Positions 1 to 64,000 of a stretch of 64,000 nucleotides of DNA are shown here, one piece after another. This DNA comes from Escherichia phage vB_EcoM_Ozark. How positions within the stretch are numbered: the first letter of the stretch is position 1; each line of letters opens with the position of its first letter. A model generated the notes under the pieces. It saw only the letters and a program-made list of their open reading frames with translations, was not told where the DNA came from and made no database searches. Made by a program: the position numbers and the translations under genes. Location of the stretch: the sequence record NC_054927.1; one strand, 5' to 3'.

Positions 1-35
1 ATCCTTCTGAACCAAAATTAGTCTATGCTGCTAAT

Positions 36-536
36 ATGATGACAGTTTCTACGAAATACGCTAAACGCAACAATAAAACTTTCGGTTGGATTCGTCGTAA
101 ACTCTGGGAAATAGAAAAGAACAAAGAATTCTCCCAGGAGACACGAAAGAAAATGTCTGATGCAGTAGCTAATAAAGCAAGACTAACTTGTCCTCATTGC
201 GGTAAGTCTGGATTAAGCGGAAATATGAATCGTTGGCATTTTGATAACTGCCCAAATCACCCTAATCCTAAAGTTAGACCACCAATGTCTAAAGAACACA
301 GAAATAATATCTCAAACGGGCTTAAAGCAATCGTTCTTGAAGAAACATCCTGCGAATTCTGCGGAATGATAGGCAAGAAATGCGTTATCGCAGCGCATAG
401 AAATTTCTGCAAGAAAAATCCAAATGGACGCAAGAAAACTGAAAAGACTGGTACTTGCGTCCATTGCGGTAAAGTTACCACTTTCGGAAATTTATCAAGG
501 TGGCATAATGATAACTGTAAATATAAACCTAGCTAA
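36..536 (+). CDS. Cys/His-rich zinc-ribbon repeat protein; reading frame is open back to the window edge, so it may be the C-terminal part of a longer protein
   Basis: 166-aa plus-strand ORF with three Cys-rich modules (CPHCGK..NRWHFDNC, CEFCGM..HRNFC, CVHCGK..SRWHNDNC); no in-frame stop between position 3 and the ATG at 36; no catalytic motif recognised. Confidence 0.4.
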   Translation: MMTVSTKYAKRNNKTFGWIRRKLWEIEKNKEFSQETRKKMSDAVANKARLTCPHCGKSGLSGNMNRWHFDNCPNHPNPKVRPPMSKEHRNNISNGLKAIVLEETSCEFCGMIGKKCVIAAHRNFCKKNPNGRKKTEKTGTCVHCGKVTTFGNLSRWHNDNCKYKPS

Positions 537-2217
537 TCTTAGCTAAACTAAATCTACCAACTTTTTCCATTTGAATATGCTGACCATATTCTTGTGGGTC
601 ATGGTCTTTATGTGAAATTATGAAGAAGTTGGTATCCTTCAAACCATCTAAAATTTTAGCTACATTTTTAATACCTTCAGCATCAAATGCACCGTCATAC
701 ACTTCATCAAGAAATAAACAACTTATTTTAACACCTGAAACTTTTTCAGCAATATCACGCCAAGTAAATAAAAGAGCAATATCAATTCGTGCTTTTTCAC
801 CTTGACTAAATGAAGCATAACTAAAATCTTCACGACCACGAGATTTAATTGTCTCATTAAATTCTTCATCTAATGTAAACACATAATCCGCTTCCATTAT
901 TTTAAGATAATGGTTAATTTGCTTATTAAATAATGGAATGTACTTTTTAATAATAGCACCTTTAATACCAGAATCTTTGAGCATATCAGTCAAAATTCCT
1001 CGGTGGTATTTTTCCATTACTAAATTAGTTTTTGTCTTAACAATTTTATCAAGTTCTTCTTGAAGCAGTGCTATTTCATCAGCATGGTCAATAAACTCAG
1101 AAGATGCTTTTTCTATAGCTGCTTTAACTTTTTTGGCTTTATCTACCGTCGTGATTAGAGATTGCTTTTTATTGCGAATATCATTTGCCAACGACTGCTG
1201 AGTTTTAATATTATCTCGGTATTCATCAACAAGAACTTTTAAATTATCACGGTGTGTTGAAAGCTGTTCAAACGAATGCGTACATTCAGAAACTTTATCT
1301 TTAATTTTAGAAACAACTTTATCACCGGAACTTAATTGTGACAGGCAGGTTGGACATAATCCACCTTCGTGATACATATTAATGACTTTATTGTACGAGT
1401 CAATTTTTGATTTAATTAAAACTGCTTCTTGACCGATTTTATTAAATGCATCAGTCGGGTCTTCATCTAAAACAATATTAACTAATCTTTCATTAGCTTC
1501 TTCTATTTCCGATTTTAGCGTTCTAGCTTCTTTTGCCAAATCATCATACATATTTTGTAGACGAGTAAGGTTGTCACCAGTTAATTTTTTCTGGCGTTCA
1601 ACGTTATCATTATATATTTTAATTTGTTGGATAATACTATCTTTTTTAACATCAAGCACTTGGTTTTGTGAATTTAATTCACGTATTAGTGCTTTATTAA
1701 GCTTATCCATTTCAGCTAATGTTCCTACCTCAAGCAGGTCTTCCACAAGCTTTCTTCGCGCAGGGGTCGACAAACCCATGAAAGGGGTATACCCTGCTGT
1801 ACCAAGGACAACAATCTGCTTGAAACTGGCATATGACATTCCGATAAGCTGTTCAAATTCTGCTTGGAAATCTTTACTGCTGGCAGATTCATTAAGACGT
1901 GTACCGTTAACGGTGATTTCGAAAACGTTCGGTTTTTGTCCTCTTTTGATATAGTACTTTTTCTCATCATATTCCATCCACAGTTCAACTAAAAGTTCTT
2001 TCTTATTTGTGCTGTTTATTAATTGACCTTTCTTTACATCACGAAATGGCTTTCCAAAAAGCCCAAATGTGATGGCTTCTAACATAGTAGACTTACCACC
2101 GCCATTTCGTCCAGTGATAAGAGTTTTTTGAACCTTATCTAATTGAATGTCAATAGGATTTCCACCTACTGACATTATATTTTGATACCTAACTCGGTTT
2201 AGTTTAAAATTCTTCAC
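529..2217 (-). CDS. 46: Recombination endonuclease subunit gp46 (Rad50/SbcC-like ATPase)
   Basis: 562-aa ORF; N-terminal Walker A GRNGGGKST; long coiled-coil middle; C-terminal LFLDEVYDGAFD Walker B/D-loop region; size matches T4 gp46; first codon appears to be GTG. Confidence 0.9.
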   Translation of the reverse strand: MKNFKLNRVRYQNIMSVGGNPIDIQLDKVQKTLITGRNGGGKSTMLEAITFGLFGKPFRDVKKGQLINSTNKKELLVELWMEYDEKKYYIKRGQKPNVFEITVNGTRLNESASSKDFQAEFEQLIGMSYASFKQIVVLGTAGYTPFMGLSTPARRKLVEDLLEVGTLAEMDKLNKALIRELNSQNQVLDVKKDSIIQQIKIYNDNVERQKKLTGDNLTRLQNMYDDLAKEARTLKSEIEEANERLVNIVLDEDPTDAFNKIGQEAVLIKSKIDSYNKVINMYHEGGLCPTCLSQLSSGDKVVSKIKDKVSECTHSFEQLSTHRDNLKVLVDEYRDNIKTQQSLANDIRNKKQSLITTVDKAKKVKAAIEKASSEFIDHADEIALLQEELDKIVKTKTNLVMEKYHRGILTDMLKDSGIKGAIIKKYIPLFNKQINHYLKIMEADYVFTLDEEFNETIKSRGREDFSYASFSQGEKARIDIALLFTWRDIAEKVSGVKISCLFLDEVYDGAFDAEGIKNVAKILDGLKDTNFFIISHKDHDPQEYGQHIQMEKVGRFSLAKIS

Positions 2218-2477
2218 AAAAGATTCCTTTTAATGTATCTTTTAGACCATTCTATCATATCATCATAATCTAAAAAGTATTCATCAAATTCAGCCATGCA
2301 AATAACACCTTGTGCTGCTTTTGATGTGATATAAATTATTCCAACATATCTAGAATCTTCTTCGGTATAATCAATGTTTGCTATGAATTCATCATTAATG
2401 TCAAATGTCGAAAACTTCACAGTATGCATCCTTAATACAAGATACAGCCATATCTCGCAATGATTTAGGTGTGTCAT
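2214..2477 (-). CDS. Hypothetical small protein (position of T4 46.1)
   Basis: 87-aa ORF overlapping gene 46 start by 4 nt, operon orientation. Confidence 0.4.
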   Translation of the reverse strand: MTHLNHCEIWLYLVLRMHTVKFSTFDINDEFIANIDYTEEDSRYVGIIYITSKAAQGVICMAEFDEYFLDYDDMIEWSKRYIKRNLL

Positions 2478-2664
2478 TATCTAAAATGTTGAAGTTAAAA
2501 GATACAGCCCAATCTGTACAGACCGTAACTTTTTTAATACAATTATCTTCAACTTCTAGTGGTTCAAACCAGTATTCAATAATTTCTTTATGACCAATAT
2601 CATCTTTTACTTCACATTCAAAATGCTGACTCATCATAACATTTTTAAATTCATCAAAAGTCAT
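2401..2664 (-). CDS. Hypothetical small protein (position of T4 46.2)
   Basis: 87-aa ORF; stop overlaps gp47 start; 77-nt overlap with the downstream ORF so one start is probably internal. Confidence 0.4.
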   Translation of the reverse strand: MTFDEFKNVMMSQHFECEVKDDIGHKEIIEYWFEPLEVEDNCIKKVTVCTDWAVSFNFNILDNDTPKSLRDMAVSCIKDAYCEVFDI

Positions 2665-3680
2665 TGTGTTGCCTCTACATATAACTGATTTGCATATTGA
2701 ATAAGTGCTTCACGATCAGAATCAGTGATGTCTGGAATTGCATTAATATACTCTTCCATCAATGTCTGAAGCGATTGAACTTCAACTTCTTCACTGTCAT
2801 CTGACTCGACAGAGTTATCAATCTTTGACACAACTCGTAATGAATGCACAACTTTCTCTAGTTCAGATTCGAACTTCGTCAGATTTTTGTCTACTTCAGT
2901 TACTATAACACGTACTGATAGATTTGTAAAATCTTTATAGTCAATTTTTCCTTTGAATGGATAATGAATTCTACGATGCCAGGTAGTATTGTTTGGAATA
3001 AATTCCATTCGTTCTGTTTCTGTGTCAAACATCCAGAACCCACGAGGGTCATTCTCGTCACCTGCAGTTAGTGTCCATGGTGTCCCAATATATCTGACGT
3101 TTGCAGCCTCAGAAATAGTATGGAAGTGACCAGACCACACTTCTTTATAAGTCTTAAGGAAATCAGGTTCAAGACCATGAGATTTCATTCCTTTATAAAA
3201 ATAAAATCCGTTCAGTTCCCAGTGACCAACACAAAAAGAAGCAGATGAAGTTTTAATATGTTCAAGAATTTCACCAGTATTTTCTTCGCACATCCAAGGA
3301 ATTAAATCAATCAAACATCCGTCAAAATCTACTGTAGTAGGCTTATCATATACTTTAACATTAGGATATTTAGCCAAAAGCTCAGTAGAAGCATTTGGAG
3401 TTAAAGTATTTTTAAAGTGCATATCATGGTTTCCTACAATAGTATGTAGTGTAATACCAGCATCATCAAGCATTTGAACTATTTCACGAGCGAACTCCAT
3501 AGTTTTATGCGTGATTGCTTTTCGCACATCAAAAATATCGCCGTATTGAATCCATGTAGTAATTCCATTTTTCTTAGAATATTCTATTGCTTGTTTAATT
3601 CCATCCAACTGAATGGATTGAACCCACTCATCATCAGCTTTAACGCCTAAATGCCAATCACCTAAATTTAAAATTTTCAT
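2661..3680 (-). CDS. 47: Recombination nuclease subunit gp47 (Mre11/SbcD-like phosphoesterase)
   Basis: 339-aa ORF; calcineurin-like phosphoesterase motifs (LNLGDWHLG, QYGDIFD, GNHD, GHWE, GHFH); ATG start; adjacent to gene 46. Confidence 0.9.
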   Translation of the reverse strand: MKILNLGDWHLGVKADDEWVQSIQLDGIKQAIEYSKKNGITTWIQYGDIFDVRKAITHKTMEFAREIVQMLDDAGITLHTIVGNHDMHFKNTLTPNASTELLAKYPNVKVYDKPTTVDFDGCLIDLIPWMCEENTGEILEHIKTSSASFCVGHWELNGFYFYKGMKSHGLEPDFLKTYKEVWSGHFHTISEAANVRYIGTPWTLTAGDENDPRGFWMFDTETERMEFIPNNTTWHRRIHYPFKGKIDYKDFTNLSVRVIVTEVDKNLTKFESELEKVVHSLRVVSKIDNSVESDDSEEVEVQSLQTLMEEYINAIPDITDSDREALIQYANQLYVEATQ

Positions 3681-3856
3681 ATATCAAGAACCGTCATTGA
3701 AATGCAAAATAAAATTATTGAAATAAATCCATCTGGAGTGCTAAAGAACCCAATCCAACATGCTTTAGTGAATAGATAAAATGCAAGAAAAAGTATCACA
3801 TATTCAAGAAATATCATTATATCAAACTCCGTATAAAGCTAAAGGGCCGAAGCCCT

Positions 3857-5059
3857 TTATTTTGTAATAATGTCAAACTGTTCTTTAAAGCAGAAGCTTG
3901 AATCTTGATGCTGATACAAAAATTCATAAGCTTTTTCGCGTTCGCGGTCATAAAGAGTTCGGTCAGATGACAGTTCTTTAATACGTTCAAATGTTGATTC
4001 CATGTCATTTTCATCAAACCAAATGATACCGCTATCATGCGAGGTCAAAGGAGTATTATCAACACGGAATTTTAAATTTTCGCCAGTAGATTTCCAAAAT
4101 ACCGGAATTGTTCCACATGCACCAAGCTCGAGATGAGTATATTCTAAAGAACGTTGTAGATATTTTTTATCCAACTTACTCAACTGATAACCAAAACCGG
4201 ATTTACTCATACGTTCAAGCATTTCGCTATTTACATAACGGTCAAGAATTTGCGTTGGCAAATTAGGAGCAATTTTAATTTGGTCTACTTGATGAAGACG
4301 ATAATACTCGTATGGAATTCCTTTTTCTTTAATAGGAATGAACGCTGGAGAACGTTCCAGACCTTCCATAATAGTACTTAGTCCTGCAGGTTTAAGATGT
4401 TTTTCATGAAAATCAAACATCTGATAAAAACCTTTCCATGTAGTCGTACGACCAATCCAACGGTTGATATTCATGTTAATTTCAGAAACATCTTTCCAGT
4501 AGGTTGACCGAACCTTCGCAATATCCATAGGAGGCTGAAAGTTATATACTGTCGGTGCTTCTTCAATATCATCAAACAGAGAAACTGTTTCAGGATACCA
4601 TTCTTTCATCAGAACTTTATTAAAATCACCATTATCAGAATGGCTAAAAATAACATCAGCTCGACGAACAGTTTCTTCTAATCCCAAATTTCGGCGCAAA
4701 GAAAGAGAAGAATGGTCATGTTGATAAACTACAACACGAACAGAAGGTTTAATGTTATCAATAATTTTTTTATAGTTATTAATAGTGTCTTCTTCAACTG
4801 AAGTAGCAGGAACTGAATTTATAATTAGAATATCACAATCATTTACCAGTTTAAGTGTTTTATCGTATTCTTTTGCCAATAAAACCGGAATTGAAAATGA
4901 TTTATAATCATGTGCACAGTTACGAGTAAATGATTTATCTTTAGCATAAACCAAAGTTACTTCATGACCATTTTTAATAAACCAATCACGTTGCTCAAGA
5001 GAAAATTTAGTTACACCGCAACCTTCAAGACCTCGAGCCATAAAAATACATACTTTCAT
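3857..5059 (-). CDS. a-gt: DNA alpha-glucosyltransferase (glucosylation of hydroxymethylcytosine DNA)
   Basis: 400-aa ORF starting MKVCIFMARGLEGCGVTKF; size and position (after gene 47) match T4 a-gt. Confidence 0.8.
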   Translation of the reverse strand: MKVCIFMARGLEGCGVTKFSLEQRDWFIKNGHEVTLVYAKDKSFTRNCAHDYKSFSIPVLLAKEYDKTLKLVNDCDILIINSVPATSVEEDTINNYKKIIDNIKPSVRVVVYQHDHSSLSLRRNLGLEETVRRADVIFSHSDNGDFNKVLMKEWYPETVSLFDDIEEAPTVYNFQPPMDIAKVRSTYWKDVSEINMNINRWIGRTTTWKGFYQMFDFHEKHLKPAGLSTIMEGLERSPAFIPIKEKGIPYEYYRLHQVDQIKIAPNLPTQILDRYVNSEMLERMSKSGFGYQLSKLDKKYLQRSLEYTHLELGACGTIPVFWKSTGENLKFRVDNTPLTSHDSGIIWFDENDMESTFERIKELSSDRTLYDREREKAYEFLYQHQDSSFCFKEQFDIITK

Positions 5060-5474
5060 TTAATATCCTCTTTGTTTTGGTTTATTTTACCAAAAATTTA
5101 TAAAGCAATATAGGAGCCGAAGCTCCTATCCACATAATACGCCATACAGAGGCTCATTAGAACTTTTAAATTTTATGCGCTTATATGTTATAGTTCCTTC
5201 TGCTTTAGCTTTATCATGAGACTCTTTAAAGCGTCTCATCATTTCCTCTTTAGAGGAACGAATTTTATTATAATCTATTTCAGAAGTCTGGGTGTTCATC
5301 TTTCACATTTGCCACCATTTTTTGACTTGATAAGAATCAACCCACACTTTCATATTAGGGTCTGCTCTTACAATAGGAGGATTAACTTCTTTAATTGAAC
5401 TATCATGGTATTCTTTTTCAGAAATTTTCACGCAAAGATGACCATTCAAAGATTCAGTAAATCCTGCATTAATT

Positions 5475-5792
5475 TTAAGACGCTTGAATTTTACGTGTGT
5501 AAGCATCAATCATATCCTCAATTTGCGATCTAGTAGTCTTCCAAAGAATACTGATGAGTTCATCGTTATATGGCTGTTTTAGAATATCCCGACTTTTCTT
5601 GATAGCATATTCGTATTGAGCAAAATTATTATTTTCAGCTGCGATCTGAGCGTGCTTATAAAGACGATTCAGTTCGCGTTTGTTTTTAGACAATAACTTA
5701 TTTGCTTTTCTTTCTGCTTCAAGACGGTTCTTTTCTTCAATAGAAGAAATAAGCTTTTCCACTTCATCATTAATTTCGGGTTTATCAGTCAT
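5475..5792 (-). CDS. Hypothetical coiled-coil protein
   Basis: 105-aa ORF, charged helical sequence, between a-gt and gene 55. Confidence 0.4.
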   Translation of the reverse strand: MTDKPEINDEVEKLISSIEEKNRLEAERKANKLLSKNKRELNRLYKHAQIAAENNNFAQYEYAIKKSRDILKQPYNDELISILWKTTRSQIEDMIDAYTRKIQAS

Positions 5793-5793
5793 A

Positions 5794-6012
5794 TTATTTC
5801 TCTAATATAAAATAAAAATCATCATCTGTTAAATGATACCGATAGTTTAATTCTACACCATTAGATTTAAAAGCGGTATCATACGGATTTTCTGGATCAA
5901 TATCAATGTCAAGAGCTAAAACTTCCCTGAGATACATTTTAAGTAAATAGGGAATAGCTTCAACTTCAGGTATTTCTTCCAAGAATCCGGAGAGGTTAAT
6001 CGTTAGCCTCAT
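5794..6012 (-). CDS. Hypothetical small acidic protein
   Basis: 72-aa ORF immediately downstream of gene 55. Confidence 0.35.
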
Positions 6013-6553
6013 ATAAAAAATCCAAACTAGGAGAATCGTCTACAACACTTTTCTTTTCAGCCCCCGGTGTTCTATAGGTTGATTCTTCGTAATGCGTCAT
6101 TTTATCGTAGATGTCTTGAATAAAAGTTTCATCTACTAACGCAACCATATCGTCGTCACGACTGTCATAGACATTGTGAACGAAGTAACTATATTTCTTT
6201 GCAACTTCCTTACGTTCTTTTTTAATACGTTGGACGAATGCATTAAAACAAGCTTGAGTTATATATGCATGTGGGTTTTTATATTTCGTTTCATCAAAAT
6301 TATGAAGCCCCTTAATAGAAGCTTCTATACCATCTGCAATCATTTCTTGTTTCCAAGACTGGGTGTATCCTGAAAAGTTGAAACGTTTAGATAAGCCTTC
6401 TGCAATAAGCATAATGGCTAATCCGATAGTATCATTCTGACGAACTACTTTATTTGGGTCTTTATTATTTGCTAATTCTGTTTTCCAATCAATAATAGCT
6501 TGTAAAAGCTCTTTATTGTTTACGTAATTATATTTAGGCTTAGTTTCTGACAT
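5996..6553 (-). CDS. 55: Late-transcription sigma factor gp55
   Basis: ORF track starts at a GTG (6559); the ATG two codons later gives 185 aa beginning [23 protein letters not shown], preceded by a GAGG Shine-Dalgarno; matches T4 gp55. Confidence 0.85.
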
Positions 6554-6631
6554 TTTCACCTCTTAGCTCAATTCATAGATCTATTATATCATAATATTTG
6601 AAGATCTATCTTAAAGCATAGAGGATATCAG

Positions 6632-6901
6632 TTATCTAAGTAAACAGTATGCTTGGAACACTTTCTCCATCATCTTTTTAAATTCATGAATATCTATATA
6701 ATGACTAGTTAGATCAGCATGATATAAAAAGTCTAAAAACTTTTCATGTGTACTAACATATTCACTTTCATTTAATTCAGAAACATGGCTTTCCCAATAT
6801 CCAACACCAGTCTTATTTGGGAAAAATGAAATTTTCATGTATTGGTCAACATAGAAAATGCCATAATTTTCAATAGTAATAGAAATATTAATAAATTTCA
6901 T
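6632..6901 (-). CDS. Hypothetical protein
   Basis: 89-aa ORF in operon orientation. Confidence 0.4.
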   Translation of the reverse strand: MKFINISITIENYGIFYVDQYMKISFFPNKTGVGYWESHVSELNESEYVSTHEKFLDFLYHADLTSHYIDIHEFKKMMEKVFQAYCLLR

Positions 6902-7113
6902 ACATTCATCAACTTAGCCGCTTCAAGAGCTGCATCTAGTGAATCAAATTGGTCAACGTATTCAATCAATTCGCCATAATTGGCATATAACCACCATTGG
7001 CTAAATTCATACTCAAGGATGAATCCGTTTCCTTCAATTTGAGTTAAACCAATGCCATTTGTATTTACTTCATATCCAGCAAGACGCAAATCGTTAATAA
7101 GAGCTTCGTTCAT
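6898..7113 (-). CDS. Hypothetical protein
   Basis: 71-aa ORF, 4-nt overlap with neighbour. Confidence 0.4.
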   Translation of the reverse strand: MNEALINDLRLAGYEVNTNGIGLTQIEGNGFILEYEFSQWWLYANYGELIEYVDQFDSLDAALEAAKLMNV

Positions 7114-7115
7114 AA

Positions 7116-7442
7116 TTATACCTTAGTAATTTTCAGGTCTGCAAATTTTTTCTTGCGTTGATTTTTCATGCGACGAATAGTTTTATCGGAAATTTCATGT
7201 TTTTGATAAGCTTTAGATTCTACACCAAAAGCTTTAACATCAAATTCTGACAAGATATATTGAACCAACAATTCACGGACAGTGTTGCGTCCAATCTTCT
7301 GATCATTCTGTTTCATCATCTGATGAAGCTCTTTTTCCCATTTATCCAAAATTTGAGGAGTTACAATATCGCCTTTTTCTAGCAAAGAAACTACTTTATC
7401 ATATGCGTAAGAATTAATGGCGTTTTTAATTTGAATAGTCAT
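7116..7442 (-). CDS. Hypothetical basic protein
   Basis: 108-aa ORF with Lys/Arg-rich C-terminus. Confidence 0.4.
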   Translation of the reverse strand: MTIQIKNAINSYAYDKVVSLLEKGDIVTPQILDKWEKELHQMMKQNDQKIGRNTVRELLVQYILSEFDVKAFGVESKAYQKHEISDKTIRRMKNQRKKKFADLKITKV

Positions 7443-7476
7443 ACATTATCCTCAATTACGTTAAAATTTTATTATC

Positions 7477-7496
7477 CAAAAAAGGGCCGAAGCCCT
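7477..7496 (-). terminator. Rho-independent terminator
   Basis: Minus-strand hairpin GGGCTTCGGCCC followed by TTTTTT. Confidence 0.6.
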
Positions 7497-7696
7497 TAGC
7501 TAAACTTTTTGGCACCCTTCCAGCCTTCGTACATCATTGCGGCTGATATTAATATTGCTCCTGAGCAACTTGAATATTTGTGATTCCAAAACCAGTTTAG
7601 AAAAACTTCGTCATCAATACCCTGGGCTATCATATTTTCAAAGAACTGACGACGAGCTTCGGCAATTCGCTGCGATAATTTAGATTCAGGATTCAT
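7496..7696 (-). CDS. Hypothetical protein
   Basis: 66-aa ORF; stop overlaps a strong terminator hairpin. Confidence 0.35.
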   Translation of the reverse strand: MNPESKLSQRIAEARRQFFENMIAQGIDDEVFLNWFWNHKYSSCSGAILISAAMMYEGWKGAKKFS

Positions 7697-7912
7697 TTAA
7701 ATTTCCCAATTGCCATTTTCATCAATAAATTTAATCCAGTCATTTACTGACCACTTGGTCGTATCGCCTTTTGGAGTAACATTTAAAGTGTATAGTCCTT
7801 GCTTAAAAAGCATTCGTTTGATATTCATATTTTCCTCAGCTGTAACGATAACACTCGTTTGATTTACGTTTAGCAACTCGTTGAGAAGTATTATAATCAA
7901 AATCATCGTCAA
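7697..7912 (-). CDS. Hypothetical protein
   Basis: 71-aa ORF abutting the previous one. Confidence 0.3.
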   Translation of the reverse strand: MTMILIIILLNELLNVNQTSVIVTAEENMNIKRMLFKQGLYTLNVTPKGDTTKWSVNDWIKFIDENGNWEI

Positions 7913-8174
7913 TGTAAACTGATTTTTTCAACTTTCTTACTTCACCGCGTAATTGACGATTTAACTCATCTTTAACTTCTGAATCAATACCTTTCATTCT
8001 ACGCCATTTATCTGAGCGAAAAATGTTTTCAACCATATCTTTATGACTTACACCATCAGGAGCTTTACGCTTTCCAAAATAGTCATAATCACGCACTTTT
8101 AAGTCTTTACGACGATACGTTTTACCCATGGAGTTTAATTTCCTTAGCAACTGAACTAAATACAGCACGGTCAC
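7836..8174 (-). CDS. Hypothetical basic protein
   Basis: 112-aa Lys/Arg-rich ORF; overlaps the 7697-7912 ORF, so the true start of one of them is uncertain. Confidence 0.35.
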   Translation of the reverse strand: MTVLYLVQLLRKLNSMGKTYRRKDLKVRDYDYFGKRKAPDGVSHKDMVENIFRSDKWRRMKGIDSEVKDELNRQLRGEVRKLKKSVYIDDDFDYNTSQRVAKRKSNECYRYS

Positions 8175-8304
8175 AAATCATGCGTTTATGTAACTTGAGT
8201 ATAATATAGCAAACTTCAAAACTATTTACATGAGTAACACGAACAGCATTACCATTAATGAGATAATACTGTCCCTTTTTAATTTCTTTATCAACCACAA
8301 CCAT
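8122..8304 (-). CDS. Hypothetical small protein
   Basis: 60-aa ORF downstream of an early-promoter-like element at 8332-8366. Confidence 0.3.
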   Translation of the reverse strand: MVVVDKEIKKGQYYLINGNAVRVTHVNSFEVCYIILKLHKRMICDRAVFSSVAKEIKLHG

Positions 8305-8331
8305 ATCAAATCCTCAAAGGTAATTCATATG

Positions 8332-8366
8332 TTAATAATACCACGGTTTGAACTTGTTGTAAACAA
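8332..8366 (-). promoter_or_regulatory. Early promoter
   Basis: Minus strand GTTTAC-N15-TGG-TATTAT. Confidence 0.4.
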
Positions 8367-8434
8367 CTTTGTGAAAAATATTTTAGGGAATGATAAGAAG
8401 GGAACGATAGCTTAGAATGGTAATATACAGAATG

Positions 8435-8460
8435 TAAGAAAGAAAGGCCCAGAGGGCCCG
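8435..8460 (-). terminator. Rho-independent terminator after nrdH
   Basis: Hairpin GGCCCTCTGGGCC followed by TTTCTTTCTT on the minus strand. Confidence 0.55.
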
Positions 8461-8462
8461 TC

Positions 8463-8771
8463 TTAATCTTCTATGATATCTCTATCATATCCAAGTGAAA
8501 TGAGAGTTTCTTTGAAGTGTTTAATGTTCTTTTGTCTAGAATCATTAATGAAAATGACTGGATAACGAATGTTAAGAGATGTGAATCCAGCGCGTTTAGC
8601 AAGAGATACAATCAGCGGACGATCATACTCAATCTTACCATTATTTGTAAGAACTTTATAGAAAGTAAAAGGAGCATTGAGCTCCTTTAGAAGTTTTGTA
8701 ACTGATTGACATCCAGGACAACGACCTACTTCATCTGGAATTCCATAGACTTCAATCTTATTTTGTTTCAC
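8463..8771 (-). CDS. nrdH: Glutaredoxin-like protein NrdH
   Basis: 102-aa ORF with CPGC redox motif near the N-terminus; lies upstream of nrdG/nrdD; first codon appears to be GTG. Confidence 0.6.
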   Translation of the reverse strand: MKQNKIEVYGIPDEVGRCPGCQSVTKLLKELNAPFTFYKVLTNNGKIEYDRPLIVSLAKRAGFTSLNIRYPVIFINDSRQKNIKHFKETLISLGYDRDIIED

Positions 8772-8773
8772 AA

Positions 8774-8986
8774 CTATTCCTTACTAAGAGCAGCATTCAG
8801 CTTGTTAGTAATTTTATCCAGACGCTCATTAAACTCACTAGAAGATAAGCCCTTTTCTGGAGAAATTAAACTAATCACGAAAAATATAGCAATAAAAGGA
8901 ATAAGGAAAATAGCTCCAACTGCCATAAACAGAAAGAATGTTACAGTTGTAAGAAAATCAGCTAAACCTTTACGAAATTTATACAT
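8774..8986 (-). CDS. Small membrane protein
   Basis: 70-aa ORF with one long hydrophobic segment (TVTFFLFMAVGAIFLIPFIAIFFVISLI). Confidence 0.4.
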   Translation of the reverse strand: MYKFRKGLADFLTTVTFFLFMAVGAIFLIPFIAIFFVISLISPEKGLSSSEFNERLDKITNKLNAALSKE

Positions 8987-9101
8987 ATTTTACCCTTAAT
9001 TGATTAACCAAGCATTGATAAGCACTAAACTATATTGCGAATAAAATTCTGGACCAAAATGAAAAATCATATCATTTATAGTGTCCATAATATAATTCAA
9101 T

Positions 9102-9572
9102 TTAATCATGTTTCCACACCCCATCGGTATTTGACCAAAGTCGCTGATTATCTGATCCTCGCCACAGCTTTTTAGTCGGAAGATTTTTCTCATACTTCCC
9201 ATCAATAATAACATCAACATATTTAAGCATTTCTAGTTGTTTAATATCTTCAAACTTATATCCTGTCCACAACCAAATGCTTTTATTGGGATAAAGATTT
9301 TTTACTGTTTGAACTACAGAGTGAATCACGTCTCTGTTATCAGGATAAAGAGGGTCACCTCCGGTTATAGTTAATCCTTCTATATAATCATTATTCAAAC
9401 ATTCAATCAATTGTTCTAGTGTTTCACCAGTAAATGGAATACCATTTCTAGCATTCCATGTTGATTTATTATAACACCCTTCGCATTTATGCAAACAACC
9501 TGTAACGAAAAGAACGGTCCTGCAGCCAGGACCATTAACAAAGCAGCACGGGTATATTCTGTCATAATTCAT
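9102..9572 (-). CDS. nrdG: Anaerobic ribonucleotide reductase activating protein NrdG (radical SAM)
   Basis: 156-aa ORF; Cys-rich N-terminus (CCFVNGPGCRTVLFVTGCLHKCEGC) typical of glycyl-radical activases; directly follows nrdD. Confidence 0.85.
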   Translation of the reverse strand: MNYDRIYPCCFVNGPGCRTVLFVTGCLHKCEGCYNKSTWNARNGIPFTGETLEQLIECLNNDYIEGLTITGGDPLYPDNRDVIHSVVQTVKNLYPNKSIWLWTGYKFEDIKQLEMLKYVDVIIDGKYEKNLPTKKLWRGSDNQRLWSNTDGVWKHD

Positions 9573-10401
9573 TTATATATTTCCAATTATAGCCTTCAAC
9601 ACTTTTACGTTCGCCATTTAAACATTTTAAAATATTTCCTTTGCTAGAAATATTAAAATATTTTGCTGCGTCTGGTATATAATTAAATGTTTTTAAAAGA
9701 ACACCATCTTTATATGCGCCAAATAAATTAAGAGTATATTTTTCTCGAAGACGCTGATGTTTCCTTTTCATAACCTCAGGATTTGCATACGCCAACTTCA
9801 ATGAATTTCTGTGTTTTTCTTTTACTTCAGGTTTTTGCATTGCTAACTTAGTTAGCCTGGAAATTTTATTTCTAACTTCGTCAGTTTTCATTGCATTTGA
9901 CAAATTTAATAAAGTTTTATTTCTAACTTCAGGTTTTTGCATTGCTAACTTAGTTAGTTCTCTATGTCTTTTTCTAAAATCGTCATCCTTCCATATATTT
10001 TTCGATAATTTTGACATAGAGCGGTGAAATAATTCCTTTTCACTGGAATACAATTTAAAAATTTCATCCAATTCATCCGCATTAAATCTATCGGTATTCG
10101 AGTTTATCATTCTATGAAAGGCATAACACATTTTACTATTGCTTGTTTTAGCTAAATAGTAATGAGCTAACGCATGGTCATAATATGACAAATTAACAAT
10201 ATTCCATTTATCTGTTTTATATTCAGGAAATATAGATTTGGGAAGCACGTGATGTGCTTCCGTTTTTCCTTTTATTTTAGGATTATTATAATTTTTTGTT
10301 ATCAAATCAACATATGACAATAGTAAATCATTATTTTCTTCAAATATTAAAGCTAATTTATCATTCACAAAATCGCAAGGATAAAATCTATCATAATTCA
10401 T
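9562..10401 (-). CDS. HNH-family homing endonuclease inserted between nrdD and nrdG
   Basis: 279-aa ORF; HNH core (EAHHVLPKS...NIVNLSYYDHALAH); ATG overlaps the nrdD TGA stop and the 3' end overlaps the nrdG start by 11 nt. Confidence 0.7.
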   Translation of the reverse strand: MNYDRFYPCDFVNDKLALIFEENNDLLLSYVDLITKNYNNPKIKGKTEAHHVLPKSIFPEYKTDKWNIVNLSYYDHALAHYYLAKTSNSKMCYAFHRMINSNTDRFNADELDEIFKLYSSEKELFHRSMSKLSKNIWKDDDFRKRHRELTKLAMQKPEVRNKTLLNLSNAMKTDEVRNKISRLTKLAMQKPEVKEKHRNSLKLAYANPEVMKRKHQRLREKYTLNLFGAYKDGVLLKTFNYIPDAAKYFNISSKGNILKCLNGERKSVEGYNWKYINEL

Positions 10402-12215
10402 TGGTGTTTAACCCTATGCATGATTTCTTTATTTTTACCGAGATTAAATCCGCGTTCGTTCGGATTTCCCAAATAACCACATGTTCTTCTTATGGTATTC
10501 ATCTTTTTAGGATCAGTTTCTCCACAAATAGAACAAACAAATCCGTTTTCAGTAGGAGTCATTTCATGGGTGCTTCCGCATGTAAAACATTTATCTACTG
10601 GCATATTAACACCAAAATAATCTAAATGTTGTGCAGCATAATCCCAGACGGCCTCAAGTCCCTTTAAATTGTTTTTCATATCAGGAAGTTCAACATAAGA
10701 AATGTGACCACCTGTTGCAATGAAATGATATGGGGCTTCGCGAGAAATCTTTTCAAACGGAGTGATATTTTCTTCTACTGAAACATGGAAACTGTTAGTG
10801 TACCAGCCTTTATCAGTAACATCCTTTACACTTCCATATTTTTCAGTATCAAGTTTACAGAAGCGATAGCACAGGTTTTCAGCAGGAGTAGAATACAAGC
10901 TAAAAGCAAAACCGGTTCTTTCAGTCCACTGCTTAAGACGAGCATTCATTTTAGTTAAAATTTCCTGTCCAATATCACGACCGACAAGAATATTCAATTC
11001 GTGAATACCAATGTATCCTAGGGACACTGAACTTCTACCGTTTTTAAATAACTCAATTATGTCGTCATCAGGTTTAAGACGAACCCCGAATGCACCTTCT
11101 TGGTAAAGAATAGGAGCAACAGTCGCTTTAACTCCTTTTAAGGAACTAATTCTACACATCAAAGCTTCAAAACACAAATCCATTCGTTCATTGAATAATT
11201 CAACAAATTTCTGTTCATTGAACTGTGTTCCAATATAAGAATCTAACGCGATGCGAGGAAGATTCAGTGTTACAACACCAAGATTATTACGTCCATCAAG
11301 AATTTCATTACCAGTCGAATCTTTCCATACGCTCAAGAAACTACGGCAACCCATTGGAGAAACAGGAACAGATGAACCAGTGATAGCTTTATTGTTCTTA
11401 GCTGAAATAATATCAGGATACATCCTTTTGCTTGCACACTCTAGAGCAAGCTGCTTAATATCATAGTTCGGATCGTCTTTGTAAAGATTAACGCCTTCTT
11501 CGACGAACATAACAAGCTTAGGAAAAATAGGAGTTATCCCATCACGACCGAGACCTTTAATACGATTTTTCAGAATTGCTTTCTGAATCATTCGTTCAGT
11601 CCAGTCAGTTCCCGTACCAAATGTAATTGTTACAAAAGGAGTCTGTCCGTTTGAACTAAAGAGAGTATTTACTTCATATTCATAAGCTTGGAATGCATCG
11701 TATACGTCTTTTTCTGTTTTAGATTGAGCATAATTCAACGCATCAGCGATTTGCCATTTTTCTGCGTCCTCAATATGTTTTGCATAGGTGCGTTTAACAT
11801 AAGGAGAAAGTACTTTATCTACATTAGCAAAAGTCGTTCCGCCATATTGATGGGAAGCAACTTGCGCAGTAATTTGTGCCATAATTGCAGTAGCAACTCC
11901 AATTGATTTAGGAGTTTCAATCTGCGCATTACCAAGCTTAAATCCATTCTCAAGCATTCCTTTTAAATCTACTAAACAACAATTAGTAAATGGAAGAGCA
12001 GGGGAATAATCAATATCGTGGAAATGAATAATTCCGCTTTCATGCGCTTTCATAATAAAAGACGGGACCATATTTTTGGCAATGTGTTTAGACACAATAC
12101 CAGCCATAAGGTCCCGTTGAGTTGGAAAAACACGAGAATCTTTATTAGCATTCTCGTTTAAAAGGTCTTTATTAGTTTTATGAATCAATCCTTCAATTTC
12201 TTTTTCAATTGTCAT
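10398..12215 (-). CDS. nrdD: Anaerobic ribonucleoside-triphosphate reductase NrdD (glycyl-radical enzyme), uninterrupted
   Basis: 605-aa continuous ORF; C-terminal glycyl-radical motif RRTCGYLG and CxxC zinc ribbon (CFTCGS...CSICG); no intron visible. Confidence 0.9.
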   Translation of the reverse strand: MTIEKEIEGLIHKTNKDLLNENANKDSRVFPTQRDLMAGIVSKHIAKNMVPSFIMKAHESGIIHFHDIDYSPALPFTNCCLVDLKGMLENGFKLGNAQIETPKSIGVATAIMAQITAQVASHQYGGTTFANVDKVLSPYVKRTYAKHIEDAEKWQIADALNYAQSKTEKDVYDAFQAYEYEVNTLFSSNGQTPFVTITFGTGTDWTERMIQKAILKNRIKGLGRDGITPIFPKLVMFVEEGVNLYKDDPNYDIKQLALECASKRMYPDIISAKNNKAITGSSVPVSPMGCRSFLSVWKDSTGNEILDGRNNLGVVTLNLPRIALDSYIGTQFNEQKFVELFNERMDLCFEALMCRISSLKGVKATVAPILYQEGAFGVRLKPDDDIIELFKNGRSSVSLGYIGIHELNILVGRDIGQEILTKMNARLKQWTERTGFAFSLYSTPAENLCYRFCKLDTEKYGSVKDVTDKGWYTNSFHVSVEENITPFEKISREAPYHFIATGGHISYVELPDMKNNLKGLEAVWDYAAQHLDYFGVNMPVDKCFTCGSTHEMTPTENGFVCSICGETDPKKMNTIRRTCGYLGNPNERGFNLGKNKEIMHRVKHQ

Positions 12216-12685
12216 TTTAAACTCTTTCTAAGCTGCTTCTTAAATGAAGCTATTAACTGTGTTTTGGTGTCAGATTCATTATATTCAAATCCTCTTTGAA
12301 GCATCTCGGCCATCATTTCCTCTTTTCCTAAACGAGAAAATTCCTTTGATTTATCTCCAACAAAGTTAGGGTGAATATTATTTTGGGTGTAATCGGATTT
12401 TAAATAAGTAAGTAAATTTTCTAACCATTCAAGATAATCAACACCTTGTCCCTTTAAGCCAGAACGATTAAATTTGTGCTTCATTTGACCTTCTGCAGCA
12501 TTGCAGAGATTACAAAGCAATCCACGTACCTTTCCTGCTTTTGGTCCATTTAATTCATGGTCATGATCGAGGTGATTAGCTTGAACATCAGGATTTAGTT
12601 CTCGTTGGCAAATTAAGCATTTACCGTTTTGCGCATCATAAAATTTCTGTTTTTCTTCTTTATATAATTTGCCAGTCAATAACAT
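12212..12685 (-). CDS. 49: Endonuclease VII (Holliday-junction resolvase)
   Basis: 157-aa ORF; CLICQ...HLDHDHE...CNLCN zinc-binding/catalytic signature characteristic of T4 gp49. Confidence 0.85.
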   Translation of the reverse strand: MLLTGKLYKEEKQKFYDAQNGKCLICQRELNPDVQANHLDHDHELNGPKAGKVRGLLCNLCNAAEGQMKHKFNRSGLKGQGVDYLEWLENLLTYLKSDYTQNNIHPNFVGDKSKEFSRLGKEEMMAEMLQRGFEYNESDTKTQLIASFKKQLRKSLK

Positions 12686-12726
12686 AATAAACCCTTACCT
12701 TAAATAGATAAGGGTATTTATTATTT

Positions 12727-13230
12727 TCAAGTATTGTAAAACATTTGATTCAATCGCTTATATTGCCGAATCTTTTGGTCAGAAAAAGAAATTTGGGTTT
12801 CAAGCCATTCAATATATTCTGCCGCAGCTTGCATCAAATTTCCTTCATAGCCATCGTTATTTTCTTGTGCAGCTAATTTAGCTAATGCGTATGAAATACG
12901 TTCACCTTGAAAATCGGCTTTAGGCTTCTGAACAACTTGATTAGTTCGCTCTACAACTTCTTCAATTTCGCCATTTTCAACGGATTCAGTATTCCATAAG
13001 CACCAATACGTAATTGGCTTATCATAGATATTAATAATCTTTCCGTCGGAAAGTTCAATTTCAATAATTCCAGTATCAGGCTCTATATCATCTTCGCATT
13101 CTTTTGCAAGTTCACGAACTTTAAAGACAGTACCTGCACTAAGTTCCGGCCAGTAATTACACAGCCCTGTATCAGCACGATTAATTCTAAACCACTTATC
13201 TACTGTAATCATGTCCCATCTCCATATCAA
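12727..13230 (-). CDS. Hypothetical protein (position corresponds to T4 pin region)
   Basis: 167-aa ORF downstream of gene 49; identity not verifiable without a search. Confidence 0.35.
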   Translation of the reverse strand: MIWRWDMITVDKWFRINRADTGLCNYWPELSAGTVFKVRELAKECEDDIEPDTGIIEIELSDGKIINIYDKPITYWCLWNTESVENGEIEEVVERTNQVVQKPKADFQGERISYALAKLAAQENNDGYEGNLMQAAAEYIEWLETQISFSDQKIRQYKRLNQMFYNT

Positions 13231-13335
13231 TTAAGTCATTTATCGTTGGTTCATTATATACTGTTTCTTCATCAGTGTAAACCGGTTCTTCCGGCTCTGG
13301 CTCTACAGTTTCCCATCTAGCCGCCCACCAAGGTT

Positions 13336-13656
13336 TTATAGCGTAATCCATTCTCGTACTATCTGAGTTACTACACGTTCACGGGGCTCGACTAGTTCAA
13401 CAGTCGGAACTGCATAATACCAGTCAGAATGATAAGAACCTGACCGAGATTCATTTACCGCTACATGTACATTATGTTTTGGACTAAAGTAAACACACTG
13501 ACGATATTGGCATTTACCATCTTGCACCCAGTCTTCTATTTCGATAGGTTTAAGATAATCGGAAAAATCGAAATCATAGTTTTCCGAAAATGCATCATGG
13601 TCTTCAATGATTTCGCTCAGAACTGCATCAACATCTAATTTATTTTCAATAGTCAT
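13336..13656 (-). CDS. Hypothetical acidic protein
   Basis: 106-aa ORF. Confidence 0.4.
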   Translation of the reverse strand: MTIENKLDVDAVLSEIIEDHDAFSENYDFDFSDYLKPIEIEDWVQDGKCQYRQCVYFSPKHNVHVAVNESRSGSYHSDWYYAVPTVELVEPRERVVTQIVREWITL

Positions 13657-13666
13657 TTTTCACCAA

Positions 13667-13876
13667 TTAATTTCGCAATTTATTAAGTTCTTCATCATCA
13701 ATCCAGGATTCTAGTCCTGATGGCAGGTCACATTCAATTTCCCAAAGAAGTTCTTCAATTTTATGAAGACGATCTAGTTCTTCAGCAGGAATAGTAACCA
13801 TTGACGGAGCTCTTGCTACATTAATATCGTAAATCATATTTACCCCAGTTTGACCATACAATCGCCGTATTTCCAC
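13667..13876 (-). CDS. Hypothetical protein
   Basis: 69-aa ORF. Confidence 0.35.
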   Translation of the reverse strand: MEIRRLYGQTGVNMIYDINVARAPSMVTIPAEELDRLHKIEELLWEIECDLPSGLESWIDDEELNKLRN

Positions 13877-14055
13877 TTAGAAATAGACTTTTCACCATTA
13901 GAATAATAAACTTCAAGTTTAGCACGATTATTTTTAATTTGAATAACCTTGGCTGTCATCAAAGTTCCATACCCATAATAAACTGCAACTTCATCACCTA
14001 CATATACCGCGCTTCCGCGGTAATCATGAATATAGTCAGTTCCTTCGAGCATCAT
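13840..14055 (-). CDS. Hypothetical protein
   Basis: 71-aa ORF overlapping neighbours at both ends. Confidence 0.35.
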   Translation of the reverse strand: MMLEGTDYIHDYRGSAVYVGDEVAVYYGYGTLMTAKVIQIKNNRAKLEVYYSNGEKSISKWKYGDCMVKLG

Positions 14056-14315
14056 TTAAAATATTCTCGCAGTTGGTCAAATCCACCAATATGACTTCCA
14101 TCAGGAGCAAATACCTGAGGCATTGTCAAGCCGATTTGAGTATCACGACCTAGTTTCGTCAGAAGCTCAGCAATTTTCTCATCATCAAAAACACCTTTTT
14201 CCGGCATAATGTTGATAAATTCAAACGGCTGTTTCTTCACAGTCAAAAGACGTTTTGCATTATCGCAATACACACATTTATGGATGTTGCTATCATAACC
14301 ATATACTTTAAACAT
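14052..14315 (-). CDS. nrdC: Thioredoxin/glutaredoxin NrdC
   Basis: 87-aa ORF; MFKVYGYDSNIHKCVYCDNAKRLL with CVYC active site, matching the T4 thioredoxin fold. Confidence 0.85.
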   Translation of the reverse strand: MFKVYGYDSNIHKCVYCDNAKRLLTVKKQPFEFINIMPEKGVFDDEKIAELLTKLGRDTQIGLTMPQVFAPDGSHIGGFDQLREYFK

Positions 14316-14316
14316 A

Positions 14317-14559
14317 TTATTCCTTAATTCCTAGTACTTGTTTAAAAGTCTCGTCGTAATCAAGACTTTGGCCCGTTTGTTCTTTATGTTTGTATATAAT
14401 ATCACTTACTTCTGATAGCATATTTTTGTATGAACGAGTTACAGCAGATTTAAGCACGCTGTATCTATCAGGAAATTTACCATGTTCATTATAATAAGCT
14501 ATTGCTAATTCACGGACTGCCTTTTCAGCAGTCTCCATATATTCTTTACGCTTGGTCAT
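14317..14559 (-). CDS. Hypothetical protein
   Basis: 80-aa ORF abutting nrdC. Confidence 0.4.
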
Positions 14560-14561
14560 TT

Positions 14562-14951
14562 TTAATCCAAAATATTATTAGGCATTGGTTGAACACTCAC
14601 AAGTTCTTTAAAGAACTCAGTAGAGTCAGGCAATTTAACCATTTCCGGAGCATGCTTATTAAATTTATGTTTACAATGACGGCATTTATATTCAAGCTCT
14701 GGTTTACGCCAGTTAATCAATTGAACTTGTTCAGTACCGCATTCAGGGCAATTAGGAACGTTTTTAGAAGCTCTTTCACGTCGTTCAACCATAGCCATAA
14801 TAGCATCCCATGCTGGAGGTTTAAAATCTAAATCGTCGCAGCCGTGAATCTTTCCACGCATTTCCATATCATCTTCCTCACCAGCCATAATAATTTTAAT
14901 TAAACTGGAATTACTTGAAGCTGCAATGTCTTCTAATAAACGCTTTTTCAT
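14562..14951 (-). CDS. Hypothetical zinc-ribbon protein
   Basis: 129-aa ORF with CPECG...CRHCKHK four-Cys motif. Confidence 0.4.
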
Positions 14952-15877
14952 TTCAATACCTCAATAGCATTACGTAAACCATTTGCTTTTGCATTAAGAG
15001 CTTTTAACAATTTGGTGTGTTCTGCAATTTGGGCTTCAACTTCAATCAAACGGGCATTGAGATATTCGCGTTCTTCACTCAGATTATCAACCTTTTCTAC
15101 TTTAGGCTCTTTTACAACTGTCTTATATGTATTAGGGTTCTTCAGTTTAATTAGAATGCGTGAACTGTATAACATTGAACCATTATCTTCGGTTTCGTCA
15201 TACATTTCCACTACGTCCATAATTTTTAACATCATGCGGAGTTTATAAGACAACGAACGAATAGTTTTGTTGTGCTTATTAATTTCTTTAGCTGTCATGG
15301 TGCCAAGATTACGTGAGTAATAATAAGGAACCTGGATATTAATTAATACTGATGAACCACCTGGCTTGTGTGTTACTTCATCAGCAATAACCCAGTCCTT
15401 AACATGAACTGTATTTGTACGATCATCGCCCGCGGTGAACAGTTTGCGAGCATGCTTAAAAAGCATATTCACTTGGTCATTGAATTGGCAAGCAAATTTA
15501 TCAGCAAATTTGGTTTCAGGAATGGTAGAAAACCAATTAGCCAAATGAGTCTTTTTAACATCATTAACAATAGTAAATTCAACCAAATCGGTTATAGATG
15601 TCTCAGATTTAATAAAGCTCGGCTTCATAAAGTTTTTAATGTTATCGTGAGCTACAGTAGAAGATAACATACGAGAACGTTTAAACCATTCAAGCAAATT
15701 GCCTAACGAATGAGAATAAGCGTTTTGAGTATCTTTACAGATATGATTTTCCTGGCCAACATATTGAAGGAAATCACGAAGAATATTATTGATTACTGCT
15801 CTGTGTCCTATCTGATAATTACGATGTTTAGTAATAAGACTGTCAAAATAATCAATATAATGTTTACGAGTTTTCAT
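14948..15877 (-). CDS. Hypothetical protein with C-terminal coiled-coil tail
   Basis: 309-aa ORF; last ~50 aa heptad-like ([44 protein letters not shown]). Confidence 0.45.
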   Translation of the reverse strand: MKTRKHYIDYFDSLITKHRNYQIGHRAVINNILRDFLQYVGQENHICKDTQNAYSHSLGNLLEWFKRSRMLSSTVAHDNIKNFMKPSFIKSETSITDLVEFTIVNDVKKTHLANWFSTIPETKFADKFACQFNDQVNMLFKHARKLFTAGDDRTNTVHVKDWVIADEVTHKPGGSSVLINIQVPYYYSRNLGTMTAKEINKHNKTIRSLSYKLRMMLKIMDVVEMYDETEDNGSMLYSSRILIKLKNPNTYKTVVKEPKVEKVDNLSEEREYLNARLIEVEAQIAEHTKLLKALNAKANGLRNAIEVLK

Positions 15878-15929
15878 GTTCTTCTCACTTGGTTAATGAT
15901 TTATGCTCCGAGCCATCCTTGGCTTTAAA

Positions 15930-16961
15930 TTACTTAATTAACTGTAAAGCTTGTTCAAGACGATCCAAGCGATTGACAGATTCTTCCCAAATCTTTTTAG
16001 CCTGCTCATATTCTTTCTGCGCTTTATTAGAAATTTCTAGAACTTCTTTATAAGCTTTTTCTAATGCAATAACTTCTGGACGAATTTCTGCCGGTTCAGG
16101 CGAATCATCAAGATTATCCATTAGTTCCTCAAGGGTAGTTTCTTCTTTAGAAGTATTCACAATTTCCTCACATTTTTGTTGATAAATTTCTTTATCAGTA
16201 GGTGAATAAGCACATTTCACTTCACGAAGACTAATTACAATTTTATATCCTTCCCATCCGCATATATTCTTAAAAGGATATGTATGAATATTTTCTACTG
16301 TTTCCATACAAAGTAATGCAGTCTCTAACTGACGAGTTATAGTGCTAGCAATTGAGAAAAATTTATTAATATTCTTTTGGTTAGCGTTTGGTGTAAAAAA
16401 TCCATAATTCACAAAAATAGCTACTTTATTTTCATCAAGCTCATATTCTTTTACGATAATCATATCAGAAGCCAAAGGATGAATTTGACGATAATCGCCA
16501 TAACATAATTTAGAAGCTGATTTTAGAATTTGTCCTTTGAAAAGTCTGAAATTACTAATCCAACGACGAGTAAAAATATTCTCAGGGTCTTCTTTATTAT
16601 TAAGATGATAAGAATTAACATCACCGAACCAATTATATCCTACTACATCTTTGGTTCGTTTAATTTCTTTCCCAAAATTACCAAGAATATCCCGATTAAC
16701 CAAATATGAAAGAAGACGAGACTCTTTAAAAGTTTTTTTGATAACATCTTTATCTACACGGCTAGAAATTTTACGAATTTCATGAATAAATTTAGTAGAA
16801 GAAACAATACTTGCATCAACACTATTGAGCCATTGATTGATAATAGAAAGAACGATATTTTGACCAAACATCGGTATAGCTTTATCATCAATAACGCTGT
16901 TGAACGATTTAATATATTCGTTGCGAGTCATATTAATCTCCTCAGTAGAAAGTAAGAACAT
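15930..16961 (-). CDS. Hypothetical protein with C-terminal coiled-coil tail
   Basis: 343-aa ORF; Pro-rich linker (SPEPAEIRPEV) followed by a ~50-aa helical tail. Confidence 0.45.
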   Translation of the reverse strand: MFLLSTEEINMTRNEYIKSFNSVIDDKAIPMFGQNIVLSIINQWLNSVDASIVSSTKFIHEIRKISSRVDKDVIKKTFKESRLLSYLVNRDILGNFGKEIKRTKDVVGYNWFGDVNSYHLNNKEDPENIFTRRWISNFRLFKGQILKSASKLCYGDYRQIHPLASDMIIVKEYELDENKVAIFVNYGFFTPNANQKNINKFFSIASTITRQLETALLCMETVENIHTYPFKNICGWEGYKIVISLREVKCAYSPTDKEIYQQKCEEIVNTSKEETTLEELMDNLDDSPEPAEIRPEVIALEKAYKEVLEISNKAQKEYEQAKKIWEESVNRLDRLEQALQLIK

Positions 16962-16988
16962 TATACCACATCCTTGTGGCGAAGTAAA

Positions 16989-18008
16989 CTAGTTTAGTGC
17001 ATTTAGTGCGTTGTTCAGTTTAGAACGTTGCTTCGTGAGATTTTTGACTTTTTCTTGTGCTTTTTCTAGCATCTTTTCAGCTTCTAACACTTCATTGGTC
17101 GCTTTAACGAGTTCATCATCTACTGCCTTAAGAGACTTCTCAATCGCATCCGCGTGCCATTTTTCAACAGGTTTAAGACTCGGATTTTCAATAGGAAGAA
17201 AATTCGCTTTATTAAATTTCCATGCATCTTTATTACCTGAGCTATACATCCAAAATTTAGGATCGTTTGATGAGCAATTAGATAAATTTAAGTTATCTTG
17301 CACTTCCTGCTTTTTCTCTTGCGTGACTTCGTCTTTTCTCAAAAAATCATATTTAAATGAAACGATCATATCAAGTTCATATGTTGTTGTATGTTCCCAA
17401 TTTCGCTCAAAACGAGGTAAAATCTTAGACTGAACAGCGGCAACAACATCCATATACTTAAATGCTTCTGTCAACTGTGATTTAAGGCATTCACAAATTG
17501 AAAGAGAATTTTTTGTATTAGGTTTAAAGCTAATTCGTGCAGTTCTATTATTTTCTTTTAACGGTCTTACTTCCATCTGAAGAGTATAACCATCAAATTT
17601 CAGATTCTTTAAGTTAATATCAGAGCCTTTTAATCGACTAGCAGTAGACAAAATTTGCTTTAATTGTTTACGAAATAGAGCAATAAATCTCCATTCAATA
17701 CGATAATGATTTGGATTAAAAAATCCTGTTGATAAATCAACCTTACTCTGACCAACGCCTTGAACAAATAGAGGATTTTTATAATCAATAGTTTTACAGA
17801 AATCGGTGAGCTGCTCACGAGCAGTCATTTGTGTAATATATCCCGCTTTACTAAAATGACGTAACCATTCACTGCTATTCATATACTTAAAGTGAATATC
17901 ACGATTAACTTTATCAGGGTCTAAATTATTTTGGCACAAAAATGTCATAACATTACGTGTATAGCTGGCATTACGAACCATATCTTCAATTTGAGAACGA
18001 GTTTTCAT
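16989..18008 (-). CDS. Hypothetical protein with C-terminal coiled-coil tail
   Basis: 339-aa ORF; linker (PSLKPVEKW) followed by helical tail ending ...LNNALNALN. Confidence 0.45.
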   Translation of the reverse strand: MKTRSQIEDMVRNASYTRNVMTFLCQNNLDPDKVNRDIHFKYMNSSEWLRHFSKAGYITQMTAREQLTDFCKTIDYKNPLFVQGVGQSKVDLSTGFFNPNHYRIEWRFIALFRKQLKQILSTASRLKGSDINLKNLKFDGYTLQMEVRPLKENNRTARISFKPNTKNSLSICECLKSQLTEAFKYMDVVAAVQSKILPRFERNWEHTTTYELDMIVSFKYDFLRKDEVTQEKKQEVQDNLNLSNCSSNDPKFWMYSSGNKDAWKFNKANFLPIENPSLKPVEKWHADAIEKSLKAVDDELVKATNEVLEAEKMLEKAQEKVKNLTKQRSKLNNALNALN

Positions 18009-18016
18009 GGTGTTCC

Positions 18017-18925
18017 TTAAGATTTAAGTAAATCAACAATTTTAATTAATTTTTCACGCTCAGATTTAGCTTTACTACTCAATCCAGATAGTCTGAAAAT
18101 TTCATCGTCATACTGTTGAATAGAAATATTCAGCTCTTCAATTTGCTTATTAAAATAATCAATTTGCTCAGAATGTTTTTCATTACTGCGAACTGGTACA
18201 GGTTTTGTAGGCAATTTAGTTAAACTGGATTCATCCGGGCGATAAATTAAAATACAACTTGAACCAATCGGGCATTTAGCACCAGACACATATTCTAATG
18301 TTCCGGCTTCTTTTAAAACTTCAAAAGCTAAACAGAGATGATGCCCCATATTAACATAATCTGTAGAGCGAGCTCTGACGTAATAATCATCGCCGCGAAT
18401 ACTAAATTTAAAGCATTTAAGGTCTTCTGTATTATTGGTCTTAAAAATCATTTGTTTATCTAGACCTTTAGCTAATCGAGCGCCTAATGCTAATAATCGT
18501 CGTTGATTTTCCCACAAATCCGCAATCATTTGATCGAATGATAATTTCGGCATTAGTCGACCATAAAGGTCATATCCTTTATTATAATTGCGAAGGATTT
18601 CACTCGCGTTAATACGAGACAACGCTCCAATTTTATTAAGGGCTTTCATGATGCGATTAGATAAACCCATTCCAGACCCGTTTGTTCGTTGTAAATGTTT
18701 ATCTAATCCAAACCCAATATCAACTTTAAATTTATCTAAAATTTCAGCATGAACATCTCTGTCAATAACATTCAAATCCAAAGTTGGGTTAAATCTATGA
18801 AAAAATTTATCTGGCTCTCCACGACGAAGTATAGTCCATTCATTCAATTTTTTATTAACTAAAGATTTAATTACTGCATTGACATTATTAATTACTACTG
18901 ACATATTTTCCTCACTCAATTTCAA
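18017..18925 (-). CDS. Hypothetical protein with C-terminal coiled-coil tail
   Basis: 302-aa ORF; linker (PTKPVPV) followed by helical tail. Confidence 0.45.
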   Translation of the reverse strand: MKLSEENMSVVINNVNAVIKSLVNKKLNEWTILRRGEPDKFFHRFNPTLDLNVIDRDVHAEILDKFKVDIGFGLDKHLQRTNGSGMGLSNRIMKALNKIGALSRINASEILRNYNKGYDLYGRLMPKLSFDQMIADLWENQRRLLALGARLAKGLDKQMIFKTNNTEDLKCFKFSIRGDDYYVRARSTDYVNMGHHLCLAFEVLKEAGTLEYVSGAKCPIGSSCILIYRPDESSLTKLPTKPVPVRSNEKHSEQIDYFNKQIEELNISIQQYDDEIFRLSGLSSKAKSEREKLIKIVDLLKS

Positions 18926-19319
18926 TTTTACTAAATATACAGAATAAGATGGAACAGACTATATAAGCACCACACACAGATTGAACTAATACCATTCCAA
19001 AGAACCAAACAATATTATCAAACAATGTCTGTTTTACGTCGAAAGGACGTAAACTTACAGTAATATTATCGCCTTTTTCTATTGATGAATACATCTCTGG
19101 TGAAATATATTCGCTAAATCTATAACCGTCTTTGAGTTCATATACAGCAATAAACGATAAACTAGACCCCTTTCCTTGAGTTCCTGTAAAGGTATTAACT
19201 ACAGTAACATCATAATCTTTATAATGCATATAATCATTAATTGCGTAATAACTATATGCAACTACTACGCACAAACAACATATCAATAAATTCAATCTTT
19301 TAATTATCAACTGTTTCAT
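18912..19319 (-). CDS. Membrane protein
   Basis: 135-aa ORF with N-terminal and C-terminal hydrophobic helices. Confidence 0.4.
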   Translation of the reverse strand: MKQLIIKRLNLLICCLCVVVAYSYYAINDYMHYKDYDVTVVNTFTGTQGKGSSLSFIAVYELKDGYRFSEYISPEMYSSIEKGDNITVSLRPFDVKQTLFDNIVWFFGMVLVQSVCGAYIVCSILFCIFSKIEIE

Positions 19320-19374
19320 AATAATCTCAATTAAAAGGGCTTAGAACCATTATACCATCCTTGGTATAAAGCGG

Positions 19375-19902
19375 TTATGCGAGTACCGTCTTTAACCGTT
19401 CTTCAAACTTCCGAAGAGTATTTTGGCGTTCAGCTCTTTGCTTTTTGTAAGTTTCAATACGCTCTGAAATGAGAGTGTATCGTTCATTTACTGATTCTTT
19501 CATAAAATCAGGAATTTCACGAGAAGCTTTAATCTCATCAAATTTATCAATAACAGCTTGCTCTTCAGCAATTAAGTTATCATACATCAAAATATCTTTC
19601 TTGATGAACTCAATATCTTCTTGAGTTACACGAGATAATTTAGATGCTTTATCCTTTTTGTACTGTTCGTTAGTATCACGAGACCAGTGTAATGTACGAT
19701 TTTTATTCGTATTCTTGTAAATTTCTACAATACCAATCTCATCGATAATAACGATCCAATTCCAACGAGATTTGTAAATTTGTCCTCCGTCAACCGTGAT
19801 TTCACCTCCGATTGAGATGTCATTAAAGAACTTGCTTTGTGCTTCTGATTTAAATTTACCATCGTTGTAATTTACCAGGTTGAAAATATCTTTAGCGTTC
19901 AT
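19375..19902 (-). CDS. Hypothetical protein with helical C-terminus
   Basis: 175-aa ORF directly downstream of an early-promoter element and GGAGG ribosome-binding site. Confidence 0.45.
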   Translation of the reverse strand: MNAKDIFNLVNYNDGKFKSEAQSKFFNDISIGGEITVDGGQIYKSRWNWIVIIDEIGIVEIYKNTNKNRTLHWSRDTNEQYKKDKASKLSRVTQEDIEFIKKDILMYDNLIAEEQAVIDKFDEIKASREIPDFMKESVNERYTLISERIETYKKQRAERQNTLRKFEERLKTVLA

Positions 19903-19924
19903 TTTGTGTTCCTCCGTAGTTGAT

Positions 19925-19960
19925 AGTTGTATAGTACCACAAAGGAACAGTCTTGTAAAC
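19925..19960 (-). promoter_or_regulatory. Early promoter with conserved leader
   Basis: Minus strand GTTTAC-N15-TGG-TACTAT followed by CTATCAACTAC leader and GGAGG. Confidence 0.5.
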
Positions 19961-19962
19961 CG

Positions 19963-20277
19963 CTAAAAGAAACTTCTTTCACAATTTTTTCCACTGAACC
20001 ACGCGCTCACCGCTTTCTTAGTCTCAGGAGCAGTGTTATCCATAAACCATTCAAAAGCAGCCTTTTTATGATTCTGGAGGGCTTCTCGGGCTTTAATCTG
20101 CTCACGGTCTATTAACACTAACATATGAGCCTTTCTTGTCACCATGGGCTTCTTATGATTTTTTGAATACTCCCAATCATTTGTCCATCGCATCGTTGTT
20201 GCGAACTGAAATACTGCTTCTTTAATTTTAGTTTCGTAAATCTCACGAGCCTTTGAGTATAACATCACTACCTCCAT
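19963..20277 (-). CDS. Hypothetical protein
   Basis: 104-aa ORF. Confidence 0.35.
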   Translation of the reverse strand: MEVVMLYSKAREIYETKIKEAVFQFATTMRWTNDWEYSKNHKKPMVTRKAHMLVLIDREQIKAREALQNHKKAAFEWFMDNTAPETKKAVSAWFSGKNCERSFF

Positions 20278-20366
20278 TTACCAGTTTAATTCTAATCATC
20301 TTTTTGATGGCAGTCCATATAATCTATTTCTGAACTGCCTTTTTGTCATAGAAGGCCTCTTATGAA

Positions 20367-21335
20367 TTATTTCAGAAGAGTAACCTCAGCAATTTCTTCC
20401 CAACCGTTTTTGTCGGTCATAATAAAGTCAGCAAGATAAAGTGCAGTACGCAGTGAAACATTGCGTAAACGATTAACATTGACTTTCATCCATGATAATG
20501 CTTTATAAGTTTCTTCATCAGAAAGACCGCGTTTTTGCATCATGTCAGTTGAAAGAATAACATCTTCAACCCTGACCATAATTTCTTCATTAGTGTGAAC
20601 ACCCAAATCTAAATAAACTGAGCGGGAAACTAATGCTTGTAAATGTGGAGCAAGTTTAGTACCACGATCTAATTCGCGGTCAATATCAACGTTTGTGATA
20701 AAAACAATCGTTCCTTTAAATTCAAACTCACGCTCAATGCCTTTTTCTTCTAAGTAAGAAGATGCAGTGCTCCAGCAGACTTTACGGGTCTCTCCAGTGT
20801 CCAGAGCAGCTTTTAGAAGATTAAGAATGTCCATATCAGAGAAAACATCCACATCATCAATCAAAAGGACAGAATTCTCTTCACGATTATTCCAAAGCTG
20901 TTCATAAAGACCGATACCGGAGATTTTACCGTTAATGCTTTTATATTCAATGTATCCAATATCATTTGCTTTATTTAAAGCTTTATCTAAAGAATACGTT
21001 TTACCAATACCTGCCGCACCAGAGATAATTAATGAACGAATGTTTCCGTTAATAATACCATTCGTCATCATTCCCATAACATTAAATCTTTTATTAATGC
21101 GGGTTTTCATATCTTCATACGATTCTTTAACTTCTTCAACTTTTACACCATCATATGAAATGTCTGATTTGTAAACCCAAACACCGCGACGCTTACCGTC
21201 AATTTCAACAAAAACTTTACCATCTCCTTGTGCATCTACCGGAGCATTATCTGGGAACCATTCACCTAAGAGCTCAAAAGTTCCAGAGATTTCTTTACCG
21301 AAGTAGATACCCTTATTGATAGTTACAGTTTTCAT
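20367..21335 (-). CDS. P-loop ATPase (AAA-like)
   Basis: 322-aa ORF; Walker A GAAGIGKT and Walker B-like LLIDDVD; ~100-aa N-terminal domain precedes the ATPase core. Confidence 0.5.
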   Translation of the reverse strand: MKTVTINKGIYFGKEISGTFELLGEWFPDNAPVDAQGDGKVFVEIDGKRRGVWVYKSDISYDGVKVEEVKESYEDMKTRINKRFNVMGMMTNGIINGNIRSLIISGAAGIGKTYSLDKALNKANDIGYIEYKSINGKISGIGLYEQLWNNREENSVLLIDDVDVFSDMDILNLLKAALDTGETRKVCWSTASSYLEEKGIEREFEFKGTIVFITNVDIDRELDRGTKLAPHLQALVSRSVYLDLGVHTNEEIMVRVEDVILSTDMMQKRGLSDEETYKALSWMKVNVNRLRNVSLRTALYLADFIMTDKNGWEEIAEVTLLK

Positions 21336-21392
21336 TTTATTCTCCTTTGATTTGATAGGACTACTATAACATAGTCCTATCAGTTTGTATAC

Positions 21393-21593
21393 TTATTTTG
21401 ACATTTCTTCGATGTCACGACGATACCCGTCACGAACTTCACGAAGAGCTTCAAGGCCACACATAGGCTCGATACCTGTAATGTGAACTTGATTAATCTG
21501 ATACTCTACATCTTCTAACTGAGCGAAAACATAACGACGTTCAGCTGCACAACCAGATTTAGCTTTACCGAAACGTTTATTCAAAGTAGTCAT
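21393..21593 (-). CDS. Hypothetical small protein
   Basis: 66-aa ORF preceded by an early-promoter-like element. Confidence 0.3.
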   Translation of the reverse strand: MTTLNKRFGKAKSGCAAERRYVFAQLEDVEYQINQVHITGIEPMCGLEALREVRDGYRRDIEEMSK

Positions 21594-21628
21594 TTTGTAT
21601 CTCCAATTTACTCATTTGTTTTGATAGG

Positions 21629-21663
21629 TCTATAGTATCAACAACTACAGACCATGTAAACCG
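21629..21663 (-). promoter_or_regulatory. Early promoter
   Basis: Minus strand GTTTAC-N15-TGA-TACTATA. Confidence 0.45.
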
Positions 21664-21683
21664 TTTTGTGAAAAATTTTTGAA

Positions 21684-21710
21684 ATAAAAAAAGGGAGCCC
21701 GAAGGCTCCC
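21684..21710 (-). terminator. Rho-independent terminator after the nucleotidyltransferase-like gene
   Basis: Hairpin GGGAGCCTTCGGGCTCCC followed by TTTTTTT on the minus strand. Confidence 0.65.
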
Positions 21711-21712
21711 TA

Positions 21713-22726
21713 TCATTTATAATAACTTCGGTGGTTTTCAAGATAGACCTTCTCAAGGAAGTCATCCCAGAAACTCATGTCTACTGTTTTAGGCATACCG
21801 TTCTTAGAAGCTTCAGTAGATGCTGCTTCTACTTGATCGACCACATCTTCCAAAAACTCTTGAACTGTTTTAAATGGATGTTTACCCAACTTCACGTCGA
21901 GAATAAATGGAGCATCTTGAAGTGGATAGACTAAGTCACCAGTTTTGTAAATTTCCAATAGTTGGAGTCCACCACGACAAGCATGACTCAAAGCTTTCCA
22001 GTCAATACCTTCATTGGCTTCAGCCTTACGAGCACGTTCACCGTATTCAGCATCTAATTTGTTCAGTGACTGCTTAAGCTCAATAAGAGAAAGCGTTGTC
22101 TGATATTTACGACCCAACACTGTGTAAAACGTCTGTGGGCCTGTTTTCTCATGATTATGGAACACCCATTCACAGAATTCGTTTTCTGGAAGACGATGCT
22201 TAATATCTTCAACTTTAGTACGACGCTGCTTAATGGAACCGTCTTCTTGGTAATCAACCCATTGCTCAGGGATTTGATTAACTACTTTCAATACATCGCG
22301 TAATGCAGCCAAACGAGAACCCTTGACACCGTATTTAGAAGCTTGCTTGCGGACATATCCTAAATAGGATTTCATGTTAGTCGTATAAAAACGAGAACGG
22401 TTGTCTTGAATAAACTTCCACACATCAGGCAAATCAGATTTAACCACTAGTTCAGGTGGAGTGTGAAGCATATCCAATGCTACAGTTTCACCATCTGCTG
22501 CTAATTTAAAGAAATATTTAAGACTGTATAGTTCATGGTCAATATCATCTTTAGTGTTTTTAGATGATGTATTGTTAGTGTTTTTACTCATGTGCTCTTT
22601 GACATTTCCGATAAGAATATCGCGAGCAGGAGGAACAAAGATTTCTTTAAAATCTACATCAGATTCTGGGGTAGAAGTTCCATAAAGATGACTACCAAAA
22701 TAGCTTTTCATTACTGTTTTCATCAT
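21713..22726 (-). CDS. Predicted nucleotidyltransferase-fold protein (Pol-beta-like GS...DVD motif)
   Basis: 337-aa ORF; N-terminal GSHLYGTSTPESDVDFKEIF resembles the minimal nucleotidyltransferase motif; followed by a largely helical C-terminal region; strong terminator just downstream. Confidence 0.45.
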   Translation of the reverse strand: MMKTVMKSYFGSHLYGTSTPESDVDFKEIFVPPARDILIGNVKEHMSKNTNNTSSKNTKDDIDHELYSLKYFFKLAADGETVALDMLHTPPELVVKSDLPDVWKFIQDNRSRFYTTNMKSYLGYVRKQASKYGVKGSRLAALRDVLKVVNQIPEQWVDYQEDGSIKQRRTKVEDIKHRLPENEFCEWVFHNHEKTGPQTFYTVLGRKYQTTLSLIELKQSLNKLDAEYGERARKAEANEGIDWKALSHACRGGLQLLEIYKTGDLVYPLQDAPFILDVKLGKHPFKTVQEFLEDVVDQVEAASTEASKNGMPKTVDMSFWDDFLEKVYLENHRSYYK

Positions 22727-23184
22727 TCAGCCTTATATTCAATAACAGGACATACTTTAGCTTTACGAGCTTTTAAAAATTCGACGATAATCGATTTCTT
22801 AGGTTGAATAGGAGGTAAACCTTTATACGCCCTATCAATATTTTCTACGTGTAAAGCATAATCCTTTTTCCATTTATAATCTTTATATTTTTCACGCAAA
22901 TGTGCAGGAATAACAAATGAACCGATAATAAGTAAAACAACCAAAAGCGCAAGTATAAATGCTGATGGAAGCAAAGTCCATAAACTACCAAAAATAAGCC
23001 AACGTTGTAGGCTTTCTGCACAAATAATTGTTAGCCCTACGAGTATAGCACATCCAAAAATAGAAACGAAAAATGTAGGAATGGCAATAGACCAAAAATA
23101 TGCGCATAGTGTCTTAGGTCGTTGCCATTCATCGTTAAACAATTTGAATAATTTATAGTGCCAAGAGTTTTCATTAATAATCAT
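22723..23184 (-). CDS. Membrane protein
   Basis: 153-aa ORF with two or three hydrophobic transmembrane segments. Confidence 0.4.
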   Translation of the reverse strand: MIINENSWHYKLFKLFNDEWQRPKTLCAYFWSIAIPTFFVSIFGCAILVGLTIICAESLQRWLIFGSLWTLLPSAFILALLVVLLIIGSFVIPAHLREKYKDYKWKKDYALHVENIDRAYKGLPPIQPKKSIIVEFLKARKAKVCPVIEYKAE

Positions 23185-23186
23185 AA

Positions 23187-23708
23187 TTATCCTTTCATTG
23201 AAGGCGTAACAGTTGTTAAATACTTAATCATAGCTTCAGCTTCTGATTTTGATAATGAAATTTCTCCATTGTTTTGACGAATAGAAATAAAATCCGGATG
23301 ACGGTCACCACCAGCTTTTAAAACACACATATAAGTATCAACTTCATCTTCAATATTTGAAATGATTGAAGCAGTTCCACATGAATGCGGTTTTTGATAA
23401 ATCAATGCAGCTTTTCTTCCGCCATTTGACTGTTCATAAACTTTTAATACATCAAACAAATCACTTCTTTTATCAATAGCTAAAATGTTATTTTCATCTT
23501 CAATGTTAAATCCTTCGGATACTTCATAAAGTGTCACCCATAAATCGCCAATATCAATAACAGCGTTCACTTTTCCATGACTTTCAAGAGCATGACAAAT
23601 TTTCTTGATTTCGTCATAACTCATTTTAATAATATCATCTCCTTGAATAAGAAAGATGTCATTTTTAAATTCAACACGAATTAAACCACTTCCACTTGAA
23701 ATAAACAT
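23187..23708 (-). CDS. Hypothetical protein, paralog of the adjacent gene
   Basis: 173-aa ORF; shares EGFNIE core and C-terminal ...EAEAMIKYLTTVTPSM with the 23715-24260 product (PGFNIE, ...EAIALKTYLDSVIPTM). Confidence 0.4.
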   Translation of the reverse strand: MFISSGSGLIRVEFKNDIFLIQGDDIIKMSYDEIKKICHALESHGKVNAVIDIGDLWVTLYEVSEGFNIEDENNILAIDKRSDLFDVLKVYEQSNGGRKAALIYQKPHSCGTASIISNIEDEVDTYMCVLKAGGDRHPDFISIRQNNGEISLSKSEAEAMIKYLTTVTPSMKG

Positions 23709-23714
23709 ATTTCC

Positions 23715-24260
23715 TCACTTTGAAATCATAGTTGGAATAACAGAATCAAGATAAGTCTTTAGTGCAATAGCTTCGTCTTTGGTAAATGTGACAATATGTG
23801 CTCGAAAATCATCAATTTGACGAATAGTTAAGACATCTCCATCTTCATAACATTTTGATACGTTTAAAACAGTTTCATCATTCTGATTGCAAGCGTTAGT
23901 AATAATAGCATTGCAATTTTTAAACCATTTTAAACTATGTTTTCTTTCATTAGAATAATAAAAATATTTAATCTTATCTATAAAACTATCCCAATGGATA
24001 ACTGATAAGCATATTGACTCGCTTTCAATATTAAATCCTGGGCATGAAGAATAAAAATGAATTTTATGCTCATCATTAATGCTTACAATTTTATCAGTAT
24101 AAGGATTTTCAATTTTGGTTAAATGAATGATTTCACTAGGCGTAAAATACAGCATATCGTCTTCTTGTGTCAAACGATACATATTATTTACTTTTTCTAT
24201 AGCTAATTCACCAAAAAGTGAACTAACTTCTAATACTAATCGTTTCGCCGCTACCGTCAT
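23715..24260 (-). CDS. Hypothetical protein, paralog of the adjacent gene
   Basis: 181-aa ORF; see 23187-23708. Confidence 0.4.
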   Translation of the reverse strand: MTVAAKRLVLEVSSLFGELAIEKVNNMYRLTQEDDMLYFTPSEIIHLTKIENPYTDKIVSINDEHKIHFYSSCPGFNIESESICLSVIHWDSFIDKIKYFYYSNERKHSLKWFKNCNAIITNACNQNDETVLNVSKCYEDGDVLTIRQIDDFRAHIVTFTKDEAIALKTYLDSVIPTMISK

Positions 24261-24587
24261 TACATACTCCTCTGAATCATATCAATAATGTTGTTCACCA
24301 GATTATAAGTAAACATTGGGTAATTATATTGAATCATTACATACACAACAAACAAAACTTTCATTCTCTTCTCCTTGGCAGTTGACAAGATTACTATACC
24401 ATAACCTTGCCAACTTGTAAACCATTAAATGACGTTTTCAATAAAATTCTGAAGCTTTGTGTGAGCATCAACCATGATTTTCATTTCTTCTTTTGCGAAA
24501 GCTGTACCTCTTTCCCGAGCAGAATACTCATAGTCAGAAACTGCATTAGCATATTCTTCAATTAGCTTCATTAAAAACATCTGCTTT

Positions 24588-24782
24588 TCAGTTTTCATTA
24601 TTCCACCTAATCATTTCAAGATATTGAACTAACTTAGCTTTGGATTTATCCAAATCTCTTTTAGCTGCTTCTATACCGTCGTATGAATATCCTTCACAAT
24701 GCTCAACTGCTAATTGATATGAATCTATTTCAATATCACGTGCTAATTTAATGATTTTTTCAAACTGTTCACGTGTTAGCAT
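24588..24782 (-). CDS. Hypothetical small protein
   Basis: 64-aa ORF. Confidence 0.3.
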   Translation of the reverse strand: MLTREQFEKIIKLARDIEIDSYQLAVEHCEGYSYDGIEAAKRDLDKSKAKLVQYLEMIRWNNEN

Positions 24783-24784
24783 AA

Positions 24785-25024
24785 TTAAACTCTCGTATTA
24801 TGATCGATAATTTCATCAAGAAACATATCTAACGCTTCTAAAGCATTATCAACTTTAGCTTCAAGTTCTTCAATACCTTTATTTGCAATGCCTGACGAAA
24901 ACCAAGCAAAGTCACTAAATTCCTCATCTGCTTTGCGAATTAAAGCTACCAATTCCTTAATTTTATCCGCTTGTTCGATACTAATCATTATTCCACCACA
25001 TATGAAAGAGAGAATATTGCACAC
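24785..25024 (-). CDS. Hypothetical small acidic protein
   Basis: 79-aa ORF. Confidence 0.3.
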
Positions 25025-25221
25025 GCCATGTGAGTTGCAACTTCATCACACATATTATAACGTTTCTTAAGAAGTTCTACAAGTTCTTCACTAGTAACTT
25101 CATCCATGTCGACGAAAAAATCACCATTAATGATGACGTAGATATTTCCTTCTTGATTGAGTGCTTCAATTTTCATGATGTTCTCCTCTTTATCTGATAG
25201 TTGTATAGTACCACAGCTCAA
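24988..25221 (-). CDS. Hypothetical small protein
   Basis: 77-aa ORF directly downstream of an early-promoter element. Confidence 0.35.
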
Positions 25222-25236
25222 ACGGAAAGTAAACCG
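25203..25236 (-). promoter_or_regulatory. Early promoter with conserved leader
   Basis: Minus strand GTTTAC...TGG-TACTATAC-AACTATCA, near-identical to the 19925 and 35963 copies. Confidence 0.5.
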
Positions 25237-25244
25237 GTAAAATG

Positions 25245-25266
25245 AAAAAAGTCTCCCGAAGGAGAC
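25245..25266 (-). terminator. Rho-independent terminator after the rI operon
   Basis: Hairpin GTCTCCTTCGGGAGAC followed by TTTTTT on the minus strand. Confidence 0.6.
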
Positions 25267-25271
25267 TAATG

Positions 25272-25658
25272 TTATTCGAGGGAAAGAAGATACTTACTCT
25301 GATAAAACATTCCAGTAATATCATCTATCGTGCTTTGGATGGCTGGAGGCATTTCTTTATAAATGCTGTTAGATTGGTCTAGTATGCGATCAATCATTTT
25401 AATTGTGTCGGTAGGAAGTTTACTGGCATCTGGAATTGAAGGTGTGTATTTTCTACCAGAATACCCCAAATATTGCTCACCAAATTTATCAATCAAATCT
25501 GGCAACTCGGAGAAAATAAAATCGTATGCTTTGTGTCTAGCATAATTTTTAGTTTCAAAATGTGCAGAATGAAAATAAGCTTGTGCAGCCATTAATAAAC
25601 CTAAGTATTCATCTGCCTTTGAAGGTTTTCCACTTTGTGAAAAGTCGCTGAATTTCAT
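25272..25658 (-). CDS. Hypothetical protein (rI.-1 position)
   Basis: 128-aa ORF; 4-nt overlap with rI; terminator hairpin immediately downstream. Confidence 0.45.
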
Positions 25659-25948
25659 TCAGTCTCCAATTTAATGTTCATAATTCTAGCGTATGATTGT
25701 GCCATCTCCGCGCCTCGTTCTATACATTCAAAATCAGAAGAGCACGGGTCATTTTTATAGGTCGTTCGCATAAAACTATAGAACTGTTCAGATGATTCTA
25801 CGCTTTTATTTTCAAAAAGCATATAAACATGTCTAATGCCAGATTCCATAAATTTATCAAAATGAGGATCGACATTTGCTTCAATCGGTGGAGATAAAGC
25901 AAACGCTAATCCTAGCATGGCAAATAGTGCCGTTGCTTTTAAGGCCAT
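25655..25948 (-). CDS. rI: Lysis-inhibition regulator rI (signal-anchored periplasmic protein)
   Basis: 97-aa ORF; MALKATALFAMLGLAFALSPPIEA signal anchor; two Cys (CSSDFEC); size and sequence match T4 rI. Confidence 0.85.
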   Translation of the reverse strand: MALKATALFAMLGLAFALSPPIEANVDPHFDKFMESGIRHVYMLFENKSVESSEQFYSFMRTTYKNDPCSSDFECIERGAEMAQSYARIMNIKLETE

Positions 25949-25960
25949 AAAGGCCTCCTA

Positions 25961-26173
25961 TCATTTTTGTCCTGTATTTACTTTATGCCGATGCACGGCC
26001 TTAACTTTATCAAGGTATTTTTCAAAATTTCGCAATCTAGTATAGTCTGCCGGAGATTGGTTGAGTGATACTTCTCGACGCAAAGCTGAAATGATATTTC
26101 CAACTTCCCTACGAATTTCATCTAATTGAAGAACAGTAAGATTGCGAAGTTGCTTTTCAGTTAATTGTAGCAT
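25961..26173 (-). CDS. Hypothetical protein (rI.1 position)
   Basis: 70-aa ORF. Confidence 0.4.
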
Positions 26174-26215
26174 ATATACCCCTTTAGTTAGATAAACCTA
26201 TTTATAACTTTTGCA

Positions 26216-26797
26216 CTAACCGAGCTTTTTAGTTAATCCATTCCAATGTTTTCTGCACAAAGAAACATAAATTTCATCACCAATACAGATTTGATTACCT
26301 TCTTTAACTGGTGTTCCATCTTCCATTAATCGAGCTGTCATAATAGCTTTTTTACCACAATGACAAACTGCTTTTAGTTCAATAAGTTTATCTGCAATCG
26401 CCAAAAGTTCTTTAGAACCTTCAAATAATTTTCCAGCGAAATCAGTCCTTAGCCCATAAGCCATAACAGGAACATTATATGTATCAACAATTCGGCTTAA
26501 TTGATGCACCTGTTCAGTTTTTAAAAACTGAGCTTCATCTACAAATACACAATGAATATCTTTTTGTGCTTCAGCCCATTTATAGAATTCAAAAATATCC
26601 ATATCATCCGTAATAATATTCGCTTCCTGTTTAATTCCAATGCGAGAAACGACTTCACAGACAGAATCGCGAGTATCAATAGCAGGCTTAAGAACTAATA
26701 CACCCATTCCGCGTTCTTTATAATTATGCGCAGCAGTCAAAAGAGAAGCAGATTTTCCAGCATTCATTGCTGCATAAGTAAAAATTAAACTCGCCAT
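26216..26797 (-). CDS. tk: Thymidine kinase
   Basis: 193-aa ORF; P-loop MNAGKSASLL; C-terminal Cys cluster (CHCGKKA...CRKH) typical of type II thymidine kinases. Confidence 0.9.
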   Translation of the reverse strand: MASLIFTYAAMNAGKSASLLTAAHNYKERGMGVLVLKPAIDTRDSVCEVVSRIGIKQEANIITDDMDIFEFYKWAEAQKDIHCVFVDEAQFLKTEQVHQLSRIVDTYNVPVMAYGLRTDFAGKLFEGSKELLAIADKLIELKAVCHCGKKAIMTARLMEDGTPVKEGNQICIGDEIYVSLCRKHWNGLTKKLG

Positions 26798-26806
26798 ATC
26801 ACCTTC

Positions 26807-26992
26807 TTAAAGCGTATTCACATAAGCTATTAATTCGTTTTCTTTCTTATCAAACCGATCAGCAAATTCTTCCTGTTGTTCGGGAGATAGCGGGCCGTAT
26901 TCATCATAAAAGGTGTTTGCTTCTGTATGCTCATCTAGAAGTTCATGGATAAGCTCAAACAATTTATCTTTTTGTTCTTTACTCAGACTCAT
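26807..26992 (-). CDS. Hypothetical small acidic protein
   Basis: 61-aa ORF; its ATG overlaps the stop of the next ORF (ATGA). Confidence 0.35.
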   Translation of the reverse strand: MSLSKEQKDKLFELIHELLDEHTEANTFYDEYGPLSPEQQEEFADRFDKKENELIAYVNTL

Positions 26993-27162
26993 ATATTAAT
27001 TTCCAGGAGTTTTAAAATAATTCGCTTTTGCTTAAATATTTCCATGGTTAAATGACCAGTATCTTTTTGACCGATTCCAATGGCAAAACCTTTATTGACA
27101 GCGAGTTCAATTAAATTATCAAGCTCACGTAACACTTCATATTGTAACTCAAAACTATTCAT
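26989..27162 (-). CDS. Hypothetical small protein (57 aa, below the ORF-track cutoff)
   Basis: Hand-translated ORF MNSFELQYEVLRELDNLIEL...; ATGA start/stop overlaps on both sides suggest translational coupling. Confidence 0.3.
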   Translation of the reverse strand: MNSFELQYEVLRELDNLIELAVNKGFAIGIGQKDTGHLTMEIFKQKRIILKLLEINI

Positions 27163-27386
27163 TTTGGTTTACCTTCTTTAACGAAATCAGGATAAGGATA
27201 AAATCCTGAATAAAATCCTTCACCTTTATGATTGATGCATCCTTTATTAGAACAATAGCACCAATAATCGAAATCACAAGCCATTTCATCATTACATAAA
27301 GCAAAAACAACCGGCCATTCACACTTTTCGCAGTGGGCATTTTTAAGAATACTTGTTTGGCTCATAACCATGTAACCTTTAAGCAA
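27159..27386 (-). CDS. Hypothetical Cys-rich protein
   Basis: 75-aa ORF with nine Cys (CEKCEWP...CNDEMACDFDYWCYCSNKGC). Confidence 0.35.
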   Translation of the reverse strand: MLKGYMVMSQTSILKNAHCEKCEWPVVFALCNDEMACDFDYWCYCSNKGCINHKGEGFYSGFYPYPDFVKEGKPK

Positions 27387-27574
27387 TATTCTTCTACGTG
27401 CTGTTTACGACCTTTCTTATCAATAAAGGTATATTCAACGAATGTTCCAATATAGTCTTTATCTACATCATGCGGACTATTAATTGGACATTTAGTACGG
27501 CAAATGCGTTCCCATTGACGAATAATTTCCACTTTGTTTTTAGGATCAAACGGATGCGGGTAATGTACTTTCAT
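27362..27574 (-). CDS. Hypothetical protein
   Basis: 70-aa ORF. Confidence 0.35.
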   Translation of the reverse strand: MKVHYPHPFDPKNKVEIIRQWERICRTKCPINSPHDVDKDYIGTFVEYTFIDKKGRKQHVEEYCLKVTWL

Positions 27575-28025
27575 AATCCACCACTATTAAATCAATATCA
27601 GGAGTAAACATGTCGATTAATTTAGAAACCTTATCCCAATCGCCGCCAGCAATACCGCAACCTATGCGTGGAATGTAAATTACTGGTTTAAACAAAAGGG
27701 TTTCTGCCTGTAGATTTAATTCTATCATGCAGTTTACTAAAGCACCATAATCAAGATTAGGACCCGGTTCATATTGCGTATACAGGTTATAGCATATACC
27801 AAATCCTGTAGGATTATGTTTAAAAACAATAGACATATCGCCTAATTTATCACGAGAACCGTACTCGGTAGTGGTTTTATCTATTTCCAAAATTTTAGGA
27901 TAGGCTCTTGCTAATTGACCTGCTACGCCGGAGCCCATTGTATGGAAGCAATTGCACCCGTGTGCAATAATATTACCTTGAAGAAATAGGGCGACAATAT
28001 CGCCCTTGATATATTTTACAATCAT
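27546..28025 (-). CDS. Macro-domain protein (predicted ADP-ribose binding/hydrolysing)
   Basis: 159-aa ORF; N-terminal GNIIAHGCNCFHTMGSGVAGQLA and later IPRIGCGIAGG resemble macro-domain glycine-rich motifs. Confidence 0.55.
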   Translation of the reverse strand: MIVKYIKGDIVALFLQGNIIAHGCNCFHTMGSGVAGQLARAYPKILEIDKTTTEYGSRDKLGDMSIVFKHNPTGFGICYNLYTQYEPGPNLDYGALVNCMIELNLQAETLLFKPVIYIPRIGCGIAGGDWDKVSKLIDMFTPDIDLIVVDYESTLPASV

Positions 28026-28369
28026 CTAGTACTCAATCCTCGATTATAAGAATCTACTAAACGGTCAACCATTGAATGACAAGCGGCTTTATCTTTCTCC
28101 TCCGCAACTGAACATTCTAAGGTATTCCACTTTTTAGCATATCGTTTTAACAATGTATCATTTTTGTATCTGCTTGATTTATCTCTTTCTCCGTCTTTAT
28201 ATGCATATATTAATTTCTGCGCAAATTCAGCTTGGCATGCTTTATTTTTCCCACAATAATCCGCGGCAGTACGGTTTACATACTCTCTAATTTCAGTATA
28301 TGATGTATCTGCTGATGCAGAAGCAGAAAATGAAATTAATCCTATACATAAAACCAAAATTTTAGTCAT
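28022..28369 (-). CDS. Secreted small protein with cleavable signal peptide (vs position)
   Basis: 115-aa ORF; MTKILVLCIGLISFSASASA signal peptide; four Cys in the mature part. Confidence 0.4.
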   Translation of the reverse strand: MTKILVLCIGLISFSASASADTSYTEIREYVNRTAADYCGKNKACQAEFAQKLIYAYKDGERDKSSRYKNDTLLKRYAKKWNTLECSVAEEKDKAACHSMVDRLVDSYNRGLSTR

Positions 28370-28907
28370 TTACTATTTCCAAAAGTTTATTATTTTTAAG
28401 GTAATTAGCCTTTTCTAGGACTTCAGAAGCATATTTAGAACCAGCTTTAACATTCCATCCCGAATTATAAGAGGATATTGCTTTTCTTATATCGCCCTTA
28501 TGTATATTTAACCAATAAGAAAGTTCAATGTACGCCCATGAAGCTGAATTGGATCGTTTATTCAACATTCTTTTTATTTCAGCATCGGTCATATTATAAC
28601 CAAGTTCCTTAACTCTTGCTCGCATAGTAGGCAAATAATTTTGGAACATTCCATAGGCGTGATGCTTTGGTTTAGATTTTAAATTAACTCCGCCAGAGCT
28701 TTCTTGCCATAAAATGGCTGCCATTATATGACCTAATCCGCTCTTGTGGATATTTTTATGTGTTTTATATTTTCCATCCTTAGAAAATTGTTCCCCGAAT
28801 TGATACGCGTAACGCATGTTATCGAGTTGGACATTACTGAAAGTATGCTCGGAGCTATGTGCCATCATTGAAATGGCCAATAGACCAGCGAGTAGTGCTT
28901 TTCTCAT
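28362..28907 (-). CDS. Periplasmic lytic transglycosylase-like protein
   Basis: 181-aa ORF; signal peptide MRKALLAGLLAISMMAHS; SLT-domain motifs in order: ES (ILWQESSGG), GMFQ, SYNSGWN. Confidence 0.55.
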   Translation of the reverse strand: MRKALLAGLLAISMMAHSSEHTFSNVQLDNMRYAYQFGEQFSKDGKYKTHKNIHKSGLGHIMAAILWQESSGGVNLKSKPKHHAYGMFQNYLPTMRARVKELGYNMTDAEIKRMLNKRSNSASWAYIELSYWLNIHKGDIRKAISSYNSGWNVKAGSKYASEVLEKANYLKNNKLLEIVND

Positions 28908-28914
28908 GCTTACC

Positions 28915-29376
28915 TCATTGAGTTTTAATTACTGCTTTAGAAGCCTTTCCTGGTAAACGACGACTGTTAATAATTGCCATCCTACATTGAAGTGACGGGT
29001 CTTTGAACTTCTCATTAGGTTTACAAACTGTAAATCCAAGCCAAAGATTTCCATCTGTGATTTCTAAACGTCCAGGACGATATTCAACCCCATCAATAAA
29101 ATCCTCGTCAATGTCAGGACGCGGAGGCATACTCAGGAATTCATTAACTTCTAAAACATGGTCTTTTATTTTATGGAATAATTCAAAAACATATGTCTCA
29201 TCAATCTCCCGCTGAATTGCGCGATCAAGAAGATGCTGAGAATATTTTAGATGAAACGATGAGACCCCTGCTGCTTTTGATGCCTCACGAATCTCATTGT
29301 TAATTTGACGAAACTCCGACTCAAAGTGACGACGAAGCTTATTTCGACGGATAAAAACTTCTGTATTGATAGTCAT
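28915..29376 (-). CDS. regB: Endoribonuclease RegB
   Basis: 153-aa ORF MTINTEVFIRRNKLRRHFESEF...; size/sequence match T4 RegB; early promoter GTTTAC-N18-TATAAT immediately upstream. Confidence 0.85.
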   Translation of the reverse strand: MTINTEVFIRRNKLRRHFESEFRQINNEIREASKAAGVSSFHLKYSQHLLDRAIQREIDETYVFELFHKIKDHVLEVNEFLSMPPRPDIDEDFIDGVEYRPGRLEITDGNLWLGFTVCKPNEKFKDPSLQCRMAIINSRRLPGKASKAVIKTQ

Positions 29377-29402
29377 GTTGTTCTCCTCTTAACTGATAGA
29401 AA

Positions 29403-29435
29403 AATTATACCACAGTCAAGAGGAAAAGTAAACAG
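29403..29435 (-). promoter_or_regulatory. Early promoter upstream of regB
   Basis: Minus strand reads GTTTAC-N15-TGG-TATAAT, the T4 early-promoter architecture. Confidence 0.6.
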
Positions 29436-29714
29436 TTATTCTTTAAATCTGATCAATTTATTCATAGACTTTGAAACTTCTGCACGAACCTCATGTAGAT
29501 TTTTGAGCTGTTCAAGACGCTGCGTATAGTAAGCAATTTCATCTTCTTCGAGACAGTCCTGTGAATCTTCTTTAAGATAACGTGCATAGTCCTGAAAAGC
29601 GTTACGAACTACTTCCTGAAAATCATCAAGACTTTGAATTTTCTTAGGAGCAGCAAATACACGACGAGGGGCAGTATAATACTCATAACCAAACCCTGCG
29701 CTTAATTGAGCCAT
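29436..29714 (-). CDS. Hypothetical protein (vs.3 position)
   Basis: ORF track begins at a GTG; first ATG gives a 92-aa protein [13 protein letters not shown]...; TAATG overlap with the upstream gene. Confidence 0.4.
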
Positions 29715-29980
29715 TAGTATTTTTCCTCTGGTTGGAACACTGCACGACAAGCCCACATACTGGCTTCTTTGAGTTTCGTTTTAGCAATAGTTAACTGATC
29801 GAGGCTTTCGGTGTAATTCTTCGCGAGTTCATCATCTTCACAGCTATCAAATGCTTCCCAAAATTCATCGTATAAAGCATCAAAGATAAGTCCTAAACGA
29901 ACTTCAGCGTCTTTAATAGCATTTACTTTACCGATTTTTTCGTCGGTATGTGGCTTATAACCTTTAATATCTTCAATCAT
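29714..29980 (-). CDS. Hypothetical protein (vs.4 position; candidate Acb2-like cyclic-nucleotide sponge by position only)
   Basis: ORF track begins at TTG; first ATG (29980) has a strong AGGA ribosome-binding site and gives 88 aa [15 protein letters not shown]...; assignment is positional, not verified. Confidence 0.35.
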
Positions 29981-30194
29981 ATTTGACTTCCTCACCAGTA
30001 CATAAATCGTATTCAACTAAACGAATAGGTTCATGAATGCCATATCCATGAACAGAAATTTCTGTAGTAGGATAAATTCCATTAATATCACCCATGTTCC
30101 ATGCTTCGTTAAATTGCTGTTCGCCTGAATTACTAAACCACTCGGCGAAAGCATTTAGCACATCTTCAGAACCTTCAATAATTATCTTTGCCAT
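29973..30194 (-). CDS. Hypothetical small acidic protein
   Basis: 73-aa ORF. Confidence 0.35.
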   Translation of the reverse strand: MAKIIIEGSEDVLNAFAEWFSNSGEQQFNEAWNMGDINGIYPTTEISVHGYGIHEPIRLVEYDLCTGEEVKYD

Positions 30195-30556
30195 TACAAA
30201 CTCTCGGTAAAGGTACGAGCGATAACATCGCGCTGCTGTTCCGGAGTCAGAGAGTTAAAGCGAACTGCATAACCGGATACACGGATGGTCAGCTGCGGAT
30301 ATTTTTCCGGATGCTTAACTGCATCTTCCAGAGTTTCGCGACGCAGAACGTTTACGTTCAGGTGCTGACCACCTTCAATTTTAACTGTAGGCTGTTGCTC
30401 AATTTCAATTTCACGGGCATGCAAACCGTAGAAAATTTCTGGGTCTACAAAAGAGTCCTCTTTAAAGGTTTTAGAGACAATAATTCGTGCTTGAATACCA
30501 TCTTCAAAATAAATAGTGCCTTTGTGTGTGCCTTCAAGAATTTGATATGCTTTCAT
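30194..30556 (-). CDS. Autonomous glycyl-radical cofactor (GrcA/YfiD-like; T4 Y06I-like)
   Basis: 120-aa ORF ending in the glycyl-radical signature [26 protein letters not shown] typical of pyruvate formate-lyase C-termini. Confidence 0.8.
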
Positions 30557-30563
30557 ATAAACC

Positions 30564-30893
30564 TCAATTAGAAAATAAATTTATCCAAGATTGTTCTTTA
30601 ATTAAAAATGGCTCAGAATCATATGCCATTAAACTTTGGGTAATTAATCCTTTAAAAGGTCCATCAATAAATTCCATGGTAAAATATGGAATTTTATTCA
30701 TTAGCCGCGCATTAGGAGCAGTGCACAAAACTCTGCATCCTTTGAATACGCCTTTTTGTAATTTGTATTGCTTGGGATAAAATTCGCTCAAAATGTTGTT
30801 ATTTGCCAAAATTTCAAAATGATTCACCAATTTATTTTTAATAGTTTTTGGCGAAAAATAAAGATATTCGAAAAGCTGAGTGTCTGTCATCAT
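30564..30893 (-). CDS. Hypothetical protein
   Basis: ORF track gives 126 aa from 30944; the ATG at 30893 forms an ATGA overlap with the upstream stop and gives 109 aa ([10 protein letters not shown]...). Confidence 0.35.
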
Positions 30894-31429
30894 TGCATTC
30901 CGATTACGAAAAACTGTGGACGAGTAATACCACCAATGCAACATTTAATATTACAGCAGCAGTGTACAGTGTCAATATGGACACTATAAATCTTATCCAT
31001 ATCAGGAGATTTGACAGGCTCATCAATTATATATAAAATTCGCGAAAGCTTTAAACCTCTGAACTTGCTTCCTTTATTACCGATAAAACTGCGCACAGAA
31101 TCAGTAAATAAACGAAAACGTATATCATCATTAGAATAACGCGAAAATTCCTTTTTAATGTTATTTGCAGAAATTTTAGCGTAAGCTGAAGTATTAGAAA
31201 GAACAATAACTGTTCCGCCATCATACAACCAATTAGCAGCAAAGTTAGTCACAGCAATTGATTTACCGGATTGACGTCCACCGTCTAGTCGAAGTGTGCA
31301 ATACTGTTTAAGTAATTCTTCAAATGGCGGGATATATTCGTTTTTACAAATTTCTTCTACTCTAGCATCAGAATGGTGTGTAAAAGCATTCATCAGGGAT
31401 AGATAAGGACCAGTTAAAAATGTTCTCAT
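30890..31429 (-). CDS. Small P-loop NTPase-like protein
   Basis: 179-aa ORF; Walker A GGRQSGKS and Walker B-like LYIIDEP; C-terminal Cys cluster (HCCCNIKCC). Confidence 0.45.
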   Translation of the reverse strand: MRTFLTGPYLSLMNAFTHHSDARVEEICKNEYIPPFEELLKQYCTLRLDGGRQSGKSIAVTNFAANWLYDGGTVIVLSNTSAYAKISANNIKKEFSRYSNDDIRFRLFTDSVRSFIGNKGSKFRGLKLSRILYIIDEPVKSPDMDKIYSVHIDTVHCCCNIKCCIGGITRPQFFVIGMQ

Positions 31430-31569
31430 TTCTTCTCTCTAAATTTGGGCCATTCCGTGGCGCATGAATTGTCCATTTCTGTATTTACCCATTACCGCAC
31501 TTGGGCTCGACCTTATTACAGGTTGGCGGGAATCCCTCACAGAATCATGAGGTCCAGGTTGTTCCCATA

Positions 31570-32043
31570 TTATTTGAACGATTTAACGTACTGAATAGAA
31601 CCTTTACTATTCACGAAAGCGATTTTACCATTTTTATTATACATGGTAGCAGTACGCTGATAGCCATAAGTTTGCTTACCAGATTGATAACCAACTAATG
31701 CAAAATTATCTTCACCCATTTTATTCTGTTTAGCGCGAATGCGTTCATGACCATGTGCCATAAGAACCTTAGCATCACCAGTTGCAATGGATCGACGAGT
31801 TTTTTCATCTTCAACTGTATTAACAAAGTCGTCAAATGAATCAAATTTAGCATGAGATTTATTATACAGTTTTCCATCTACTGCATAATTATATCCCTGT
31901 ACATCCATCTCAACTTCTGTACCATCATCCAATACAGCAGTGATTTTCTGTCCTTTTTTAAATTTCAAAAGATCAGTAAAAGATTCAGCAATAATTTGAG
32001 AATTAATAGCTGCTTCAGTAATAAATTCTTGATATGTTTTCAT
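31570..32043 (-). CDS. Internal-protein-like packaged protein with capsid-targeting sequence
   Basis: 157-aa ORF beginning MKTYQEFITEA, i.e. the T4 internal-protein capsid-targeting sequence with a protease-type L/I-x-E cleavage motif. Confidence 0.6.
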   Translation of the reverse strand: MKTYQEFITEAAINSQIIAESFTDLLKFKKGQKITAVLDDGTEVEMDVQGYNYAVDGKLYNKSHAKFDSFDDFVNTVEDEKTRRSIATGDAKVLMAHGHERIRAKQNKMGEDNFALVGYQSGKQTYGYQRTATMYNKNGKIAFVNSKGSIQYVKSFK

Positions 32044-32059
32044 GTGTATCCTTTAATTT

Positions 32060-32377
32060 TTATTCTTTAGGGAAGTTTTTAGAATATGCATCATAAAGCT
32101 TATTTCCAATACGGCGGAAAACTCTAGCCGCAAAACGATTTTCTGGGTTTTTAATCATGATTTGCATCATATAAGTACCCGCGTCAGAAAGAGCTTCTTC
32201 ATAGTACCCGTTAATTTCTTTAAGAGTCCTACGTTTACCACCAGGACCATCAACAGTGATTTTCCATTTACCTGTAGAAGTGCGACTTGGCGGCTCAACT
32301 TGTTCAATCCAGATATAACCGCCTTCTACACGTTGTCCTTGGGCAGATTCTGCAATAAATTCTTTAAACGTTTTCAT
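32060..32377 (-). CDS. Internal-protein-like packaged protein with capsid-targeting sequence
   Basis: 105-aa ORF beginning MKTFKEFIAES; early-promoter element immediately upstream. Confidence 0.6.
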   Translation of the reverse strand: MKTFKEFIAESAQGQRVEGGYIWIEQVEPPSRTSTGKWKITVDGPGGKRRTLKEINGYYEEALSDAGTYMMQIMIKNPENRFAARVFRRIGNKLYDAYSKNFPKE

Positions 32378-32411
32378 ATGGTTCCTTTAAATATTTTAAT
32401 TAGTAACTATG

Positions 32412-32446
32412 AATATACTATCACAGTTCTAGGAGAAAGTAAACAA
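32412..32446 (-). promoter_or_regulatory. Early promoter upstream of an internal-protein gene
   Basis: Minus strand GTTTAC-N15-TGA-TAGTAT. Confidence 0.45.
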
Positions 32447-32448
32447 CT

Positions 32449-33417
<969 letters not shown>

Positions 33418-33421
<4 letters not shown>

Positions 33422-33780
33422 TTTAATTTCCTGCAATCACTCACAAACTCTTTCATTGATTCATTTTCAATATAAGACATGTAGTTATTATATTCTTTTA
33501 ATTGTATTTTGTAATCTTTTTTTCTTTGCCAATTTATTTTAAAATTATCATAATGAAAATATAACATGGTACCAAAGAATGAAAATAATGAAATAATTTT
33601 AGTATAGTGAAGTTCACTCCAAACTTCTATTATATTTACTGTGCCGTCAATGTTTAAAATAAGACAGTCAATTAACAATCCAAAAAGACTACCCGCAAGA
33701 GCTGCAGCCAACGCCACAGCAAAAATTAAAAATGACTCAGGAAACGAATATTTGACTTTATTTAGTTTTGGCTTTTGCAT
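33418..33780 (-). CDS. Membrane protein
   Basis: 120-aa ORF with two hydrophobic segments. Confidence 0.4.
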
Positions 33781-34175
33781 CGTGATTCCTTAACAAATTT
33801 CATAATTTCATCAAATTCATACACAGCAAGTTTAAGCTGGTGTTCCTTTTTAATCTTTTTACACTGTGCTTTCCAATCACGTACGCGTTTACGATAATGC
33901 CTTCCTTGATACCAGTATCCTACCCAATTTACAGGTACTAATAAAAGTGGAACTATTAATGGAAGAATTAGCATTAACACAAGTATTTCGCCAGAATCAA
34001 TATCAGTCATAACATCTAAAACACCTCCAATAATCAATAGAATTACAAATGATATGAGTATAACAGGACCTATTAATACATCAGTAGGAATTAGCTGGCG
34101 CTTTAATTCATACTTCAAAGGTTTACTTGGAAGGTATAGTGATGGCTTTGACATATTCTCTGCATTCCTTAACAA
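33762..34175 (-). CDS. Membrane protein
   Basis: 137-aa ORF with two or three transmembrane segments. Confidence 0.4.
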   Translation of the reverse strand: MLRNAENMSKPSLYLPSKPLKYELKRQLIPTDVLIGPVILISFVILLIIGGVLDVMTDIDSGEILVLMLILPLIVPLLLVPVNWVGYWYQGRHYRKRVRDWKAQCKKIKKEHQLKLAVYEFDEIMKFVKESRCKSQN

Positions 34176-34734
34176 ATTTTTCTAGTAATAAATCACTTTC
34201 AAAATTAGGATTTTCCACTAATTTATCAAAAAGATCATCAACAATATTCAAGATATTCTTTTTACTAAGAATACGTTTATTTTCATGCTTCGTTTCAGAA
34301 TCAACTATAAGAGTAAAGAAATATTTCTTTCCCTGAAATTTTACTGTAGTATCAATATAGAATAAATTTGACTTTTGTAAGTTACGTTTAAACCATGCGT
34401 CACTTAAACTATAAACACCGAGATAATCAAAATCGTCGTTTAAATAACAAACTGTCCATTCAGGAGAAATGAAATCAGTAAATTCAACATCAAAATCACA
34501 TGTTAATGAATGAATTGATTCAATACTGTTAATAAGTATTCCAGGGCGTATTAAAGACTTTTTACCTCTAGAAAATCTTCCAGAAAGACTTTCATCAGTT
34601 TCATATGAAGAACCCCAATAATAATTACGTCCTTCTGCCATACGTTTAAGAGCATTTAATAATTGGTCTGGAACATCAACTTGTCTTTGGAATTCTTCAA
34701 ACATTGAATTGAAATCAATTTGCATTCTTCTCAT
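34123..34734 (-). CDS. Hypothetical protein
   Basis: 203-aa ORF. Confidence 0.4.
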   Translation of the reverse strand: MRRMQIDFNSMFEEFQRQVDVPDQLLNALKRMAEGRNYYWGSSYETDESLSGRFSRGKKSLIRPGILINSIESIHSLTCDFDVEFTDFISPEWTVCYLNDDFDYLGVYSLSDAWFKRNLQKSNLFYIDTTVKFQGKKYFFTLIVDSETKHENKRILSKKNILNIVDDLFDKLVENPNFESDLLLEKFVKECREYVKAITIPSK

Positions 34735-34775
34735 TCCTATTTACTCCAAGTAATAGGGGCCGAAGCCCCTTATCA

Positions 34776-35369
34776 TTATTTCAGAGAATTAATGTATTCC
34801 TGTACATCGGCAGAGGTAGTTTCAACCCCAGAAATATTACCATTAAAGGTTTCAACTCGAGCGAGAGTGTCTTCAATATCAACCTTAGTCAGTGCTGCAA
34901 TTTCAACTACATCATCGGCAGTACTAATTCCAAGTGCATTCGCCGCTCGAGTTTCACGGATATATTCCAATTTAACTGCAAGTTCTTGGCGAGCATCATC
35001 CAATTCAACTACTTTCTTGGCGATTTCAATTCGCATTTCAGCATACCCATCAGCTTTAGTAGTTAACTGTTCAGCTGTTCGACGATATAGTAAGCCGAGT
35101 TTAGCATGCATTGTTACATCTTGACCTTCGGAAAGAAGCTTGCGAATTTCACGCTCTTTTGATTCAGCCTGCTTATTCTTTTCGACAATAAGTTCACGAA
35201 TACGCTTTTCTTCATTAATAGATTTAACAGAAGCAGTTTTTAGATCTTTAATCTTATCAAGTAGTTTTGCTGCCGCAGCAGTATACTGTTCTTCAACAGA
35301 TAGATTTTTAGCCATAGCAGAACCAAGTTTAGTGCGAATAAACTCAACAATTTTCTTCAGTGTGTTCAT
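34776..35369 (-). CDS. Coiled-coil protein (weak PspA/IM30-like character)
   Basis: 197-aa ORF, almost entirely charged heptad-like helix (…[27 protein letters not shown]…); resemblance to PspA is impressionistic only. Confidence 0.4.
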
Positions 35370-35412
35370 AGTATTTCCTTAGGTTAATTAAGATTTAAAA
35401 TCCATGAGAGTA

Positions 35413-35589
35413 TTATACTCCGGATAGTTTGTAAACTATTTCAACATCGCCTTTTGCTGCTTTATAACCTTCAGCCCAAGATACAACCGAGTTTTTATCT
35501 GAAGATTCAAATTCTGGCATTGGGCTTTCGCCAATGTTCACGCAGTATGTTTCTTCATTTTCGTCGAACCAAATAATTAAAGTAGTCAT
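35413..35589 (-). CDS. Hypothetical small protein (58 aa, below the ORF-track cutoff)
   Basis: Hand-translated MTTLIIWFDENEETYCVNIGESP...; GGAG ribosome-binding site 7 nt upstream; promoter-like element at ~35600-35640. Confidence 0.3.
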   Translation of the reverse strand: MTTLIIWFDENEETYCVNIGESPMPEFESSDKNSVVSWAEGYKAAKGDVEIVYKLSGV

Positions 35590-35657
35590 TTATTTCTCCG
35601 TTTCTGTATTTGTTTTGATAAGTCTATAATAACACCGTCCTTGGTGTTTGTACACAA

Positions 35658-35984
35658 TTATTTCATATTATTGAAATGTTCTTCTGCAATTTCGTCGTTA
35701 TCATGGTAAACTTTAGAAGACAGTTTAACATAACCTTCAGCAGTGAACATGTTAATCACAACCTTTACAGTATACCACTGACCATCTTCATTACCCATTA
35801 CTGCATAGGTTTCAAACATCGGATGATCAGGACCGATAACTTTAATATCATTCACTGTACGACCAAAATCTTCTGAAACACATTTCATAAAGAAGTTGAA
35901 CAGTTCGCCGTAATTATCCATTTCATTCTCCAAGTTGTTTTCTGTATCAGTAGTTGATAGTTGTATAGTACCATGGAAGGACAA
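35658..35984 (-). CDS. Hypothetical acidic protein
   Basis: 108-aa ORF directly downstream of an early promoter and conserved leader. Confidence 0.4.
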   Translation of the reverse strand: MSFHGTIQLSTTDTENNLENEMDNYGELFNFFMKCVSEDFGRTVNDIKVIGPDHPMFETYAVMGNEDGQWYTVKVVINMFTAEGYVKLSSKVYHDNDEIAEEHFNNMK

Positions 35985-35996
35985 GGATGTAAACAG
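35963..35996 (-). promoter_or_regulatory. Early promoter with conserved leader
   Basis: Minus strand GTTTAC...TGG-TACTATAC-AACTATCAACTAC. Confidence 0.5.
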
Positions 35997-36125
35997 TTTT
36001 GTGAAAAAATTTTTAAAAAGTTTTAGGGAATTCTAGGGTCAGGAGGGGCAATTAAAAGGTAGGATAATATATTATAAAGGGTATAAACTAAATGATGCCT
36101 AGAGAGGCCCGGAAAGGCCTAGATA

Positions 36126-36155
36126 CCAAAAAGCCCCAACCTTTCGGTCGGGGCT
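36126..36155 (-). terminator. Terminator hairpin downstream of the 36163-36636 gene
   Basis: GCCCCGACCGAAAGGTTGGGGC hairpin with G-U pair followed by a short T-run; near-identical to the 36685 copy. Confidence 0.5.
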
Positions 36156-36162
36156 AAGAATG

Positions 36163-36636
36163 TTATTTGATTTGTTTAGCAGACCAAATGCGGTCTTTAA
36201 TAATTTTTTGGATGTCTTCAACATACTCAAGAGAGTGAGCATGTGGGTTATCTTTAAAACTATAAGCACGAGCTAACTTTTGACCTTCAGTTTTGATTAC
36301 TAAAAGCTCTTTAAGGATAGCTTCATATCTGGAGATAATTCCTTTAACAATATTTTTTTCTTGTGTAGCTTTAGGATCTGCTTTAGGAGCAGGTTTACCC
36401 GAAGCCTTTGCAAAAGCAGCGCCAGTAGCAACTAAACTTTTCCAGGCCATACTAACTGCATTCCCTGTAAATCCTTCGGCTTTCATATCACGAGCAAATT
36501 GGAATCGTGATTCATCGGAAGCATCTTTATAGGAATATTTACCCGCGGCAATGGCTGCTTTTGCGACAGCTTGAATTTCGGTGCTAGACGCTTCATTTAA
36601 CACCGCTTCATTTAAAAATTGAGTATATGATTTCAT
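36163..36636 (-). CDS. Putative packaged protein with capsid-targeting-like N-terminus
   Basis: 157-aa ORF beginning MKSYTQFLNEA (compare MKTYQEFIAEA); Ala/Lys-rich; flanked on both sides by near-identical terminator hairpins. Confidence 0.45.
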   Translation of the reverse strand: MKSYTQFLNEAVLNEASSTEIQAVAKAAIAAGKYSYKDASDESRFQFARDMKAEGFTGNAVSMAWKSLVATGAAFAKASGKPAPKADPKATQEKNIVKGIISRYEAILKELLVIKTEGQKLARAYSFKDNPHAHSLEYVEDIQKIIKDRIWSAKQIK

Positions 36637-36684
36637 CTTATTTCCTGTTTTAATTCGTGAATTTAATATACTAATATTTATACT

Positions 36685-36712
36685 AAAAAAGCCCCAACCT
36701 TTTGGCTGGGGC
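36685..36712 (-). terminator. Terminator hairpin at the distal end of the tRNA/stable-RNA operon
   Basis: GCCCCAGCCAAAAGGTTGGGGC hairpin followed by TTTTTT on the minus strand. Confidence 0.55.
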
Positions 36713-36764
36713 TAAGCCTTGCGGCAACCTTGTCGGGGTTCCACCTGCTAAGGCAAGTGTTTGT

Positions 36765-36856
36765 ACGAAACGCCGGGATTCGAACCCGGTTATTAAGTAG
36801 TTGACGCTACTCAATATTTTTAAAAGGCCATATCTCAACCATATCCGAACGTTCCG
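36765..36856 (-). ncRNA. tRNA-like stable RNA (acceptor and T-arm present, no canonical anticodon arm found)
   Basis: T-arm CCGGG-TTCGAAT-CCCGG and a 7-bp acceptor pairing found by hand; ~92 nt; anticodon stem-loop could not be folded canonically; position corresponds to where T4 carries small stable RNAs downstream of tRNA-Arg. Confidence 0.3.
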
Positions 36857-37029
36857 TCAAAAACGCTACTCGGCTTACGGCAAAGATATTTCCTCGAATC
36901 GATAATTCGGTGCGCCGTTTCTGCTGTGATATAAGGGGGCATTAACAAAACATAAAGATTTATTAATGCCAGTCCTTAAACAGGGAACATCAGTCCGACG
37001 ACTTGCCGGTAGCGACCCGGCTTCTTGTC

Positions 37030-37105
37030 TGGTCGAGGCAGTAGGGATCGAACCTACGACCCAGGACTTAGAAGGTCCTTGCTCTTCCTTCTGAGCTATG
37101 CCCCG
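37030..37105 (-). tRNA. tRNA-Arg (anticodon UCU)
   Basis: Hand-folded cloverleaf: acceptor CGGGGCA/TGCCTCG, D-stem GCTC, anticodon loop CTTCTAA, T-loop TTCGATC, CCA encoded. Confidence 0.8.
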
Positions 37106-37109
37106 TAAT

Positions 37110-37185
37110 TGGGGTGACCGATGGGAGTCGAACCCATGACTACGAGAATCACAATCTCGAGTTCTACCAACTGAACTACGGCCAC
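37110..37185 (-). tRNA. tRNA-His (anticodon GUG)
   Basis: Hand-folded: acceptor 7 bp, anticodon stem CGAGA/TCTCG with loop TTGTGAT, T-loop TTCGACT, discriminator C, CCA encoded. Confidence 0.7.
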
Positions 37186-37299
37186 ATTAATACCTACTCC
37201 AATAATCAAGATGTCTTCACACGAAATTAAGAGAAGAGTGATCAGTTCAACCCCTATAATCGCGTCAAGTAGATATTAATGTGACAGTTGTCACAAATT

Positions 37300-37374
37300 T
37301 GGCGGACGTGATAGGATTCGAACCTATAACCAATCGCTTAACAGGCGATCGCTCTGCCATTGAGCTACACATCC
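37300..37374 (-). tRNA. tRNA-Asn (anticodon GUU)
   Basis: Hand-folded: anticodon stem ATCGC/GCGAT, loop CTGTTAA, T-loop TTCGAAT, CCA encoded. Confidence 0.75.
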
Positions 37375-37378
37375 AAAT

Positions 37379-37465
37379 TGGTGGGGAGTGGTGGAGTCGA
37401 ACCACCCGAGTCGCAATGACAATGGATTTACAGTCCACACCGCTACCTCTACGGGATAACTCCCC
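37379..37465 (-). tRNA. tRNA-Tyr (anticodon GUA), long variable arm
   Basis: Hand-folded: exact 7-bp acceptor GGGGAGT/ACTCCCC, anticodon loop CTGTAAA, ~15-nt variable arm, T-loop TTCGACT, CCA encoded. Confidence 0.7.
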
Positions 37466-37478
37466 TTAATTCTTAATT

Positions 37479-37553
37479 TGGTGGCCCTGGGTGGAATTGA
37501 ACCACCATCTGGCGATTATGAGTCGCTTGCTTGAACCTTCCAGCTACAGGGCC
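37479..37553 (-). tRNA. tRNA with anticodon CAU (elongator Met or Ile with modified C34)
   Basis: Hand-folded: exact acceptor GGCCCTG/CAGGGCC, anticodon loop CTCATAA, T-loop TTCAATT, CCA encoded. Confidence 0.7.
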
Positions 37554-37554
37554 T

Positions 37555-37630
37555 TGGTGCTGATTGACGGAATCGAACCGCCGACCTTCTCATTACAAGT
37601 GAGTTGCTCTACCTACTGAGCTAAATCAGC
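37555..37630 (-). tRNA. tRNA-Thr (anticodon UGU)
   Basis: Hand-folded: exact acceptor GCTGATT/AATCAGC, anticodon loop CTTGTAA, T-loop TTCGATT, CCA encoded. Confidence 0.75.
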
Positions 37631-37635
37631 AAAAC

Positions 37636-37725
37636 TGGCGGAGGCGATAGGATTTGAACCTATGAGTCGCCGGAGCGACTGCCGGTTTTCAAGACCGGTG
37701 CATTAAACCACTCTGCCACGCCTCC
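37636..37725 (-). tRNA. tRNA-Ser (anticodon UGA), long variable arm
   Basis: Hand-folded: exact acceptor GGAGGCG/CGCCTCC, anticodon stem CCGGT/ACCGG with loop CTTGAAA, variable-arm hairpin GTCGC/GCGAC, CCA encoded. Confidence 0.8.
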
Positions 37726-37727
37726 AG

Positions 37728-37801
37728 TCTCCATACAAGGATTTGAACCTTGGACCTCCTGATCCCAAATCAGGCGCTCTACCAAACTGAGCTACACGGA
37801 G
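37728..37801 (-). tRNA. tRNA-Pro (anticodon UGG)
   Basis: Hand-folded: anticodon stem CCTGA/TCAGG, loop TTTGGGA, T-loop TTCAAAT; CCA not encoded. Confidence 0.75.
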
Positions 37802-37811
37802 TAAATTAAAT

Positions 37812-37885
<74 letters not shown>

Positions 37886-37890
37886 AAATT

Positions 37891-37977
37891 TGGTGCGAGA
37901 AGTGGGACTCGAACCCACAAGGAAATCATTCCGCAGCATTTTAAGTGCTGTGCCTTTACCAATTTGACCATTCTCGC
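37891..37977 (-). tRNA. tRNA-Leu (anticodon UAA), long variable arm
   Basis: Hand-folded: exact acceptor GCGAGAA/TTCTCGC, anticodon stem CAGCA/TGCTG with loop CTTAAAA, T-loop TTCGAGT, CCA encoded. Confidence 0.8.
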
Positions 37978-37983
37978 GTTATA

Positions 37984-38592
37984 TTATTTATTACGTGAAA
38001 AAGACTGTTCTATCAATTCTGGACACTTTCGTTCTATCCATTTTCTAGCTTTTTGTGGGCTTATACCTATTATTTTAGCAGCTTTACTAACCCATCCAAA
38101 TTTAGAATAATCGATTTTAACTAATTCTTCGTAAATTTCATCAGTTAAAATCTTTTCATTAATATTTACCAGTAAATGATATAATTTGTTATCATTAGCA
38201 ATTTTAATGAATCTTTTATAGTTTCCGCCTTTACTTAAACCTAATGAAGTAATTGCAGATGATATAGTAGCCGAATTTAATAATGCGTTTAAAATTTCTT
38301 CATCACTAACATTATAACGCTTTTTATTATTTTTAATATTTTTACCAGCAAAAGTATCAGTTTGCGAATGACAGTTTGGACATAATAATCTTAAATTTGA
38401 TTTAAGATGATTTTTGTTATTTCCATCAATATGGTCTAATTGCAGAACAATATGCTTATTTTGCCATTTTGAAATTTTACAAATTGCACACTCATATGGA
38501 AAAATATTTTCTTTTATTATTTTGTCTTTCAGCTTTCCTGTACTAAAATTTGGATGTTTTCCTTCAAAAATTTCAGCTAATTTAGTATCCAT
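37984..38592 (-). CDS. HNH-family homing endonuclease abutting the tRNA cluster
   Basis: HNH/zinc motif LQLDHIDGNNKNHLKSNLRLLCPNCH plus CAIC; ORF track begins at TTG (38616), first ATG at 38592 gives 202 aa; stop lies 6 nt from the tRNA-Leu 5' end. Confidence 0.65.
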   Translation of the reverse strand: MDTKLAEIFEGKHPNFSTGKLKDKIIKENIFPYECAICKISKWQNKHIVLQLDHIDGNNKNHLKSNLRLLCPNCHSQTDTFAGKNIKNNKKRYNVSDEEILNALLNSATISSAITSLGLSKGGNYKRFIKIANDNKLYHLLVNINEKILTDEIYEELVKIDYSKFGWVSKAAKIIGISPQKARKWIERKCPELIEQSFSRNK

Positions 38593-38702
38593 AATATGAT
38601 TCCCAATTATTAACAAAGGCTCTCAAGCAAGAACCCTTGATGATAGAGGGTATTAATCAGTGCGATATGAGTTAATAATAACAAATAATTCTTAAAGCAT
38701 AT

Positions 38703-38990
38703 TTACCATTTATGATAATACATATTTACGATGCATTCAAGACCCAAAGGATTCTTGAAAATATCATATTCAAGAGGACCTTTTTCCGTTTCAATAAAGA
38801 AATCAAAATTTACTGTATTAAATTTACGGTCTTCCTTCACTAATTTAACCTGAGAAGATGAACGGTCAATGTAAACCTTTTCAACTTCAAAACATGTTAA
38901 AATGCCATAATCATCAATCAAGGCTTTAGCTGCTTCTTGATCATATTTATATCCATTTTCAACGGATGATACTTTCGCATAAAGAATCAT
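38703..38990 (-). CDS. Hypothetical protein
   Basis: 95-aa ORF. Confidence 0.4.
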   Translation of the reverse strand: MILYAKVSSVENGYKYDQEAAKALIDDYGILTCFEVEKVYIDRSSSQVKLVKEDRKFNTVNFDFFIETEKGPLEYDIFKNPLGLECIVNMYYHKW

Positions 38991-38992
38991 TA

Positions 38993-39415
38993 TCAGCCTT
39001 CATCAACAATAGTATGAGTATGGGCATTTACGATTTGCCACCAATCAAAGCGATTAGAACCATACATCGGTTTGTTTTCATTTTCTTTGATAATATCACG
39101 GAGTTCATCTTCGGTAGCGGCTTTCGCGATTAAATCAGCATATCCACCACGAGGATAATAATTATCACCTGCAAAAAGTAAAAAATTTGGTGTAATATTA
39201 TTGAACTCTTCAAGAGTAATAACTGTTCCTGATGGTAATTGAACAATCTCTACATAGTTATATCCTAATTTTTGAGCAGCATCTACTGCTTCAAGCAGAG
39301 TATCATGAGCCCGTCCTATTTGGCAATTTGGCTTTTTAGATGGATTAGCCTGATAATCCGCGTACACTTTATACATTCTATTCACCTTTAGAAATTTTAT
39401 CCATAACGATAGCAA
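38993..39415 (-). CDS. Hypothetical protein
   Basis: 140-aa ORF; true start may be the internal Met (MYKVYADYQ...). Confidence 0.4.
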   Translation of the reverse strand: MLSLWIKFLKVNRMYKVYADYQANPSKKPNCQIGRAHDTLLEAVDAAQKLGYNYVEIVQLPSGTVITLEEFNNITPNFLLFAGDNYYPRGGYADLIAKAATEDELRDIIKENENKPMYGSNRFDWWQIVNAHTHTIVDEG

Positions 39416-39563
39416 TTAAACCAATTACAAATGCTACTACAAGTGAAAACACATTTTCTGCTGTAGTTAATAATCCGCATATAAATCCAACAAACATTGA
39501 AAAACTAAAAGCGGAAGCAGAAATTGCAATAGCAACATTTCGAATTAATTCACAGCGTTTCAT
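39378..39563 (-). CDS. Small membrane protein
   Basis: 61-aa ORF, two hydrophobic helices; directly downstream of a promoter/stem-loop cassette. Confidence 0.3.
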   Translation of the reverse strand: MKRCELIRNVAIAISASAFSFSMFVGFICGLLTTAENVFSLVVAFVIGLIAIVMDKISKGE

Positions 39564-39580
39564 TTTATTCTCCTCAGTAG

Positions 39581-39623
39581 TTGATAGGGTAATAGTATCA
39601 CTACCCTATCTAAAAGTAAACTT
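39581..39623 (-). promoter_or_regulatory. Early promoter / stem-loop cassette
   Basis: -10 element TGATACTAT embedded in the loop of a gataggg/ccctatc inverted repeat; GTTTAC -35 at 39616-39621. Confidence 0.45.
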
Positions 39624-39855
39624 ATTTTTTACGAAAAATTGATTTATTTTCTGCTGCCCATTTTTCAATAACTGCAGCAGGACCAGTAACAACAATTTTA
39701 TCACCGTAATCTTCTGCAGCGAGTTGACCGAAATTATCTAATGCATCACGAAGAACTCCATGAGGCATTTCGCCCATTTTATCCTTCTTGCCAATGTAAA
39801 TAAACTCAACTTTTACATCAACAGCTTCAGCAATAAATTCTTGATATGTTTTCAT
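39622..39855 (-). CDS. Internal-protein-like packaged protein with capsid-targeting sequence
   Basis: ORF track begins at GTG (39873); the ATG at 39855 gives a 77-aa protein starting MKTYQEFIAEA, the canonical internal-protein capsid-targeting sequence; early promoter upstream. Confidence 0.55.
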   Translation of the reverse strand: MKTYQEFIAEAVDVKVEFIYIGKKDKMGEMPHGVLRDALDNFGQLAAEDYGDKIVVTGPAAVIEKWAAENKSIFRKK

Positions 39856-39888
39856 TTTATTCTCCAATTTCACATTTGTTTTGATAGG

Positions 39889-39923
39889 GTAATAGTATCA
39901 CTACTAAAACCCCGTGTAAACAA
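39889..39923 (-). promoter_or_regulatory. Early promoter upstream of the MKTYQEFIAEA internal-protein gene
   Basis: Minus strand GTTTAC-N15-TGA-TACTAT; shares extended flank (ttgatagggtaatagtatcactac) with the 39581 copy. Confidence 0.5.
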
Positions 39924-39940
39924 CTTTGTGAAATTGTTTA

Positions 39941-40231
39941 TTACAAAAGATTTTTAGCAATAATCTTGAGATGTGCTGCAGAAATGTGTTTAGCTTTAAA
40001 CAACGCAGTTTCTTCGGCAGGAGAGATAACGATTGTAGCACCATCCTTTTTAGCAGACCACCCATCACCTAGGTAAACAGTACCTTTGATTTCTTCGCCA
40101 TCAACCAGACTAATCATTGGTTTACCTTCTCGTCCTTTATTTGCTTTAATAACTTCAGAAGTAAGAGTAGCTTCGGTAATGGTAGAAACCGGGGTAGTTG
40201 TAGTAGAAGTAAATTCTTTAAATGTTTTCAT
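39941..40231 (-). CDS. Putative packaged protein with capsid-targeting-like N-terminus
   Basis: 96-aa ORF starting MKTFKEF followed by a Thr-rich segment and ITE-A protease-type site; promoter/stem-loop cassette upstream. Confidence 0.45.
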   Translation of the reverse strand: MKTFKEFTSTTTTPVSTITEATLTSEVIKANKGREGKPMISLVDGEEIKGTVYLGDGWSAKKDGATIVISPAEETALFKAKHISAAHLKIIAKNLL

Positions 40232-40251
40232 TTTTATTTTCCTAATTAATT

Positions 40252-40294
40252 TTGATGAGGTAATAGTATCACTACCTCATCAGTATGTAAACAA
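40252..40294 (-). promoter_or_regulatory. Early promoter / stem-loop cassette
   Basis: -10 element within the gatgagg/cctcatc inverted repeat; GTTTAC -35 at 40287-40292. Confidence 0.45.
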
Positions 40295-40304
40295 CTTTGT
40301 GAAA

Positions 40305-41001
<697 letters not shown>

Positions 41002-41002
<1 letters not shown>

Positions 41003-41715
41003 TATAGTACCTTTAGTGTATTTTTTAATTTTAGAAAAAGTTCTTCAAGAGAACCATCGTTTGTAATTACTAAATCGCCATCACGAATTGGCAATCCAGC
41101 TTCTGTAATATGTGTATCATTGGATTTTTGACCAGGACGAACTACATGAATTACTGTAGCACCCATCGCCCTAGCCGCATCCATTTCATGATCTTGACGA
41201 GTATCAGGAACGATATAATAATCATAACCTGAGTTAAATTTATCAAGATAATCTAAAGCAAATAATTTTACCCAATACATGCGGTCGAAGTTATTAACAA
41301 TCAAATCCGTACCTAGGGCTTGCATCAGACGACGGACTGACCATTGATCTTCAATATTATTTATAACGTCAGCAATCTTGTTAAATGCTACGAAATTAAC
41401 TGCGTCATCAAAAACAAACACGCCTTTAATTGGGCTTTTACTATTAAGATAGCAAAATGCTTGTTCCATAATCGTAATTACTTCTAATTTAGTCAGATTT
41501 AAATTAGTCTCGCGATCATAGTCAATTCCTTCAAACTCTTTACGAGTTAAACAAGGATAGTCAGTGTTTGCTGCAAATACGCCCCATGCATAAGCCAATG
41601 CATCTTTAATAGGACCAGCAAGTTGATATTTAACTGCAGAATAATTATTCATAATAAAATCTGCAGTAGTATCTTTTCCACTACGCTTTACACCGCTTAA
41701 AAAGATTAGTTTCAT
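41002..41715 (-). CDS. 1: Deoxynucleoside monophosphate kinase gp1
   Basis: ORF track begins at TTG (41754); the ATG at 41715 with GGAG ribosome-binding site gives a 237-aa protein MKLIFLSGVKRSGKDT (P-loop). Confidence 0.85.
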
Positions 41716-41764
41716 ATGTTTCTCCTCAAATTTAGTTAAGATTATAACACACAAAACTGAAGCA

Positions 41765-42295
41765 TTAAACTTCTGCTATAATTTTTCCATCTTTTTCTAC
41801 TTGAAAATACGTATAAGGAATCGTTGCTGTGCATACTAAAGCTGGGTCTGAATCTTCCGTGTAGCTAAATTCTACTTCAGACAGGTCAGAAACCCAAGGC
41901 TTATAAAAATTTATTGACATCACGATTTCAGTTTTACTATTATCTAAAATGTAAAGCGTAATGTATTCAGGACCTGTTTTTTGGGCAGTATTTTCGCCTG
42001 TAAGATAGTTACTAGTTCCTAGCATCCATTCATACATTCCTATCCACGACTTAAGTTCTTCATCAACTATAAATCTCACAATGAGTGGATCATACTCAAA
42101 TGTAACACCTGGACGTTGTGCTCGGCCCAGTCCAAACGGCCCAGTCACGGTATCAGTAACAGGTATTCTAATTCCTGGAATAGGAACTGACTGAGCATTT
42201 AAAGTAAAAGCAGATGTAGTATTACTATGTGGTATTGATACTACAAAGTTAGTTGTATTTGCTTGGTTAAAAATTTGTTGCAGAGCTTGCGACAT
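41765..42295 (-). CDS. 3: Tail completion / sheath stabiliser gp3
   Basis: ORF track begins at TTG (42376); the ATG at 42295 with GAGGA ribosome-binding site gives 176 aa (MSQALQQIFNQ...), the T4 gp3 size. Confidence 0.8.
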   Translation of the reverse strand: MSQALQQIFNQANTTNFVVSIPHSNTTSAFTLNAQSVPIPGIRIPVTDTVTGPFGLGRAQRPGVTFEYDPLIVRFIVDEELKSWIGMYEWMLGTSNYLTGENTAQKTGPEYITLYILDNSKTEIVMSINFYKPWVSDLSEVEFSYTEDSDPALVCTATIPYTYFQVEKDGKIIAEV

Positions 42296-42401
42296 ATATT
42301 CCTCATAATGCTTTATAACTGTTGGTGGTATAATGGGTCTAAGTCCCTTCCATTCAATTCCATTTAGAACAAACAACAGAAAAGAATGGAAGATAATAGA
42401 A

Positions 42402-43226
42402 TTAAATATTTGACCAGACTTTGTTTGCAGAGAAACGTTTTCCTTTTGAAACGAACTGCTGAAGTGGCATTAACACAACGTTCGCCCAGTCTTTCGGGGC
42501 GATTTCAACAAGGCTACCCATAATATTACCGGGTATATATGCCTTAATCATTTGGTCTGCACCCCTAAATCCTTTCACTTGACTCCAATCAATTTTTAAT
42601 TTCGTTTTATTAGTAATAGTAGGTGTATTTGCATATTGCTTTAAAAGCTCTTCTAGAAATTGCTGACGAGCTTTAGGTGGAATATAGTGCAAGTTCAATC
42701 CGTACATTAAATTATGCTTACCTAAACCAAGGTAAATTATCAAAGGAAATTTATCCCAGTAAGGAAGAGTTTCCTTGTGTTTAGCATCATAAGCAAAAGC
42801 ATATATTCGTCCCGGCTGCGGGCGAACAACTTTATGTCCTTTTACTTGCTTAATAGTTTCAGCAAACCACTTTCTGGTTTTATTATTAATTGCTGCACCT
42901 TCATTACGAATTTTATCACGCAATGTTTGTCTGAATGAATTTATCATAAGCAGTTGTCTTTCTTGCTTATTGAGTTTATTCATTGGTTTTGATTCAAGCT
43001 TTTGAATCTTTTCAGCTGTTTTAATTCCTGAAGCATATTTTGACATTGCTGAAGTAAACGTAGAGTATTTGATTCCTCTTTCTTCAGCAAATTGCTTTCC
43101 TGTCATTCCTTTTGCTTTGGCCTTTTTATATTCAAGACCTATTTGAATCCATTTCTTTTCGTTTAATGATTGCTTAACCTTTGGAACTTGGGGAGTGCTT
43201 TCATTAATTATTTGAAAAATAGCCAT
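42402..43226 (-). CDS. 2: DNA end-protector protein gp2
   Basis: 274-aa ORF, size and order (between gp3 and gp4) as in T4. Confidence 0.85.
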
Positions 43227-43678
43227 TATGCCCCCTTAAAGCCAAGAGCTCGTAATCCATCTTCTGTTAGAATTCTAAATTTTATTCCACGCTTTTCAGC
43301 TAAAGCTTGCGCTGCTTTCCATTTGTCGGTATTAACAGAATATGTATAAATTTCATTCATAAATCTTTTCTTCGCTGCGGTTGTTAGATGTGCTGGTTTA
43401 ACTGGTGGTTGTGTTTCTTTTTTAGGTTTTATTTCAATAAAAAATTCTTGTCCAGAAGAATCTTTCATCCAAATATCCATGAAGTATCTACGTTTTTTCC
43501 CTTCTGCATTACAAAAATAAGGAATTACTGCTGTTTCACTACCCCATGCAATAATTTCTGGATTTTTATCTAACCATTCAAAAAAGAATTTTTCCCAATT
43601 TGATCTATACGTAATTTTTTTAGGGTCACCTCTATACTTTGATATATTTTTAGGAACCCATTTTCCAGAATATGCCAT
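43226..43678 (-). CDS. 4: Head completion protein gp4
   Basis: 150-aa ORF; 1-nt overlap with gp2 start; late promoter TATAAATA on the minus strand just upstream. Confidence 0.85.
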
Positions 43679-43689
43679 TGGATTCTCCT

Positions 43690-43697
43690 TATAAATA
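43690..43697 (+). promoter_or_regulatory. Late promoter (TATAAATA) for gene 53
   Basis: Exact TATAAATA ~28 nt upstream of the gp53 ATG. Confidence 0.6.
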
Positions 43698-43704
43698 GAT
43701 AATA

Positions 43705-43712
43705 TATTTATA
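43705..43712 (-). promoter_or_regulatory. Late promoter (TATAAATA on minus strand) for genes 4-2-3
   Basis: Exact TATAAATA on the minus strand ~27 nt upstream of the gp4 ATG; divergent from the gp53 promoter. Confidence 0.55.
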
Positions 43713-43725
43713 AACAGGAGGGCCC

Positions 43726-44316
43726 ATGCTCTTTACATTTTTTGATCCGATTGAATATGCGGCCAAAACGGTGAATAAAAACGCGCCGACTATTCCTATG
43801 ACAGATATTTTTAGAAACTATAAAGACTATTTTAAACGCGCTCTTGCGGGATACCGCTTACGTACTTACTATATTAAAGGTTCACCACGCCCGGAAGAAT
43901 TAGCAAATGCTATATATGGAAATCCGCAGTTGTATTGGGTTTTATTGATGTGTAATGATAATTATGATCCGTATTATGGATGGATTACTTCGCAAGAAGC
44001 TGCTTATCAAGCATCTATACAAAAATACAAAAATGTGGGTGGAGACCAAATAGTATATCATGTGAATGAGAATGGTGAAAAATTTTATAATTTAATATCA
44101 TACGATGATGATCCATATGTTTGGTATGACAAAGGCGATAAAGCTAGAAAATATCCTCAATATGAAGGAGCACTTGCTGCGGTCGATACGTATGAAGCGG
44201 CTGTTCTTGAAAATGAAAAACTTCGTCAAATAAAAATAATAGCAAAATCAGACATCAATTCATTTATGAACGACCTTATACGTATAATGGAGAAATCTTA
44301 TGGAAATGATAAGTAA
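43726..44316 (+). CDS. 53: Baseplate wedge protein gp53
   Basis: 196-aa ORF, first gene after the strand switch; late promoter TATAAATA at 43690-43697. Confidence 0.85.
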   Translation: MLFTFFDPIEYAAKTVNKNAPTIPMTDIFRNYKDYFKRALAGYRLRTYYIKGSPRPEELANAIYGNPQLYWVLLMCNDNYDPYYGWITSQEAAYQASIQKYKNVGGDQIVYHVNENGEKFYNLISYDDDPYVWYDKGDKARKYPQYEGALAAVDTYEAAVLENEKLRQIKIIAKSDINSFMNDLIRIMEKSYGNDK

Positions 44317-46027
44317 TAACCTTAATTGGTTTGTTGGTGTTGTTGAAGATAGAATGGACCCATTAAAATTAGGTCGTGTTCGTGTTCGTGTGGTTGGTTT
44401 GCATCCACCCCAAAGAGCACAAGGTGATGTAATGGGTATTCCAACTGAAAAATTACCATGGATGTCAGTTATTCAACCTATAACTTCTGCAGCGATGTCA
44501 GGAATTGGAGGTTCTGTTACAGGGCCAGTAGAAGGAACTAGAGTTTATGGTCATTTTTTAGACAAATGGAAAACTAACGGAATTGTCCTTGGCACATATG
44601 GTGGAATAGTTCGCGAAAAACCGAATAGACTTGAAGGATTTTCTGACCCAACTGGGCAGTATCCTAGACGTTTAGGAAATGATACGAACGTACTAAACCA
44701 AGGCGGAGAAGTAGGATATGATTCGTCTTCTAACATTATCCAAGATAGTAACTTAGACACCGCAATAAATCCCGATGATAGACCACTATCAGAAATTCCA
44801 ACCGATGATAATCCAAATATGTCAATGGCTGAAATGCTTCGCCGTGATGAAGGATTAAGACTAAAAGTTTATTGGGATACCGAAGGATATCCGACAATTG
44901 GTATTGGTCATCTTATCATGAAGCAGCCAGTTCGTGATATGGCTCAAATTAATAAAGTTTTATCAAAACAAGTTGGTCGTGAAATTACAGGAAATCCAGG
45001 TTCTATTACAATGGAAGAAGCGACAGCTTTATTTGAGCGTGATTTGGCTGATATGCAACGTGACATTAAATCACATTCTAAAGTAGGACCAGTCTGGCAA
45101 GCTGTCAACCGTTCTCGTCAAATGGCATTAGAAAATATGGCATTTCAGATGGGTGTTGGTGGTGTAGCTAAATTTAACACAATGTTAACTGCTATGTTAG
45201 CCGGAGATTGGGAAAAAGCATATAAAGCTGGTCGTGATTCATTGTGGTATCAACAAACAAAAGGCCGTGCATCCCGTGTTACCATGATTATTCTTACGGG
45301 GAATTTGGAATCATATGGCGTTGAAGTGAAAACCCCAGCTAGGTCTCTATCAGCAATGGCTGCTACTGTAGCTAAATCTTCTGACCCTGCTGACCCTCCT
45401 ATTCCAAATGACTCGAGAATTTTATTCAAAGAACCAGTTTCTTCATATAAAGGTGAATATCCTTATGTGCATACGATGGAAACTGAAAGCGGACATATTC
45501 AGGAATTTGATGATACCCCTGGGCAAGAACGATATAGATTAGTTCATCCAACTGGAACTTATGAAGAAGTATCACCGTCAGGAAGAAGAACAAGAAAAAC
45601 TGTTGATAATTTGTATGATATAACCAACGCTGATGGTAATTTTTTGGTAGCCGGTGATAAAAAGACTAACGTCGGTGGATCAGAAATTTATTACAACATG
45701 GATAATCGTCTTCACCAGATAGATGGAAGCAATACAATATTTGTGCGTGGAGATGAAACTAAGACGGTTGAAGGTAATGGAACTATCCTAGTCAAAGGTA
45801 ATGTTACTATTGTAGTTGAAGGCAATGCTGACATTACAGTTAAAGGAGATGCTACCACTTTAGTTGAAGGTAATCAAACTAATACAGTAAATGGAAATCT
45901 TTCTTGGAAAGTTGCTGGGACAGTTGATTGGGACGTTGGCGGTGATTGGACAGAAAAAATGGCATCTATGAGTTCTATTTCATCTGGTCAATACACAATT
46001 GATGGATCGAGGATTGACATTGGCTAA
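44300..46027 (+). CDS. 5: Baseplate hub / cell-puncturing protein gp5 with lysozyme domain
   Basis: 575-aa ORF; internal lysozyme domain (MAEMLRRDEGLRLKVYWDTEGYPTIGIGHLI, paralogous to gene e); C-terminal VxGxxxxx beta-helix repeats. Confidence 0.9.
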   Translation: MEMISNNLNWFVGVVEDRMDPLKLGRVRVRVVGLHPPQRAQGDVMGIPTEKLPWMSVIQPITSAAMSGIGGSVTGPVEGTRVYGHFLDKWKTNGIVLGTYGGIVREKPNRLEGFSDPTGQYPRRLGNDTNVLNQGGEVGYDSSSNIIQDSNLDTAINPDDRPLSEIPTDDNPNMSMAEMLRRDEGLRLKVYWDTEGYPTIGIGHLIMKQPVRDMAQINKVLSKQVGREITGNPGSITMEEATALFERDLADMQRDIKSHSKVGPVWQAVNRSRQMALENMAFQMGVGGVAKFNTMLTAMLAGDWEKAYKAGRDSLWYQQTKGRASRVTMIILTGNLESYGVEVKTPARSLSAMAATVAKSSDPADPPIPNDSRILFKEPVSSYKGEYPYVHTMETESGHIQEFDDTPGQERYRLVHPTGTYEEVSPSGRRTRKTVDNLYDITNADGNFLVAGDKKTNVGGSEIYYNMDNRLHQIDGSNTIFVRGDETKTVEGNGTILVKGNVTIVVEGNADITVKGDATTLVEGNQTNTVNGNLSWKVAGTVDWDVGGDWTEKMASMSSISSGQYTIDGSRIDIG

Positions 46028-46037
46028 TATACTTCCA

Positions 46038-46556
46038 ATGAGCGCTGATTTAGGAGAATCCATGGAAGGTTCTTCTATCGACGTCACCTTTACCGCTCAA
46101 TTAGAAACAGGTGAAACGTTAGTATCTATAAATATAACTAGTTACGAAGAAACTCCTGGGGTTTTAGTAGAAGAAAATCGCTTATATGGAACATATGAAT
46201 CTGTGTTTGGATTTGGAAATGACGCGTTGAAATATCGTTTAGGCGATGAATTTAAAACTGCTGCTTCATGGGAAGAACTTCCTACTGATTCTGATACTCA
46301 GTTGTATTTGTGGAAAGCTCCTCAAAACCTCCAGAAGACCTTCACTTACGAAGTAACATTAATATATGACTACCAAGAACAAAGTGAATCTGGAGGTTCT
46401 GGCAGTAATTCTAGGTCATCTTCTGATACTACTGAACCGACAGATCCTCCTGCTCCAGTAAGAAAAACTCTCGTTAAAAATTACACAAAAACTATAGTTG
46501 GAAATTGGAGTCGTTGGGCTAATAAACTGAGAAGCTATGTATATGAGAGGTCATAA
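46038..46556 (+). CDS. 5.1: gp5.1-like protein
   Basis: ORF track gives 45999-46556; the ATG at 46038 lies just after the gp5 stop; start is uncertain. Confidence 0.5.
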
Positions 46557-46850
46557 ATGTCAGGATTAAGTTATGATAAGTGTGTTACTGCTGGCCATGA
46601 AGCGTGGCCTCCAACAGTTGTGAATGCTACGCAAAGTAAAGTATTCACTGGAGGAATTGCTGTTCTCGTAGCAGGCGATCCAATTACAGAACATACAGAA
46701 ATTAAAAAGCCATATGAAACACATGGCGGAGTGACACAACCTAGAACTTCTAAGGTATATGTCACTGGAAAGAAAGCTGTTCAAATGGCTGATCCAATAT
46801 CATGCGGTGATACTGTGGCTCAGGCATCATCTAAAGTATTCATTAAATAG
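46557..46850 (+). CDS. 5.4: PAAR-repeat spike-tip protein gp5.4
   Basis: 97-aa ORF between gp5.1 and gp6, size as in T4 gp5.4. Confidence 0.75.
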
Positions 46851-46858
46851 GATTTAAA

Positions 46859-48841
46859 ATGGCAAATACCCCTGTAAATTATCAATTAACAAGAACAGCA
46901 AATGCTATTCCCGAGATATTCGTCGGGGGTACGTTTGCTGAAATAAAACAAAACCTCATTGAATGGCTTAATGGCCAAAATGAATTTTTGGATTATGATT
47001 TTGAAGGCTCAAGATTAAACGTTCTGTGTGACCTTTTGGCTTATAATACGCTGTACATTCAACAGTTTGGTAATGCTGCTGTGTATGAAAGCTTTATGCG
47101 TACTGCTAACTTACGAAGTTCAGTTGTTCAAGCTGCACAAGATAACGGATATTTACCTACTTCAAAATCCGCTGCACAGACCGAAATTATGTTAACATGC
47201 ACCGACGCATTGAATAGGAATTACATTACAATTCCTCGCGGAACTCGCTTTTTAGCATATGCAAAAGATACTTCTGTTAATCCATATAACTTCGTTTCTA
47301 CCGAAGACGTTATTGCTATTCGTGATAAAAATAACCAATATTTTCCGCGTTTAAAATTGGCCCAGGGACGTATAGTAAGAACTGAAATCATTTATGATAA
47401 ATTAACACCTATTATCATTTATGATAAAAATATTGATAGAAACCAGGTTAAATTATATGTTGATGGAGCGGAATGGATTAACTGGACGAGAAAGTCAATG
47501 GTTCATGCTGGTTCAACATCAACGATTTACTATATGCGTGAAACTATTGATGGAAACACTGAATTCTATTTTGGCGAAGGTGAAATTTCTGTTAATGCTT
47601 CTGAAGGAGCTTTGACCGCTAATTATATCGGAGGTCTTAAACCTACCCAGAACTCTACGATTGTTATTGAGTACATCAGTACTAACGGTGCAGATGCGAA
47701 TGGCGCAGTCGGATTTTCATATGCAGATACATTAACAAATATAACTGTCATCAATATTAATGAAAATCCAAACGACGACCCAGATTTTGTCGGAGCAGAT
47801 GGCGGCGGTGATCCAGAAGATATTGAACGTATTCGTGAATTGGGTACTATTAAGCGTGAAACTCAGCAGCGATGTGTAACTGCGACAGATTATGATACAT
47901 TTGTCTCAGAAAGATTTGGTTCTATTATTCAAGCCGTTCAGACTTTCACTGATTCTACTAAACCTGGTTATGCATTTATTGCTGCTAAACCTAAATCAGG
48001 ATTGTATTTAACTACTGTGCAGCGTGAAGATATTAAAAATTATCTCAAAGATTATAATTTAGCACCTATTACGCCATCAATTATTTCTCCTAATTATCTT
48101 TTCATTAAGACTAATTTAAAAGTCACATATGCTTTAAATAAACTGCAAGAATCCGAGCAGTGGCTTGAAGGTCAAATAATTGATAAAATTGATCGCTATT
48201 ATACCGAAGATGTAGAAATTTTTAACTCATCTTTCGCTAAATCTAAGATGTTGACATATGTAGATGATGCAGATCATTCTGTCATCGGTTCATCAGCGAC
48301 TATTCAAATGGTTCGTGAAGTACAAAACTTCTATAAAACGCCTGAAGCGGGTATTAAATACAATAATCAAATAAAAGATCGTTCTATGGAATCTAATACG
48401 TTTTCATTTAATTCTGGACGAAAGGTTGTAAATCCTGATACTGGTTTAGAAGAAGATGTATTATATGACGTTCGTATAGTATCAACAGACCGAGATTCTA
48501 AAGGAATTGGTAAAGTTATTATTGGTCCATTTGCTTCTGGCGATGTTACAGAAAATGAAAACATTCAGCCGTATACAGGCAACGATTTTAACAAATTAGC
48601 AAATTCTGATGGACGCGACAAATACTATGTTATCGGTGAAATAAATTATCCGGCTGACATGATTTATTGGAATATCGCTAAAATTAATTTAACATCTGAA
48701 AAATTTGAAGTTCAGACTATTGAATTATATTCTGACCCAACCGATGATGTTATCTTTACTCGCGATGGTTCACTGATTGTATTTGAAAATGACTTACGTC
48801 CACAATACTTAACTATCGATTTGGAGCCTATATCACAATGA
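46859..48841 (+). CDS. 6: Baseplate wedge protein gp6
   Basis: 660-aa ORF, size and order as T4. Confidence 0.9.
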   Translation: MANTPVNYQLTRTANAIPEIFVGGTFAEIKQNLIEWLNGQNEFLDYDFEGSRLNVLCDLLAYNTLYIQQFGNAAVYESFMRTANLRSSVVQAAQDNGYLPTSKSAAQTEIMLTCTDALNRNYITIPRGTRFLAYAKDTSVNPYNFVSTEDVIAIRDKNNQYFPRLKLAQGRIVRTEIIYDKLTPIIIYDKNIDRNQVKLYVDGAEWINWTRKSMVHAGSTSTIYYMRETIDGNTEFYFGEGEISVNASEGALTANYIGGLKPTQNSTIVIEYISTNGADANGAVGFSYADTLTNITVININENPNDDPDFVGADGGGDPEDIERIRELGTIKRETQQRCVTATDYDTFVSERFGSIIQAVQTFTDSTKPGYAFIAAKPKSGLYLTTVQREDIKNYLKDYNLAPITPSIISPNYLFIKTNLKVTYALNKLQESEQWLEGQIIDKIDRYYTEDVEIFNSSFAKSKMLTYVDDADHSVIGSSATIQMVREVQNFYKTPEAGIKYNNQIKDRSMESNTFSFNSGRKVVNPDTGLEEDVLYDVRIVSTDRDSKGIGKVIIGPFASGDVTENENIQPYTGNDFNKLANSDGRDKYYVIGEINYPADMIYWNIAKINLTSEKFEVQTIELYSDPTDDVIFTRDGSLIVFENDLRPQYLTIDLEPISQ

Positions 48842-51800
48842 CAGTAAAAGCACCTTCAGTCACTAGTCTCAGAATTTCCAAGTTATCCGCAAATCAGGTG
48901 CAAGTACGCTGGGATGACGTTGGTGCTAATTTCTACTATTTTGTAGAAATCGCTGAGACAAAAACAAACTCGGGGGAAAATCTCCCGAGTAATCAATACA
49001 GATGGATTAACTTAGGATATACATCAAATAATAGTTTCTTTTTTGATGATGCTGATCCATTAACAACATACATTATTAGAGTAGCTACAGCTGCGCAAGA
49101 TTTTGAGCAGTCTGATTGGATTTATACCGAAGAGTTTGAAACTTTTGCTACAAATGCTTATACATTTCAAAACATGATTGAAATGCAATTAGCCAATAAA
49201 TTCATTCAGGAAAAATTTACTCTTAATAATTCTGATTATGTTAATTTTAATAATGATACTATAATGGCTGCATTGATGAATGAATCGTTCCAATTCAGCC
49301 CATCATATGTTGATGTTTCATCAATAAGTAATTTTATTATTGGTGAAAATGAGTATCATGAAATACAAGGTTCCATTCAGCAAGTATGTAAGGATATTAA
49401 TCGAGTTTATTTGATGGAATCAGAAGGGATTCTATATCTTTTTGAGCGCTATCAGCCTGTAGTTAAAGTATCCAATGATAAAGGACAAACCTGGAAAGCT
49501 GTAAAGCTCTTCAATGATCGTGTAGGATATCCTTTATCTAAGACAGTATATTACCAATCTGCGAACACAACATACGTTCTAGGATACGACAAGATTTTCT
49601 ACGGCCGTAAATCTACTGATGTTAGATGGTCAGCTGATGATGTCAGATTTAGTTCGCAGGATATAACATTTGCTAAACTTGGTGACCAATTGCATCTAGG
49701 ATTTGATGTAGAAATTTTTGCCACTTATGCGACTTTACCAGCGAATGTATACCGCATTGCAGAAGCTATTACTTGTACAGATGATTACATTTACGTTGTC
49801 GCCAGAGACAAAGTTAGATACATAAAAACGAGTAATGCACCTATAGATTCTGATCCATTATCTCCAACATATTCGGAAAGACTTTTTGAACCTGATACTA
49901 TGACTATAACTGGAAATCCTAAAGCAGTATGTTATAAAATGGATTCTATCGGTGATAAAGTTTTTGCTCTTATTATTGGTGAAGTTGAAACATTAAATGC
50001 CAATCCGAGGACTTCAAAAATAATTGATTCCGCTGATAAAGGAATATATGTTTTAAATCATGACGAAAAGACATGGAAAAGAGTTTTCGGTAATACCGAA
50101 GAAGAAAGAAGACGTATTCAACCAGGATATGCGAATATGTCAACTGACGGTAAATTAGTTTCTCTGTCTTCGAGTAATTTTAAATTTTTAAGTGATAATG
50201 TTGTTAATGACCCTGAAACTGCAGCAAAATATCAGTTAATTGGTGCTGTCAAATATGAATTTCCTCGTGAATGGTTAGCTGATAAACATTATCATATGAT
50301 GGCATTTATAGCAGATGAAAAATCTGATTGGGAGACTTTTACTCCTCAACCAATGAAATACTACGCAGAACCATTCTTTAACTGGTCTAAAAAATCTAAC
50401 ACACGTTGTTGGATAAACAACTCCGATAGGGTTGTAGTAGTTTATGCTGATTTAAAATACACCAAAGTTATAGAAAATATTCCGGAAACATCACCAGATA
50501 GATTAGTTCATGAATACTGGGATGATGGTGATTGCACGATAGTAATGCCAAATGTTAAATTCACGGGATTTAAAAAATATGCGTCTGGGATGCTTTTTTA
50601 TAAATCTTCTGGTGAAATAATTTCTTACTATGATTTTAACTATCGAGTGAGAGACACAGTTGAAATAATTTGGAAGCCAACTGAAGTATTTTTAAAAGCA
50701 TTTTTACAAAACCAAGAGCATGAAACTCCTTGGTCACCAGAAGAAGAGCGTGGACTAGCTGACCCCGATTTAACACCATTAATTGGCACAATGATGCCTG
50801 ATTCTTATTTGTTACAGGATTCGAATTTTGAGGCATTTTGCGAAGCATATATTCAATATCTTTCTGATGGATATGGAACTCAGTATAACAATTTACGAAA
50901 TTTAATTCGTAACAAATATCCACGAGAAGAGCATGCATGGGAATATTTGTGGTCAGAGATATATAAAAGAAACATCTATTTAAATGCTGACAAACGTGAC
51001 GCTGTTGCAAGATTTTTCGAATCACGTAGCTATGATTTTTATTCTACTAAAGGAATTGAAGCATCATACAAGTTTCTTTTTAAAGTTCTTTATAATGAAG
51101 AAGTTGAAATTGAAATTGAATCTGGGGCTGGTACTGAATATGATATAATCGTTCAATCTGATTCTTTGACTGAAGACTTAGTAGGACAAACGATTTATAC
51201 GGCAACAGGAAGATGTAATGTTACTTATATAGAAAGAAGCTATTCTAACGGTAAATTGCAATGGACCGTAACTATTCATAATCTTTTAGGACGATTAATT
51301 GCTGGTCAAGAAGTTAAAGCAGAAAGACTCCCTAGTTTTGAAGGCGAAATTATTCGTGGGGTTAAAGGAAAGGATTTGCTTCAAAACAATATAGACTATA
51401 TTAATAGAAGTAGATCATACTATGTAATGAAAATTAAATCCAATTTACCTTCTTCTCGTTGGAAATCTGACGTTATTCGTTTTGTTCATCCAGTAGGATT
51501 TGGATTTATAGCAATTACCCTTTTAACAATGTTTATTAATGTTGGTTTAACTCTTAAACATACAGAGACTATAATTAATAAATACAAAAACTATAAATGG
51601 GATTCTGGATTGCCTACTGAATATGCCGATAGAATAGCTAAATTAACTCCAACCGGTGAAATTGAGCATGATTCAGTAACAGGCGAAGCAATTTATGAAC
51701 CTGGCCCAATGGCTGGCGTAAAATATCCTCTTCCTGATGACTATAATGCTGAAAATAATAATTCAATATTTCAAGGTCAATTGCCGTCTGAACGACGTAA

Positions 51801-51936
51801 ATTAATGAGTCCTTTATTTGATGCATCTGGAACAACATTTGCACAATTTAGGGATTTAGTTAATAAACGTCTAAAAGACAATATAGGAAATCCAAGAGAC
51901 CCTGAAAATCCAACACAGGTTAAAATAGATGAATGA
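48838..51936 (+). CDS. 7: Baseplate wedge protein gp7
   Basis: 1032-aa ORF, size and order as T4. Confidence 0.9.
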   Translation: MTVKAPSVTSLRISKLSANQVQVRWDDVGANFYYFVEIAETKTNSGENLPSNQYRWINLGYTSNNSFFFDDADPLTTYIIRVATAAQDFEQSDWIYTEEFETFATNAYTFQNMIEMQLANKFIQEKFTLNNSDYVNFNNDTIMAALMNESFQFSPSYVDVSSISNFIIGENEYHEIQGSIQQVCKDINRVYLMESEGILYLFERYQPVVKVSNDKGQTWKAVKLFNDRVGYPLSKTVYYQSANTTYVLGYDKIFYGRKSTDVRWSADDVRFSSQDITFAKLGDQLHLGFDVEIFATYATLPANVYRIAEAITCTDDYIYVVARDKVRYIKTSNAPIDSDPLSPTYSERLFEPDTMTITGNPKAVCYKMDSIGDKVFALIIGEVETLNANPRTSKIIDSADKGIYVLNHDEKTWKRVFGNTEEERRRIQPGYANMSTDGKLVSLSSSNFKFLSDNVVNDPETAAKYQLIGAVKYEFPREWLADKHYHMMAFIADEKSDWETFTPQPMKYYAEPFFNWSKKSNTRCWINNSDRVVVVYADLKYTKVIENIPETSPDRLVHEYWDDGDCTIVMPNVKFTGFKKYASGMLFYKSSGEIISYYDFNYRVRDTVEIIWKPTEVFLKAFLQNQEHETPWSPEEERGLADPDLTPLIGTMMPDSYLLQDSNFEAFCEAYIQYLSDGYGTQYNNLRNLIRNKYPREEHAWEYLWSEIYKRNIYLNADKRDAVARFFESRSYDFYSTKGIEASYKFLFKVLYNEEVEIEIESGAGTEYDIIVQSDSLTEDLVGQTIYTATGRCNVTYIERSYSNGKLQWTVTIHNLLGRLIAGQEVKAERLPSFEGEIIRGVKGKDLLQNNIDYINRSRSYYVMKIKSNLPSSRWKSDVIRFVHPVGFGFIAITLLTMFINVGLTLKHTETIINKYKNYKWDSGLPTEYADRIAKLTPTGEIEHDSVTGEAIYEPGPMAGVKYPLPDDYNAENNNSIFQGQLPSERRKLMSPLFDASGTTFAQFRDLVNKRLKDNIGNPRDPENPTQVKIDE

Positions 51937-52933
51937 TTCAAGTGTTATCTATCGTGCGATAGTTACTTCAAAATTTAGAACAGAAAAAATGTTGAATTTT
52001 TATAATTCAATTGGAAGTGGTCCGGATAAAAACACTATCTTTATCACATTTGGAAGATCAGAACCGTGGTCATCAAATGAAAATGAGGTGGGCTTTGCCC
52101 CACCTTATCCAACCGATTCTGTATTAGGCGTAACTGACATGTGGACTCATATGATGGGAACTGTAAAGGTTCTTCCATCTATGCTTGATGCAGTTATTCC
52201 TCGTAGAGATTGGGGAGATACTAGATATCCGGATCCATACACATTTAGAATTAACGATATTGTAGTATGTAACTCAGCTCCTTACAATGCTACCGAATCA
52301 GGCGCAGGCTGGTTAGTATATCGTTGTTTAGATGTTCCTGATACCGGAATGTGTTCAATAGCATCTTTAACTGATAAAGATGAATGCCTTAAGTTAGGTG
52401 GAAAATGGACTCCTTCTGCTAGGTCAATGACTCCTCCTGAAGGTCGAGGAGATGCGGAAGGAACAATCGAACCTGGAGACGGATATGTTTGGGAATATCT
52501 TTTTGAGATTCCGCCTGATGTATCTATAAATAGATGCACGAATGAATATATCGTGGTTCCTTGGCCTGAGGAATTAAAAGAAGACCCGACTAGATGGGGA
52601 TATGAAGATAATCTCACATGGCAACAAGATGATTTTGGATTAATTTATCGGGTTAAGGCAAATACTATCCGTTTTAAAGCATATTTAGATTCAGTTTATT
52701 TTCCTGAAGCTGCATTGCCGGGAAATAAAGGATTTAGACAAATATCAATAATCACGAATCCTCTTGAAGCTAAAGCTCATCCAAATGACCCAAACGTTAA
52801 AGCTGAAAAGGATTATTATGATCCGGAAGATTTAATGAGGCATTCGGGCGAAATGATTTATATGGAAAATAGGCCACCTATTATCATGGCAATGGATCAA
52901 ACAGAAGAAATCAATATTCTGTTTACATTTTAA
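51929..52933 (+). CDS. 8: Baseplate wedge protein gp8
   Basis: 334-aa ORF; terminator hairpin follows. Confidence 0.9.
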   Translation: MNDSSVIYRAIVTSKFRTEKMLNFYNSIGSGPDKNTIFITFGRSEPWSSNENEVGFAPPYPTDSVLGVTDMWTHMMGTVKVLPSMLDAVIPRRDWGDTRYPDPYTFRINDIVVCNSAPYNATESGAGWLVYRCLDVPDTGMCSIASLTDKDECLKLGGKWTPSARSMTPPEGRGDAEGTIEPGDGYVWEYLFEIPPDVSINRCTNEYIVVPWPEELKEDPTRWGYEDNLTWQQDDFGLIYRVKANTIRFKAYLDSVYFPEAALPGNKGFRQISIITNPLEAKAHPNDPNVKAEKDYYDPEDLMRHSGEMIYMENRPPIIMAMDQTEEINILFTF

Positions 52934-52938
52934 CTTAA

Positions 52939-52965
52939 GGGAGCCCATGGGCTCCCTTTTTCTTT
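52939..52965 (+). terminator. Rho-independent terminator after gene 8
   Basis: GGGAGCCCATGGGCTCCC hairpin followed by TTTTTCTTT. Confidence 0.65.
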
Positions 52966-52972
52966 ATAAATA
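52965..52972 (+). promoter_or_regulatory. Late promoter (TATAAATA) for gene 9
   Basis: Exact TATAAATA ~25 nt upstream of the gp9 ATG, directly after the gp8 terminator. Confidence 0.6.
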
Positions 52973-52996
52973 CTATAAACTCATAAGGAAACCGCT

Positions 52997-53863
52997 ATGT
53001 TCATTCAAGAACCAAAGAAATTGATTGATACCGGCGAAATTGGTAACGCTTCTACTGGTGATATCTTATTCGACGGTGGTAATAAAATTAATAGTGATTT
53101 TAACGCAATTTATAATGCGTTTGGCGATCAACGTAAAATGGCAGTAGCAAATGGCACTGGAGCAGATGGTCAAATTATCCATGCTACTGGATATTATCAA
53201 AAACACTCTATCGCAGAGTACGCAACTCCAGTAAAAGTTGGCACTAGGCATGATATTGATACCTCTACTGTAGGTGTTAAAGTTATCATTGAAAGAGGCG
53301 AACTCGGCGACTGCGTTGAATTTATTAACTCAAATGGATCAATATCAGTTACTAATCCTTTAACAATTCAAGCCATTGATTCAATTAAAGGTGTTTCAGG
53401 TAATTTAGTAGTAACTAGCCCATATAGTAAAGTAACTTTACGTTGTATTTCATCTGATAATTCTACATCGGTGTGGAATTATTCTATTGAAAGTATGTTT
53501 GGTCAAAAGGAATCACCAGCTGAAGGTACATGGAATATTTCTACATCCGGATCAGTTGATATTCCACTATTTCATCGTACTGAATATAACATGGCTAAAT
53601 TGTTAGTTACATGCCAATCAGTAGATGGAAGAAAAATTAAAACGGCAGAAATAAATATTCTTGTGGATACTGTTAATTCAGCGGTCATTTCTTCTGAATA
53701 TGCTGTCATGCGAGTTGGGAATGAAACCGAAGAAGACGAAATCGCTAATATTGCATTTAGTATTAAAGAAAATTATGTAACGGCGACTATAAGTTCTCCA
53801 ACTGTCGGTATGAGAGCAGCAGTTAAAGTTATCGCTACGCAGAAAATCGGGGTGGCTCAATAA
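52997..53863 (+). CDS. 9: Baseplate wedge / long-tail-fibre socket protein gp9
   Basis: 288-aa ORF; late promoter TATAAATA at 52965-52972. Confidence 0.9.
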   Translation: MFIQEPKKLIDTGEIGNASTGDILFDGGNKINSDFNAIYNAFGDQRKMAVANGTGADGQIIHATGYYQKHSIAEYATPVKVGTRHDIDTSTVGVKVIIERGELGDCVEFINSNGSISVTNPLTIQAIDSIKGVSGNLVVTSPYSKVTLRCISSDNSTSVWNYSIESMFGQKESPAEGTWNISTSGSVDIPLFHRTEYNMAKLLVTCQSVDGRKIKTAEINILVDTVNSAVISSEYAVMRVGNETEEDEIANIAFSIKENYVTATISSPTVGMRAAVKVIATQKIGVAQ

Positions 53864-55671
53864 TGAAACAAAATATTAATATCGGTAATGTTGTTGATGA
53901 TGGTACCGGTGACTACCTGCGTAAAGGTGGTATAAAAATAAATGAAAACTTTGATGAGCTTTATTATGAGCTTGGTGATGGAGATGTTCCATATTCAGCC
54001 GGTGCCTGGAAAACTTATGATGCTTCATCTGGCCAAACACTAAAAGCTGAGTGGGGAAAATCATACGCTATTAATACATCTTCTGGAAGAGTAACTATAA
54101 ATCTTCCAAAAGGAACTGTCAATGATTACAACAAGGTAATTAGAGCTAGAGACGTATTTGCTACATGGAACGTCAACCCAGTTACATTAGTAGCTGCTTC
54201 CGGCGATACGATTAAAGGGTCTGCAGTACCAGTTGAAATTAATGTTCAATTCAGCGATTTGGAATTAGTGTATTGCGCCCCAGGACGTTGGGAATATGTC
54301 AAAAATAAGCAAATTGACAAAATTACCAGTTCAGACATCAGTAATGTAGCTCGTAAAGAATTTTTAGTCGAAGTCCAAGGGCAAACAGACTTTTTAGATG
54401 TTTTCCGTGGAACTAGTTATAATGTAAATAACATCAGAGTAAAACATCGTGGTAACGAATTGTATTACGGCGATGTGTTTAGCGAAAACAGCGATTTTGG
54501 CTCTCCGGGCGAAAATGAAGGAGAACTAGTTCCTCTTGATGGATTTAATATTCGATTAAGACAGCCTTGTAATATTGGTGACACCGTTCAAATTGAAACA
54601 TTTATGGATGGTGTATCGCAGTGGAGAAGTTCATATACAAGACGTCAAATTAGATTGTTAGATTCAAAATTAACGTCAAAAACTTCTTTAGAAGGAAGTA
54701 TTTACGTTACTGATTTATCAACAATGAAATCAATTCCATTTTCTGCTTTTGGATTAATTCCAGGAGAACCTATTAATCCTAACTCTCTTGAGGTTCGTTT
54801 TAACGGGATTTTGCAGGAATTGGCTGGCACAGTTGGAATGCCATTATTTCATTGTGTTGGTGCCGATTCAGACGATGAAGTAGAATGCTCTGTTTTAGGT
54901 GGAACTTGGGAACAATCTCATACCGATTATTCAATTGAAACTGATGAAAACGGCATACCGGAAATTTTACATTTCGATAGAGTATTTGAGCATGGTGACA
55001 TTATCAATATCACCTGGTTTAATAATGATTTGGGTACATTATTAACAAAAGACGAGATTATTGATGAAACTGATAATCTCTATGTATCGCAAGGACCAGG
55101 GGTAGATATTTCCGGTGATGTAAATTTAACAGACTTCGATAAAATTGGTTGGCCAAATGTAGAAGCAGTTCAATCTTATCAACGCGAATTTAATGCTGTT
55201 TCAAATATCTTTGATACGATTTATCCTATTGGAACTATATATGAAAACGCTGTTAATCCAAATAACCCTGTTACATATATGGGATTCGGCTCATGGAAAT
55301 TATTCGGGCAAGGAAAAGTTTTAGTTGGATGGAATGAAGATATTTCGGACCCTAACTTTGCTCTAAATAACAACGATTTAGATTCGGGTGGAAATCCTTC
55401 GCATACTGCAGGTGGAACAGGTGGTTCTACTTCTGTTACATTGGAAAATGCTAATCTTCCTGCAACTGAGACAGATGAAGAAGTTCTAATAGTTGATGAA
55501 AATGGATCAGTCATTGTTGGTGGGTGTCAATACGATCCAGATGAGTCTGGTCCGGTTTACACGAAATACCGTGAAGCTAAAGCATCTACTAACTCTACTC
55601 ACACTCCGCCAACATCAATAACTAACATTCAACCATATATTACAGTTTATCGTTGGATAAGGATTGCATAA
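53863..55671 (+). CDS. 10: Baseplate wedge protein gp10
   Basis: 602-aa ORF, size and order as T4. Confidence 0.9.
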
Positions 55672-56330
55672 TGAGTTTACTTAATAATAAAGCGGGAGTT
55701 ATTTCCCGCTTAGCCGATTTTCTTGGTTTTAGACCTAAAGCTGGTAATATAGATGTAATGAATCGTCAATCAGTTGGGTCAGTGACAATTTCTCAATTAG
55801 CGAAAGGATTTTATGAACCAAACGTAGAATCAGCTATTAATGACGTTCATAATTTTTCTATAAAAGACGTTGGTACAATTATTACTAATAAAACTGGTGT
55901 TTCTCCTGAGGGTGTTTCTCAAACTGATTATTGGGCATTTTCTGGAACTGTAACAGACGATTCTCTTCCTCCGGGTTCTCCTGTTACAGTATTAGTATTC
56001 GGTCTTCCAGTTTCAGCAACAACCGGAATGACAGCTATTGAGTTTGTCGCCAAAGTTCGTGTTGCTCTACAAGAAGCTATTGCGTCATTTACTGCTATCA
56101 ATTCATATAAAGACCATCCAACTGACGGTAGTAAATTAGAAGTTACTTATTTAGATAATCAAAAACATGTATTAAGCACATATTCTACATATGGAATAAC
56201 TATTTCCCAAGAAATTATTTCCGAATCTAAGCCTGGATATGGCACATGGAATTTGCTTGGTGCACAAACTGTAACTTTAGATAATCAGCAAACTCCAATA
56301 GTACTTTATCATTTTGAGAGAACAGCATGA
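55671..56330 (+). CDS. 11: Baseplate wedge / short-fibre attachment protein gp11
   Basis: ORF track begins at TTG (55653); the ATG at 55671 (TAATG overlap with gp10) gives 219 aa, the T4 gp11 size. Confidence 0.85.
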
Positions 56331-57910
56331 GTAATAATACATACCAACACGTTTCTAATGAATCTCGTTATGTAAAATTTGATCCTACCGATACGAATTT
56401 TCCACCAGAGATTACTGATGTTCAGGCTGCTATAGCAGCCATTTCTCCTGCTGGTGTAAATGGAGTTCCTGATGCATCATCAACAACAAAAGGAATTTTA
56501 TTTCTTGCCACTGAACAGGAAGTTATCGACGGAACTGATAATACCAAAGCAGTTACACCAGCAACGTTGGCAACAAGATTATCATATCCAAACGCAACTG
56601 AAACTGTTTACGGATTAACAAGATATTCAACCAATGATGAAGCCATTGCCGGAGTTAATAATGAATCTTCTATAACTCCAGCTAAATTTACTGTTGCCCT
56701 TAATAATGCCTTTGAAACACGAGTTTCAACTGAATCCTCGAATGGTGTTATTAAAATTTCATCTCTACCACAAGCATTAGCTGGTGCAGATGATACTACT
56801 GCAATGACTCCATTAAAAACACAACAGTTAGCTATTAAATTAATTGCGCAAATTGCTCCTTCTGAAACCACAGCTACAGAGTCTGACCAGGGTGTTGTTC
56901 AATTAGCAACAGTAGCTCAAGTTCGTCAGGGAACTTTAAGAGAAGGCTATGCAATTTCTCCTTATACGTTTATGAATTCTACTGCTACTGAAGAGTATAA
57001 AGGTGTAATTAAATTAGGAACACAGTCAGAAGTTAACTCGAATAATGCTTCAGTAGCAGTTACTGGCGCAACTCTTAATGGTCGTGGTTCTACAACGTCA
57101 ATGAGAGGCGTAGTTAGATTAACAACAACCGCTGGTTCACAAAGCGGAGGTGATGCTTCATCAGCATTAGCTTGGAATGCTGACGTTATCCACCAAAGAG
57201 GTGGTCAAACGATTAATGGAACACTCCGCATTAATAACACGCTCACGATAGCTTCAGGCGGAGCAAATATTACCGGCACAGTTAACATGACCGGTGGTTA
57301 TATTCAAGGTAAGCGTGTCGTAACACAAAATGAAATTGATAGAACTATTCCTGTCGGAGCTATTATGATGTGGGCCGCTGATAGTCTTCCTAGTGATGCT
57401 TGGCGTTTTTGCCACGGTGGAACTGTTTCAGCTTCAGATTGTCCATTATATGCTTCTAGAATTGGAACAAGATATGGCGGAAGCTCATCAAATCCTGGAT
57501 TGCCTGACATGCGTGGTCTTTTTGTTCGTGGCTCTGGACGTGGCTCTCACTTAACGAATCCAAATGTTAATGGTAATGACCAATTTGGTAAGCCTAGATT
57601 AGGTGTAGGTTGTACCGGTGGATATGTCGGTGAAGTACAAAAACAACAGATGTCTTATCATAAACATGCGGGCGGATTTGGTGAATGGGATGATTCTGGG
57701 GCATTCGGTAATACCCGTAGATCAAATTTTGTTGGTACACGTAAAGGACTTGACTGGGATAACCGTTCATACTTCACCAATGATGGATATGAAATTGACC
57801 CAGCATCACAACGAAATTCCAGATATACATTAAATCGTCCCGAATTAATTGGAAATGAAACACGTCCATGGAACATTTCTTTAAACTACATAATTAAGGT
57901 AAAAGAATGA
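56327..57910 (+). CDS. 12: Short tail fibre protein gp12
   Basis: 527-aa ORF with repetitive N-terminal region; size and order as T4. Confidence 0.9.
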
Positions 57911-59370
57911 CAGATATTGTACTGAATGACTTACCATTCGTTGACGGCCCTCCTGCAGAGGGCCAGAGCCGCATTTCCTGGATTAAAAACGGCGAAGAAA
58001 TATTAGGAGCTGACACACAATATGGAAGTGAAGGCTCAATGAATAGGCCCACAGTTTCTGTATTAAGAAATGTTGAAGTTCTCGATAAAAACATCGGAAT
58101 ACTTAAAACATCTTTAGAAACCGCAAATAGTGATATTAAAACAATTCAGGGCATCTTAGATGTATCTGGTGATATTGAAGCTTTGGCCCAAATAGGTATC
58201 AATAAAAAGGATATTTCTGACCTCAAAACGCTAACCAGTGAACACACAGAAATATTAAATGGAACTAATAGTACGGTTGACAGCATTCTTGCAGATATTG
58301 GTCCATTTAACTCCGAGGCCAACTCTGTATACAGAACAATCAGAAATGATTTACTGTGGATAAAGCGTGAACTTGGACAATACACAGGTCAAGATATTAA
58401 TGGTCTTCCTGTTGTAGGAAATCCTAGTAGTGGAATGAAGCATCGCATTATTAATAATACTGATGTCATTACTTCACAGGGAATACGTTTAAGCGAATTA
58501 GAAACAAAATTTATTGAATCTGATGTAGGTTCTTTGACTATTGAAGTTGGCAATCTTCGTGAAGAGCTTGGACCGAAACCGCCGTCATTTTCCCAAACTG
58601 TTTATAGTCGTTTAAATGAAATTGACACTAAACAGACAACAGTTGAGTCTGACATTAGTGCTATTAAGACCTCAATAGGATATCCGGGAAATAATTCGAT
58701 TATTACGAGTGTTAATACAAACACTGATAATATTGCATCTATTAATTTAGAGCTAAATCAAAGTGGAGGTATTAAACAGCGTTTAACCGCTATAGAAACT
58801 TCTATCGGTTCAGATGATATTCCTTCGAGTATTAAAGGACAAATTAAAGATAATACAACTTCAATCGAAGCTCTAAACGGAATTGTAGGTGAAAACACTT
58901 CATCTGGTTTAAGAGCGAATGTTTCATGGTTAAACCAAATTGTTGGAACTGATTCTAGCGGTGGACAACCGTCTCCTCCTGGGTCTCTTTTAAACCGAGT
59001 TTCTACAATTGAAACTTCTGTTTCAGGCTTGAATAACGATGTTCAAAACCTACAAGTAGAGATTGGGAATAACAGCACAGGAATTAAAGGGCAAGTTGTA
59101 GCGTTAAATACTTTAGTAAATGGAACTAATCCAAATGGTTCAACTGTCGAAGAACGCGGATTAACCAATTCAATAAAAGCTAACGAAACCAACATTGCAT
59201 CAGTTACACAAGAAGTGAATACAGCTAAAGGCAATATATCTTCTTTACAAGACGATGTTCAAGCTCTTCAAGAAGCAGGTTATATTCCTGAAGCTCCAAA
59301 AGATGGCCAAGCTTACGTTCGTAAAGACGGCGAATGGGTATTACTTTCTACCTTTTTATCACCAGCATAA
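57907..59370 (+). CDS. wac: Fibritin (whisker) Wac
   Basis: 487-aa coiled-coil ORF ending in a foldon-like C-terminus ([27 protein letters not shown]). Confidence 0.9.
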
Positions 59371-59373
59371 CAT

Positions 59374-59400
59374 GGGGCCGCAAGGCCCCAAAGGATTTTT
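59374..59400 (+). terminator. Hairpin after wac (weak terminator or RNA-stabilising element)
   Basis: GGGGCCGCAAGGCCCC hairpin; T-run is displaced (aaaggattttt), so termination efficiency is uncertain. Confidence 0.4.
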
Positions 59401-59402
59401 AA

Positions 59403-61104
<1,702 letters not shown>

Positions 61105-61145
61105 TAAATATTATAAACTAATTAAAGCCCAGATTAGGAGAAATC

Positions 61146-64000
<2,855 letters not shown>

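Follow-up and report, generated by a model that had tools for sequence, protein, structure and literature searches.

A predicted structured RNA encoded upstream of vs.8 in T4-like phages and shared with unrelated phage groups

Introduction

In phage T4, the pyrimidine-dimer glycosylase gene denV lies between the vs genes and the internal-protein gene ipII, and it is directly adjoined by vs.8. The corresponding locus of Escherichia phage vB_EcoM_Ozark (NC_054927.1) has a different appearance: denV was noted as missing in a preliminary description, which pointed instead to a small P-loop protein and an unusually long, GC-richer non-coding spacer, and suggested that these might represent a replacement or a deletion scar. 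This raises two questions, namely what became of denV and what the spacer is. We addressed both by comparative analysis of a 64,000-nucleotide stretch of this genome (hereafter the window), which derives from a T4-like phage and is 99% identical to phage G50. The features of the locus are as follows:

30564..30893, minus strand: vs.7 homologue (G50 annotation, sequence reading, phrog_2049)
30890..31429, minus strand: vs.8, 179 aa, with GGRQSGKS as Walker A and LYIIDEP as Walker B
31430-31569: spacer of 140 nt, from the vs.8 ATG (31429) to the stop codon of the upstream internal-protein gene (31570-31572)
31570..32043, minus strand: internal virion protein gene, DUF7412, Ip4-like (Pfam PF24183, E = 6e-96; phrog_3155; annotations)
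32378..32448, no strand assigned: junction of 71 nt that separates the second internal-protein gene from the lysozyme gene e and holds denV in phage JK38

The locus lacks denV, but not at the spacer

The T4 gene order given in the preliminary description (vs genes, then denV, then internal-protein genes) was borne out, the internal-protein gene being ipII, and so was the absence of denV. With the DenV proteins of T4 and JK38 as tblastn queries, the best match in the 64-kb window had E = 0.3, and the remaining parts of the G50 genome, the closest one available, gave no match at E <= 1; the same search matched 1112 other phage records, which served as positive control. In the window, the position of T4 denV is taken by the Ip4-like gene (31570..32043). 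In JK38, denV is found elsewhere, between Ip10 and e, and its flanks align to window positions 32300-32392 and 32402-32485, such that denV is cleanly missing at 32392/32402.

The idea of a scar or replacement at the spacer takes its appeal from the lack of denV in both the window and G50, and we give it next to no chance. A deletion scar is ruled out by T4, which has denV and the complete spacer next to each other, the same 130-140 nt lying between denV and vs.8 at 96.5% identity. The P-loop protein does not replace denV either, because it is T4 vs.8 (98% identity), which adjoins denV in T4. Finally, the clean indel relative to JK38 lies 900 nt away from the spacer. Thus, of the original interpretation, the T4 order and the absence of denV stand, and the replacement by a P-loop protein and the scar do not. 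The locus is the ordinary right-hand end of the "vs" block of T-even genes, denV is an accessory gene whose location varies within the variable region, and the phage lineage of the window is simply one without it. This makes denV a dispensable, mobile T-even cassette. The variable cassette region, consisting of internal-protein genes and in some phages denV, would begin upstream of the element described below.

The 179-aa ORF is the orthologue of T4 vs.8 (NP_049732, phrog_1488), with 98% identity over 179 aa, and its residues 3-179 match phrog_1488 at E = 5.4e-79. Its T4-like neighbours are unchanged, with vs.7 and vs.6 on one side (the vs.7 start and vs.8 stop codons overlap as ATGA) and the same 130-140 nt upstream. 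Among 18 Vs.8 homologues, D49-K56 and I134, I135, E137 and P138 are invariant and D136 is nearly so; the Cys-rich tail remarked upon earlier is present in the window protein, as are the Walker motifs, but it is not conserved in homologues. An AF2 model (pLDDT 82) has alternating strands and helices. Fold searches with the model gave weak, generic matches to ASCE ATPase domains (TM 0.37-0.54), a PDB sequence search gave generic P-loop matches only, and a profile match to the terminase ATPase was weak. Vs.8 is, by prediction, a stand-alone RecA-like/ASCE P-loop ATPase domain.

The spacer is widely conserved and is not protein-coding

With a GC content of 47%, compared to 35% in both flanking ORFs and in the window as a whole, the spacer is GC-richer, as had been noted. 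By BLAST it has matches in 1032 phage records including T4 (96.5%). In rV5-like phages, a core of 43 nt is conserved at 93-95% identity, and carriers of the motif comprise T4-like, rV5-like, Kagunavirus-like and KpCHEMY26-like phages as well as metagenomes. The core is nearly invariant across T4, rV5-like, Kagunavirus-like and uncultured phages. An origin from the host was considered and dismissed, as BLAST against the E. coli genome gave no match. A bacterial origin was dismissed as well: a pattern search of 185,579 species genomes returned 28 matches, all scoring <= 23 bits in the covariance model, at which level they are chance matches (true copies score >= 33.6 bits), and there was no credible bacterial copy.

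One explanation of such conservation is that the spacer codes for protein, either the N-terminal 40 residues of Vs.8 or a small ORF of 16 or 37 codons. The T4 reference record (NC_000866.4) indeed lists vs.8 as 219 aa, reading 120 nt upstream as coding in a frame that runs through the spacer, and the window has a 16-codon ORF, MDNSCATEWPKFREKK, with a stop overlapping the vs.8 ATG. Nevertheless, we find this explanation highly improbable. The T4 extension frame is closed in the window, by a TAG at 31439-31441, and in most relatives; of 19 variants, 16 have a stop in this frame within 0-21 codons, the stop positions and frames varying through indels. Vs.8 homologues begin with M(R/K)TFLT in 17 of the 18 aligned, the remaining one having 11 extra N-terminal residues. 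The small ORFs are not kept in the type B T4-like sequences or in those of JD18-type phages, and there is no conserved long ORF in 31430-31569. Moreover, the core is conserved also where it sits among tRNA genes. An N-terminal extension as a conserved feature of Vs.8 is refuted, and the T4 reference annotation of vs.8 is to be corrected.

A pseudoknotted three-way junction

The minus strand of the spacer is predicted to encode a compact structured RNA of approximately 90 nt, or 118 nt with a 3´ hairpin specific to T4-like phages. It is composed of the following elements, given 5´ to 3´ where they are strands of the RNA:

31449..31566, minus strand: whole T4-like RNA motif, i.e. the core (31479-31566) and the T4-like-specific 3´ hairpin
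31528..31566, minus strand: P1 domain, with compensatory substitutions between phage groups
31566-31562 with 31532-31528, minus strand: stem P1, GGGAA with UUCCC
31558-31555, minus strand: pseudoknot 5´ strand CCUG, in the P1 internal loop
31552-31548 with 31539-31535, minus strand: inner hairpin P1b, CCUCA with UGAGG, the inverted repeat of the preliminary description
31487..31527, minus strand: three-way junction core, with covariation in 80 distinct sequences
31527-31524 with U31491 and 31489-31487, minus strand: P2, GCCA with U and GGU, G31490 being bulged
31523-31510, minus strand: P3, ACCU-GUAAUA-AGGU, followed by junction CGA
31506-31497, minus strand: P4, GC-CCAAGU-GC
31496-31492, minus strand: invariant GGUAA
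31479..31481, minus strand: pseudoknot 3´ strand CAG, pairing with C-U-G at 31557-31555 in a register inferred from relatives
31449..31461, minus strand: T4-like-specific 3´ hairpin GCC-ACGGAAU-GGC, separated by 20 nt from the start codon of vs.8

The pseudoknot forms between the internal loop of P1 and the tail that follows P2, and has just 3 bp in the window phage and in T4. Two GUAA turns are present, one in the P3 loop (GUAAUA) and one in the invariant GGUAA. The core covariance model has one match in the window, at 31480-31533 on the minus strand (68.6 bits, E = 2e-21).

Thermodynamic stability of the single sequence was rejected as evidence, since the spacer is no more stable than shuffled sequences on either strand (MFE z-score of the spacer alone +0.80 for the minus and -0.55 for the plus strand). 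The repeat cctca...tgagg was located where described, at 31548-31552 and 31535-31539. Taken alone, a 5-bp inverted repeat means nothing; the comparative evidence, on the other hand, places the predicted structure far beyond chance. When 61 core sequences are aligned, 90.1% of the cells are paired compared to 74.2% in shuffles (0/500), the covariation score is 0.415 compared to 0.114, and shifted controls pair at 28-41%. With 80 distinct sequences, 91% of the pairs are formed (28-39% in shifted controls). The P2 pairs 8/46, 9/45 and 10/43 are 99-100% paired in these 80 sequences with 3-5 pair types each, and the P4 pair 29/36 occurs as CG58 UA17 GC3 AU1. P3 and GGUAA are invariant, an invariance that is partly forced by the search pattern requiring them.

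The outer part of the structure was analysed with a structure derived by hand and an alignment specific to subtype; when T4-like subtypes were mixed in one MAFFT alignment, P1 was misaligned, and RNAalifold therefore retrieved no more than P3 and the 3´ hairpin. In 25 T4-like sequences, P1, P1a and the pseudoknot covary (90.9% paired, score 0.247 compared to 0.071). Within the T4-like "type B", P1 pair 12/59 (GC14 CG10 AU1) and pair 21/57 (AU12 CG12 GC1) are paired in every sequence, and the core pairs of the pseudoknot are 100% paired with 2-4 pair types. Compensatory changes are seen in P1 and P1b of Murica (GGGG/CCCC and CACAU/AUGUG) and of another locus, L019 (GGGAG/CUCCC). The pseudoknot strands of other groups are GGGUA/UACCC, GGGAG/CUCCC, CUCCGG/CCGGAG, UUCCGG/CCGGAA, ACAAGAAC/GUUCUUGU and GUGAGGG/CCCUUAC, and in an own-versus-cross partner test the own partner matches better, with z = 3.7-4.7 (narrowed windows were used, wide ones being confounded by outer stems). 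The 3´ hairpin is invariant across 19 T4-like sequences; it is predicted by RNAalifold and has no covariation. G-U pairs are frequent (GU20 at 7/47, UG5 at 10/43), and the opposite strand would have A-C mismatches at these positions. Taken together, comparative analysis shows the predicted fold to be under selection, on the gene strand, and common to unrelated phage groups. Folding of the spacer, suggested earlier as a check, is accordingly unremarkable by MFE of the single sequence and strong by comparison.

Conserved intergenic elements at the borders of variable regions are known from T4-type phages as PeSLs, which consist of a terminator-like stem-loop followed by an early promoter of the sigma-70 type and are found at the flanks of variable regions (PMC4122927). 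The present motif resembles them in bordering a variable (hyperplastic) region, and it could by analogy act at the DNA level, as a recombination anchor providing a homologous boundary for swaps of internal-protein and denV cassettes. The homology between the window, T4 and JK38 breaks off precisely at the motif's 5´ edge, and the cassettes upstream differ, with denV in T4 and Ip genes in the window. However, helix-preserving compensatory changes and frequent G-U pairs are unexpected for a recombination site, and the covariation largely refutes this reading. In addition, the motif is found in non-T4 phages, including unrelated ones without an Ip locus. PeSLs are AT-rich, whereas the motif is GC-richer and 2-3 times longer, and the PeSL definition does not apply to a spacer with neither a sigma-70-like promoter nor a terminator: no promoter-like or terminator-like site was found on the minus strand within 31430-31569. 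We consider a role as recombination anchor very unlikely.

Genomic context of the motif

Directly downstream of the motif in T4-like phages comes vs.8, with few exceptions (55 loci). The distance from the motif to the vs.8 start is 62-71 nt in nearly all T4-like loci, even when Vs.8 is down to 34-43% identity. In JD18-type phages, the motif is followed by an internal-protein gene and not by vs.8. The context in other phages is a different one. A tRNA gene is located within 1 kb in 43 of 79 non-T4 copies, on the same strand in 43/43, and in none of 58 T4-like copies; the window has 10 tRNAs at 37030-37977 (ARAGORN). Three non-T4 copies read directly (L079, L083 and L084) follow a tRNA and end in a hairpin and then a U-run; the terminators of L084 and L079, recognized by eye, escaped a simple terminator scan whose limits on loop and stem excluded them. 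Across the non-T4 phage groups, there is no recurrent protein family next to the motif.

The placement directly upstream of vs.8 in T4-like phages is also compatible with a cis-acting leader.

Such a leader, a 5´ UTR that is riboswitch-like or bound by a protein, would govern translation of vs.8 or stability of its mRNA. The constant spacing despite divergence of Vs.8 argues for it, and so does the conserved T4-like-specific 3´ hairpin that stops 20 nt short of the start codon. Pseudoknotted three-way junctions of this size are typical of ligand-binding aptamers, and the size and topology of the motif would thus fit. Yet a consistent downstream gene, as expected for a riboswitch or leader, is not found: vs.8 follows the motif in T4-likes only and does not do so in JD18-type phages, and neither a vs.8 homologue nor any common gene is downstream in rV5-like, Kagunavirus-like, 46-70-kb and metagenomic phages, in which tRNAs, a promoter or a terminator follow instead. 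Neither was a structure found that would sequester the ribosome binding site. Overall, a leader function appears unlikely, though it is the alternative that we take most seriously.

Comparison with known RNAs

None of the 4227 covariance models of Rfam 15 overlaps 31430-31569 at E <= 10, and neither 6 loci searched at the gathering threshold nor 11 diverse ones searched at E <= 1 had a model overlapping the motif. Neither a tRNA nor a tmRNA was detected in the spacer by ARAGORN, and the motif is not matched by the tRNA model of Rfam.

The order of helices, from 5´ to 3´, is P1 5´ strand, pseudoknot 5´ strand, hairpin, P1 3´ strand, branched domain and pseudoknot 3´ strand. This arrangement, a nested double pseudoknot, is that of HDV-like ribozymes, and the motif could therefore be a ribozyme that cleaves itself to process tRNA-containing or early transcripts in the manner of the HDV-like theta ribozymes, which were described in gut phages infecting Bacteroidota and Bacillota and which likewise lie on the same strand beside phage tRNA genes (PMC10879173). 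HDV-like ribozymes, however, are defined by a catalytic cytosine in the first position of J4/2 (PMC10879173), and the motif lacks it: the P2 3´ strand is followed by A in T4 and the window and by U in type B and one further locus (L057), and the junction is missing in L084. The motif also differs in having invariant nucleotides in the equivalent of the P4 branch, which is dispensable in HDV-like ribozymes, in the long and irregular hairpin equivalent to P3, and in the lack of a match to any Rfam ribozyme model. Self-cleavage thus appears quite improbable, more so than a leader function.

GOLLD and ROOL are large structured RNAs of phages and prophages that are often found near tRNA islands (bioRxiv 10.1101/2024.12.08.627333). 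The motif shares with these RNAs that it is phage-encoded, heavily structured with pseudoknots, associated with tRNA clusters, and without a known protein partner or function. It differs in size, being ~90-135 nt and thus 5-8 times smaller than their ~580-800 nt or more, and in its presence also in strictly virulent enterobacterial phages such as T4, and their Rfam models do not match it. A location at tRNA clusters, as for GOLLD and ROOL, is seen in the 43 of 79 non-T4 copies and is missing from the T4-likes (0/58). T4 itself encodes RNA C and RNA D, small stable RNAs from its tRNA region whose role is unknown (PMC3014915). These are, like the motif, small T-even non-coding RNAs tied by context to tRNA genes; they sit inside the tRNA cluster, whereas the motif is ~5.5 kb away, before vs.8. 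The covariance model found no copy of the motif in the tRNA region of the window.

Literature searches with the literal core sequences found no paper, those on vs.8 and denV returned unrelated papers only, and the locus is not mentioned in a T4 dRNA-seq preprint. The RNA is probably, though not certainly, undescribed, given that candidate viral RNAs without names have been catalogued in bulk (PMC10690425).

A possible role in trans

Our best guess is that the spacer encodes a stable, trans-acting RNA. The RNA would be made within early or tRNA transcripts, from which trimming would release it as a small stable species; a long outer stem may enclose it, or a terminator end it, in some phages. 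In T4-likes it would have become fixed ahead of vs.8 and be co-transcribed with this gene. Its genomic context suggests that it acts in trans by binding a conserved component of the infected cell, most plausibly one tied to tRNA or translation. As a whole, we lean slightly towards this explanation, i.e. a conserved ncRNA located before vs.8 that is trimmed and acts in trans, in a lineage without denV. To our knowledge, the classic work on stable RNAs of T4 reported tRNAs and RNAs C and D only, and an abundant stable form of the motif RNA in T4 is doubtful for this reason. According to a review, no trans-acting RNA has been characterised in T4, and our search of the literature on T4 small RNAs found nothing beyond this statement (PMC3014915).

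More tentatively, and at somewhat less than even likelihood, the motif may represent a new class of small phage RNAs that have their own biochemical activity and act by tight decoy or sponge binding, or by catalysis, on a universally conserved component of the tRNA or translation apparatus or on host defence, and that have spread horizontally among unrelated virulent phages and were overlooked in T4 as the N-terminus of vs.8. The near-invariant core in diverse phages, together with its travelling with tRNA genes, points to a general phage function. T4 is the reference phage for RNA biology, and the motif is directly testable because T4 carries the RNA.

Gene order and the absence of denV

The region 30400-32100 has 99% identity to Escherichia phage vB_EcoM_G50, a close relative, and 96-98% identity to many other Tequatrovirus genomes. 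Its genes are on the minus strand throughout and, in order of transcription, the locus comprises:

32449-32943 (-), lysozyme gene e, first in order
32060-32377 (-), Ip10-like internal protein, next after e
31570-32043 (-), Ip4-like internal protein of family DUF7412, immediately upstream of the spacer
31430-31569 (-), spacer of 140 nt
30890-31429 (-), 179-aa P-loop ORF (vs.8), downstream of the spacer
after vs.8 (-), vs.7 and then the GrcA-like vs.6, last in order

The P-loop ORF contains both GGRQSGKS and LYIIDEP, as first described, and shares 98% identity with the vs.8 frame of T4. The gene order in T4 is vs.7, vs.8, denV, ipII, ipIII, e. The preliminary description had thus given the location of denV correctly, but erred in placing the P-loop protein there instead of denV, because the ORF is the normal neighbour of denV in T4. 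Judged by its sequence, the protein is vs.8, an ordinary gene and not a denV substitute. Vs.8 falls in phrog_1488, a protein family of unknown function. The protein matches the large-terminase ATPase domain weakly and no Pfam domain above threshold. Homologues found by database search belong to T4-like phages where named, and one is labelled E. coli. Walker A, Walker B and two arginines are invariant among them, whereas the Cys-rich tail is not conserved. An AlphaFold model predicts one RecA-like/ASCE domain (pLDDT 82), for which the only matches are generic ones of low TM to ATPase domains of helicases, KaiC and terminases. At 30890-30893, the stop codon of vs.8 and the start codon of vs.7 overlap in the sequence ATGA, the arrangement usual in T4 for translational coupling. 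Further downstream, vs.6 (30194-30556, -) encodes a GrcA-like glycyl-radical domain of 120 aa (Pfam PF01228, E = 2.5e-18), a phage-encoded spare part for pyruvate formate-lyase.

The reported lack of denV was borne out. In tblastn searches of the 64 kb with DenV of T4 and of JK38, a phage with denV elsewhere, the best E was 0.3, and no homologue was found at E <= 1 in a composite G50-like genome assembled from the window and the remaining parts of G50 (1-50000 and 94000-167728). DenV is carried by 1112 phage records and its position varies, being between the spacer and ipII in T4 and between Ip10 and e in JK38. In the window, the sequences that flank denV in JK38 align to 32300-32392 and 32402-32485; relative to JK38 the gene is therefore cleanly absent there, 900 nt away from the spacer. 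This indel relative to JK38 (window 32378-32448; compare locus L002, 4988-5404) is clean, with ~9 nt in place of roughly 420 nt. Since its position differs between phages, denV behaves as an accessory, movable cassette of the variable internal-protein region. On these searches, it is entirely absent from this phage and G50. Its absence here is ordinary.

A conserved spacer

The spacer has the reported length and composition (140 nt, 47% G+C vs 35% in its neighbours and the window) and the inverted repeat cctca/tgagg (31548-31552 / 31535-31539). It had been read as a deletion or replacement scar. However, T4 carries it with 96.5% identity between denV and vs.8, and a conserved spacer is not a scar; this reading is essentially refuted, with practically no probability left to it. 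The initial observation was accurate, but its interpretation mostly wrong. Calling the spacer structured holds on comparative evidence and not from the single sequence, which folds no better than shuffled controls (z = +0.80 for the minus strand, -0.55 for the plus strand).

A BLAST search with 31400-31600 matched 1032 phage records. More distant T4-like genera retain the spacer, in Klebsiella phage JD18 between two internal-protein genes, and a 43-nt core has 93-95% identity in rV5-like phages (Vequintavirus), a group with no relation to T4, where it sits inside a 345-nt gap beside the tRNA cluster. Pattern scans of viral contigs and metagenomes added copies in phages of 17-360 kb and in many uncultured phages; among the carriers with names are KpCHEMY26, a Klebsiella phage of 70 kb, and Kagunavirus-like siphoviruses of 44 kb (e.g. 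EcoPhCCP1). Under a covariance model, true copies score 33.6-74.5 bits and are set apart from pattern matches due to chance, which score <= 23 bits; the model finds exactly one copy in the window, at 31480-31533 (-) with 68.6 bits. There was no match to the spacer in 5,426 E. coli genomes, and a scan of 185,579 species genomes of bacteria and archaea gave 28 pattern matches, every one of them in the chance class.

The fold and its support

The elements of the motif, read on the minus strand, are:

31566-31562 with 31532-31528 (-), helix P1, GGGAA with UUCCC
31558-31555 (-), pseudoknot 5' strand CCUG, within the P1 internal loop
31552-31548 with 31539-31535 (-), inner hairpin P1b, CCUCA with UGAGG, the inverted repeat
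31527-31524 with 31491 and 31489-31487 (-), P2, GCCA with U and GGU; G31490 bulged
31523-31510 (-), P3, ACCU-GUAAUA-AGGU
between P3 and P4 (-), junction CGA
31506-31497 (-), P4, GC-CCAAGU-GC
31496-31492 (-), invariant junction strand GGUAA
31481-31479 (-), pseudoknot 3' strand CAG, preceded by five further nucleotides
31461-31449 (-), conserved T4-like 3' hairpin GCC-ACGGAAU-GGC, ending 20 nt before the vs.8 ATG

In 61 distinct core sequences, 90.1% of the cells are paired, compared to 74.2% in column shuffles (0/500 reach this value) and 28-41% when partners are slid by 1-3 columns, and the covariation score is 0.415 vs 0.114 in the control. Aligning 80 distinct sequences to the model gives 90.8% and 0.425. 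Here, each of the P2 pairs 8/46, 9/45 and 10/43 shows three to five pair types and is paired in 99-100% of sequences, and P4 pair 29/36 occurs as CG (58), UA (17), GC (3) and AU (1). This evidence is independent because neither helix belonged to any search pattern. The invariance of P3 and GGUAA is partly by construction, because the patterns fixed both; the BLAST matches that first revealed them were pattern-free.

P1 aligns reliably in 25 T4-like sequences (type B), in which P1, P1a, P1b and the pseudoknot together are 90.9% paired (shuffles, 81.1%; slid controls, 22-41%). Pair 12/59 of P1 is GC in 14, CG in 10 and AU in one, pair 21/57 of P1a is AU in 12, CG in 12 and GC in one, and all sequences pair (100%) at the three pairs of the core pseudoknot, which show two to four pair types. 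The pseudoknot strands co-vary across other phage groups (GGGUA/UACCC, GGGAG/CUCCC, CUCCGG/CCGGAG, UUCCGG/CCGGAA, ACAAGAAC/GUUCUUGU and GUGAGGG/CCCUUAC), and in each sequence the upstream loop is a better match to the tail of the same sequence than to tails taken from others (z = 3.7-4.7; 0/5000 permutations reach this). The weak point is the window and T4, where the pseudoknot has 3 bp only (CUG/CAG); close relative L184 has 4 bp (CCUG/CAGG). Frequent G-U pairs, together with an orientation that stays constant relative to neighbouring genes and tRNAs, assign the RNA to the window minus strand. A compact pseudoknotted fold is thus under selection on the gene strand across unrelated phages and is linked to tRNA genes, and the spacer is very probably a functional structured RNA. 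A PeSL-like recombination anchor in the DNA would account for the break of interphage homology at the 5' edge of the motif, but is very improbable given the covariation, the occurrence outside T4-like phages, and the lack of both promoter and terminator.

The T4-like 3' hairpin, GCC-A(A/C/U)GGAAU-GGC, is invariant in 19 sequences, which makes covariation unavailable for testing it; its loop shows GGA, resembling CsrA/RsmA binding sites. The P3 loop and 3' strand (window 31510-31519) read GUAACAAGGU in most non-T4 copies and GUAAUAAGGU in T4-type copies. The former is identical to 16S rRNA 1497-1506, the 1492R primer site, and could be a chance match or mimicry of the decoding-centre linker.

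Coding status of the spacer

In the T4 RefSeq (NC_000866.4), vs.8 has 219 aa, its CDS beginning at an ATG inside P1b and running through the motif. In 16/19 distinct T4-like variants, this extension frame is closed by a stop codon lying 0-21 codons before the conserved start (TAG at 31439-31441 in the window), and indels among the variants shift it as well. Eighteen aligned Vs.8 homologues start M(R/K)TFLT, with one exception bearing an 11-residue N-terminal extension; some database entries outside the aligned set have about 15 additional N-terminal residues. Short ORFs within the spacer are not conserved. From these comparisons, the T4 start (L214, i.e. T4, 3294-3413; window 31430-31539) is probably mis-annotated, and a coding role for the spacer is essentially refuted, retaining a very slight chance. 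A duplication of 9 nt, CTTATAGAG, also stands immediately before the true vs.8 start in the T4 reference and is missing from T4 strain 147.

Genomic context and possible function

In T4-like loci, vs.8 lies downstream of the motif even at 34-43% Vs.8 identity, with an internal-protein gene between them in the JD18 type. This tight linkage and the T4-like 3' extension would suit a cis-acting leader of vs.8, which is nevertheless unlikely, as every non-T4 context contradicts it: outside T4-like phages no vs.8 homologue was found near the motif, and no protein family recurs next to it across lineages. Among non-T4 copies, 43/79 have a tRNA within 1 kb (19 within 300 nt), on the same strand in 43/43, as against 0/58 T4-like loci with a tRNA within 1 kb. 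In the window, the tRNA cluster is 5.5 kb from the motif (37030-37977, -) and holds 10 tRNAs (Arg, His, Asn, Tyr, Met, Thr, Ser, Pro, Gly, Leu), a set different from that of T4, which has 8.

Some copies (L079, L083, L084) come right after a tRNA and, as read from the sequences, end at a hairpin and U-run. In 46-70-kb enterobacterial phages (L036, L038, L040, L045, L047, L070, L143, L165), the motif is inside a long outer stem of about 15-20 bp, GUGCUCUUUCCGUUGUGA ... UCACAACACACAACAGGUAAGAGCAU, the 5'-arm sequence of which reappears downstream, ahead of the next unit. The arrangement resembles a repeated double-stranded cassette for processing, perhaps by RNase III. Several phages have two motif copies (L044 5089-5253, L046 9018-9183, L066 827-965, L121 2105-2243, L187 156-207 and 2457-2509), arranged in tandem at a distance of about 85-115 nt in four of these loci; second copies differ by compensatory changes, e.g. 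P3 GCCU/AGGC in L044. The tRNA linkage, terminators, outer stems, tandem copies and lack of a recurring protein point to an autonomous RNA gene expressed with tRNAs. In the most likely reading, held with moderate confidence, the motif would be cut out of early or tRNA transcripts as a stable small RNA that may have a trans-acting role, with a conserved component of the infected cell as its target. A self-cleaving ribozyme is decidedly improbable: helix order is as in HDV-like ribozymes, and theta ribozymes are likewise found beside phage tRNAs, but the motif lacks the catalytic C that defines such ribozymes at the start of J4/2, its conservation falls in the wrong domain and it matches none of the Rfam ribozyme models.

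Neither in the window nor at 17 other loci does the motif match an Rfam 15 family, ARAGORN finds no tRNA at it, and a full-text literature search for core sequences returned no paper. The motif is apparently undescribed, save for a possible entry among the 8,495 candidate viral RNAs catalogued without names in PMC10690425. A widespread pseudoknotted phage RNA would thus have been sitting in T4 itself, under a probably mis-annotated CDS. The nearest known kind is GOLLD and ROOL, structured phage or prophage RNAs of unknown function near tRNA islands, which are 5-8 times larger and have no detectable relationship to the motif. T4 RNAs C and D share its unknown role, but are inside the tRNA cluster. 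On a metagenomic phage contig (L137), the motif has an abiF RNA about 1.4 kb away (Rfam RF03085; 1417-1448, -; 45 bits, above the gathering score).

Follow-up and report, generated by a model that had tools for sequence, protein, structure and literature searches.

Ip10 and Ip4, two leader-bearing internal head proteins in a cassette hot spot beside the lysozyme gene of a Tequatrovirus phage

The closest described systems are the T4 internal proteins IPI*, IPII and IPIII. They share with Ip4 and Ip10 the leader, the gp21 motif and two genomic hot spots, namely the e-vs.8 interval and the ipI locus beside 57B, and all of these proteins are small, basic and dispensable, but the mature parts of the T4 proteins show no detectable sequence similarity to those of Ip4 and Ip10. 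According to PMC9391042, which cites Mullaney and Black (1996), the T4 prohead protease gp21 cuts an I-x-E motif. The reported inhibitor-target pairs are Ip1 with GmrSD-CT596, Ip2 with GmrSD-ECOR21 and Ip3 with GmrSD-ECOR17, and no cross-protection was seen (PMC12373910); IPIII is reported to remain active from the cytoplasm when its leader is removed (PMC9391042). A further member, Bas37_0260, was described as an injected inhibitor of McrBC (bioRxiv 10.1101/2025.11.20.689424). It has the same leader-plus-cargo design as Ip4 and Ip10, although its cargo is unrelated to theirs and its orthologue in the DNA analyzed here lies in the ipI locus rather than the e locus. All four internal proteins with known targets (Ip1, Ip2, Ip3 and Bas37_0260) inhibit modification-dependent (type IV) restriction enzymes. 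Internal proteins act ahead of any phage gene expression and help to set the host range of T4-like phages, therapy phages included. Ip4 is among the most widespread of them and is carried by T2, and the targets of Ip4 and Ip10 would extend the catalogue of defences against modified DNA.

For the two genes themselves, the nearest relatives are found in other T4-like phages. IpIV (Ip4) of T2 and PP01 matches the protein described here in leader, in length and in the position of its gene beside the lysozyme gene e; ipIV is the sole ip gene in the T2 interval, whereas here ip10 sits between ipIV and e. The Ip10 proteins of PP01, SP18, VR7 and 'Pol' have the same leader type and occupy the same e-vs.8 locus. 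In this study, we analyzed a stretch of 64,000 nucleotides (hereafter, the window), which is a segment of a Tequatrovirus genome, and compared its e-vs.8 locus with these systems.

Identity and families of the two genes

Two adjacent internal-protein ORFs beside lysozyme had been proposed at 31570-32377 by a first-pass annotation of the sequence, and both their coordinates and their adjacency to e were borne out, the two ORFs lying on the minus strand (Table 1). The capsid-targeting starts MKTYQEFITEA and MKTFKEFIAES are also as quoted there, and removal of 10 residues leaves 147 and 95 aa, respectively. The two ORFs are separated by 16 nt, both have an AAGGA ribosome-binding site 5-6 nt ahead of the ATG, and vs.8 is the next gene downstream of ipIV. 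Escherichia phages vB_EcoM_G50, GEP001 and HZ_ZJUN4 share the segment 31400-32500 with 100% identity, and at least its flanks are matched by 766 phage records. Both ORFs are real genes with intact reading frames under purifying selection. When ipIV was compared with six related phages, 9-16 synonymous and 0 non-synonymous differences were observed, i.e., zero amino-acid change among the seven Tequatrovirus genomes compared; against the same six phages, dN/dS was 0.08-0.36 for ip10 versus 0.01-0.06 for e.

Table 1. Features of the ip10-ipIV locus and of related genes in the window
Feature	Position	Strand	Description
vs.4	29714-29980	minus	86/88 identical to orthologues with Pfam PF24729 (Acb2_Tad1_hairpin, anti-CBASS sponge family)
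Left-hand junction	31439-31569	minus	vs.8 5' remnant abuts ipIV stop codon; denV there in T4
ipIV (ip4)	31570-32043	minus	ORF, 157 aa, starts MKTYQEFITEA
ipIV leader	32014-32043	minus	Codons 1-10, ends I8-T-E10, then A
RBS+leader handle of ipIV	32009-32061	minus	Copy of repeat D1; 89-91% identity to T4 ipII and ipIII handles
ip10	32060-32377	minus	ORF, 105 aa, starts MKTFKEFIAES
ip10 leader	32348-32377	minus	Codons 1-10, ends I8-A-E10, then S
RBS+leader handle of ip10	32343-32395	minus	Copy of repeat D1; right-hand cassette junction relative to T4 and T2
Early-type promoter-like element	32415-32444	minus	GTTTAC-N18-TAGTAT, between e and ip10; repeat family D5; putative function
Lysozyme e	32449-32943	minus	97.6% identity to T4 e; adjoins ip10 on upstream side
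Two T4 late-promoter boxes	32957-32977	minus	TATAAATA; upstream of e; same pair in T4
157-aa ORF	36163-36636	minus	MKSYTQFLNEA; degenerate leader, L-N-E then A; fifth RBS+leader repeat copy
10 tRNA genes	37030-37977	minus	Arg, His, Asn, Tyr, Met, Thr, Ser, Pro, Gly, Leu; between two ip loci
77-aa leader-bearing protein	39622-39855	minus	MKTYQEFIAEA..., phrog_8111; ipI locus; 74/77 identical to Bas37_0260 of phage KarlGJung
IPI	39941-40231		ipI locus; Pfam IPI_T4, E=7.5e-54

Ip4 is 100% identical to IpIV of T2 and of PP01 and 99% identical to UniProt Q38388, 'Ip4 [Enterobacteria phage K3]'. It matches Pfam PF24183 (DUF7412) with E=6e-96 and 319 bits (gathering cut-off 27), covering residues 1-157 of the 158-position profile, and is assigned to phrog_3155, 'internal virion protein'. 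A tblastn search placed the family in 469 phage records, with identities of at least 95% in Tequatrovirus and 61-72% in Klebsiella, Salmonella and Serratia phages; family members are carried by phages of Escherichia, Klebsiella, Salmonella, Serratia and Yersinia. The orthologue in Klebsiella phage ValerieMcCarty03, gp127, has 70% identity over its full length and adjoins the lysozyme gene, and 66/66 peptides of this protein were reported by mass spectrometry of purified virions (PMC13119998).

Ip10 belongs to phrog_3966 (E=2e-33 with the whole sequence, E=5e-28 when just the mature part is used) and to no Pfam family. It is 97% identical to PP01 Ip10, which is annotated at the same position, and 70-72% identical to Ip10 of SP18 and VR7. 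The family was found by tblastn in 188 phage records from Tequatrovirus, Mosigvirus, Gaprivervirus (72%) and Karamvirus (about 50%), with 40 invariant columns across the four genera. In PP01, the two genes are annotated as 'IpIV internal head protein' and 'Ip10 internal head protein'. On sequence grounds, ipIV and ip10 thus encode Ip4 and Ip10, internal head proteins already named in T4-like phages, and their cargos are not new. The earlier reading of the products as internal proteins stands, but not as a novelty, the cargos having already been named Ip4/DUF7412 and Ip10; both genes are already known and ordinary and lie in a known hot spot.

Compared with PP01 and the common Tequatrovirus allele, Ip10 shows three amino-acid differences, all within residues 4-13, and its leader is of the ipI-like form MKTFKEF where other Ip10 alleles have MKTYQEF. 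Because all of the differences are confined to this stretch and the leader is ipI-like, the pattern suggests that patch-wise gene conversion between leader handles may have shaped this allele. Separately, ORF124c of RB69 (2462-2734), the Mosigvirus member of the family, is an Ip10 homologue with a C-terminal frameshift, reading ...RFAAESLPSYW in place of ...RFAARVFRRIGNKL, the latter being readable in another frame; this ORF is a decaying Ip10 copy.

Leaders and cargos

Both leaders end in the gp21 motif (L/I)-x-E. Six-frame translation of the window yields four instances of the leader pattern MK[TS][YF]x[EQ]F[ILT]x[ES], against none in 600 shuffles. At the DNA level, a 53-nt RBS+leader repeat (family D1) is present in five copies, one for each leader-bearing ORF in the window. 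The promoter/RBS/leader DNA upstream of the two genes is 89-94% identical to its T4 ipII and ipIII counterpart, and the segment 32012-32056 of the ipIV handle matches both T4 handles at 91%. Further examination of Ip4 revealed a second I/L/M-x-E site at residues 18-20 (I18-A-E20, followed by S; 31984-31992), which is kept in 14 of 14 full-length homologues. Since this cleavage-type site is conserved, mature Ip4 may start at S21. The predicted mature Ip4 has 147 aa, or 137 aa with the second site cut, with a pI of 9.1-9.3 and a mass of about 16 kDa, and the predicted mature Ip10 has 95 aa (32063-32347), with a pI of 9.6, a net charge of +5 and a mass of about 11 kDa. Both mature proteins are accordingly calculated to be basic (pI 9.1-9.6, net +4/+5), like T4 IPII and IPIII.

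The view that a conserved leader here carries unrelated cargo was upheld: with the leader removed, each mature part matches its own PHROG family only. In BLASTP comparisons with T4 IPII, T4 IPIII and the IPI of the window, most alignments span residues 1-17 at most, and the IPIII matches stop at the leader. Neither Ip4 nor Ip10 matches Pfam IPI_T4, and a tblastn search with the mature parts of T4 IPII and IPIII returned nothing in the whole window. As no relationship links the mature parts to T4 IPI, IPII and IPIII, and the IPII and IPIII cargos are absent from the window, the cargos are not close copies of the known T4 proteins, in line with what had been proposed. Two apparent relationships were considered and rejected. 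Homology of IpIV to T4 IPII (a 28-34% alignment) or to IPI rested on longer low-identity alignments that lose support without the leader, and a cross-family match to phrog_4363 (E=0.008) was gone once the leader had been removed.

No known fold was matched by mature Ip4 or mature Ip10. The predicted model of Ip4 is of moderate quality (pLDDT 73, pTM 0.65) and combines an N-terminal helix and a beta-hairpin with three short helices and a C-terminal sheet of four strands, together with a loop, NKxGEDNF, that is of low confidence yet invariant; the model has no match among solved structures. The AlphaFold model of Ip10 is unusable (pLDDT 46, from a four-sequence alignment). A weak signal to a CsgC/CsgH-like beta-sandwich (PF21112, PDB 2n59) recurred for residues 15-86 of mature Ip10 and was never significant (Pfam E=0.1; PDB 2n59 E=0.3-0.4; hhalign probability 38% over 38 columns). 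Moreover, CsgH does not have the long C-terminal helix that is predicted for Ip10, and a CsgH-like or filamin-like Ig fold is taken here as a lead only. An exhaustive HMMER search with mature Ip10 yielded one true relative. Giant repeat proteins with FG-GAP, RTX, CBM6 and filamin domains also appeared in this search, and their multi-stretch matches were dismissed as noise from composition or beta-hairpins, since no relationship links the target domains with one another.

The e-vs.8 interval and its expression signals

Homology to T4 extends through vs.8 and breaks off exactly at position 31570, the ipIV stop codon, whose T4 counterpart is the denV stop. It picks up again at 32345, where the ip10 leader codons end, and spans e. 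Between these junctions, T4 carries the ipIII cargo, ipII and denV (about 1.4 kb) and the window carries the ip10 cargo and ipIV (0.77 kb). Two alignments to T2 overlap on its single ipIV handle, and T2 therefore lacks exactly the ip10 cassette. At the left-hand side, the T4-annotated 5' end of vs.8 (MRDSRQPVIRSS...) can be recognised at 31439-31540 (minus strand), where a stop codon interrupts it; vs.8 is intact as an ORF (30890-31429, minus strand) that starts 40 codons later than in the T4 annotation.

The content of this interval differs among relatives. It holds ipIII-ipII in T4, ipIV in T2 and denV-ip10-ORF127c-ip7 in VR7; four leader-bearing genes are found in RB69 and two in CC31, and in Bas37 the interval is devoid of ip genes. 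In other genera, the interval is filled by different leader-bearing cargos, with or without denV. The endonuclease V gene denV is absent from the locus and from all 64 kb of the window, as in T2. It lies between ipII and vs.8 in T4, between e and ip10 in slur02 and PM105, and in an e-vs.8 interval with no ip gene in Bas37; given these varying positions, denV behaves as a mobile cassette in the e-vs.8 hot spot. The original description of Ip4-Ip10 is reportedly that of Repoila et al. 1994. The varied cargos fit the polymorphism of internal-protein loci, which PMC3012670 and PMC12373910 attribute to the same authors.

With regard to expression, the two late-promoter boxes upstream of e are the nearest late promoters able to drive read-through of e-ip10-ipIV, and no terminator-like site was detected on the minus strand between e, ip10 and ipIV. 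T4 ipIII is preceded by a conserved counterpart of the early-type promoter-like element found between e and ip10, and further copies of the GTTTAC box of this element stand ahead of ipI and of the gene for the 77-aa leader-bearing protein. This element was missed by a generic promoter scan because it scores only 8/12 against the sigma-70 consensus. In the ipI locus, an 85-nt promoter/5'UTR repeat precedes both ip genes (39855-39939 and 40226-40310), and the GTTTAC box is also found before ip10 (32439-32463). This shared repeat and box indicate that the cassettes carry, besides the leader, a conserved, putative early-type promoter of their own. By analogy with T4 IPI-III, we infer that the timing of ip10 and ipIV expression would allow both proteins to be made in time for head assembly. 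A search for structured RNA across the interval gave a sub-threshold, spurious lncRNA match only.

Possible roles and neighbouring counter-defence genes

That cargo of this kind is a likely place to look for anti-defence activities, as had been suggested from the sequence, is supported, beyond the classic work on IPI, by T4 Ip2 and Ip3 (PMC12373910) and by Bas37_0260 (bioRxiv 10.1101/2025.11.20.689424), all of which inhibit type IV enzymes. The assay of protection against restriction that the first-pass annotation proposed had in part been published already. In the screen of Silas et al. 2025 (PMC12373910, Supplementary Fig. 9), ip4-10 gave no reproducible relief from the panel of active GmrSD variants, the constructs being matched to the present genes by gene name, and T2, whose reference genome has an identical IpIV, is still restricted by GmrSD-ECOR21 and GmrSD-ECOR17 (PMC12373910). 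It follows from these two results that the targets of Ip4 and Ip10, if any, should lie elsewhere.

It is very probable that both Ip4 and Ip10 are packaged internal proteins. From their leaders, cleavage motifs and relatives, we infer that these two alleles would be both packaged and injected. Guided by the leader, they would enter the scaffolding core of the prohead, where gp21 would cut after the Glu of I-x-E, at residue 10 in both proteins and probably also at residue 20 in Ip4. The basic mature proteins would remain with the packaged DNA and enter the cell together with it. Once injected, they would most likely serve as stoichiometric inhibitors of a host enzyme acting on the incoming glucosyl-hydroxymethylcytosine DNA, to which they would bind; such an enzyme would most probably be a modification-dependent (type IV) nuclease. 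New specificity would arise when whole cargo cassettes are swapped by recombination in the promoter/RBS/leader handle, and not by point mutation. As an overall explanation, we slightly favor ip10-ipIV being a cassette in a hot spot whose products are injected inhibitors of a nuclease attacking modified phage DNA. The narrower claim that Ip4 and Ip10 inhibit modification-dependent nucleases has, in our estimate, a little under an even chance of being right. More speculatively, and more probably wrong than right, Ip4 might be an injected inhibitor of a widespread, as yet unrecognised defence against hypermodified DNA, beyond the tested GmrSD clusters and McrBC, with Ip10 as a second such inhibitor built on a small beta-rich domain. 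What points this way for Ip4 is its lack of any amino-acid change in seven Tequatrovirus genomes, its 61-72% identity in Klebsiella, Salmonella and Serratia phages and the absence of a solved-fold match.

The serious rival to the inhibitor model is a general DNA-associated structural role, in which Ip4 and Ip10 would be packaged and have no specific host target, acting as basic counter-ions or organisers of the condensed head DNA or as aids to packaging or ejection. The charge of both mature proteins agrees with such a role, as does the report that lysines of T4 internal proteins contact DNA phosphates (PMC3012670), but the equally basic IPI*, IPII and IPIII proved to be specific inhibitors. 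The strict conservation of Ip4 (dN=0) and its occurrence in phages of all five host genera named above could likewise reflect a structural function, and the published screen turned up no GmrSD target; generic charge, however, would not require a folded cargo conserved to the residue. In addition, the ip genes are dispensable and replaceable, since Bas37 has none between e and vs.8, T2 has no ip10 and T4 has neither gene. We regard a purely structural role as unlikely.

The negative GmrSD screen would also suit injected effectors whose targets are not type IV enzymes but, for example, DNA glycosylases excising (glucosyl-)hydroxymethylcytosine, other early-acting defences, or points of host takeover such as transcription or the nucleoid. 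Newly described defences do hit T-even modified bases by other chemistries (PMC13160076), other head-packaged T4 proteins, e.g., Alt, modify host proteins, and the anti-CBASS gene vs.4/Acb2 is located 2 kb away in the same accessory region. Nevertheless, neither Ip4 nor Ip10 contains an enzymatic motif or fold, and 4/4 internal proteins with known targets act on type IV restriction enzymes, which makes effectors of this kind distinctly unlikely. It is very improbable that cassette shuffling has left one gene or both to decay, no longer packaged or functional. Decay does occur in the Ip10 family, as the frameshifted RB69 ORF124c indicates, the virion-proteomic support that was found concerns the Ip4 family and not Ip10, and the 5' end of the neighbouring vs.8 is degenerate here. 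Against this, both frames are intact with good ribosome-binding sites, purifying selection is strong in ipIV and clear in ip10, the Ip10 core is kept down to about 50% identity in Karamvirus with its 40 invariant columns, and the Ip4 orthologue is abundant in virions.

The window contains no new gene or architecture and represents one more phage with the known combination of IPI, a Bas37_0260-like protein, Ip4 and Ip10. In view of the close identity of the 77-aa protein to the McrBC inhibitor Bas37_0260, the phage probably carries an anti-McrBC factor beside IPI, as far as can be judged from sequence comparison. The location of vs.4 2 kb downstream of the ip genes indicates that the accessory region holds several counter-defence genes. 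The tRNA cluster between the two ip loci differs in content from the PP01 and T2 clusters. Finally, the product of the 157-aa ORF with a degenerate leader could be an unrecognised internal protein. This ORF belongs to phrog_2280, a family of unknown function, has no Pfam match and is 153/157 identical to bas37_0244. A late-promoter box (TATAAATA) is found just upstream of it, at 36675-36682, and the ORF is bracketed by two copies of a 31-nt GC-rich hairpin (36128-36158 and 36686-36716) that are 90% identical.

What the first reader, a model, noticed from the sequence alone, without database searches (positions are those of the whole stretch)
36126..36712. Single-gene cassette bracketed by two near-identical terminator hairpins
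The 157-aa ORF 36163-36636, with the capsid-targeting-like N-terminus MKSYTQFLNEA, is flanked by almost the same hairpin, aaaaagccccaacctttcggtcggggctaag at 36126-36158 and aaaaaagccccaaccttttggctggggctaag at 36685-36714. Duplicated regulatory elements on both sides of one gene suggest a mobile or shuffled module carrying a packaged protein.
Basis: seen in the sequence. Interest (0 to 1): 0.55.

Follow-up and report, generated by a model that had tools for sequence, protein, structure and literature searches.

The report
Terminator-flanked internal-protein gene cassette in T4-like phage
In a T4-like phage, one small late gene that probably encodes a protein packed into the virus head sits between two copies of the same transcription terminator, and related phages have gained or lost it exactly at that terminator; this kind of cassette shuffling is already known, but this gene family and site have not been recognised as part of it.

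Summary
Two 31-nt copies of one hairpin (28/31 identical; 36128-36158 and 36686-36716) bracket a 157-aa ORF on the minus strand (36636-36163). Both copies score as intrinsic terminators, and they are the only two copies in the window.

The window is a Tequatrovirus. The slot lies between the tRNA-rnaD-rnaC cluster and gene e.8. T4, T2 and PST have this slot empty, with one hairpin whose flanks match the window's outer flanks. RB14, RB32, Shigella phage A2 and others carry one or two cassettes, each joined at a hairpin.

Each cassette has the form terminator, TATAAATA late-promoter motif, ORF, terminator. The ORFs start with MK[ST]Y.[EQ]FL.E, which keeps the four residues that matter in the T4 capsid targeting sequence. 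That motif occurs only four times in the window's six-frame translation; the other three start ORFs at the two known Ip loci (two match internal-protein PHROG or Ip4 families).

The family (phrog_2280) is labelled "unknown function" and has no Pfam or fold match.

The flanking repeat is already noted in the RB32 GenBank record, and cassette shuffling at Ip loci has been described before (Repoila 1994; PeSLs). What looks new is a probable third Ip locus and a new Ip family. Packaging and any anti-defence role are inferred, not shown.

The parts
36764..36902 (-). rnaC (species 1 RNA), last gene of the tRNA-rnaD-rnaC unit. This is context: it is the upstream anchor of the slot.
   Evidence: 100% identical over 139 nt to the annotated T4 rnaC. 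rnaD maps to 36909-37025. Ten tRNAs lie at 37030-37977.
36686..36716 (-). Upstream copy of the 31-nt repeat. It is the intrinsic terminator hairpin of the tRNA/rnaC unit (stem-loop 36713-36690, then T6).
   Evidence: The single T4 counterpart is annotated 'pot. stem-loop structure; pot. terminator' in X03016. The equivalent site is annotated as a terminator in phage NBG2.
36675..36682 (-). TATAAATA, the T4 late-promoter consensus. It starts 2 nt after the terminator's T-tract and lies 38 nt upstream of the ATG.
   Evidence: It is conserved at the same position in 14 of 16 cassette-bearing relatives, with AATAAATA in the other two. The string GGGGCTTTTTAGTATAAATA is kept verbatim in the Jiaodavirus KpV477. 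Whether it works as a promoter is inferred.
36642..36646 (-). Shine-Dalgarno-like AGGAA, 5 nt before the ATG.
   Evidence: Read from the sequence.
36163..36636 (-). ORF157, a phrog_2280 family member. Residues 1-10 or 1-15 form a CTS-like propeptide with two L-N-E|A sites. Residues 18-78 form a variable helical domain, 79-92 a Pro/Lys linker, and 93-157 a conserved helical hairpin.
36592..36636 (-). Codons 1-15 (MKSYTQFLNEAVLNE), the putative capsid targeting sequence and gp21 cleavage sites. It includes the 12-nt repeat pair (36589-36600 and 36604-36615, spaced 15 nt) of a 15-nt tandem duplication.
   Evidence: CTS residue roles are taken from PMC9026906.
36128..36158 (-). Downstream copy of the 31-nt repeat. 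It is the terminator of the ORF157 transcript (stem-loop 36155-36132, then T5). Its sequence is identical to the single hairpin of T4, T2 and PST.
35965..35993 (-). Sigma-70-type early-promoter-like site (TTTACA-17-TACTAT with TG) for e.8. It lies outside the repeat and is the downstream anchor of the slot.
   Evidence: It is conserved in T4, T2 and RB14.
35658..35921 (-). Gene e.8. This is context: it is the conserved downstream neighbour.

Best explanation
This is a self-contained late-gene cassette in a hyperplastic region of a T-even phage, between the tRNA/rnaD/rnaC unit and e.8.

How it is read (minus strand). The terminator of the stable-RNA unit is followed within 2 nt by a late promoter (TATAAATA). 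Then come a ribosome-binding site, a 157-aa ORF and a second copy of the same terminator. The e.8 early promoter follows that. The two terminators insulate the gene from its neighbours.

How it is shuffled. The two copies also form a direct repeat of about 31-36 bp. The phage's own homologous recombination can cross over in this repeat. That can delete the gene precisely, leaving one hairpin as in T4, T2 and PST. It can also swap or stack cassettes between co-infecting relatives, as in RB14 and Shigella phage A2.

What the protein probably does. It is most likely a new, unannotated internal (Ip-type) head protein. Its N-terminal CTS-like leader would target it to the prohead scaffolding core. 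The prohead protease gp21 would cut after Glu10 and/or Glu15 (L-N-E|A). The basic mature protein would then be packed with the DNA and injected. By analogy with Ip1-3 it probably blocks a host defence, possibly a GmrSD-type type IV restriction enzyme, using its variable N-terminal domain.

Shown versus inferred. Shown here: the anatomy, the repeat, the presence/absence junctions, the motif specificity and the family distribution. Inferred: promoter and terminator activity in vivo, packaging, cleavage, injection and the target.
For: - Repeat and terminators. One compensatory C-G to G-C change appears among 11 hairpin variants, and 89% of cells are paired against at most 68% in slid controls.
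- Empty-site junctions. T4, T2 and PST have one hairpin. Its upstream flank matches the window's upstream copy and its downstream flank matches the window's downstream copy.
- Combinatorial states of the slot were seen in 20 loci: empty, [157], [187], [157][187], and ORF184 (which lacks the CTS motif) with ORF205 or with an ORF157-type gene. Each CTS ORF follows TATAAATA or [AG]ATAAATA; in the closer Tequatrovirus-type loci each is also followed by a scored terminator.
- Lateral exchange. ORF187 is at least 95% identical in 164 of 165 records. One of these is PhAPEC2, whose ORF157 ortholog is only 75% identical. Between L010 and L011, nucleotide identity falls from 95-98% to about 60% exactly at the upstream hairpin.
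- CTS. MK[ST][YF]x[EQ]F[ILVT]xE occurs 4 times in the six-frame translation of the window, against 0 in 50 shuffles. The hits are IPI, an Ip4 homolog, a 105-aa ORF in the ipII/III locus, and ORF157. Residues 4 and 7 (targeting) and 8 and 10 (processing) are Y, F, L and E (PMC9026906).
- The leader and an L-x-E-A site are kept across phrog_2280 members that share only 24-40% identity.
- The protein is basic (pI 9.5, 13% Lys), like the known Ips (PMC9026906).
- In the AF2 model the leader is a separate helix followed by a low-confidence stretch at residues 13-17.
- Ip1-3 each inhibit a distinct GmrSD enzyme and share only the leader (PMC12373910).
- T4 recombination needs less than 50 bp of homology, and repeat-flanked cassettes form mini-circles (PMC2839356).
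Against: - There are no virion proteomics, cleavage or injection data for any member of the family.
- Databases call the family hypothetical or 'unknown function'.
- It lies outside the two loci that the literature recognises as Ip loci.
- A virion MS study of two Jiaodaviruses lists no hypothetical protein above 15 peptide-spectrum matches. Peptides of the Klebsiella homolog were not found in the held supplement text. That text is truncated, and I could not confirm that those phages carry the gene.
- TATAAATA is not enriched in the window overall: 11 found against 10.2 expected. Its significance therefore rests on position and conservation alone.
- The downstream mosaic boundary between lineages lies inside the ORF, not at the hairpin, so hairpins are not the only crossover points.
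- The hairpin core also occurs in unrelated phages, so part of the similarity between the two copies could be functional convergence.
- No fold or domain match suggests any activity.
Confidence: 0.6

Rival explanations
1. The cassette structure is real, but the protein is an ordinary late cytoplasmic or accessory protein that is not packaged. Its N-terminus would resemble the CTS only because the 5' ends of small T-even genes are exchanged by recombination, or share an ancestral leader that no longer functions.
For: No virion evidence exists. The family is annotated as hypothetical everywhere. It lies outside the two recognised Ip loci. At the known Ip loci the 5' coding region and the RBS are themselves part of DNA repeats, so leaders can travel as recombination homology. 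No hypothetical protein was abundant in Jiaodavirus virions.
Against: The leader survives in family members that have diverged to 24-40% identity, and in lineages where the adjacent N-terminal domain is only about 63% identical. That argues for selection on the peptide. All four experimentally mapped positions are kept. The ORF157 leader is only about 70% identical at the DNA level to the ipI leader (my own base count, 23 of 33, from the sequences), so it is not a recent copy. The motif occurs nowhere else in the six-frame translation.
Confidence: 0.28
2. The two hairpins are independent terminators that look alike through convergence on one strong design (a G+C stem with a GNRA-like loop). 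They would not be a duplication, and recombination at them would be incidental.
For: The same 27-nt core, GCCCCG(G/A)CCGAAAGGTTGGGGCTTTTT, occurs with unrelated flanks in IMG/VR contigs of roughly 5-40 kb (several are 37-39 kb) and in a 251-kb contig.
Against: The similarity extends beyond the stem-loop, into CTTA on the 5' side and GTAT after the T-tract. The GACC and AGCC variants swap between the upstream and downstream positions in different phages, as expected from exchange between copies. Every empty or single-cassette genome is exactly the product of a crossover between two copies. The RB32 annotators independently recorded a 34-bp imperfect direct repeat.
Confidence: 0.08
3. The cassette is an actively mobile element. 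It would excise as a mini-circle and re-insert site-specifically at terminator hairpins by means of a dedicated DNA-binding or recombinase activity, so that it can move between loci and between phages.
For: PeSL-flanked ORFs form encapsidated mini-circles in RB49 and phi1. Those authors speculate that a protein recognises the GGGG...CCCC stem-loop (PMC2839356). ORF187 is nearly identical across divergent backgrounds.
Against: No recombinase or endonuclease lies in or next to the cassette. There is one place per genome in all 510 records, and every locus inspected places it in the same syntenic region, including a Jiaodavirus. Only two hairpin copies occur in 64 kb. General T4 recombination on about 31-36 bp of homology is sufficient to explain the data.
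Confidence: 0.1

Closest known systems
Polymorphic internal-protein (Ip) cassettes of T-even phages (Repoila et al. 1994 EMBO J 13:4181; Ip1-Ip3 as GmrSD inhibitors, Bair et al. 2007 and Silas et al. 2025, PMC12373910)
   Same: These are small, non-essential genes that vary by presence or absence. They have a conserved N-terminal leader (MKTYQEFIAE-like) and an L/I-x-E cleavage site but otherwise unrelated sequences. They are bracketed by repeated regulatory DNA. RB32's Ip7/Ip9 are 'flanked by 43 bp direct repeat', and the window's own ipI locus has 41-85-nt repeats. The proteins are basic.
   Different: The location differs: rnaC-e.8 rather than the ipI locus or the ipII/ipIII locus, which the 2025 literature calls 'the two Ip loci'. 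The protein family is phrog_2280, 'unknown function', and is not homologous to Ip1-5, 7 or 9. The repeated element is a bare terminator, not a promoter-plus-stem-loop or the coding leader. Packaging has not been demonstrated.
PeSLs, promoter-early stem-loop regulatory cassettes that mediate modular shuffling (Arbiol et al. 2010, PMC2839356; Comeau et al. 2014, PMC4122927)
   Same: GGGG...CCCC terminator stem-loops flank single ORFs in hyperplastic regions. Indels between close relatives have junctions in the repeats. Transcriptional insulation makes insertion and deletion harmless. The proposed mechanism is homologous recombination between short repeats.
   Different: The repeat here contains no sigma-70 early promoter. 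The upstream copy abuts a late promoter, and the early promoter of e.8 lies about 130 nt beyond the downstream copy, outside the repeat. There are only two copies per 64 kb rather than a dispersed family. Mini-circles were not tested.
RB32ORF133c (YP_803075) in Escherichia phage RB32, NC_008515
   Same: It is the ortholog: 157 aa, with only a few substitutions (compare), in the same slot. Its GenBank note reads 'flanked by 34 bp imperfect direct repeat'.
   Different: It is annotated only as a hypothetical protein. No CTS, Ip assignment, terminator role or comparison with empty sites is recorded.
Terminator downstream of rnaC in the T4 tRNA region (GenBank X03016 feature 'pot. stem-loop structure; pot. 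terminator')
   Same: The sequence is identical to the window's downstream copy and sits in the same position relative to rnaC as the upstream copy.
   Different: T4 has a single copy, with no gene between it and the e.8 promoter.

Membership tests
T4-type internal (Ip) proteins, i.e. CTS-bearing packaged proteins | An N-terminal capsid targeting sequence: aromatic residues at positions 4 and 7 (targeting), and L/I at position 8 with Glu at position 10 (gp21 processing) | tested here: met
   In MKSYTQFLNE the residues are Y4, F7, L8 and E10, with a second L-N-E|A site at residues 13-16. The residue roles come from PMC9026906. The motif is found only at IPI, the Ip4 homolog, a 105-aa ORF in the ipII/III locus, and this ORF in 64 kb, against 0 in shuffles.
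T4-type internal (Ip) proteins, i.e. CTS-bearing packaged proteins | Physical presence in the virion, removal of the propeptide by gp21, and injection with the DNA | not testable with these tools
   No proteomic data were found for any family member. The Jiaodavirus virion MS study was uninformative or weakly negative.
T4-type internal (Ip) proteins, i.e. CTS-bearing packaged proteins | Late expression, so the protein is present during prohead assembly | tested here: inconclusive
   TATAAATA lies 38 nt upstream of the ATG and is conserved in relatives. The motif is not enriched genome-wide, and no transcript data are available.
T4-type internal (Ip) proteins, i.e. CTS-bearing packaged proteins | Sequence homology to a named Ip family, or location in one of the two described Ip loci | tested here: not met
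   The family is phrog_2280, 'unknown function'. There is no similarity to Ip4 beyond the leader (E = 3.6). The known Ips fall in other PHROGs. The locus is rnaC-e.8.
T4-type internal (Ip) proteins, i.e. CTS-bearing packaged proteins | Non-essential, with presence/absence polymorphism among close relatives | tested here: met
   The gene is absent from T4, T2 and PST and present in 510 phage records.
PeSL (promoter-early stem-loop) shuffling cassettes | A composite repeat that contains a strong sigma-70-like early promoter plus a stem-loop terminator | tested here: not met
   The repeat covers only the stem-loop, the T-tract and a few flanking bases. A late promoter follows the upstream copy. 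The early promoter lies about 130 nt past the downstream copy and is not repeated.
PeSL (promoter-early stem-loop) shuffling cassettes | Repeats flank ORFs whose insertion or deletion distinguishes closely related phages | tested here: met
PeSL (promoter-early stem-loop) shuffling cassettes | Formation of circular excision products joined at the repeat | not testable with these tools
   This requires inverse PCR on infected cells, the method used in PMC2839356.
Intrinsic (Rho-independent) terminator | A G+C-rich stem-loop followed by a U-tract on the transcribed strand, with the stem maintained in evolution | tested here: met
   There is one compensatory pair, and 89% of cells are paired against at most 68% in slid controls. 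Others have annotated it as a terminator. In vivo termination was not tested.
Autonomous mobile element (transposon, MITE or homing-endonuclease cassette) | Encodes or borrows a transposase or endonuclease, has terminal inverted repeats or a short target duplication, and occurs at multiple genomic sites | tested here: not met
   The single ORF has no enzyme domain. The flanks are 31-nt direct repeats. There is one place per genome in all 510 records, and the region is syntenic in every locus inspected across genera.

The most novel reading that the evidence does not exclude
The rnaC-e.8 slot is a third, so far unrecognised internal-protein locus of Tevenvirinae. On this reading, phrog_2280 (the ORF157, ORF187 and ORF205 subfamilies, present in more than 500 sequenced phages across several genera) is a new family of packaged, injected proteins. 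Its variable N-terminal domain would track host defences, for example further GmrSD-type restriction variants not covered by Ip1-3. Its 'terminator + late promoter' boundary element would be the late-gene counterpart of PeSLs, acting as the joint for cassette exchange.
Probability: 0.45. Interest if true: 0.55.

Novelty: new member of a known kind. Interest (0 to 1): 0.38.

Why it matters
Ip1, Ip2 and Ip3 of T4 were recently shown each to disarm a different GmrSD-type restriction enzyme, and the field currently speaks of 'the two Ip loci' (PMC12373910). A third locus would extend this in two ways. It carries a widespread, unannotated CTS-bearing family that T4 itself lacks. It would also give ready candidates for new injected anti-defence proteins.

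The experiment is simple. Add ORF157 or ORF187 to T4, or delete it from RB32 or RB14, and plate on wild E. coli or on GmrSD panels.

The locus also shows how a bare terminator can double as a recombination joint, allowing late-gene cassettes to be stacked or dropped without disturbing neighbouring transcription. If the protein turns out not to be packaged, what remains is an ordinary example of known hyperplastic-region shuffling.

Tried and rejected
- Function from sequence or structure. Pfam gave no hit and PHROGs gave only 'unknown function'. The AF2 model (pLDDT 73, all-helical) had no significant match in the PDB. In BFVD it matched only its own family. An exhaustive profile search found only 13 cluster representatives, all phage-type.
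- Homology to Ip4, which is also 157 aa, was rejected (E = 3.6).
- Rfam found only tRNAs. No family covers the hairpins, rnaC or rnaD.
- Counting empty against filled sites with a 120-nt junction query failed as a census, because the tool joins the two half-matches into one place. That search gives only a rough indication from its 40-row sample that empty sites are a minority. The states were established instead from 20 individually inspected loci.
- Only 10 IMG/VR loci carry e.8, so the unbiased sample is small.
- Literature. Repoila 1994 and Bair 2007 are not held. No paper mentions RB32ORF133c. Petrov 2010 does not discuss it.
- Virion proteomics. The Jiaodavirus MS paper lists no abundant hypothetical protein. 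Peptides of the Klebsiella homolog were not found, but the held supplements are truncated and the phage genomes are not in the searchable collection. This is inconclusive.
- A transposon, MITE or homing-element reading was rejected (see membership test).
- Pure convergence of the two hairpins was considered because the core recurs in unrelated phages. It was rejected for this locus because of the shared flanks and the clean junctions.
Full report
**1. Observation**

The region was read directly. A 157-aa ORF lies on the minus strand at 36636-36163 and starts MKSYTQFLNEAVLNEASS. It is bracketed by two copies of a 31-nt sequence, at 36128-36158 and 36686-36716, which are 28/31 identical.

At up to 3 mismatches these are the only two matches in the 64-kb window. 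None of 100 dinucleotide-preserving shuffles produced a match.

On the minus strand both copies are 10-bp stems with 7 G-C pairs, a 4-nt loop and a T5-6 tail. They are the two strongest terminator-like sites in the 32-42 kb region. They fold at -20.3 and -19.8 kcal/mol, z = -4.4 and -2.8.

**2. Context**

The window is a Tequatrovirus: 761 phage records match the region, the best at 97.7% identity. All genes in this area are on the minus strand. In the direction of transcription the order is:

- an Ip-type 96-aa ORF and ipI;
- trna.4, trna.3 and trna.2;
- an HNH-like ORF;
- ten tRNAs;
- rnaD (37025-36909) and rnaC (36902-36764, 100% identical to T4);
- the upstream hairpin;
- TATAAATA at 36682-36675 and AGGAA;
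- ORF157;
- the downstream hairpin;
- an early-promoter-like site, TTTACA-17-TACTAT, at 35993-35965;
- e.8.

**3. Comparison with relatives**

T4 has e.8 and rnaC separated by 284 bp with no gene between them. It has one hairpin. The downstream flank of that hairpin equals the flank of the window's downstream copy, and its upstream flank equals the flank of the window's upstream copy. T2 and PST are the same.

I inspected 20 loci in all. The slot occurs in these states:

| State of slot | Phages or loci |
|---|---|
| Empty | T4, T2, PST |
| ORF157 type alone | window, NBG2, RB32, vB_Eco_EL, KMB26, L008, L009, L012 |
| ORF187 alone | RB14 |
| ORF157 + ORF187 | Shigella phage A2, L010, L011, L016 |
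| ORF184 + ORF205, or ORF157 type + ORF184 (more distant relatives) | L013-L015, L017 |

Every CTS-type ORF is preceded by TATAAATA or [AG]ATAAATA about 35-45 nt upstream of its ATG. In the closer (Tequatrovirus-type) loci each is also followed by a scored terminator hairpin. In the more distant loci the same hairpin family marks several of the boundaries. In RB14 the junction is again the hairpin: an rnaC flank upstream and the 'middle-copy' tail downstream.

The GACC and AGCC stem variants sit in the upstream copy in some phages and in the downstream copy in others. The more distant lineage carries GGCCC...GGGCC in place of GCCCC...GGGGC. This is a compensatory change, and the stem stays 89% paired against at most 68% for slid controls.

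The architecture extends to the Jiaodavirus KpV477, including the verbatim GGGGCTTTTTAGTATAAATA joint, although there the two flanking hairpins differ from each other.

**4. Evidence for exchange**

ORF187 occurs in 165 phage records, 164 of them at 95% identity or more. These include PhAPEC2, whose ORF157 ortholog is only 75% identical to the window's.

Between L010 and L011, nucleotide identity is 93-100% through rnaC. It falls to about 55-70% exactly at the upstream hairpin and recovers to above 90% only inside the 3' half of ORF157. It then stays at 90-100% through ORF187. The hairpin therefore marks one mosaic boundary. The other boundary lies within the gene, so the hairpins are preferred joints but not exclusive ones.

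**5. The protein**

ORF157, ORF187 and ORF205 all belong to phrog_2280, 'unknown function'. All 60 records listed from the 510 that carry ORF157 homologs call it hypothetical or simply 'phage protein'.

There is no Pfam hit. The family is tiny in sequence space, with 13 representatives among 1.84 billion. It is nevertheless spread over several Tevenvirinae genera.

The peptide motif MK[ST][YF]x[EQ]F[ILVT]xE occurs four times in the six-frame translation of the window, against zero in 50 shuffles. Each hit is the start of a minus-strand ORF: IPI, an Ip4 homolog, a 105-aa ORF next to Ip4, and ORF157.

According to the review of Black's work (PMC9026906), CTS residues 4 and 7 carry targeting and residues 8 and 10 carry processing. 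ORF157 has Y, F, L and E at those positions. A second L-N-E|A site at residues 13-16 comes from a 15-nt tandem duplication. Propeptides of 10-19 residues are normal for Ips.

The leader and an L-x-E-A site are retained in members that share only 24-40% identity. Between lineages the following domain (residues 18-78) is 63% identical, while the C-terminal helical hairpin is 94% identical.

The mature protein is basic, with pI 9.5 and 13% Lys. The AF2 model is all-helical (pLDDT 73), with the leader as a separate helix and low confidence at residues 13-17. No fold match was found. Ip4, which has the same length, is unrelated beyond the leader.

**6. What is already known**

The RB32 GenBank record annotates the ortholog RB32ORF133c as 'flanked by 34 bp imperfect direct repeat', and Ip7/Ip9 as 'flanked by 43 bp direct repeat'. 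The T4 hairpin is annotated as a potential terminator in X03016, and the two copies are annotated as terminators in NBG2.

Repoila et al. 1994 described polymorphic Ip cassettes with conserved leaders and flanks. That paper is not held; I know it only as cited in PMC4122927 and PMC12373910. Arbiol 2010 and Comeau 2014 described PeSL-mediated shuffling, including mini-circles. The window's own ipI locus shows PeSL-like repeats of 41-85 nt bracketing ipI and the 96-aa Ip.

Silas et al. 2025 showed that Ip1, Ip2 and Ip3 each inhibit a distinct GmrSD enzyme. They refer to 'the two Ip loci'.

**7. Interpretation**

The best-supported reading is a terminator-insulated late-gene cassette whose duplicated terminator also serves as about 31-36 bp of homology for the phage's recombination system. 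This explains the precise loss in T4, T2 and PST and the stacking or replacement in other phages.

The protein is most likely a new Ip-type packaged protein. Its anti-defence function is inferred only by analogy.

It is not a PeSL in the strict sense, because the repeat holds no early promoter and there are only two copies. It is not an autonomous mobile element, because it has no enzyme and occupies one syntenic site.

The hairpin core recurs in unrelated phage contigs. The core alone is therefore a convergent strong-terminator design. The case for a common origin here rests on the shared flanks and the clean junctions.

**8. Weak points**

- Packaging, cleavage, promoter and terminator activity and the target are all untested.
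- A Jiaodavirus virion proteome gave no support. Table 3 of that paper lists no hypothetical protein above 15 PSM. Peptides were not found in the truncated supplements, and I could not verify that the gene is present in those phages.
- The census of slot states rests on 20 loci plus database counts, not on a full survey.

**9. Verdict**

Novelty: a new member of a known kind. The repeat itself is already recorded. Assigning this family and slot to the Ip system appears to be new.

Interest is moderate. The finding supplies concrete candidate injected anti-defence proteins and a clean natural example of terminator-mediated cassette exchange.

Noticed in passing
window 39581-39621, 39881-39921, 40252-40292 (extended copies 39855-39939 and 40226-40310): Three copies of a 41-85-nt direct repeat bracket ipI (39855-39622) and a 96-aa Ip-type ORF (40231-39941, phrog_4363). 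Each copy holds a stem-loop (GATAGGGTAATAGTATCACTACCCTATC-like) and an early-promoter-like GTTTAC...TACTAT. They resemble PeSLs and show the same cassette logic at the classical ipI locus.
   Followed up: partly
window 32009-32061 and 32343-32395; ORFs 32043-31570 and 32377-32060: An Ip4 homolog (157 aa, Pfam DUF7412) and a 105-aa CTS-bearing ORF lie side by side. They share a 53-nt repeat that covers the RBS and the CTS codons, so at this locus the leader itself is the repeated DNA.
   Followed up: partly
window 36589-36600 and 36604-36615: A perfect 12-nt repeat spaced 15 nt apart lies inside ORF157. It reflects a 5-codon duplication that yields two L-N-E|A sites. Some relatives (L009, L011, L012) have only one site.
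   Followed up: partly
window 37984-38616 (-) and the tRNA cluster 37030-37977: A 210-aa ORF with a weak HNH match (17.3 bits, below the Pfam cut-off) abuts tRNA-Leu, where T4 and NBG2 have tRNA-Gln. The window has tRNA-His, Asn, Tyr and Met but lacks tRNA-Gln and tRNA-Ile. segB is absent from its T4 position.
   Followed up: partly
window 37186-37299: A 114-nt spacer separates tRNA-His from tRNA-Asn, much longer than the 1-13-nt spacers elsewhere in the cluster. Neither ARAGORN nor Rfam finds anything in it.
   Followed up: no
L004 1923-2273, L003 2603-2953, L019 7003-7353: A 116-aa ORF (phrog_3355, unknown function) is inserted between rnaD and tRNA-Arg in vB_Eco_EL, Shigella phage A2 and T2. 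It is absent from the window, T4 and RB32. This is a second indel site a few hundred bases away.
   Followed up: partly
L021-L025, L028, L029, L033-L035, L037 (IMG/VR contigs of about 6-39 kb), L031 (251 kb), L032: The same 27-nt stem-loop core, GCCCCG(G/A)CCGAAAGGTTGGGGCTTTTT, occurs with unrelated flanks in other phage contigs. In L032 it sits next to a second, similar hairpin. This looks like convergence on one strong terminator design.
   Followed up: partly
L018 about 2995-3530 (Klebsiella phage KpV477): The Jiaodavirus homolog carries an in-frame TAA and is annotated as two CDS, whereas 100%-identical-length homologs in other Klebsiella phages are intact (177 aa). It is either a pseudogene or a sequencing error.
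   Followed up: no
L013 and L015 (ORF at slot positions about 70-630), L014, L017: In the more distant relatives the slot also holds a 184-aa ORF (phrog_2143, hydrophobic N-terminus, no CTS motif). The slot is therefore not reserved for CTS proteins.
   Followed up: partly

Follow-up and report, generated by a model that had tools for sequence, protein, structure and literature searches.

We wanted to define what is encoded directly 3' of the tRNA cluster of Escherichia phage vB_EcoM_Ozark, where a preliminary description made from the sequence alone had placed one tRNA-like element in about 300 bp of structured, non-coding DNA. For this, we analysed a window of 64,000 nucleotides of the phage genome (NC_054927.1), in which the segment lies at 36720-37029 and is read on the minus strand. 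The phage is T4-like (Tequatrovirus). When positions 36640-37320 were searched by megablast, 894 phage records matched, nearly all from T4-like phages of Escherichia, Shigella, Klebsiella, Yersinia and related hosts, and the best matches were 96-98% identical. Ten tRNA genes were found in a row at 37030-37977 on the minus strand by ARAGORN and Rfam, the last of them being a tRNA-Arg (UCU) with an encoded CCA (37030..37105, minus strand; Rfam tRNA, 63.9 bits). As had been proposed, the segment holds no plausible ORF, the longest on either strand being of 51 aa with a TTG start, and its GC content (0.43-0.47, like that of the tRNA cluster) is above that of the coding DNA downstream (0.33-0.37) and of the DNA upstream of the cluster (0.25-0.30).

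The stable RNAs rnaC and rnaD of the T4 family were first found in the 1970s. In the T4 reference record, they appear as two misc_RNA features directly 3' of tRNA-Arg, rnaD being described as 'small, stable RNA; species 2 RNA' (119 nt) and rnaC as 'species 1 RNA' (139 nt). The segment aligned base for base with T4 rnaD and rnaC after tRNA-Arg, in line with the earlier suggestion that small stable RNAs of the T4 type might be encoded here, and the window was colinear with T4, both the order and the strand of tRNA-Arg, rnaD, rnaC, trailer and terminator being shared. Conservation relative to T4 was mosaic along the locus: identity reached 139/139 (100%) in rnaC (36764-36902), 94% in the trailer and 86% in rnaD, yet only 66% in tRNA-Arg (37030-37105). 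The region is shared with phage RB3 at 98.2% identity, and the ncRNAs rnaC and rnaD annotated in that phage transfer to 36764-36902 and 36908-37028, respectively. Judged by these alignments, 36720-37029 (minus strand) encodes orthologues of T4 rnaD and rnaC. Since both RNAs are annotated in T4 and in RB3, the feature is already known and we are dealing with a rediscovery of T4 rnaC/rnaD. What had been described as one element at 36765-36856 had to be redrawn in two respects. The tRNA-like RNA, rnaC, occupies 36764..36902 (minus strand, 139 nt), because its 3' strand finds its conserved partner in the mature 5' end, at 36895-36902. Further upstream in the segment, ~36908..37028 on the same strand holds a second and different RNA, rnaD, and the two are separated by an AAUUA spacer (36903..36907, minus strand) that corresponds to a gap of 5-6 nt in the T4 and RB3 annotations.

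In T4, the species I and II RNAs lie within a tRNA precursor of ~1.75 kb that terminates after the species I RNA (PMC2330249). In RNA-seq and on Northern blots, RNAC and RNAD of T4 were seen to accumulate late; they were described as 'of yet unknown functions' and termed small regulatory RNAs, expressed late (PMC9697503). One of the oligonucleotides published as Northern probes for T4 RNAC is an exact match to positions 36845-36902 of the window (PMC9697503), so that the stable transcript seen in T4 applies to an identical sequence. In another account, their 'biological roles are unknown' (PMC3014915), and a recent SegB paper on the T6 tRNA region makes no mention of rnaC or rnaD.

Compared with the T4 rnaC/rnaD locus, nothing essential was different; the Ozark phage has 10 tRNAs, a divergent tRNA-Arg, and an extra ORF with a second terminator copy after the first terminator. 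Downstream of rnaC, a conserved 3' trailer (36714..36760, minus strand) is predicted to fold into three small hairpins, and the tRNA-rnaD-rnaC unit ends at an intrinsic terminator (36684..36713, minus strand), in which a GC-rich stem of 10 bp leads into a U tract. No late-promoter motif was found directly upstream of rnaD, the nearest such motifs (TATAAATA) being at 38944-38951, upstream of the cluster, and at 36675-36682, downstream of the terminator. The latter lies inside an insert of ~560 bp relative to T4 and RB3 (36132-36713, minus strand), together with an ORF of 157 aa (36163-36636) that matched phrog_2280 (unknown function) and no Pfam family. The insert carries a near-identical second copy of the terminator (36132-36155 as compared with 36690-36713) and looks like a small cassette between duplicated terminators. 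On the other side, a tRNA-His gene that RB3 does not have at that place lies between tRNA-Arg and tRNA-Asn, and is separated from tRNA-Asn by a tRNA-free gap of 114 bp (37186-37299) with the palindrome TGTGACAGTTGTCACA at 37280-37295. Many close relatives align with the query in two pieces and have an extra ~360 bp, for which a hypothetical protein or an endonuclease is annotated.

For the fold of rnaC, homologues were collected by distant BLAST searches of a phage collection, by pattern scans of IMG/VR and by a metagenome scan, with the covariance model R1 as a filter. In the window, R1 matched rnaC alone (163 bits). A total of 28 distinct sequences was obtained from at least five named genera, the sampled phages belonging to Tequatrovirus, Winklervirus, Kanagawavirus, Karamvirus and Gelderlandvirus or being unclassified Klebsiella phages. 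IMG/VR added five new sequences, among them L086, in which the P2 and P6 stems are new throughout; the R1-filtered IMG/VR and metagenome scans yielded no lineage beyond those sampled and no further loop variant. The 5' half of rnaC comes in two sequence types that can barely be aligned; nonetheless, the length from the 5' end through CAA is held at 141-144 nt in 28/28 homologues. When RNAalifold was run blind on 20 sequences, a cloverleaf was recovered. The rnaC of the window folded alone gave the same cloverleaf, with an MFE of -50.2 kcal/mol (z = -4.57), and most divergent homologues also reached it in single-sequence folding. On the basis of these predictions, rnaC is modelled as a 139-nt cloverleaf made of an acceptor-like stem, a long D-arm-like hairpin, a 10-bp hairpin and a T-arm. 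Related phages keep the secondary structure through many compensatory changes: with the full model on the 28-sequence alignment, 91.2% of the cells were paired and 20 pairs had changed on both sides. The covariation score was 0.314, as compared with 0.153 +/- 0.008 in column shuffles (0/500 reached 0.314) and at most 0.099 with slid partners. This alignment (A5) was itself aligned to the model; in the MAFFT alignment A3, the column layout was identical to that of A5 and the picture was unchanged.

The acceptor-like stem, P1, brings together UCGAUUCG at the 5' end (36895..36902, minus strand) and CGUUUCGU at 36765-36772. It is a weak helix of five Watson-Crick pairs and three U.U, with an invariant tandem U.U and a terminal pair (column 1/142) that is either U.U or A-U, and it was supported separately by RNAalifold and by single-sequence MFE. 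Its column 4/139 was A-U in 12 sequences (the T4 clade) and G-C in 16 (all others). A short D-stem-like helix, AGG/CCU, is also present. In the long D-arm-like hairpin (P2-P5; 36830..36889, minus strand), which carries loop 1 (UUGACG, 36855-36860), compensatory changes were seen in all five loop-adjacent pairs of P5 and likewise in the pairs of P2; its stem is wholly different in the Gelderlandvirus, Klebsiella and KMB17 phages, with the loop retained. An A-rich linker connects it to the 10-bp hairpin P6 (36791..36816, minus strand; loop 2, CGUCAA, 36801-36806), in which 8/10 pairs showed compensatory changes. The T-arm CCGGG-UUCGAAU-CCCGG that had been noticed previously is present at 36773-36789 on the minus strand, and the third pair of its stem covaries (G-C in 14 sequences, U-A in 12, A-U in 1 and G-U in 1). 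Beyond P1 come a discriminator-like A (36764) and then CAA (36761..36764, minus strand; 3' end from the T4 and RB3 annotations). The NCAA tail is invariant in 28/28 homologues, the genome encoding CAA and not CCA. The annotated mature ends of T4 rnaC are exactly both ends of P1 plus the one discriminator-like A, and this end geometry is that on which RNase P and CCA enzymes act.

No canonical anticodon arm had been seen in the element, and indeed the only hairpin at the place of one is P6, whose 6-nt loop is the exact reverse complement of loop 1 in 28/28 homologues. In five sequences, from Klebsiella phages, the loops are UUGGCG and CGCCAA, which turns an A-U into a G-C inside the proposed 6-bp helix (column 46/103: A-U 23, G-C 5), the other five loop-loop pairs being invariant. 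The loops are kept even though the stems beneath them have been fully replaced (L086, L005, L015 and L026). Since the loops are complementary and change together in the Klebsiella phages, the sequences indicate an intramolecular 6-bp kissing loop that would lock the two long arms of rnaC, although this covariation may stand for one evolutionary event. In the T4 clade, each rnaC loop has the same 9 nt before it, a direct repeat of GAGUAGCGU. In the homologue of Enterobacter phage KMB17 (L026, 1201-1342), the 5' strand of P5 with loop 1 is complementary over 13 nt to loop 2 with the 3' strand of P6, and one long duplex is favoured over two kissing hairpins in its MFE structure. HIV-1 TAR-TAR* is a fully paired kissing complex of two exactly complementary 6-nt loops. 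Likewise, rnaC has two complementary 6-nt loops, but its contact would be intramolecular.

A further contact was suggested by the unpaired GG at 36828-36829, which stands at the position of G18/G19 if the long hairpin is taken as an insertion into the D-loop. This GG covaries with positions 55-56 of the T-loop, one pair going from G.U in 25 sequences to C-G in 3 and the other being G-C in 28/28. Such a contact would resemble the tRNA elbow; the evidence for it is weaker than that for the kissing loop, because the change amounts to one or two events, in lineages whose T-loop has been remodelled to UGCAUKC. In these, belonging to Winklervirus and Kanagawavirus (L002, L003 and L020), the T-loop is UGCAUUC or UGCAUGC and the upstream GG is CG. 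Their T-loop is not tRNA-like, meaning that T-loop mimicry is not universal among the homologues. Dimerisation through the palindromic GCAUGC of such a T-loop could occur.

How far rnaC is a tRNA was then considered against the known families. ARAGORN found neither tRNA nor tmRNA in the rnaC/rnaD region, and no tmRNA anywhere in the window. RF00005 gave no match at rnaC, which scored under the threshold of every tRNA model; the best was tRNA-Sec, with 17.5 bits for a threshold of 47 (E = 1.3). With tRNA (RF00005), rnaC shares the four-arm cloverleaf, the 5-bp T-stem, the UUCGAAU loop, the covariation of GG with T-loop positions 55-56, and paired 5' and 3' ends with one unpaired nucleotide before a CCA-like tail, and its 8 + 5 stacked positions are those of bacterial tRNA-Sec. 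It differs from tRNA by its 139-nt length, by a hairpin of ~60 nt in the D-loop, by the three U.U of its acceptor-like stem, by a genome-encoded CAA in place of CCA, and by a 10-bp 'anticodon' hairpin whose 6-nt loop belongs to the proposed kissing pair instead of being a free loop of 7 nt. A T-arm with a UUCRANY loop and GG elbow covariation is thus found in rnaC, the loop excepted in Winklervirus and Kanagawavirus. The tRNA-like domain of tmRNA and YrlA mimic the acceptor/T-arm or the T-arm/D-arm on a non-tRNA body and are matured by tRNA enzymes. The likeness of rnaC to both is a mimic of part of a tRNA attached to a non-tRNA body. In contrast to tmRNA, rnaC has no tag reading frame and is not called as tmRNA by ARAGORN, and it differs from YrlA by having no Ro-binding helix; its body, locked by the proposed kissing loop, has no counterpart in either. 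YrlA (RF02553) did not match at rnaC, its sole weak match (17.7 bits for a threshold of 69) being over tRNA-His and tRNA-Arg. More generally, the Rfam search returned only tRNAs and sub-threshold noise, with no family covering rnaC or rnaD, either at gathering thresholds over the whole window or at E <= 10 over 36600-37320.

The second RNA, rnaD, has no T-arm and is not tRNA-like. Fifteen distinct homologues were found, from Tequatrovirus, Dhakavirus and Gaprivervirus. They consist of a 5' hairpin RCCGG[GUCGCUA]CCGGY, a closing helix GUCGUCG/CGGCG(C)AC, in which the 3' end ACGGCG(C)AC pairs with GUCGUCG, and a variable central hairpin. The 5' domain (~45 nt) and a 3' segment (~20 nt) are invariant in the three genera, apart from the closing pair of the 5' hairpin, which covaries (A-U 11, G-C 3, G.U 1). 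RNAalifold gave 24 pairs, six of them with compensatory changes, and the MFE was -39.1 kcal/mol (z = -3.79). The central hairpin (~36935-36980; columns 52-100 of alignment A4) comes in three unrelated versions, of the window/T4, T2 and Dhakavirus types, and sits between its invariant flanks like an exchangeable cassette. The annotated 5' end of rnaD is one nucleotide after the CCA of tRNA-Arg, and its 3' end is one or two nucleotides past the closing helix, 5-6 nt before rnaC. Such ends would fit a course in which the neighbours are processed and exonucleases then trim what remains.

The two RNAs do not always occur together. We found rnaC in the middle of the tRNA cluster in Karamvirus, Winklervirus and Gelderlandvirus, and directly 3' of a protein gene in one Klebsiella phage. 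No recognisable rnaD accompanies it in Karamvirus, Winklervirus, Gelderlandvirus, Kanagawavirus or the Klebsiella phages. Conversely, rnaD is present and rnaC cleanly absent in Dhakavirus (L006, L030) and Gaprivervirus (L031). As each occurs without the other and at varied sites, each behaves as a separate gene. In Dhakavirus, rnaD (...GGCGCACCGAA) is fused straight to the conserved trailer (CACUUGCC...), and this retention of the trailer without rnaC suggests that it may have a role of its own. The RNAs are named in few records only (T4, RB3, RB68, Kha5h and GiZh); elsewhere, rnaC homologues are often mis-annotated as tRNA-Phe, tRNA-Lys or one to three 'hypothetical proteins', or carry nothing. 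For instance, the record of Enterobacter phage KKP_3262 has a 96-nt tRNA-Phe(gaa) over its rnaC homologue (L004, 1504-1599), a call that ARAGORN reproduces using a non-conserved stem.

We propose, with a probability of roughly 0.6, that the rnaD and rnaC of the T4 family come from the 3' end of the tRNA operon and are released by host enzymes, and that rnaC is a non-decoding tRNA mimic, probably a decoy. Both RNAs would be transcribed at the 3' end of the operon and freed by the tRNA-processing enzymes of the host. In this reading, rnaC would retain the 'top half' of a tRNA, with an acceptor-like stem built from its own ends, a T-arm and an elbow-like contact between GG and T-loop, while the D-loop would carry the hairpin of ~60 nt and the 10-bp hairpin would replace the anticodon arm. 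Because its body would be locked by loop-loop pairing, no anticodon would be presented, which makes it a non-decoding mimic. From the rules of tRNA processing, we infer that RNase P would recognise the stacked acceptor stem and T-arm and cut at 36903|36902, the 5' end of P1, that 3' exonucleases would trim to A36764, and that the CCA-adding enzyme would mend the encoded CAA to CCA. There is a background for such CCA repair in the T4 tRNAs with no encoded CCA (PMC11143913). The processed ends and compact fold would stabilise rnaC, and rnaD would be a separate structured RNA whose ends result from maturation of the tRNA-Arg 3' end on one side and from RNase P cleavage at rnaC on the other. In trans, the most probable role of rnaC would be that of a decoy or titrator, occupying a factor, for instance a defence nuclease or a host enzyme directed at tRNAs, by which their acceptor, T-arm and elbow are recognised. 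T4 remains viable on laboratory hosts when its tRNA region is deleted, and any role of rnaC or rnaD would therefore be conditional. The decoy role is a guess, motivated by the architecture and by the literature on tRNA clusters and defence only, in which phage tRNA clusters were recently linked to evasion of tRNA-cleaving defences (PMC13096335; bioRxiv 10.1101/2023.03.15.532788). A bolder version of the proposal is that rnaC founds an undescribed class of phage tRNA mimics, locked by a kissing loop and serving in anti-defence as decoys for a host factor that reads acceptor and elbow, for instance a defence nuclease directed at tRNAs or a 3'-end-modifying toxin; this we regard as quite unlikely.

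Other explanations of the locus were weighed. In T4-like phages, rnaD and rnaC come last in the transcription unit, right before the terminator, processing of its neighbours would set both ends of rnaD, and the trailer is conserved. All this would suit structured RNAs that act in cis, shielding the tRNA precursor from 3' exonucleases or ordering its processing, and that are by-products without any function in trans. However, the mid-cluster position of rnaC in Karamvirus, Winklervirus and Gelderlandvirus and its place after a protein gene in one Klebsiella phage speak against such a module, as does the complete identity of rnaC to T4 next to a tRNA-Arg of only 66%. Moreover, a length fixed at 141-144 nt, with loops and tandem U.U invariant while stems are replaced, exceeds the needs of an exonuclease block, and we hold the cis explanation to be unlikely. 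Slightly less likely still is that the RNAs are base-pairing sRNAs, whose single-stranded segments (the A-rich linker of rnaC, the 5' domain of rnaD and its GUCGCUA loop) pair with host or phage mRNAs. Their label as small regulatory RNAs expressed late (PMC9697503) and the invariance of the first ~45 nt of rnaD in three genera, which suits a seed or a protein-binding site, are in its favour. Against it, antisense matches of at least 14 nt were absent from the 64-kb window, shorter ones being AT-rich and at chance level; the conserved bases of rnaC are mostly in helices or in the loop-loop pair; and no trans-acting sRNA has been characterised in T4 (PMC3014915).

A further candidate is a decayed tRNA pseudogene, with roughly the outline given in the preliminary description: a 92-nt element with a T-arm, a lost anticodon arm and an acceptor stem of 7 bp formed by ACGGAAC (36851-36857) and GUUUCGU (36765-36771). 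The two strands are complementary, perfectly so over 7-8 bp in the T4 clade, and it is the same stem on which ARAGORN bases its tRNA-Phe in the homologous 96 nt of KKP_3262, but this is not a conserved pairing. Across 20 homologues, none of its pairs showed a compensatory change, and it was mismatched in most homologues outside the T4 clade: the fourth pair was an A.C mismatch or otherwise unpaired in 11/20, and in sequences of type B the stem has decayed even more. Its strand ACGGAAC(G), at 36851-36857, shares nucleotides with loop 1 and with the long hairpin's 3' strand. All three substitutions that set the T4 clade apart from the remaining homologues of type A preserve pairing in the cloverleaf (A-U to G-C in P1, U.G to U-A in P5) and yield an A.C mismatch in the alternative stem. 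Enforcing that stem in the mature RNA gave -34.7 as compared with -50.2, a penalty of 15.5 kcal/mol, and it predicts an RNA of 94 nt where 139 nt are annotated. Strong purifying selection and 20 covarying pairs are also unlike a pseudogene, which makes this origin very improbable. The last candidate is short protein-coding genes, since many GenBank records annotate hypothetical proteins across the region. The ORFs are of at most 51 aa, with a TTG start in 5/6; substitutions compensate within RNA helices and follow no reading frame, and stem segments are replaced at constant length, so that coding appears hardly credible.

Altogether, ~50 years after their discovery, rnaC and rnaD still have no function assigned to them (PMC3014915, PMC9697503), and hundreds of sequenced T4-like phages, therapeutic candidates among them, carry them. 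What is new here is the correction of the limits and of the acceptor stem, a cloverleaf supported by covariation with a proposed kissing-loop lock, and the record of a gap in Rfam and of widespread mis-annotation; a covariance model such as the one built here would mend the poor annotation. The vague label 'tRNA-like' is replaced by specific, testable elements, namely an acceptor stem made of the true ends, a tandem U.U, an elbow and a kissing loop. This is timely, as phage tRNA clusters are now tied to evading tRNA-cleaving defences. If the decoy role of rnaC is true, it would be an RNA anti-defence element placed among the replacement tRNAs of the phage.

Follow-up and report, generated by a model that had tools for sequence, protein, structure and literature searches.

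An HNH endonuclease gene stands in place of tRNA-Gln at the head of the tRNA operon of a T4-like phage

The 64,000-nt stretch of DNA analysed here (hereafter 'the window') belongs to a Tequatrovirus, i.e. a T4-like phage. Over 1,100 phage records match the segment 36600-39500, the best being those of slur03/slur14, MLF4, ACG-C40 and HY03 (96-98%). Around the HNH gene of interest, the gene order is as in T4 (gene 1, 57A, 57B, ipI, trna.4, trna.3, trna.2, tRNA operon), with every gene on the minus strand. An earlier note made from the letters of this DNA had described the HNH gene as free-standing and ending 6 nt from tRNA-Leu, and both points hold. The gene has no intron or intein context, Rfam detected only tRNAs and no intron RNA around it, and the gap between its stop codon and the 5' end of tRNA-Leu extends over 37978-37983. 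ARAGORN predicted no tRNA-Gln in the entire 64-kb window, and the tRNA cluster includes neither a Gln gene, nor segB, nor a GIY-YIG insert. The features of the locus are collected in Table 1.

Table 1. Features of the HNH locus and its surroundings (window coordinates)
Feature	Position	Strand	Remarks
trna.2 homologue (95 aa)	38703..38990	-	Conserved upstream neighbour; anchors the synteny with T4
MotA-box-like middle-promoter motif	38675..38699	-	Candidate promoter of the HNH gene and the tRNA operon (motif match)
5' part of the mechanical ORF (TTG start)	38593..38616	-	Probably not translated; made up of the spacer CATATT, the tRNA-Gln remnant and a conserved spacer upstream of it
tRNA-Gln remnant TGGGAAT at the upstream junction	38599..38605	-	Equals the first 7 nt of tRNA-Gln in HNH-less relatives
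Cassette proper (~618 nt, 26% G+C)	37981..38598	-	Without counterpart in HNH-less Tequatroviruses
HNH (His-Me finger) endonuclease gene (202 aa)	37984..38592	-	ATG 38592-38590, TAA 37986-37984
Downstream junction, A-A-C on the minus strand	37978..37980	-	A-G-C in phiD1, PBM-1 and VEc74
tRNA-Leu(UAA), class II	37891..37977	-	First gene of the remaining tRNA cluster (ARAGORN)
tRNA cluster, ten genes: Leu, Gly, Pro, Ser, Thr, Met/Ile(CAU), Tyr, Asn, His, Arg	37030..37977	-	ARAGORN
Tract with zero differences from HY03 (731 nt)	37896..38626		Candidate recent conversion tract centred on the cassette

The earlier note had the HNH gene extend from 37984 to 38616. A minus-strand gene is indeed present there, but its 5' end needs correction. 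The ORF of this interval counts 210 aa from a TTG codon, and the RefSeq copies of the identical gene in relatives are 609 nt long, begin with the ATG at 38592 and code for 202 aa. The true start is probably this ATG rather than the TTG at 38616, with the first eight codons of the ORF (38593-38616) remaining untranslated.

The HNH motifs quoted in the earlier note are found at residues 50-62 (LQLDHIDGNNKNH) and 71-75 (CPNCH) of the protein. The H-N-H residues, i.e. the catalytic His, the structural Asn and the metal-binding His of the beta-beta-alpha-metal core, are present, and two CxxC zinc knuckles (C35/C38 and C71/C74) flank the active site. In alignments with homologues, C35, C38, H54, N66, C71, C74 and H75 are invariant. 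Homologues number in the thousands, with 5,510 in the database searched and at least ~578 relatives in IMG/VR. The protein matches PHROG 14736 ('HNH endonuclease') end to end (E=5e-124) as well as ten further HNH-type PHROGs, making 11 HNH or endonuclease-VII PHROGs in all. Its match to the Pfam HNH family (PF01844), with 17.3 bits and E=0.005, does not reach the gathering threshold of 21.4 bits. Given the PHROG matches and the precomputed PF01844 matches of its close homologues P0003 and P0004, this low score appears to be a matter of sensitivity and not the sign of a different fold. The structure model is a confident prediction. It comprises an N-terminal HNH/zinc-finger domain (residues ~1-80) and two C-terminal helical, HTH-like modules (~97-134 and ~151-201), and the catalytic domain is thus joined to separate, putatively DNA-binding modules. 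GenBank already labels the gene 'HNH endonuclease', 'homing endonuclease' or 'F-TflIV'; DNA cleavage and homing by its product are predicted.

Neither a strong sigma-70 promoter nor a terminator dedicated to the gene was found in 38593-38702, and the folding of its leader is not significant (z = -1.4). The motif TGCTTTA-12 nt-TATTAT at 38699-38675 fits the consensus of the MotA-dependent middle promoters of T4. It is located in a spacer common to HNH-less phages, and the window harbours 13 such MotA-type motifs against 2.3 expected. This motif is a candidate promoter for both the HNH gene and the tRNA operon, with a predicted transcript start near 38668, and the HNH gene would then be the first cistron of the tRNA operon transcript. 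Nothing resembles a Shine-Dalgarno sequence except a GGG within the tRNA-Gln remnant, 9 nt upstream of the ATG, which makes for a weak ribosome-binding site. At the other end, RNase P cleavage at tRNA-Leu would form the 3' end of the HNH message at 37978, 6 nt past the stop codon.

A tRNA-Gln gene might be expected at this site, as the earlier note had remarked, and this is what other phages have there. In T4, G50, RB6, T2, slur11, SHFML-11, HY01 and Bas43, the interval from trna.2 to tRNA-Leu is occupied by a 73-nt tRNA-Gln(UUG), and a single nucleotide separates tRNA-Gln from tRNA-Leu in HNH-less phages. On the transcribed strand, the HNH-less junctions read ...TTAATAAT-TGGGAATTAGCC...(tRNA-Gln)...ATTCCCAG-C-GCGAGAATGG(tRNA-Leu), and those of the window read ...TTAATAAT-TGGGAAT-CATATT-ATG...(HNH)...TAA-TATAA-C-GCGAGAATGG. 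The AT-rich cassette of ~620 nt therefore stands in place of nucleotides 8/10 to 71 of tRNA-Gln, and only the first 7-9 nt and the last 2 nt of the tRNA gene survive at carrier junctions. The 5' remnant is 9 nt long in slur14 and pSe_SNUABM_01 (TGGGAATTA) and 7 nt long in the window (38605-38599). At the downstream junction, phiD1, PBM-1 and VEc74 have ...TATAG-C-GCGAG, i.e. A-G-C where the window has A-A-C. This A-G-C corresponds to the last two nucleotides of tRNA-Gln followed by the 1-nt Gln-Leu spacer of T4.

The search for tRNA-Gln remnants proposed in the earlier note thus gave a small positive result in 37978-38710, namely TGGGAAT (TGGGAATTA in slur14) and A(G)+C, and nothing else. We also considered a split or degenerate tRNA-Gln inside the ORF. 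This was rejected, as an Rfam scan (E<=0.1) and blastn-short searches with both tRNA-Gln alleles over the same interval returned only the 7-nt junction match. The breakpoints are identical in the nine carrier loci read (9/9), with point variants at the junction bases. These shared breakpoints argue for one founding event, probably followed by point mutation at the junction bases.

The HNH gene is present in 62 GenBank phage records, with at least 97.9% nucleotide identity, and in all of them it is found at the same locus. When the HNH gene and tRNA-Gln were joined into one query, none of the 60 listed carriers matched the tRNA-Gln part anywhere in the record, and ~565 other phage records matched that part only. 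The HNH cassette and tRNA-Gln are thus mutually exclusive alleles of one site, and the link to tRNA loss suspected in the earlier note is borne out in these phages. Relocation of tRNA-Gln in the carriers was rejected, as the joined query matched a single place per record in 60/60 listed carriers. So was the converse polarity, with an ancestral HNH allele and a later insertion of tRNA-Gln: the carrier junctions retain 7-9 nt and 2 nt of tRNA-Gln, which indicates that the tRNA gene came first.

The distribution of the cassette is patchy. It is found in ~9% of Tequatrovirus records, in several species and with different flanking haplotypes; HY03, slur14 and KarlGJung/Bas37 are among the carriers. 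In G50, which lacks HNH, the flanks of the locus reach 99.3% identity. Presence and absence thus alternate at one locus among collinear close relatives (62 carriers vs ~565 records with tRNA-Gln only). The cassette is poorer in G+C than the window (26% vs 35%). Carriers combine the HNH gene freely with variable modules, including segB, present or not, a GIY-YIG gene at the tRNA-Pro site and an optional upstream ORF of 171 aa. SegB and the GIY-YIG gene at the Pro site represent at least two more endonuclease-for-tRNA swaps in the Tequatrovirus tRNA operon.

The HNH copies are full length in 62/62 records, with at least 98.5% protein identity. The gene is intact. Seven alleles taken together segregate at 18 synonymous and 3 non-synonymous positions (for 116 and 490 sites, respectively), which is strong purifying selection.

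Flank haplotypes tied to HNH presence, the expected trace of long co-conversion tracts, were rejected, as no linked SNP was found within ~150-190 nt on either side in 16 phages. HY03 and the window are identical over the 731 nt of 37896-38626, which comprise the cassette with ~88 nt of tRNA-Leu on one side and ~34 nt of the upstream spacer on the other, amid a surrounding 2.1 kb with 73 differences (2-14 per 100 nt, ~4%). Had the gene diverged at the rate of its flanks, the absence of any difference in it would have a Poisson probability of ~3e-12. This identity amid diverged flanks points to a recent lateral, short-tract transfer apparently centred on the cassette. It shows recombination and is compatible with a conversion tract; it does not imply the nuclease as its cause.

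Homologues of the HNH gene also occur outside Tequatrovirus. Three metagenomic ones, P0002 to P0004 (68% and 58% identity), are found in divergent T4-like contigs at the syntenic position of the HNH gene, preceded by homologues of trna.4/.3/.2 and followed by tRNA genes. In one divergent T4-like contig (L006), a 68%-identical homologue starts 14 nt after an intact tRNA-Gln. A related genome with the gene at another locus and an intact tRNA-Gln, the arrangement that the earlier note had set against its own proposal, was not found; the L006 homologue sits at the same locus. L006 nevertheless reveals that the presence of the HNH gene by itself does not force the loss of tRNA-Gln, and that the target need not be tRNA-Gln itself. 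The Tequatrovirus allele may have arisen by secondary deletion from a Gln-HNH insertion or by one-step replacement. Among isolated phages, the phage collection contained none with the 68%-identical 'Gln + HNH' arrangement.

We surveyed tRNA adjacency in 80 IMG/VR loci encoding the nearest relatives of the HNH protein, with counts that ignore the kinship of contigs. tRNA genes are present within 2.5 kb in 75/80 loci, for a total of 541 tRNAs (median of 6 per locus), 508 of them on the HNH strand. A same-strand tRNA starts between -22 and +17 nt from the stop codon for 25/80 HNH genes, compared with 67/443 other ORFs of the same loci (p=8e-4, kinship ignored). The abutting tRNA is of class II (Leu, Tyr or Ser) in 17/25 cases for HNH and 13/67 for the control ORFs (p=2e-5, kinship ignored), and it is tRNA-Leu(UAA) in 8/25 and 4/67 cases, respectively (p=0.003, kinship ignored). 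As upstream neighbour, tRNA-Gln(UUG) is found in 4/25 cases against a 3% background (p=0.007, kinship ignored). The tRNA-Leu(UAA) genes adjoining HNH genes have no evident common specific sequence that could be a recognition site. Most of the relatives are also built differently from the HNH protein of the window, with an N-terminal extension and a C-terminal HNH domain. We regard the class II preference as a lead and not as a result. Examples in isolated phages are the T5-like phage HdH2, the Gordonia phage GodonK and PEi20, in which a 156-aa ORF without annotation lies between tRNA-Leu and tRNA-Met. The GIY-YIG cassette at the Pro site has the same layout, 6 nt from tRNA-Ser, and a catalytic domain unrelated to HNH.

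The closest characterised relative of the HNH protein is encoded by hegA of T5 (tblastn E=5e-15; 34.7% identity over residues 16-184, i.e. 84% of the protein). HegA is the HNH endonuclease F-TflIV, whose gene is part of the tRNA region of T5 (Akulenko et al. 2004, as cited in PMC5714182 and PMC2330249). PMC5714182 places both F-TflIV and MobA-E among the His-Me finger nucleases of the PF01844 group. HegA and the HNH protein have in common the CxxC/DH/N/CPNCH core and a C-terminal HTH. Their genes are both free-standing and adjacent to a tRNA gene, hegA being situated 23 nt after tRNA-Ile2 in the T5 tRNA region. In contrast with the HNH protein, HegA has an additional N-terminal domain of ~60 aa and lacks the middle helical module. 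Its gene belongs to a Demerecviridae phage, has other tRNA neighbours and has no known replaced tRNA.

The MobA-E proteins of T4 are likewise His-Me finger nucleases encoded by free-standing genes in the same host phage group, but the mob genes are located outside the tRNA cluster. A tblastn search with the HNH protein gave 251 matches with E<=1e-3. The Escherichia-phage records among them number only 83 and correspond to the carriers and to T5-like phages, whereas T4-type genomes with mob genes count in the hundreds. Judged from this tblastn list, in which cassette-less T4-type genomes are absent, MobA-E do not appear to be close relatives of the HNH protein.

SegB of T4 has been proven to be a homing endonuclease. 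It cuts within tRNA genes, drives the preferential inheritance of the T4 tRNA region and, where present, goes along with another set of tRNAs (PMC2330249). Like the HNH gene, segB is a free-standing ORF between tRNA genes of the same operon and is absent from close relatives. It differs by its GIY-YIG fold and its site between Ile/Met(CAU) and Arg. The two catalytic folds are unrelated, and the proteins have no sequence similarity. SegB serves as our working model for the HNH gene, with the difference that the activity of SegB is experimental and that of the HNH gene predicted. By this analogy, the kind of element appears to be a known one, a free-standing homing endonuclease with a role comparable to that of SegB.

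HNH genes have been reported as the most widespread coding sequences in the tRNA arrays of mycobacteriophages and other viruses, and they have been proposed as a source of diversity of the tRNA repertoire (PMC5966550, PMC6409571). The association of HNH with tRNA genes in these reports is also found in our survey (75/80 metagenomic relatives). Those reports deal with gene content, and neither a base-exact replacement of a tRNA gene by an HNH gene nor a class II preference is described in them. Our literature search found no paper on the HNH-for-tRNA-Gln swap at the T-even locus. New in this work are the base-exact allelic replacement, the signatures of selection and transfer, and the class II adjacency pattern.

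We propose, with a probability of roughly 60%, that the gene codes for an active, free-standing HNH homing endonuclease whose target in HNH-less relatives lies within the tRNA-Gln/tRNA-Leu junction or next to it. The gene occupies the place of tRNA-Gln, as the first gene of the T-even tRNA operon. Upon co-infection with an HNH-less relative, the enzyme would cut the DNA of that relative in or near the tRNA-Gln/tRNA-Leu junction, this target site being a guess. The carrier would be immune, since the replaced sequence (nucleotides 8/10-71 of tRNA-Gln plus the Gln-Leu junction) is missing from its own genome. Repair templated by the carrier genome would copy the cassette together with a short flank, erasing tRNA-Gln. 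Expression would rely on the signals of the tRNA operon, with the MotA-type motif ~80 nt upstream, a weak ribosome-binding site provided by the tRNA-Gln remnant and a message 3' end formed by RNase P at tRNA-Leu, 6 nt past the HNH stop codon. The cassette might originate from a one-step illegitimate replacement or, in two steps, from an insertion between Gln and Leu and the later deletion of tRNA-Gln; both fit the data.

A clearly less probable explanation, one of two main rivals, is that of a resident, domesticated nuclease kept for the benefit of the phage, which would, for example, degrade or exclude co-infecting competitor genomes or act on host DNA, and which is no longer homing or never was. 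Its patchiness would then reflect ordinary homologous recombination among T-even phages together with vertical descent. The strong purifying selection would suit such a role, as would the complete lack of decayed copies (0/62 records) and the 58-68%-identical homologues that hold the same syntenic spot in divergent T4-like contigs. The flank SNPs, shuffled regardless of HNH, are also as expected from the high recombination of T-even phages. However, ~90% of close relatives do without the gene and retain a functional tRNA instead. A recent sweep accounts better than long residence for the very low variation of the cassette, compared with its flanks, and for 731 identical nt against a background diverged by 4%. 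In addition, excluding competitors by site-specific cutting is mechanistically the same as homing.

We are somewhat more doubtful about another reading, in which the target of the family would be the 5' region of class II tRNA genes and not tRNA-Gln, with insertion just upstream of that tRNA. The nuclease would read the acceptor/D-arm DNA of tRNA-Leu(UAA), or of Leu, Tyr and Ser genes generally, in the way that SegB reads the T-psi-C segment. Since Gln abuts Leu with a 1-nt spacer, the loss of tRNA-Gln in Tequatroviruses would be collateral. The excess of class II tRNAs (17/25 vs 13/67) and of tRNA-Leu(UAA) (8/25 vs 4/67) next to the IMG/VR relatives is what this target would predict, and the layout of the window is alike, with 6 nt to tRNA-Leu(UAA), as is that of the GIY-YIG cassette at the Pro site, with 6 nt to tRNA-Ser. 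These counts are not independent, because contig relatedness was left uncontrolled, and most of the relatives counted differ in architecture. Against a class II target also speaks the lack of an obvious common sequence among the HNH-adjacent tRNA-Leu(UAA) genes. Finally, carriers keep their tRNA-Leu unchanged, so that immunity would need a site reaching into the replaced sequence.

That there is no functional gene at all, with a chance ORF or a decaying relic marking the deletion of tRNA-Gln, is very improbable: the sub-threshold Pfam score, the weak ribosome-binding site and the lack of a dedicated promoter are in line with it, but the catalytic residues and zinc ligands are all invariant, the structure model is confident, every one of the 62 copies is full length with at least 98.5% protein identity, and the 18 synonymous vs 3 non-synonymous changes form a selection signature that contradicts it.

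An active homing endonuclease directed at the Gln-Leu junction thus remains our preferred reading, and a broader and more speculative one, which we consider rather unlikely, can be added. The HNH clade might be a specialist of phage tRNA operons that reads class II 5' acceptor/D-arm DNA (in T-even phages, the Gln-Leu junction), inserts just upstream and is expressed as part of the tRNA precursor, the 3' end of its message being made by RNase P. If so, such genes, together with SegB-like GIY-YIG genes, which have a similar C-terminal HTH, would repeatedly overwrite the neighbouring tRNA and would be the chief cause of the gains and losses of tRNA genes in unrelated phage families. tRNA genes would then be portable, conserved homing sites. 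The habit of adjacency to class II tRNA genes would itself point to a recognition site, if it survives phylogenetic correction.

Although this kind of element will not surprise a specialist, the locus offers a clean case from nature, exact to the base, in which a gene for a homing-type nuclease has overwritten a tRNA gene. The replaced tRNA reads CAA, which is the preferred Gln codon of the phage (CAA:CAG = 360:140 in the window). The notion, vague in itself, that the tRNA repertoires of phages are shaped by endonucleases becomes testable by a cross. The tRNA counts used in comparing and classifying therapeutic T4-like phages vary owing to such cassettes. With several endonuclease-for-tRNA swaps in one operon, the tRNA clusters of Tequatroviruses represent a compact system in which selfish drive is set against the translational benefit of tRNAs.

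In the tRNA operon in which an HNH cassette can occupy the tRNA-Gln(UUG) slot, a second endonuclease gene stands in for a tRNA gene. The phages Bas43, PBM-1 and HY01 harbour a GIY-YIG ORF exactly at the position of tRNA-Pro in other Tequatroviruses, and their loci are devoid of tRNA-Pro. In its N-terminal part, the product of this ORF resembles SegB, the GIY-YIG homing endonuclease of the T4 tRNA cluster. The stop codon of the ORF is followed, after 6 nt, by a class II tRNA gene, namely that of tRNA-Ser; similarly, the HNH gene of the window stops 6 nt ahead of a class II tRNA gene. The GIY-YIG/Pro and HNH/Gln swaps occur together in PBM-1.

Locations of the features discussed, in the window and in the compared loci
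Feature	Sequence (locus)	Coordinates	Detail
C-terminal HTH of the HNH protein	window	37987-38110	DYSKFGWVSKAAKIIGISPQKARK
C-terminus of the Pro-site GIY-YIG protein	Bas43 (L011)	851-940	DFSKRGELSKYAKHIGVSHTQAKR
GIY-YIG ORF at the Pro site	Bas43/TadeuszReichstein (L011)	851-1501	
GIY-YIG ORF at the Pro site	PBM-1 (L014)	674-1282	
GIY-YIG ORF at the Pro site	HY01 (L019)	751-1359	
tRNA-Gln(UUG), T4 allele	T4 (L002)	3958-4031	anticodon-stem block GCATAGCACTTTGACTGCTAGATGC
tRNA-Gln(UUG), G50 allele	G50 (L003)	1779-1852	anticodon-stem block GCACTGGATTTTGATTCCAGGATGC
Unannotated 156-aa HNH ORF	Edwardsiella phage PEi20 (L020)	1800-2270	
171-aa ORF	VEc74 (L009)	1593-2108	
171-aa ORF	phiD1 (L012)	2209-2724	
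171-aa ORF	T2 (L010)	1039-1554	
171-aa ORF	Bas43 (L011)	1832-2347	
Stretches with no called gene, around tRNA-Met	metagenomic contig (L006)	4604-5009 and 5087-5316	
rnaC (species 1) and rnaD (species 2) homologues	window	36764-36902 and 36909-37028	minus strand

Among the 80 IMG/VR loci (L023-L102), HNH relatives abut the 5' end of a class II tRNA in 17 of 25 adjacent cases, and tRNA-Leu(UAA) represents 8 of the 25 adjoining tRNAs; both values are well above those for other ORFs of the same loci, all counts being made irrespective of kinship. In PEi20, the 156-aa ORF codes for a protein with an HTH-like region N-terminally and an HNH domain C-terminally, sharing 55% identity with residues 5-87 of the window HNH protein. 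This ORF is located just after trna.2, between tRNA-Leu and tRNA-Met; it starts 7 nt past one tRNA gene and extends 10 nt into the next.

Two alleles of tRNA-Gln(UUG) circulate in Tequatroviruses, the T4 type and the G50 type; what distinguishes them is a block of compensatory changes within the anticodon stem. Of the two, the G50 type seems to occur more often (356 records in the 80-90% identity band). In window ORFs of at least 150 aa, the CAA:CAG ratio of Gln codons is 360:140, and the preferred CAA is the codon decoded by the tRNA that the HNH cassette displaces.

At the start of the tRNA operon, the 171-aa ORF is a further module that can be present or absent. Inserted in some phages between trna.2 and the tRNA-Gln/HNH slot, independently of HNH status, it has no Pfam match, and it is missing from the window (interval 38617 to 38702). 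On contig L006, a 68%-identical HNH homologue comes after an intact tRNA-Gln gene and is followed by two comparatively G+C-rich stretches of ~400 and ~230 nt, with tRNA-Met between them. No gene was called in either stretch, Rfam yielded no match in them, and the second has a T-arm/acceptor-like end (GGTTCGAGTCC...). Both may represent structured RNAs that have gone unrecognised, or else degenerate tRNAs. In the window, tRNA-Arg is directly followed by homologues of two small stable RNAs of T4: that of rnaC has 98.6% identity to its RB6 annotation, and that of rnaD 100%. The corresponding interval is annotated as a 116-aa 'hypothetical protein' in slur14 and G50; the sequence of that ORF has no blastn match across the entire window.

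Finally, the C-terminal HTH of the HNH protein is similar to the C-terminus of the Pro-site GIY-YIG protein (12 of 24 residues identical; pairwise E=2e-4); T4 SegB is devoid of this HTH. The likeness suggests shuffling of a DNA-binding module among nucleases that have unrelated catalytic domains and share one tRNA cluster.
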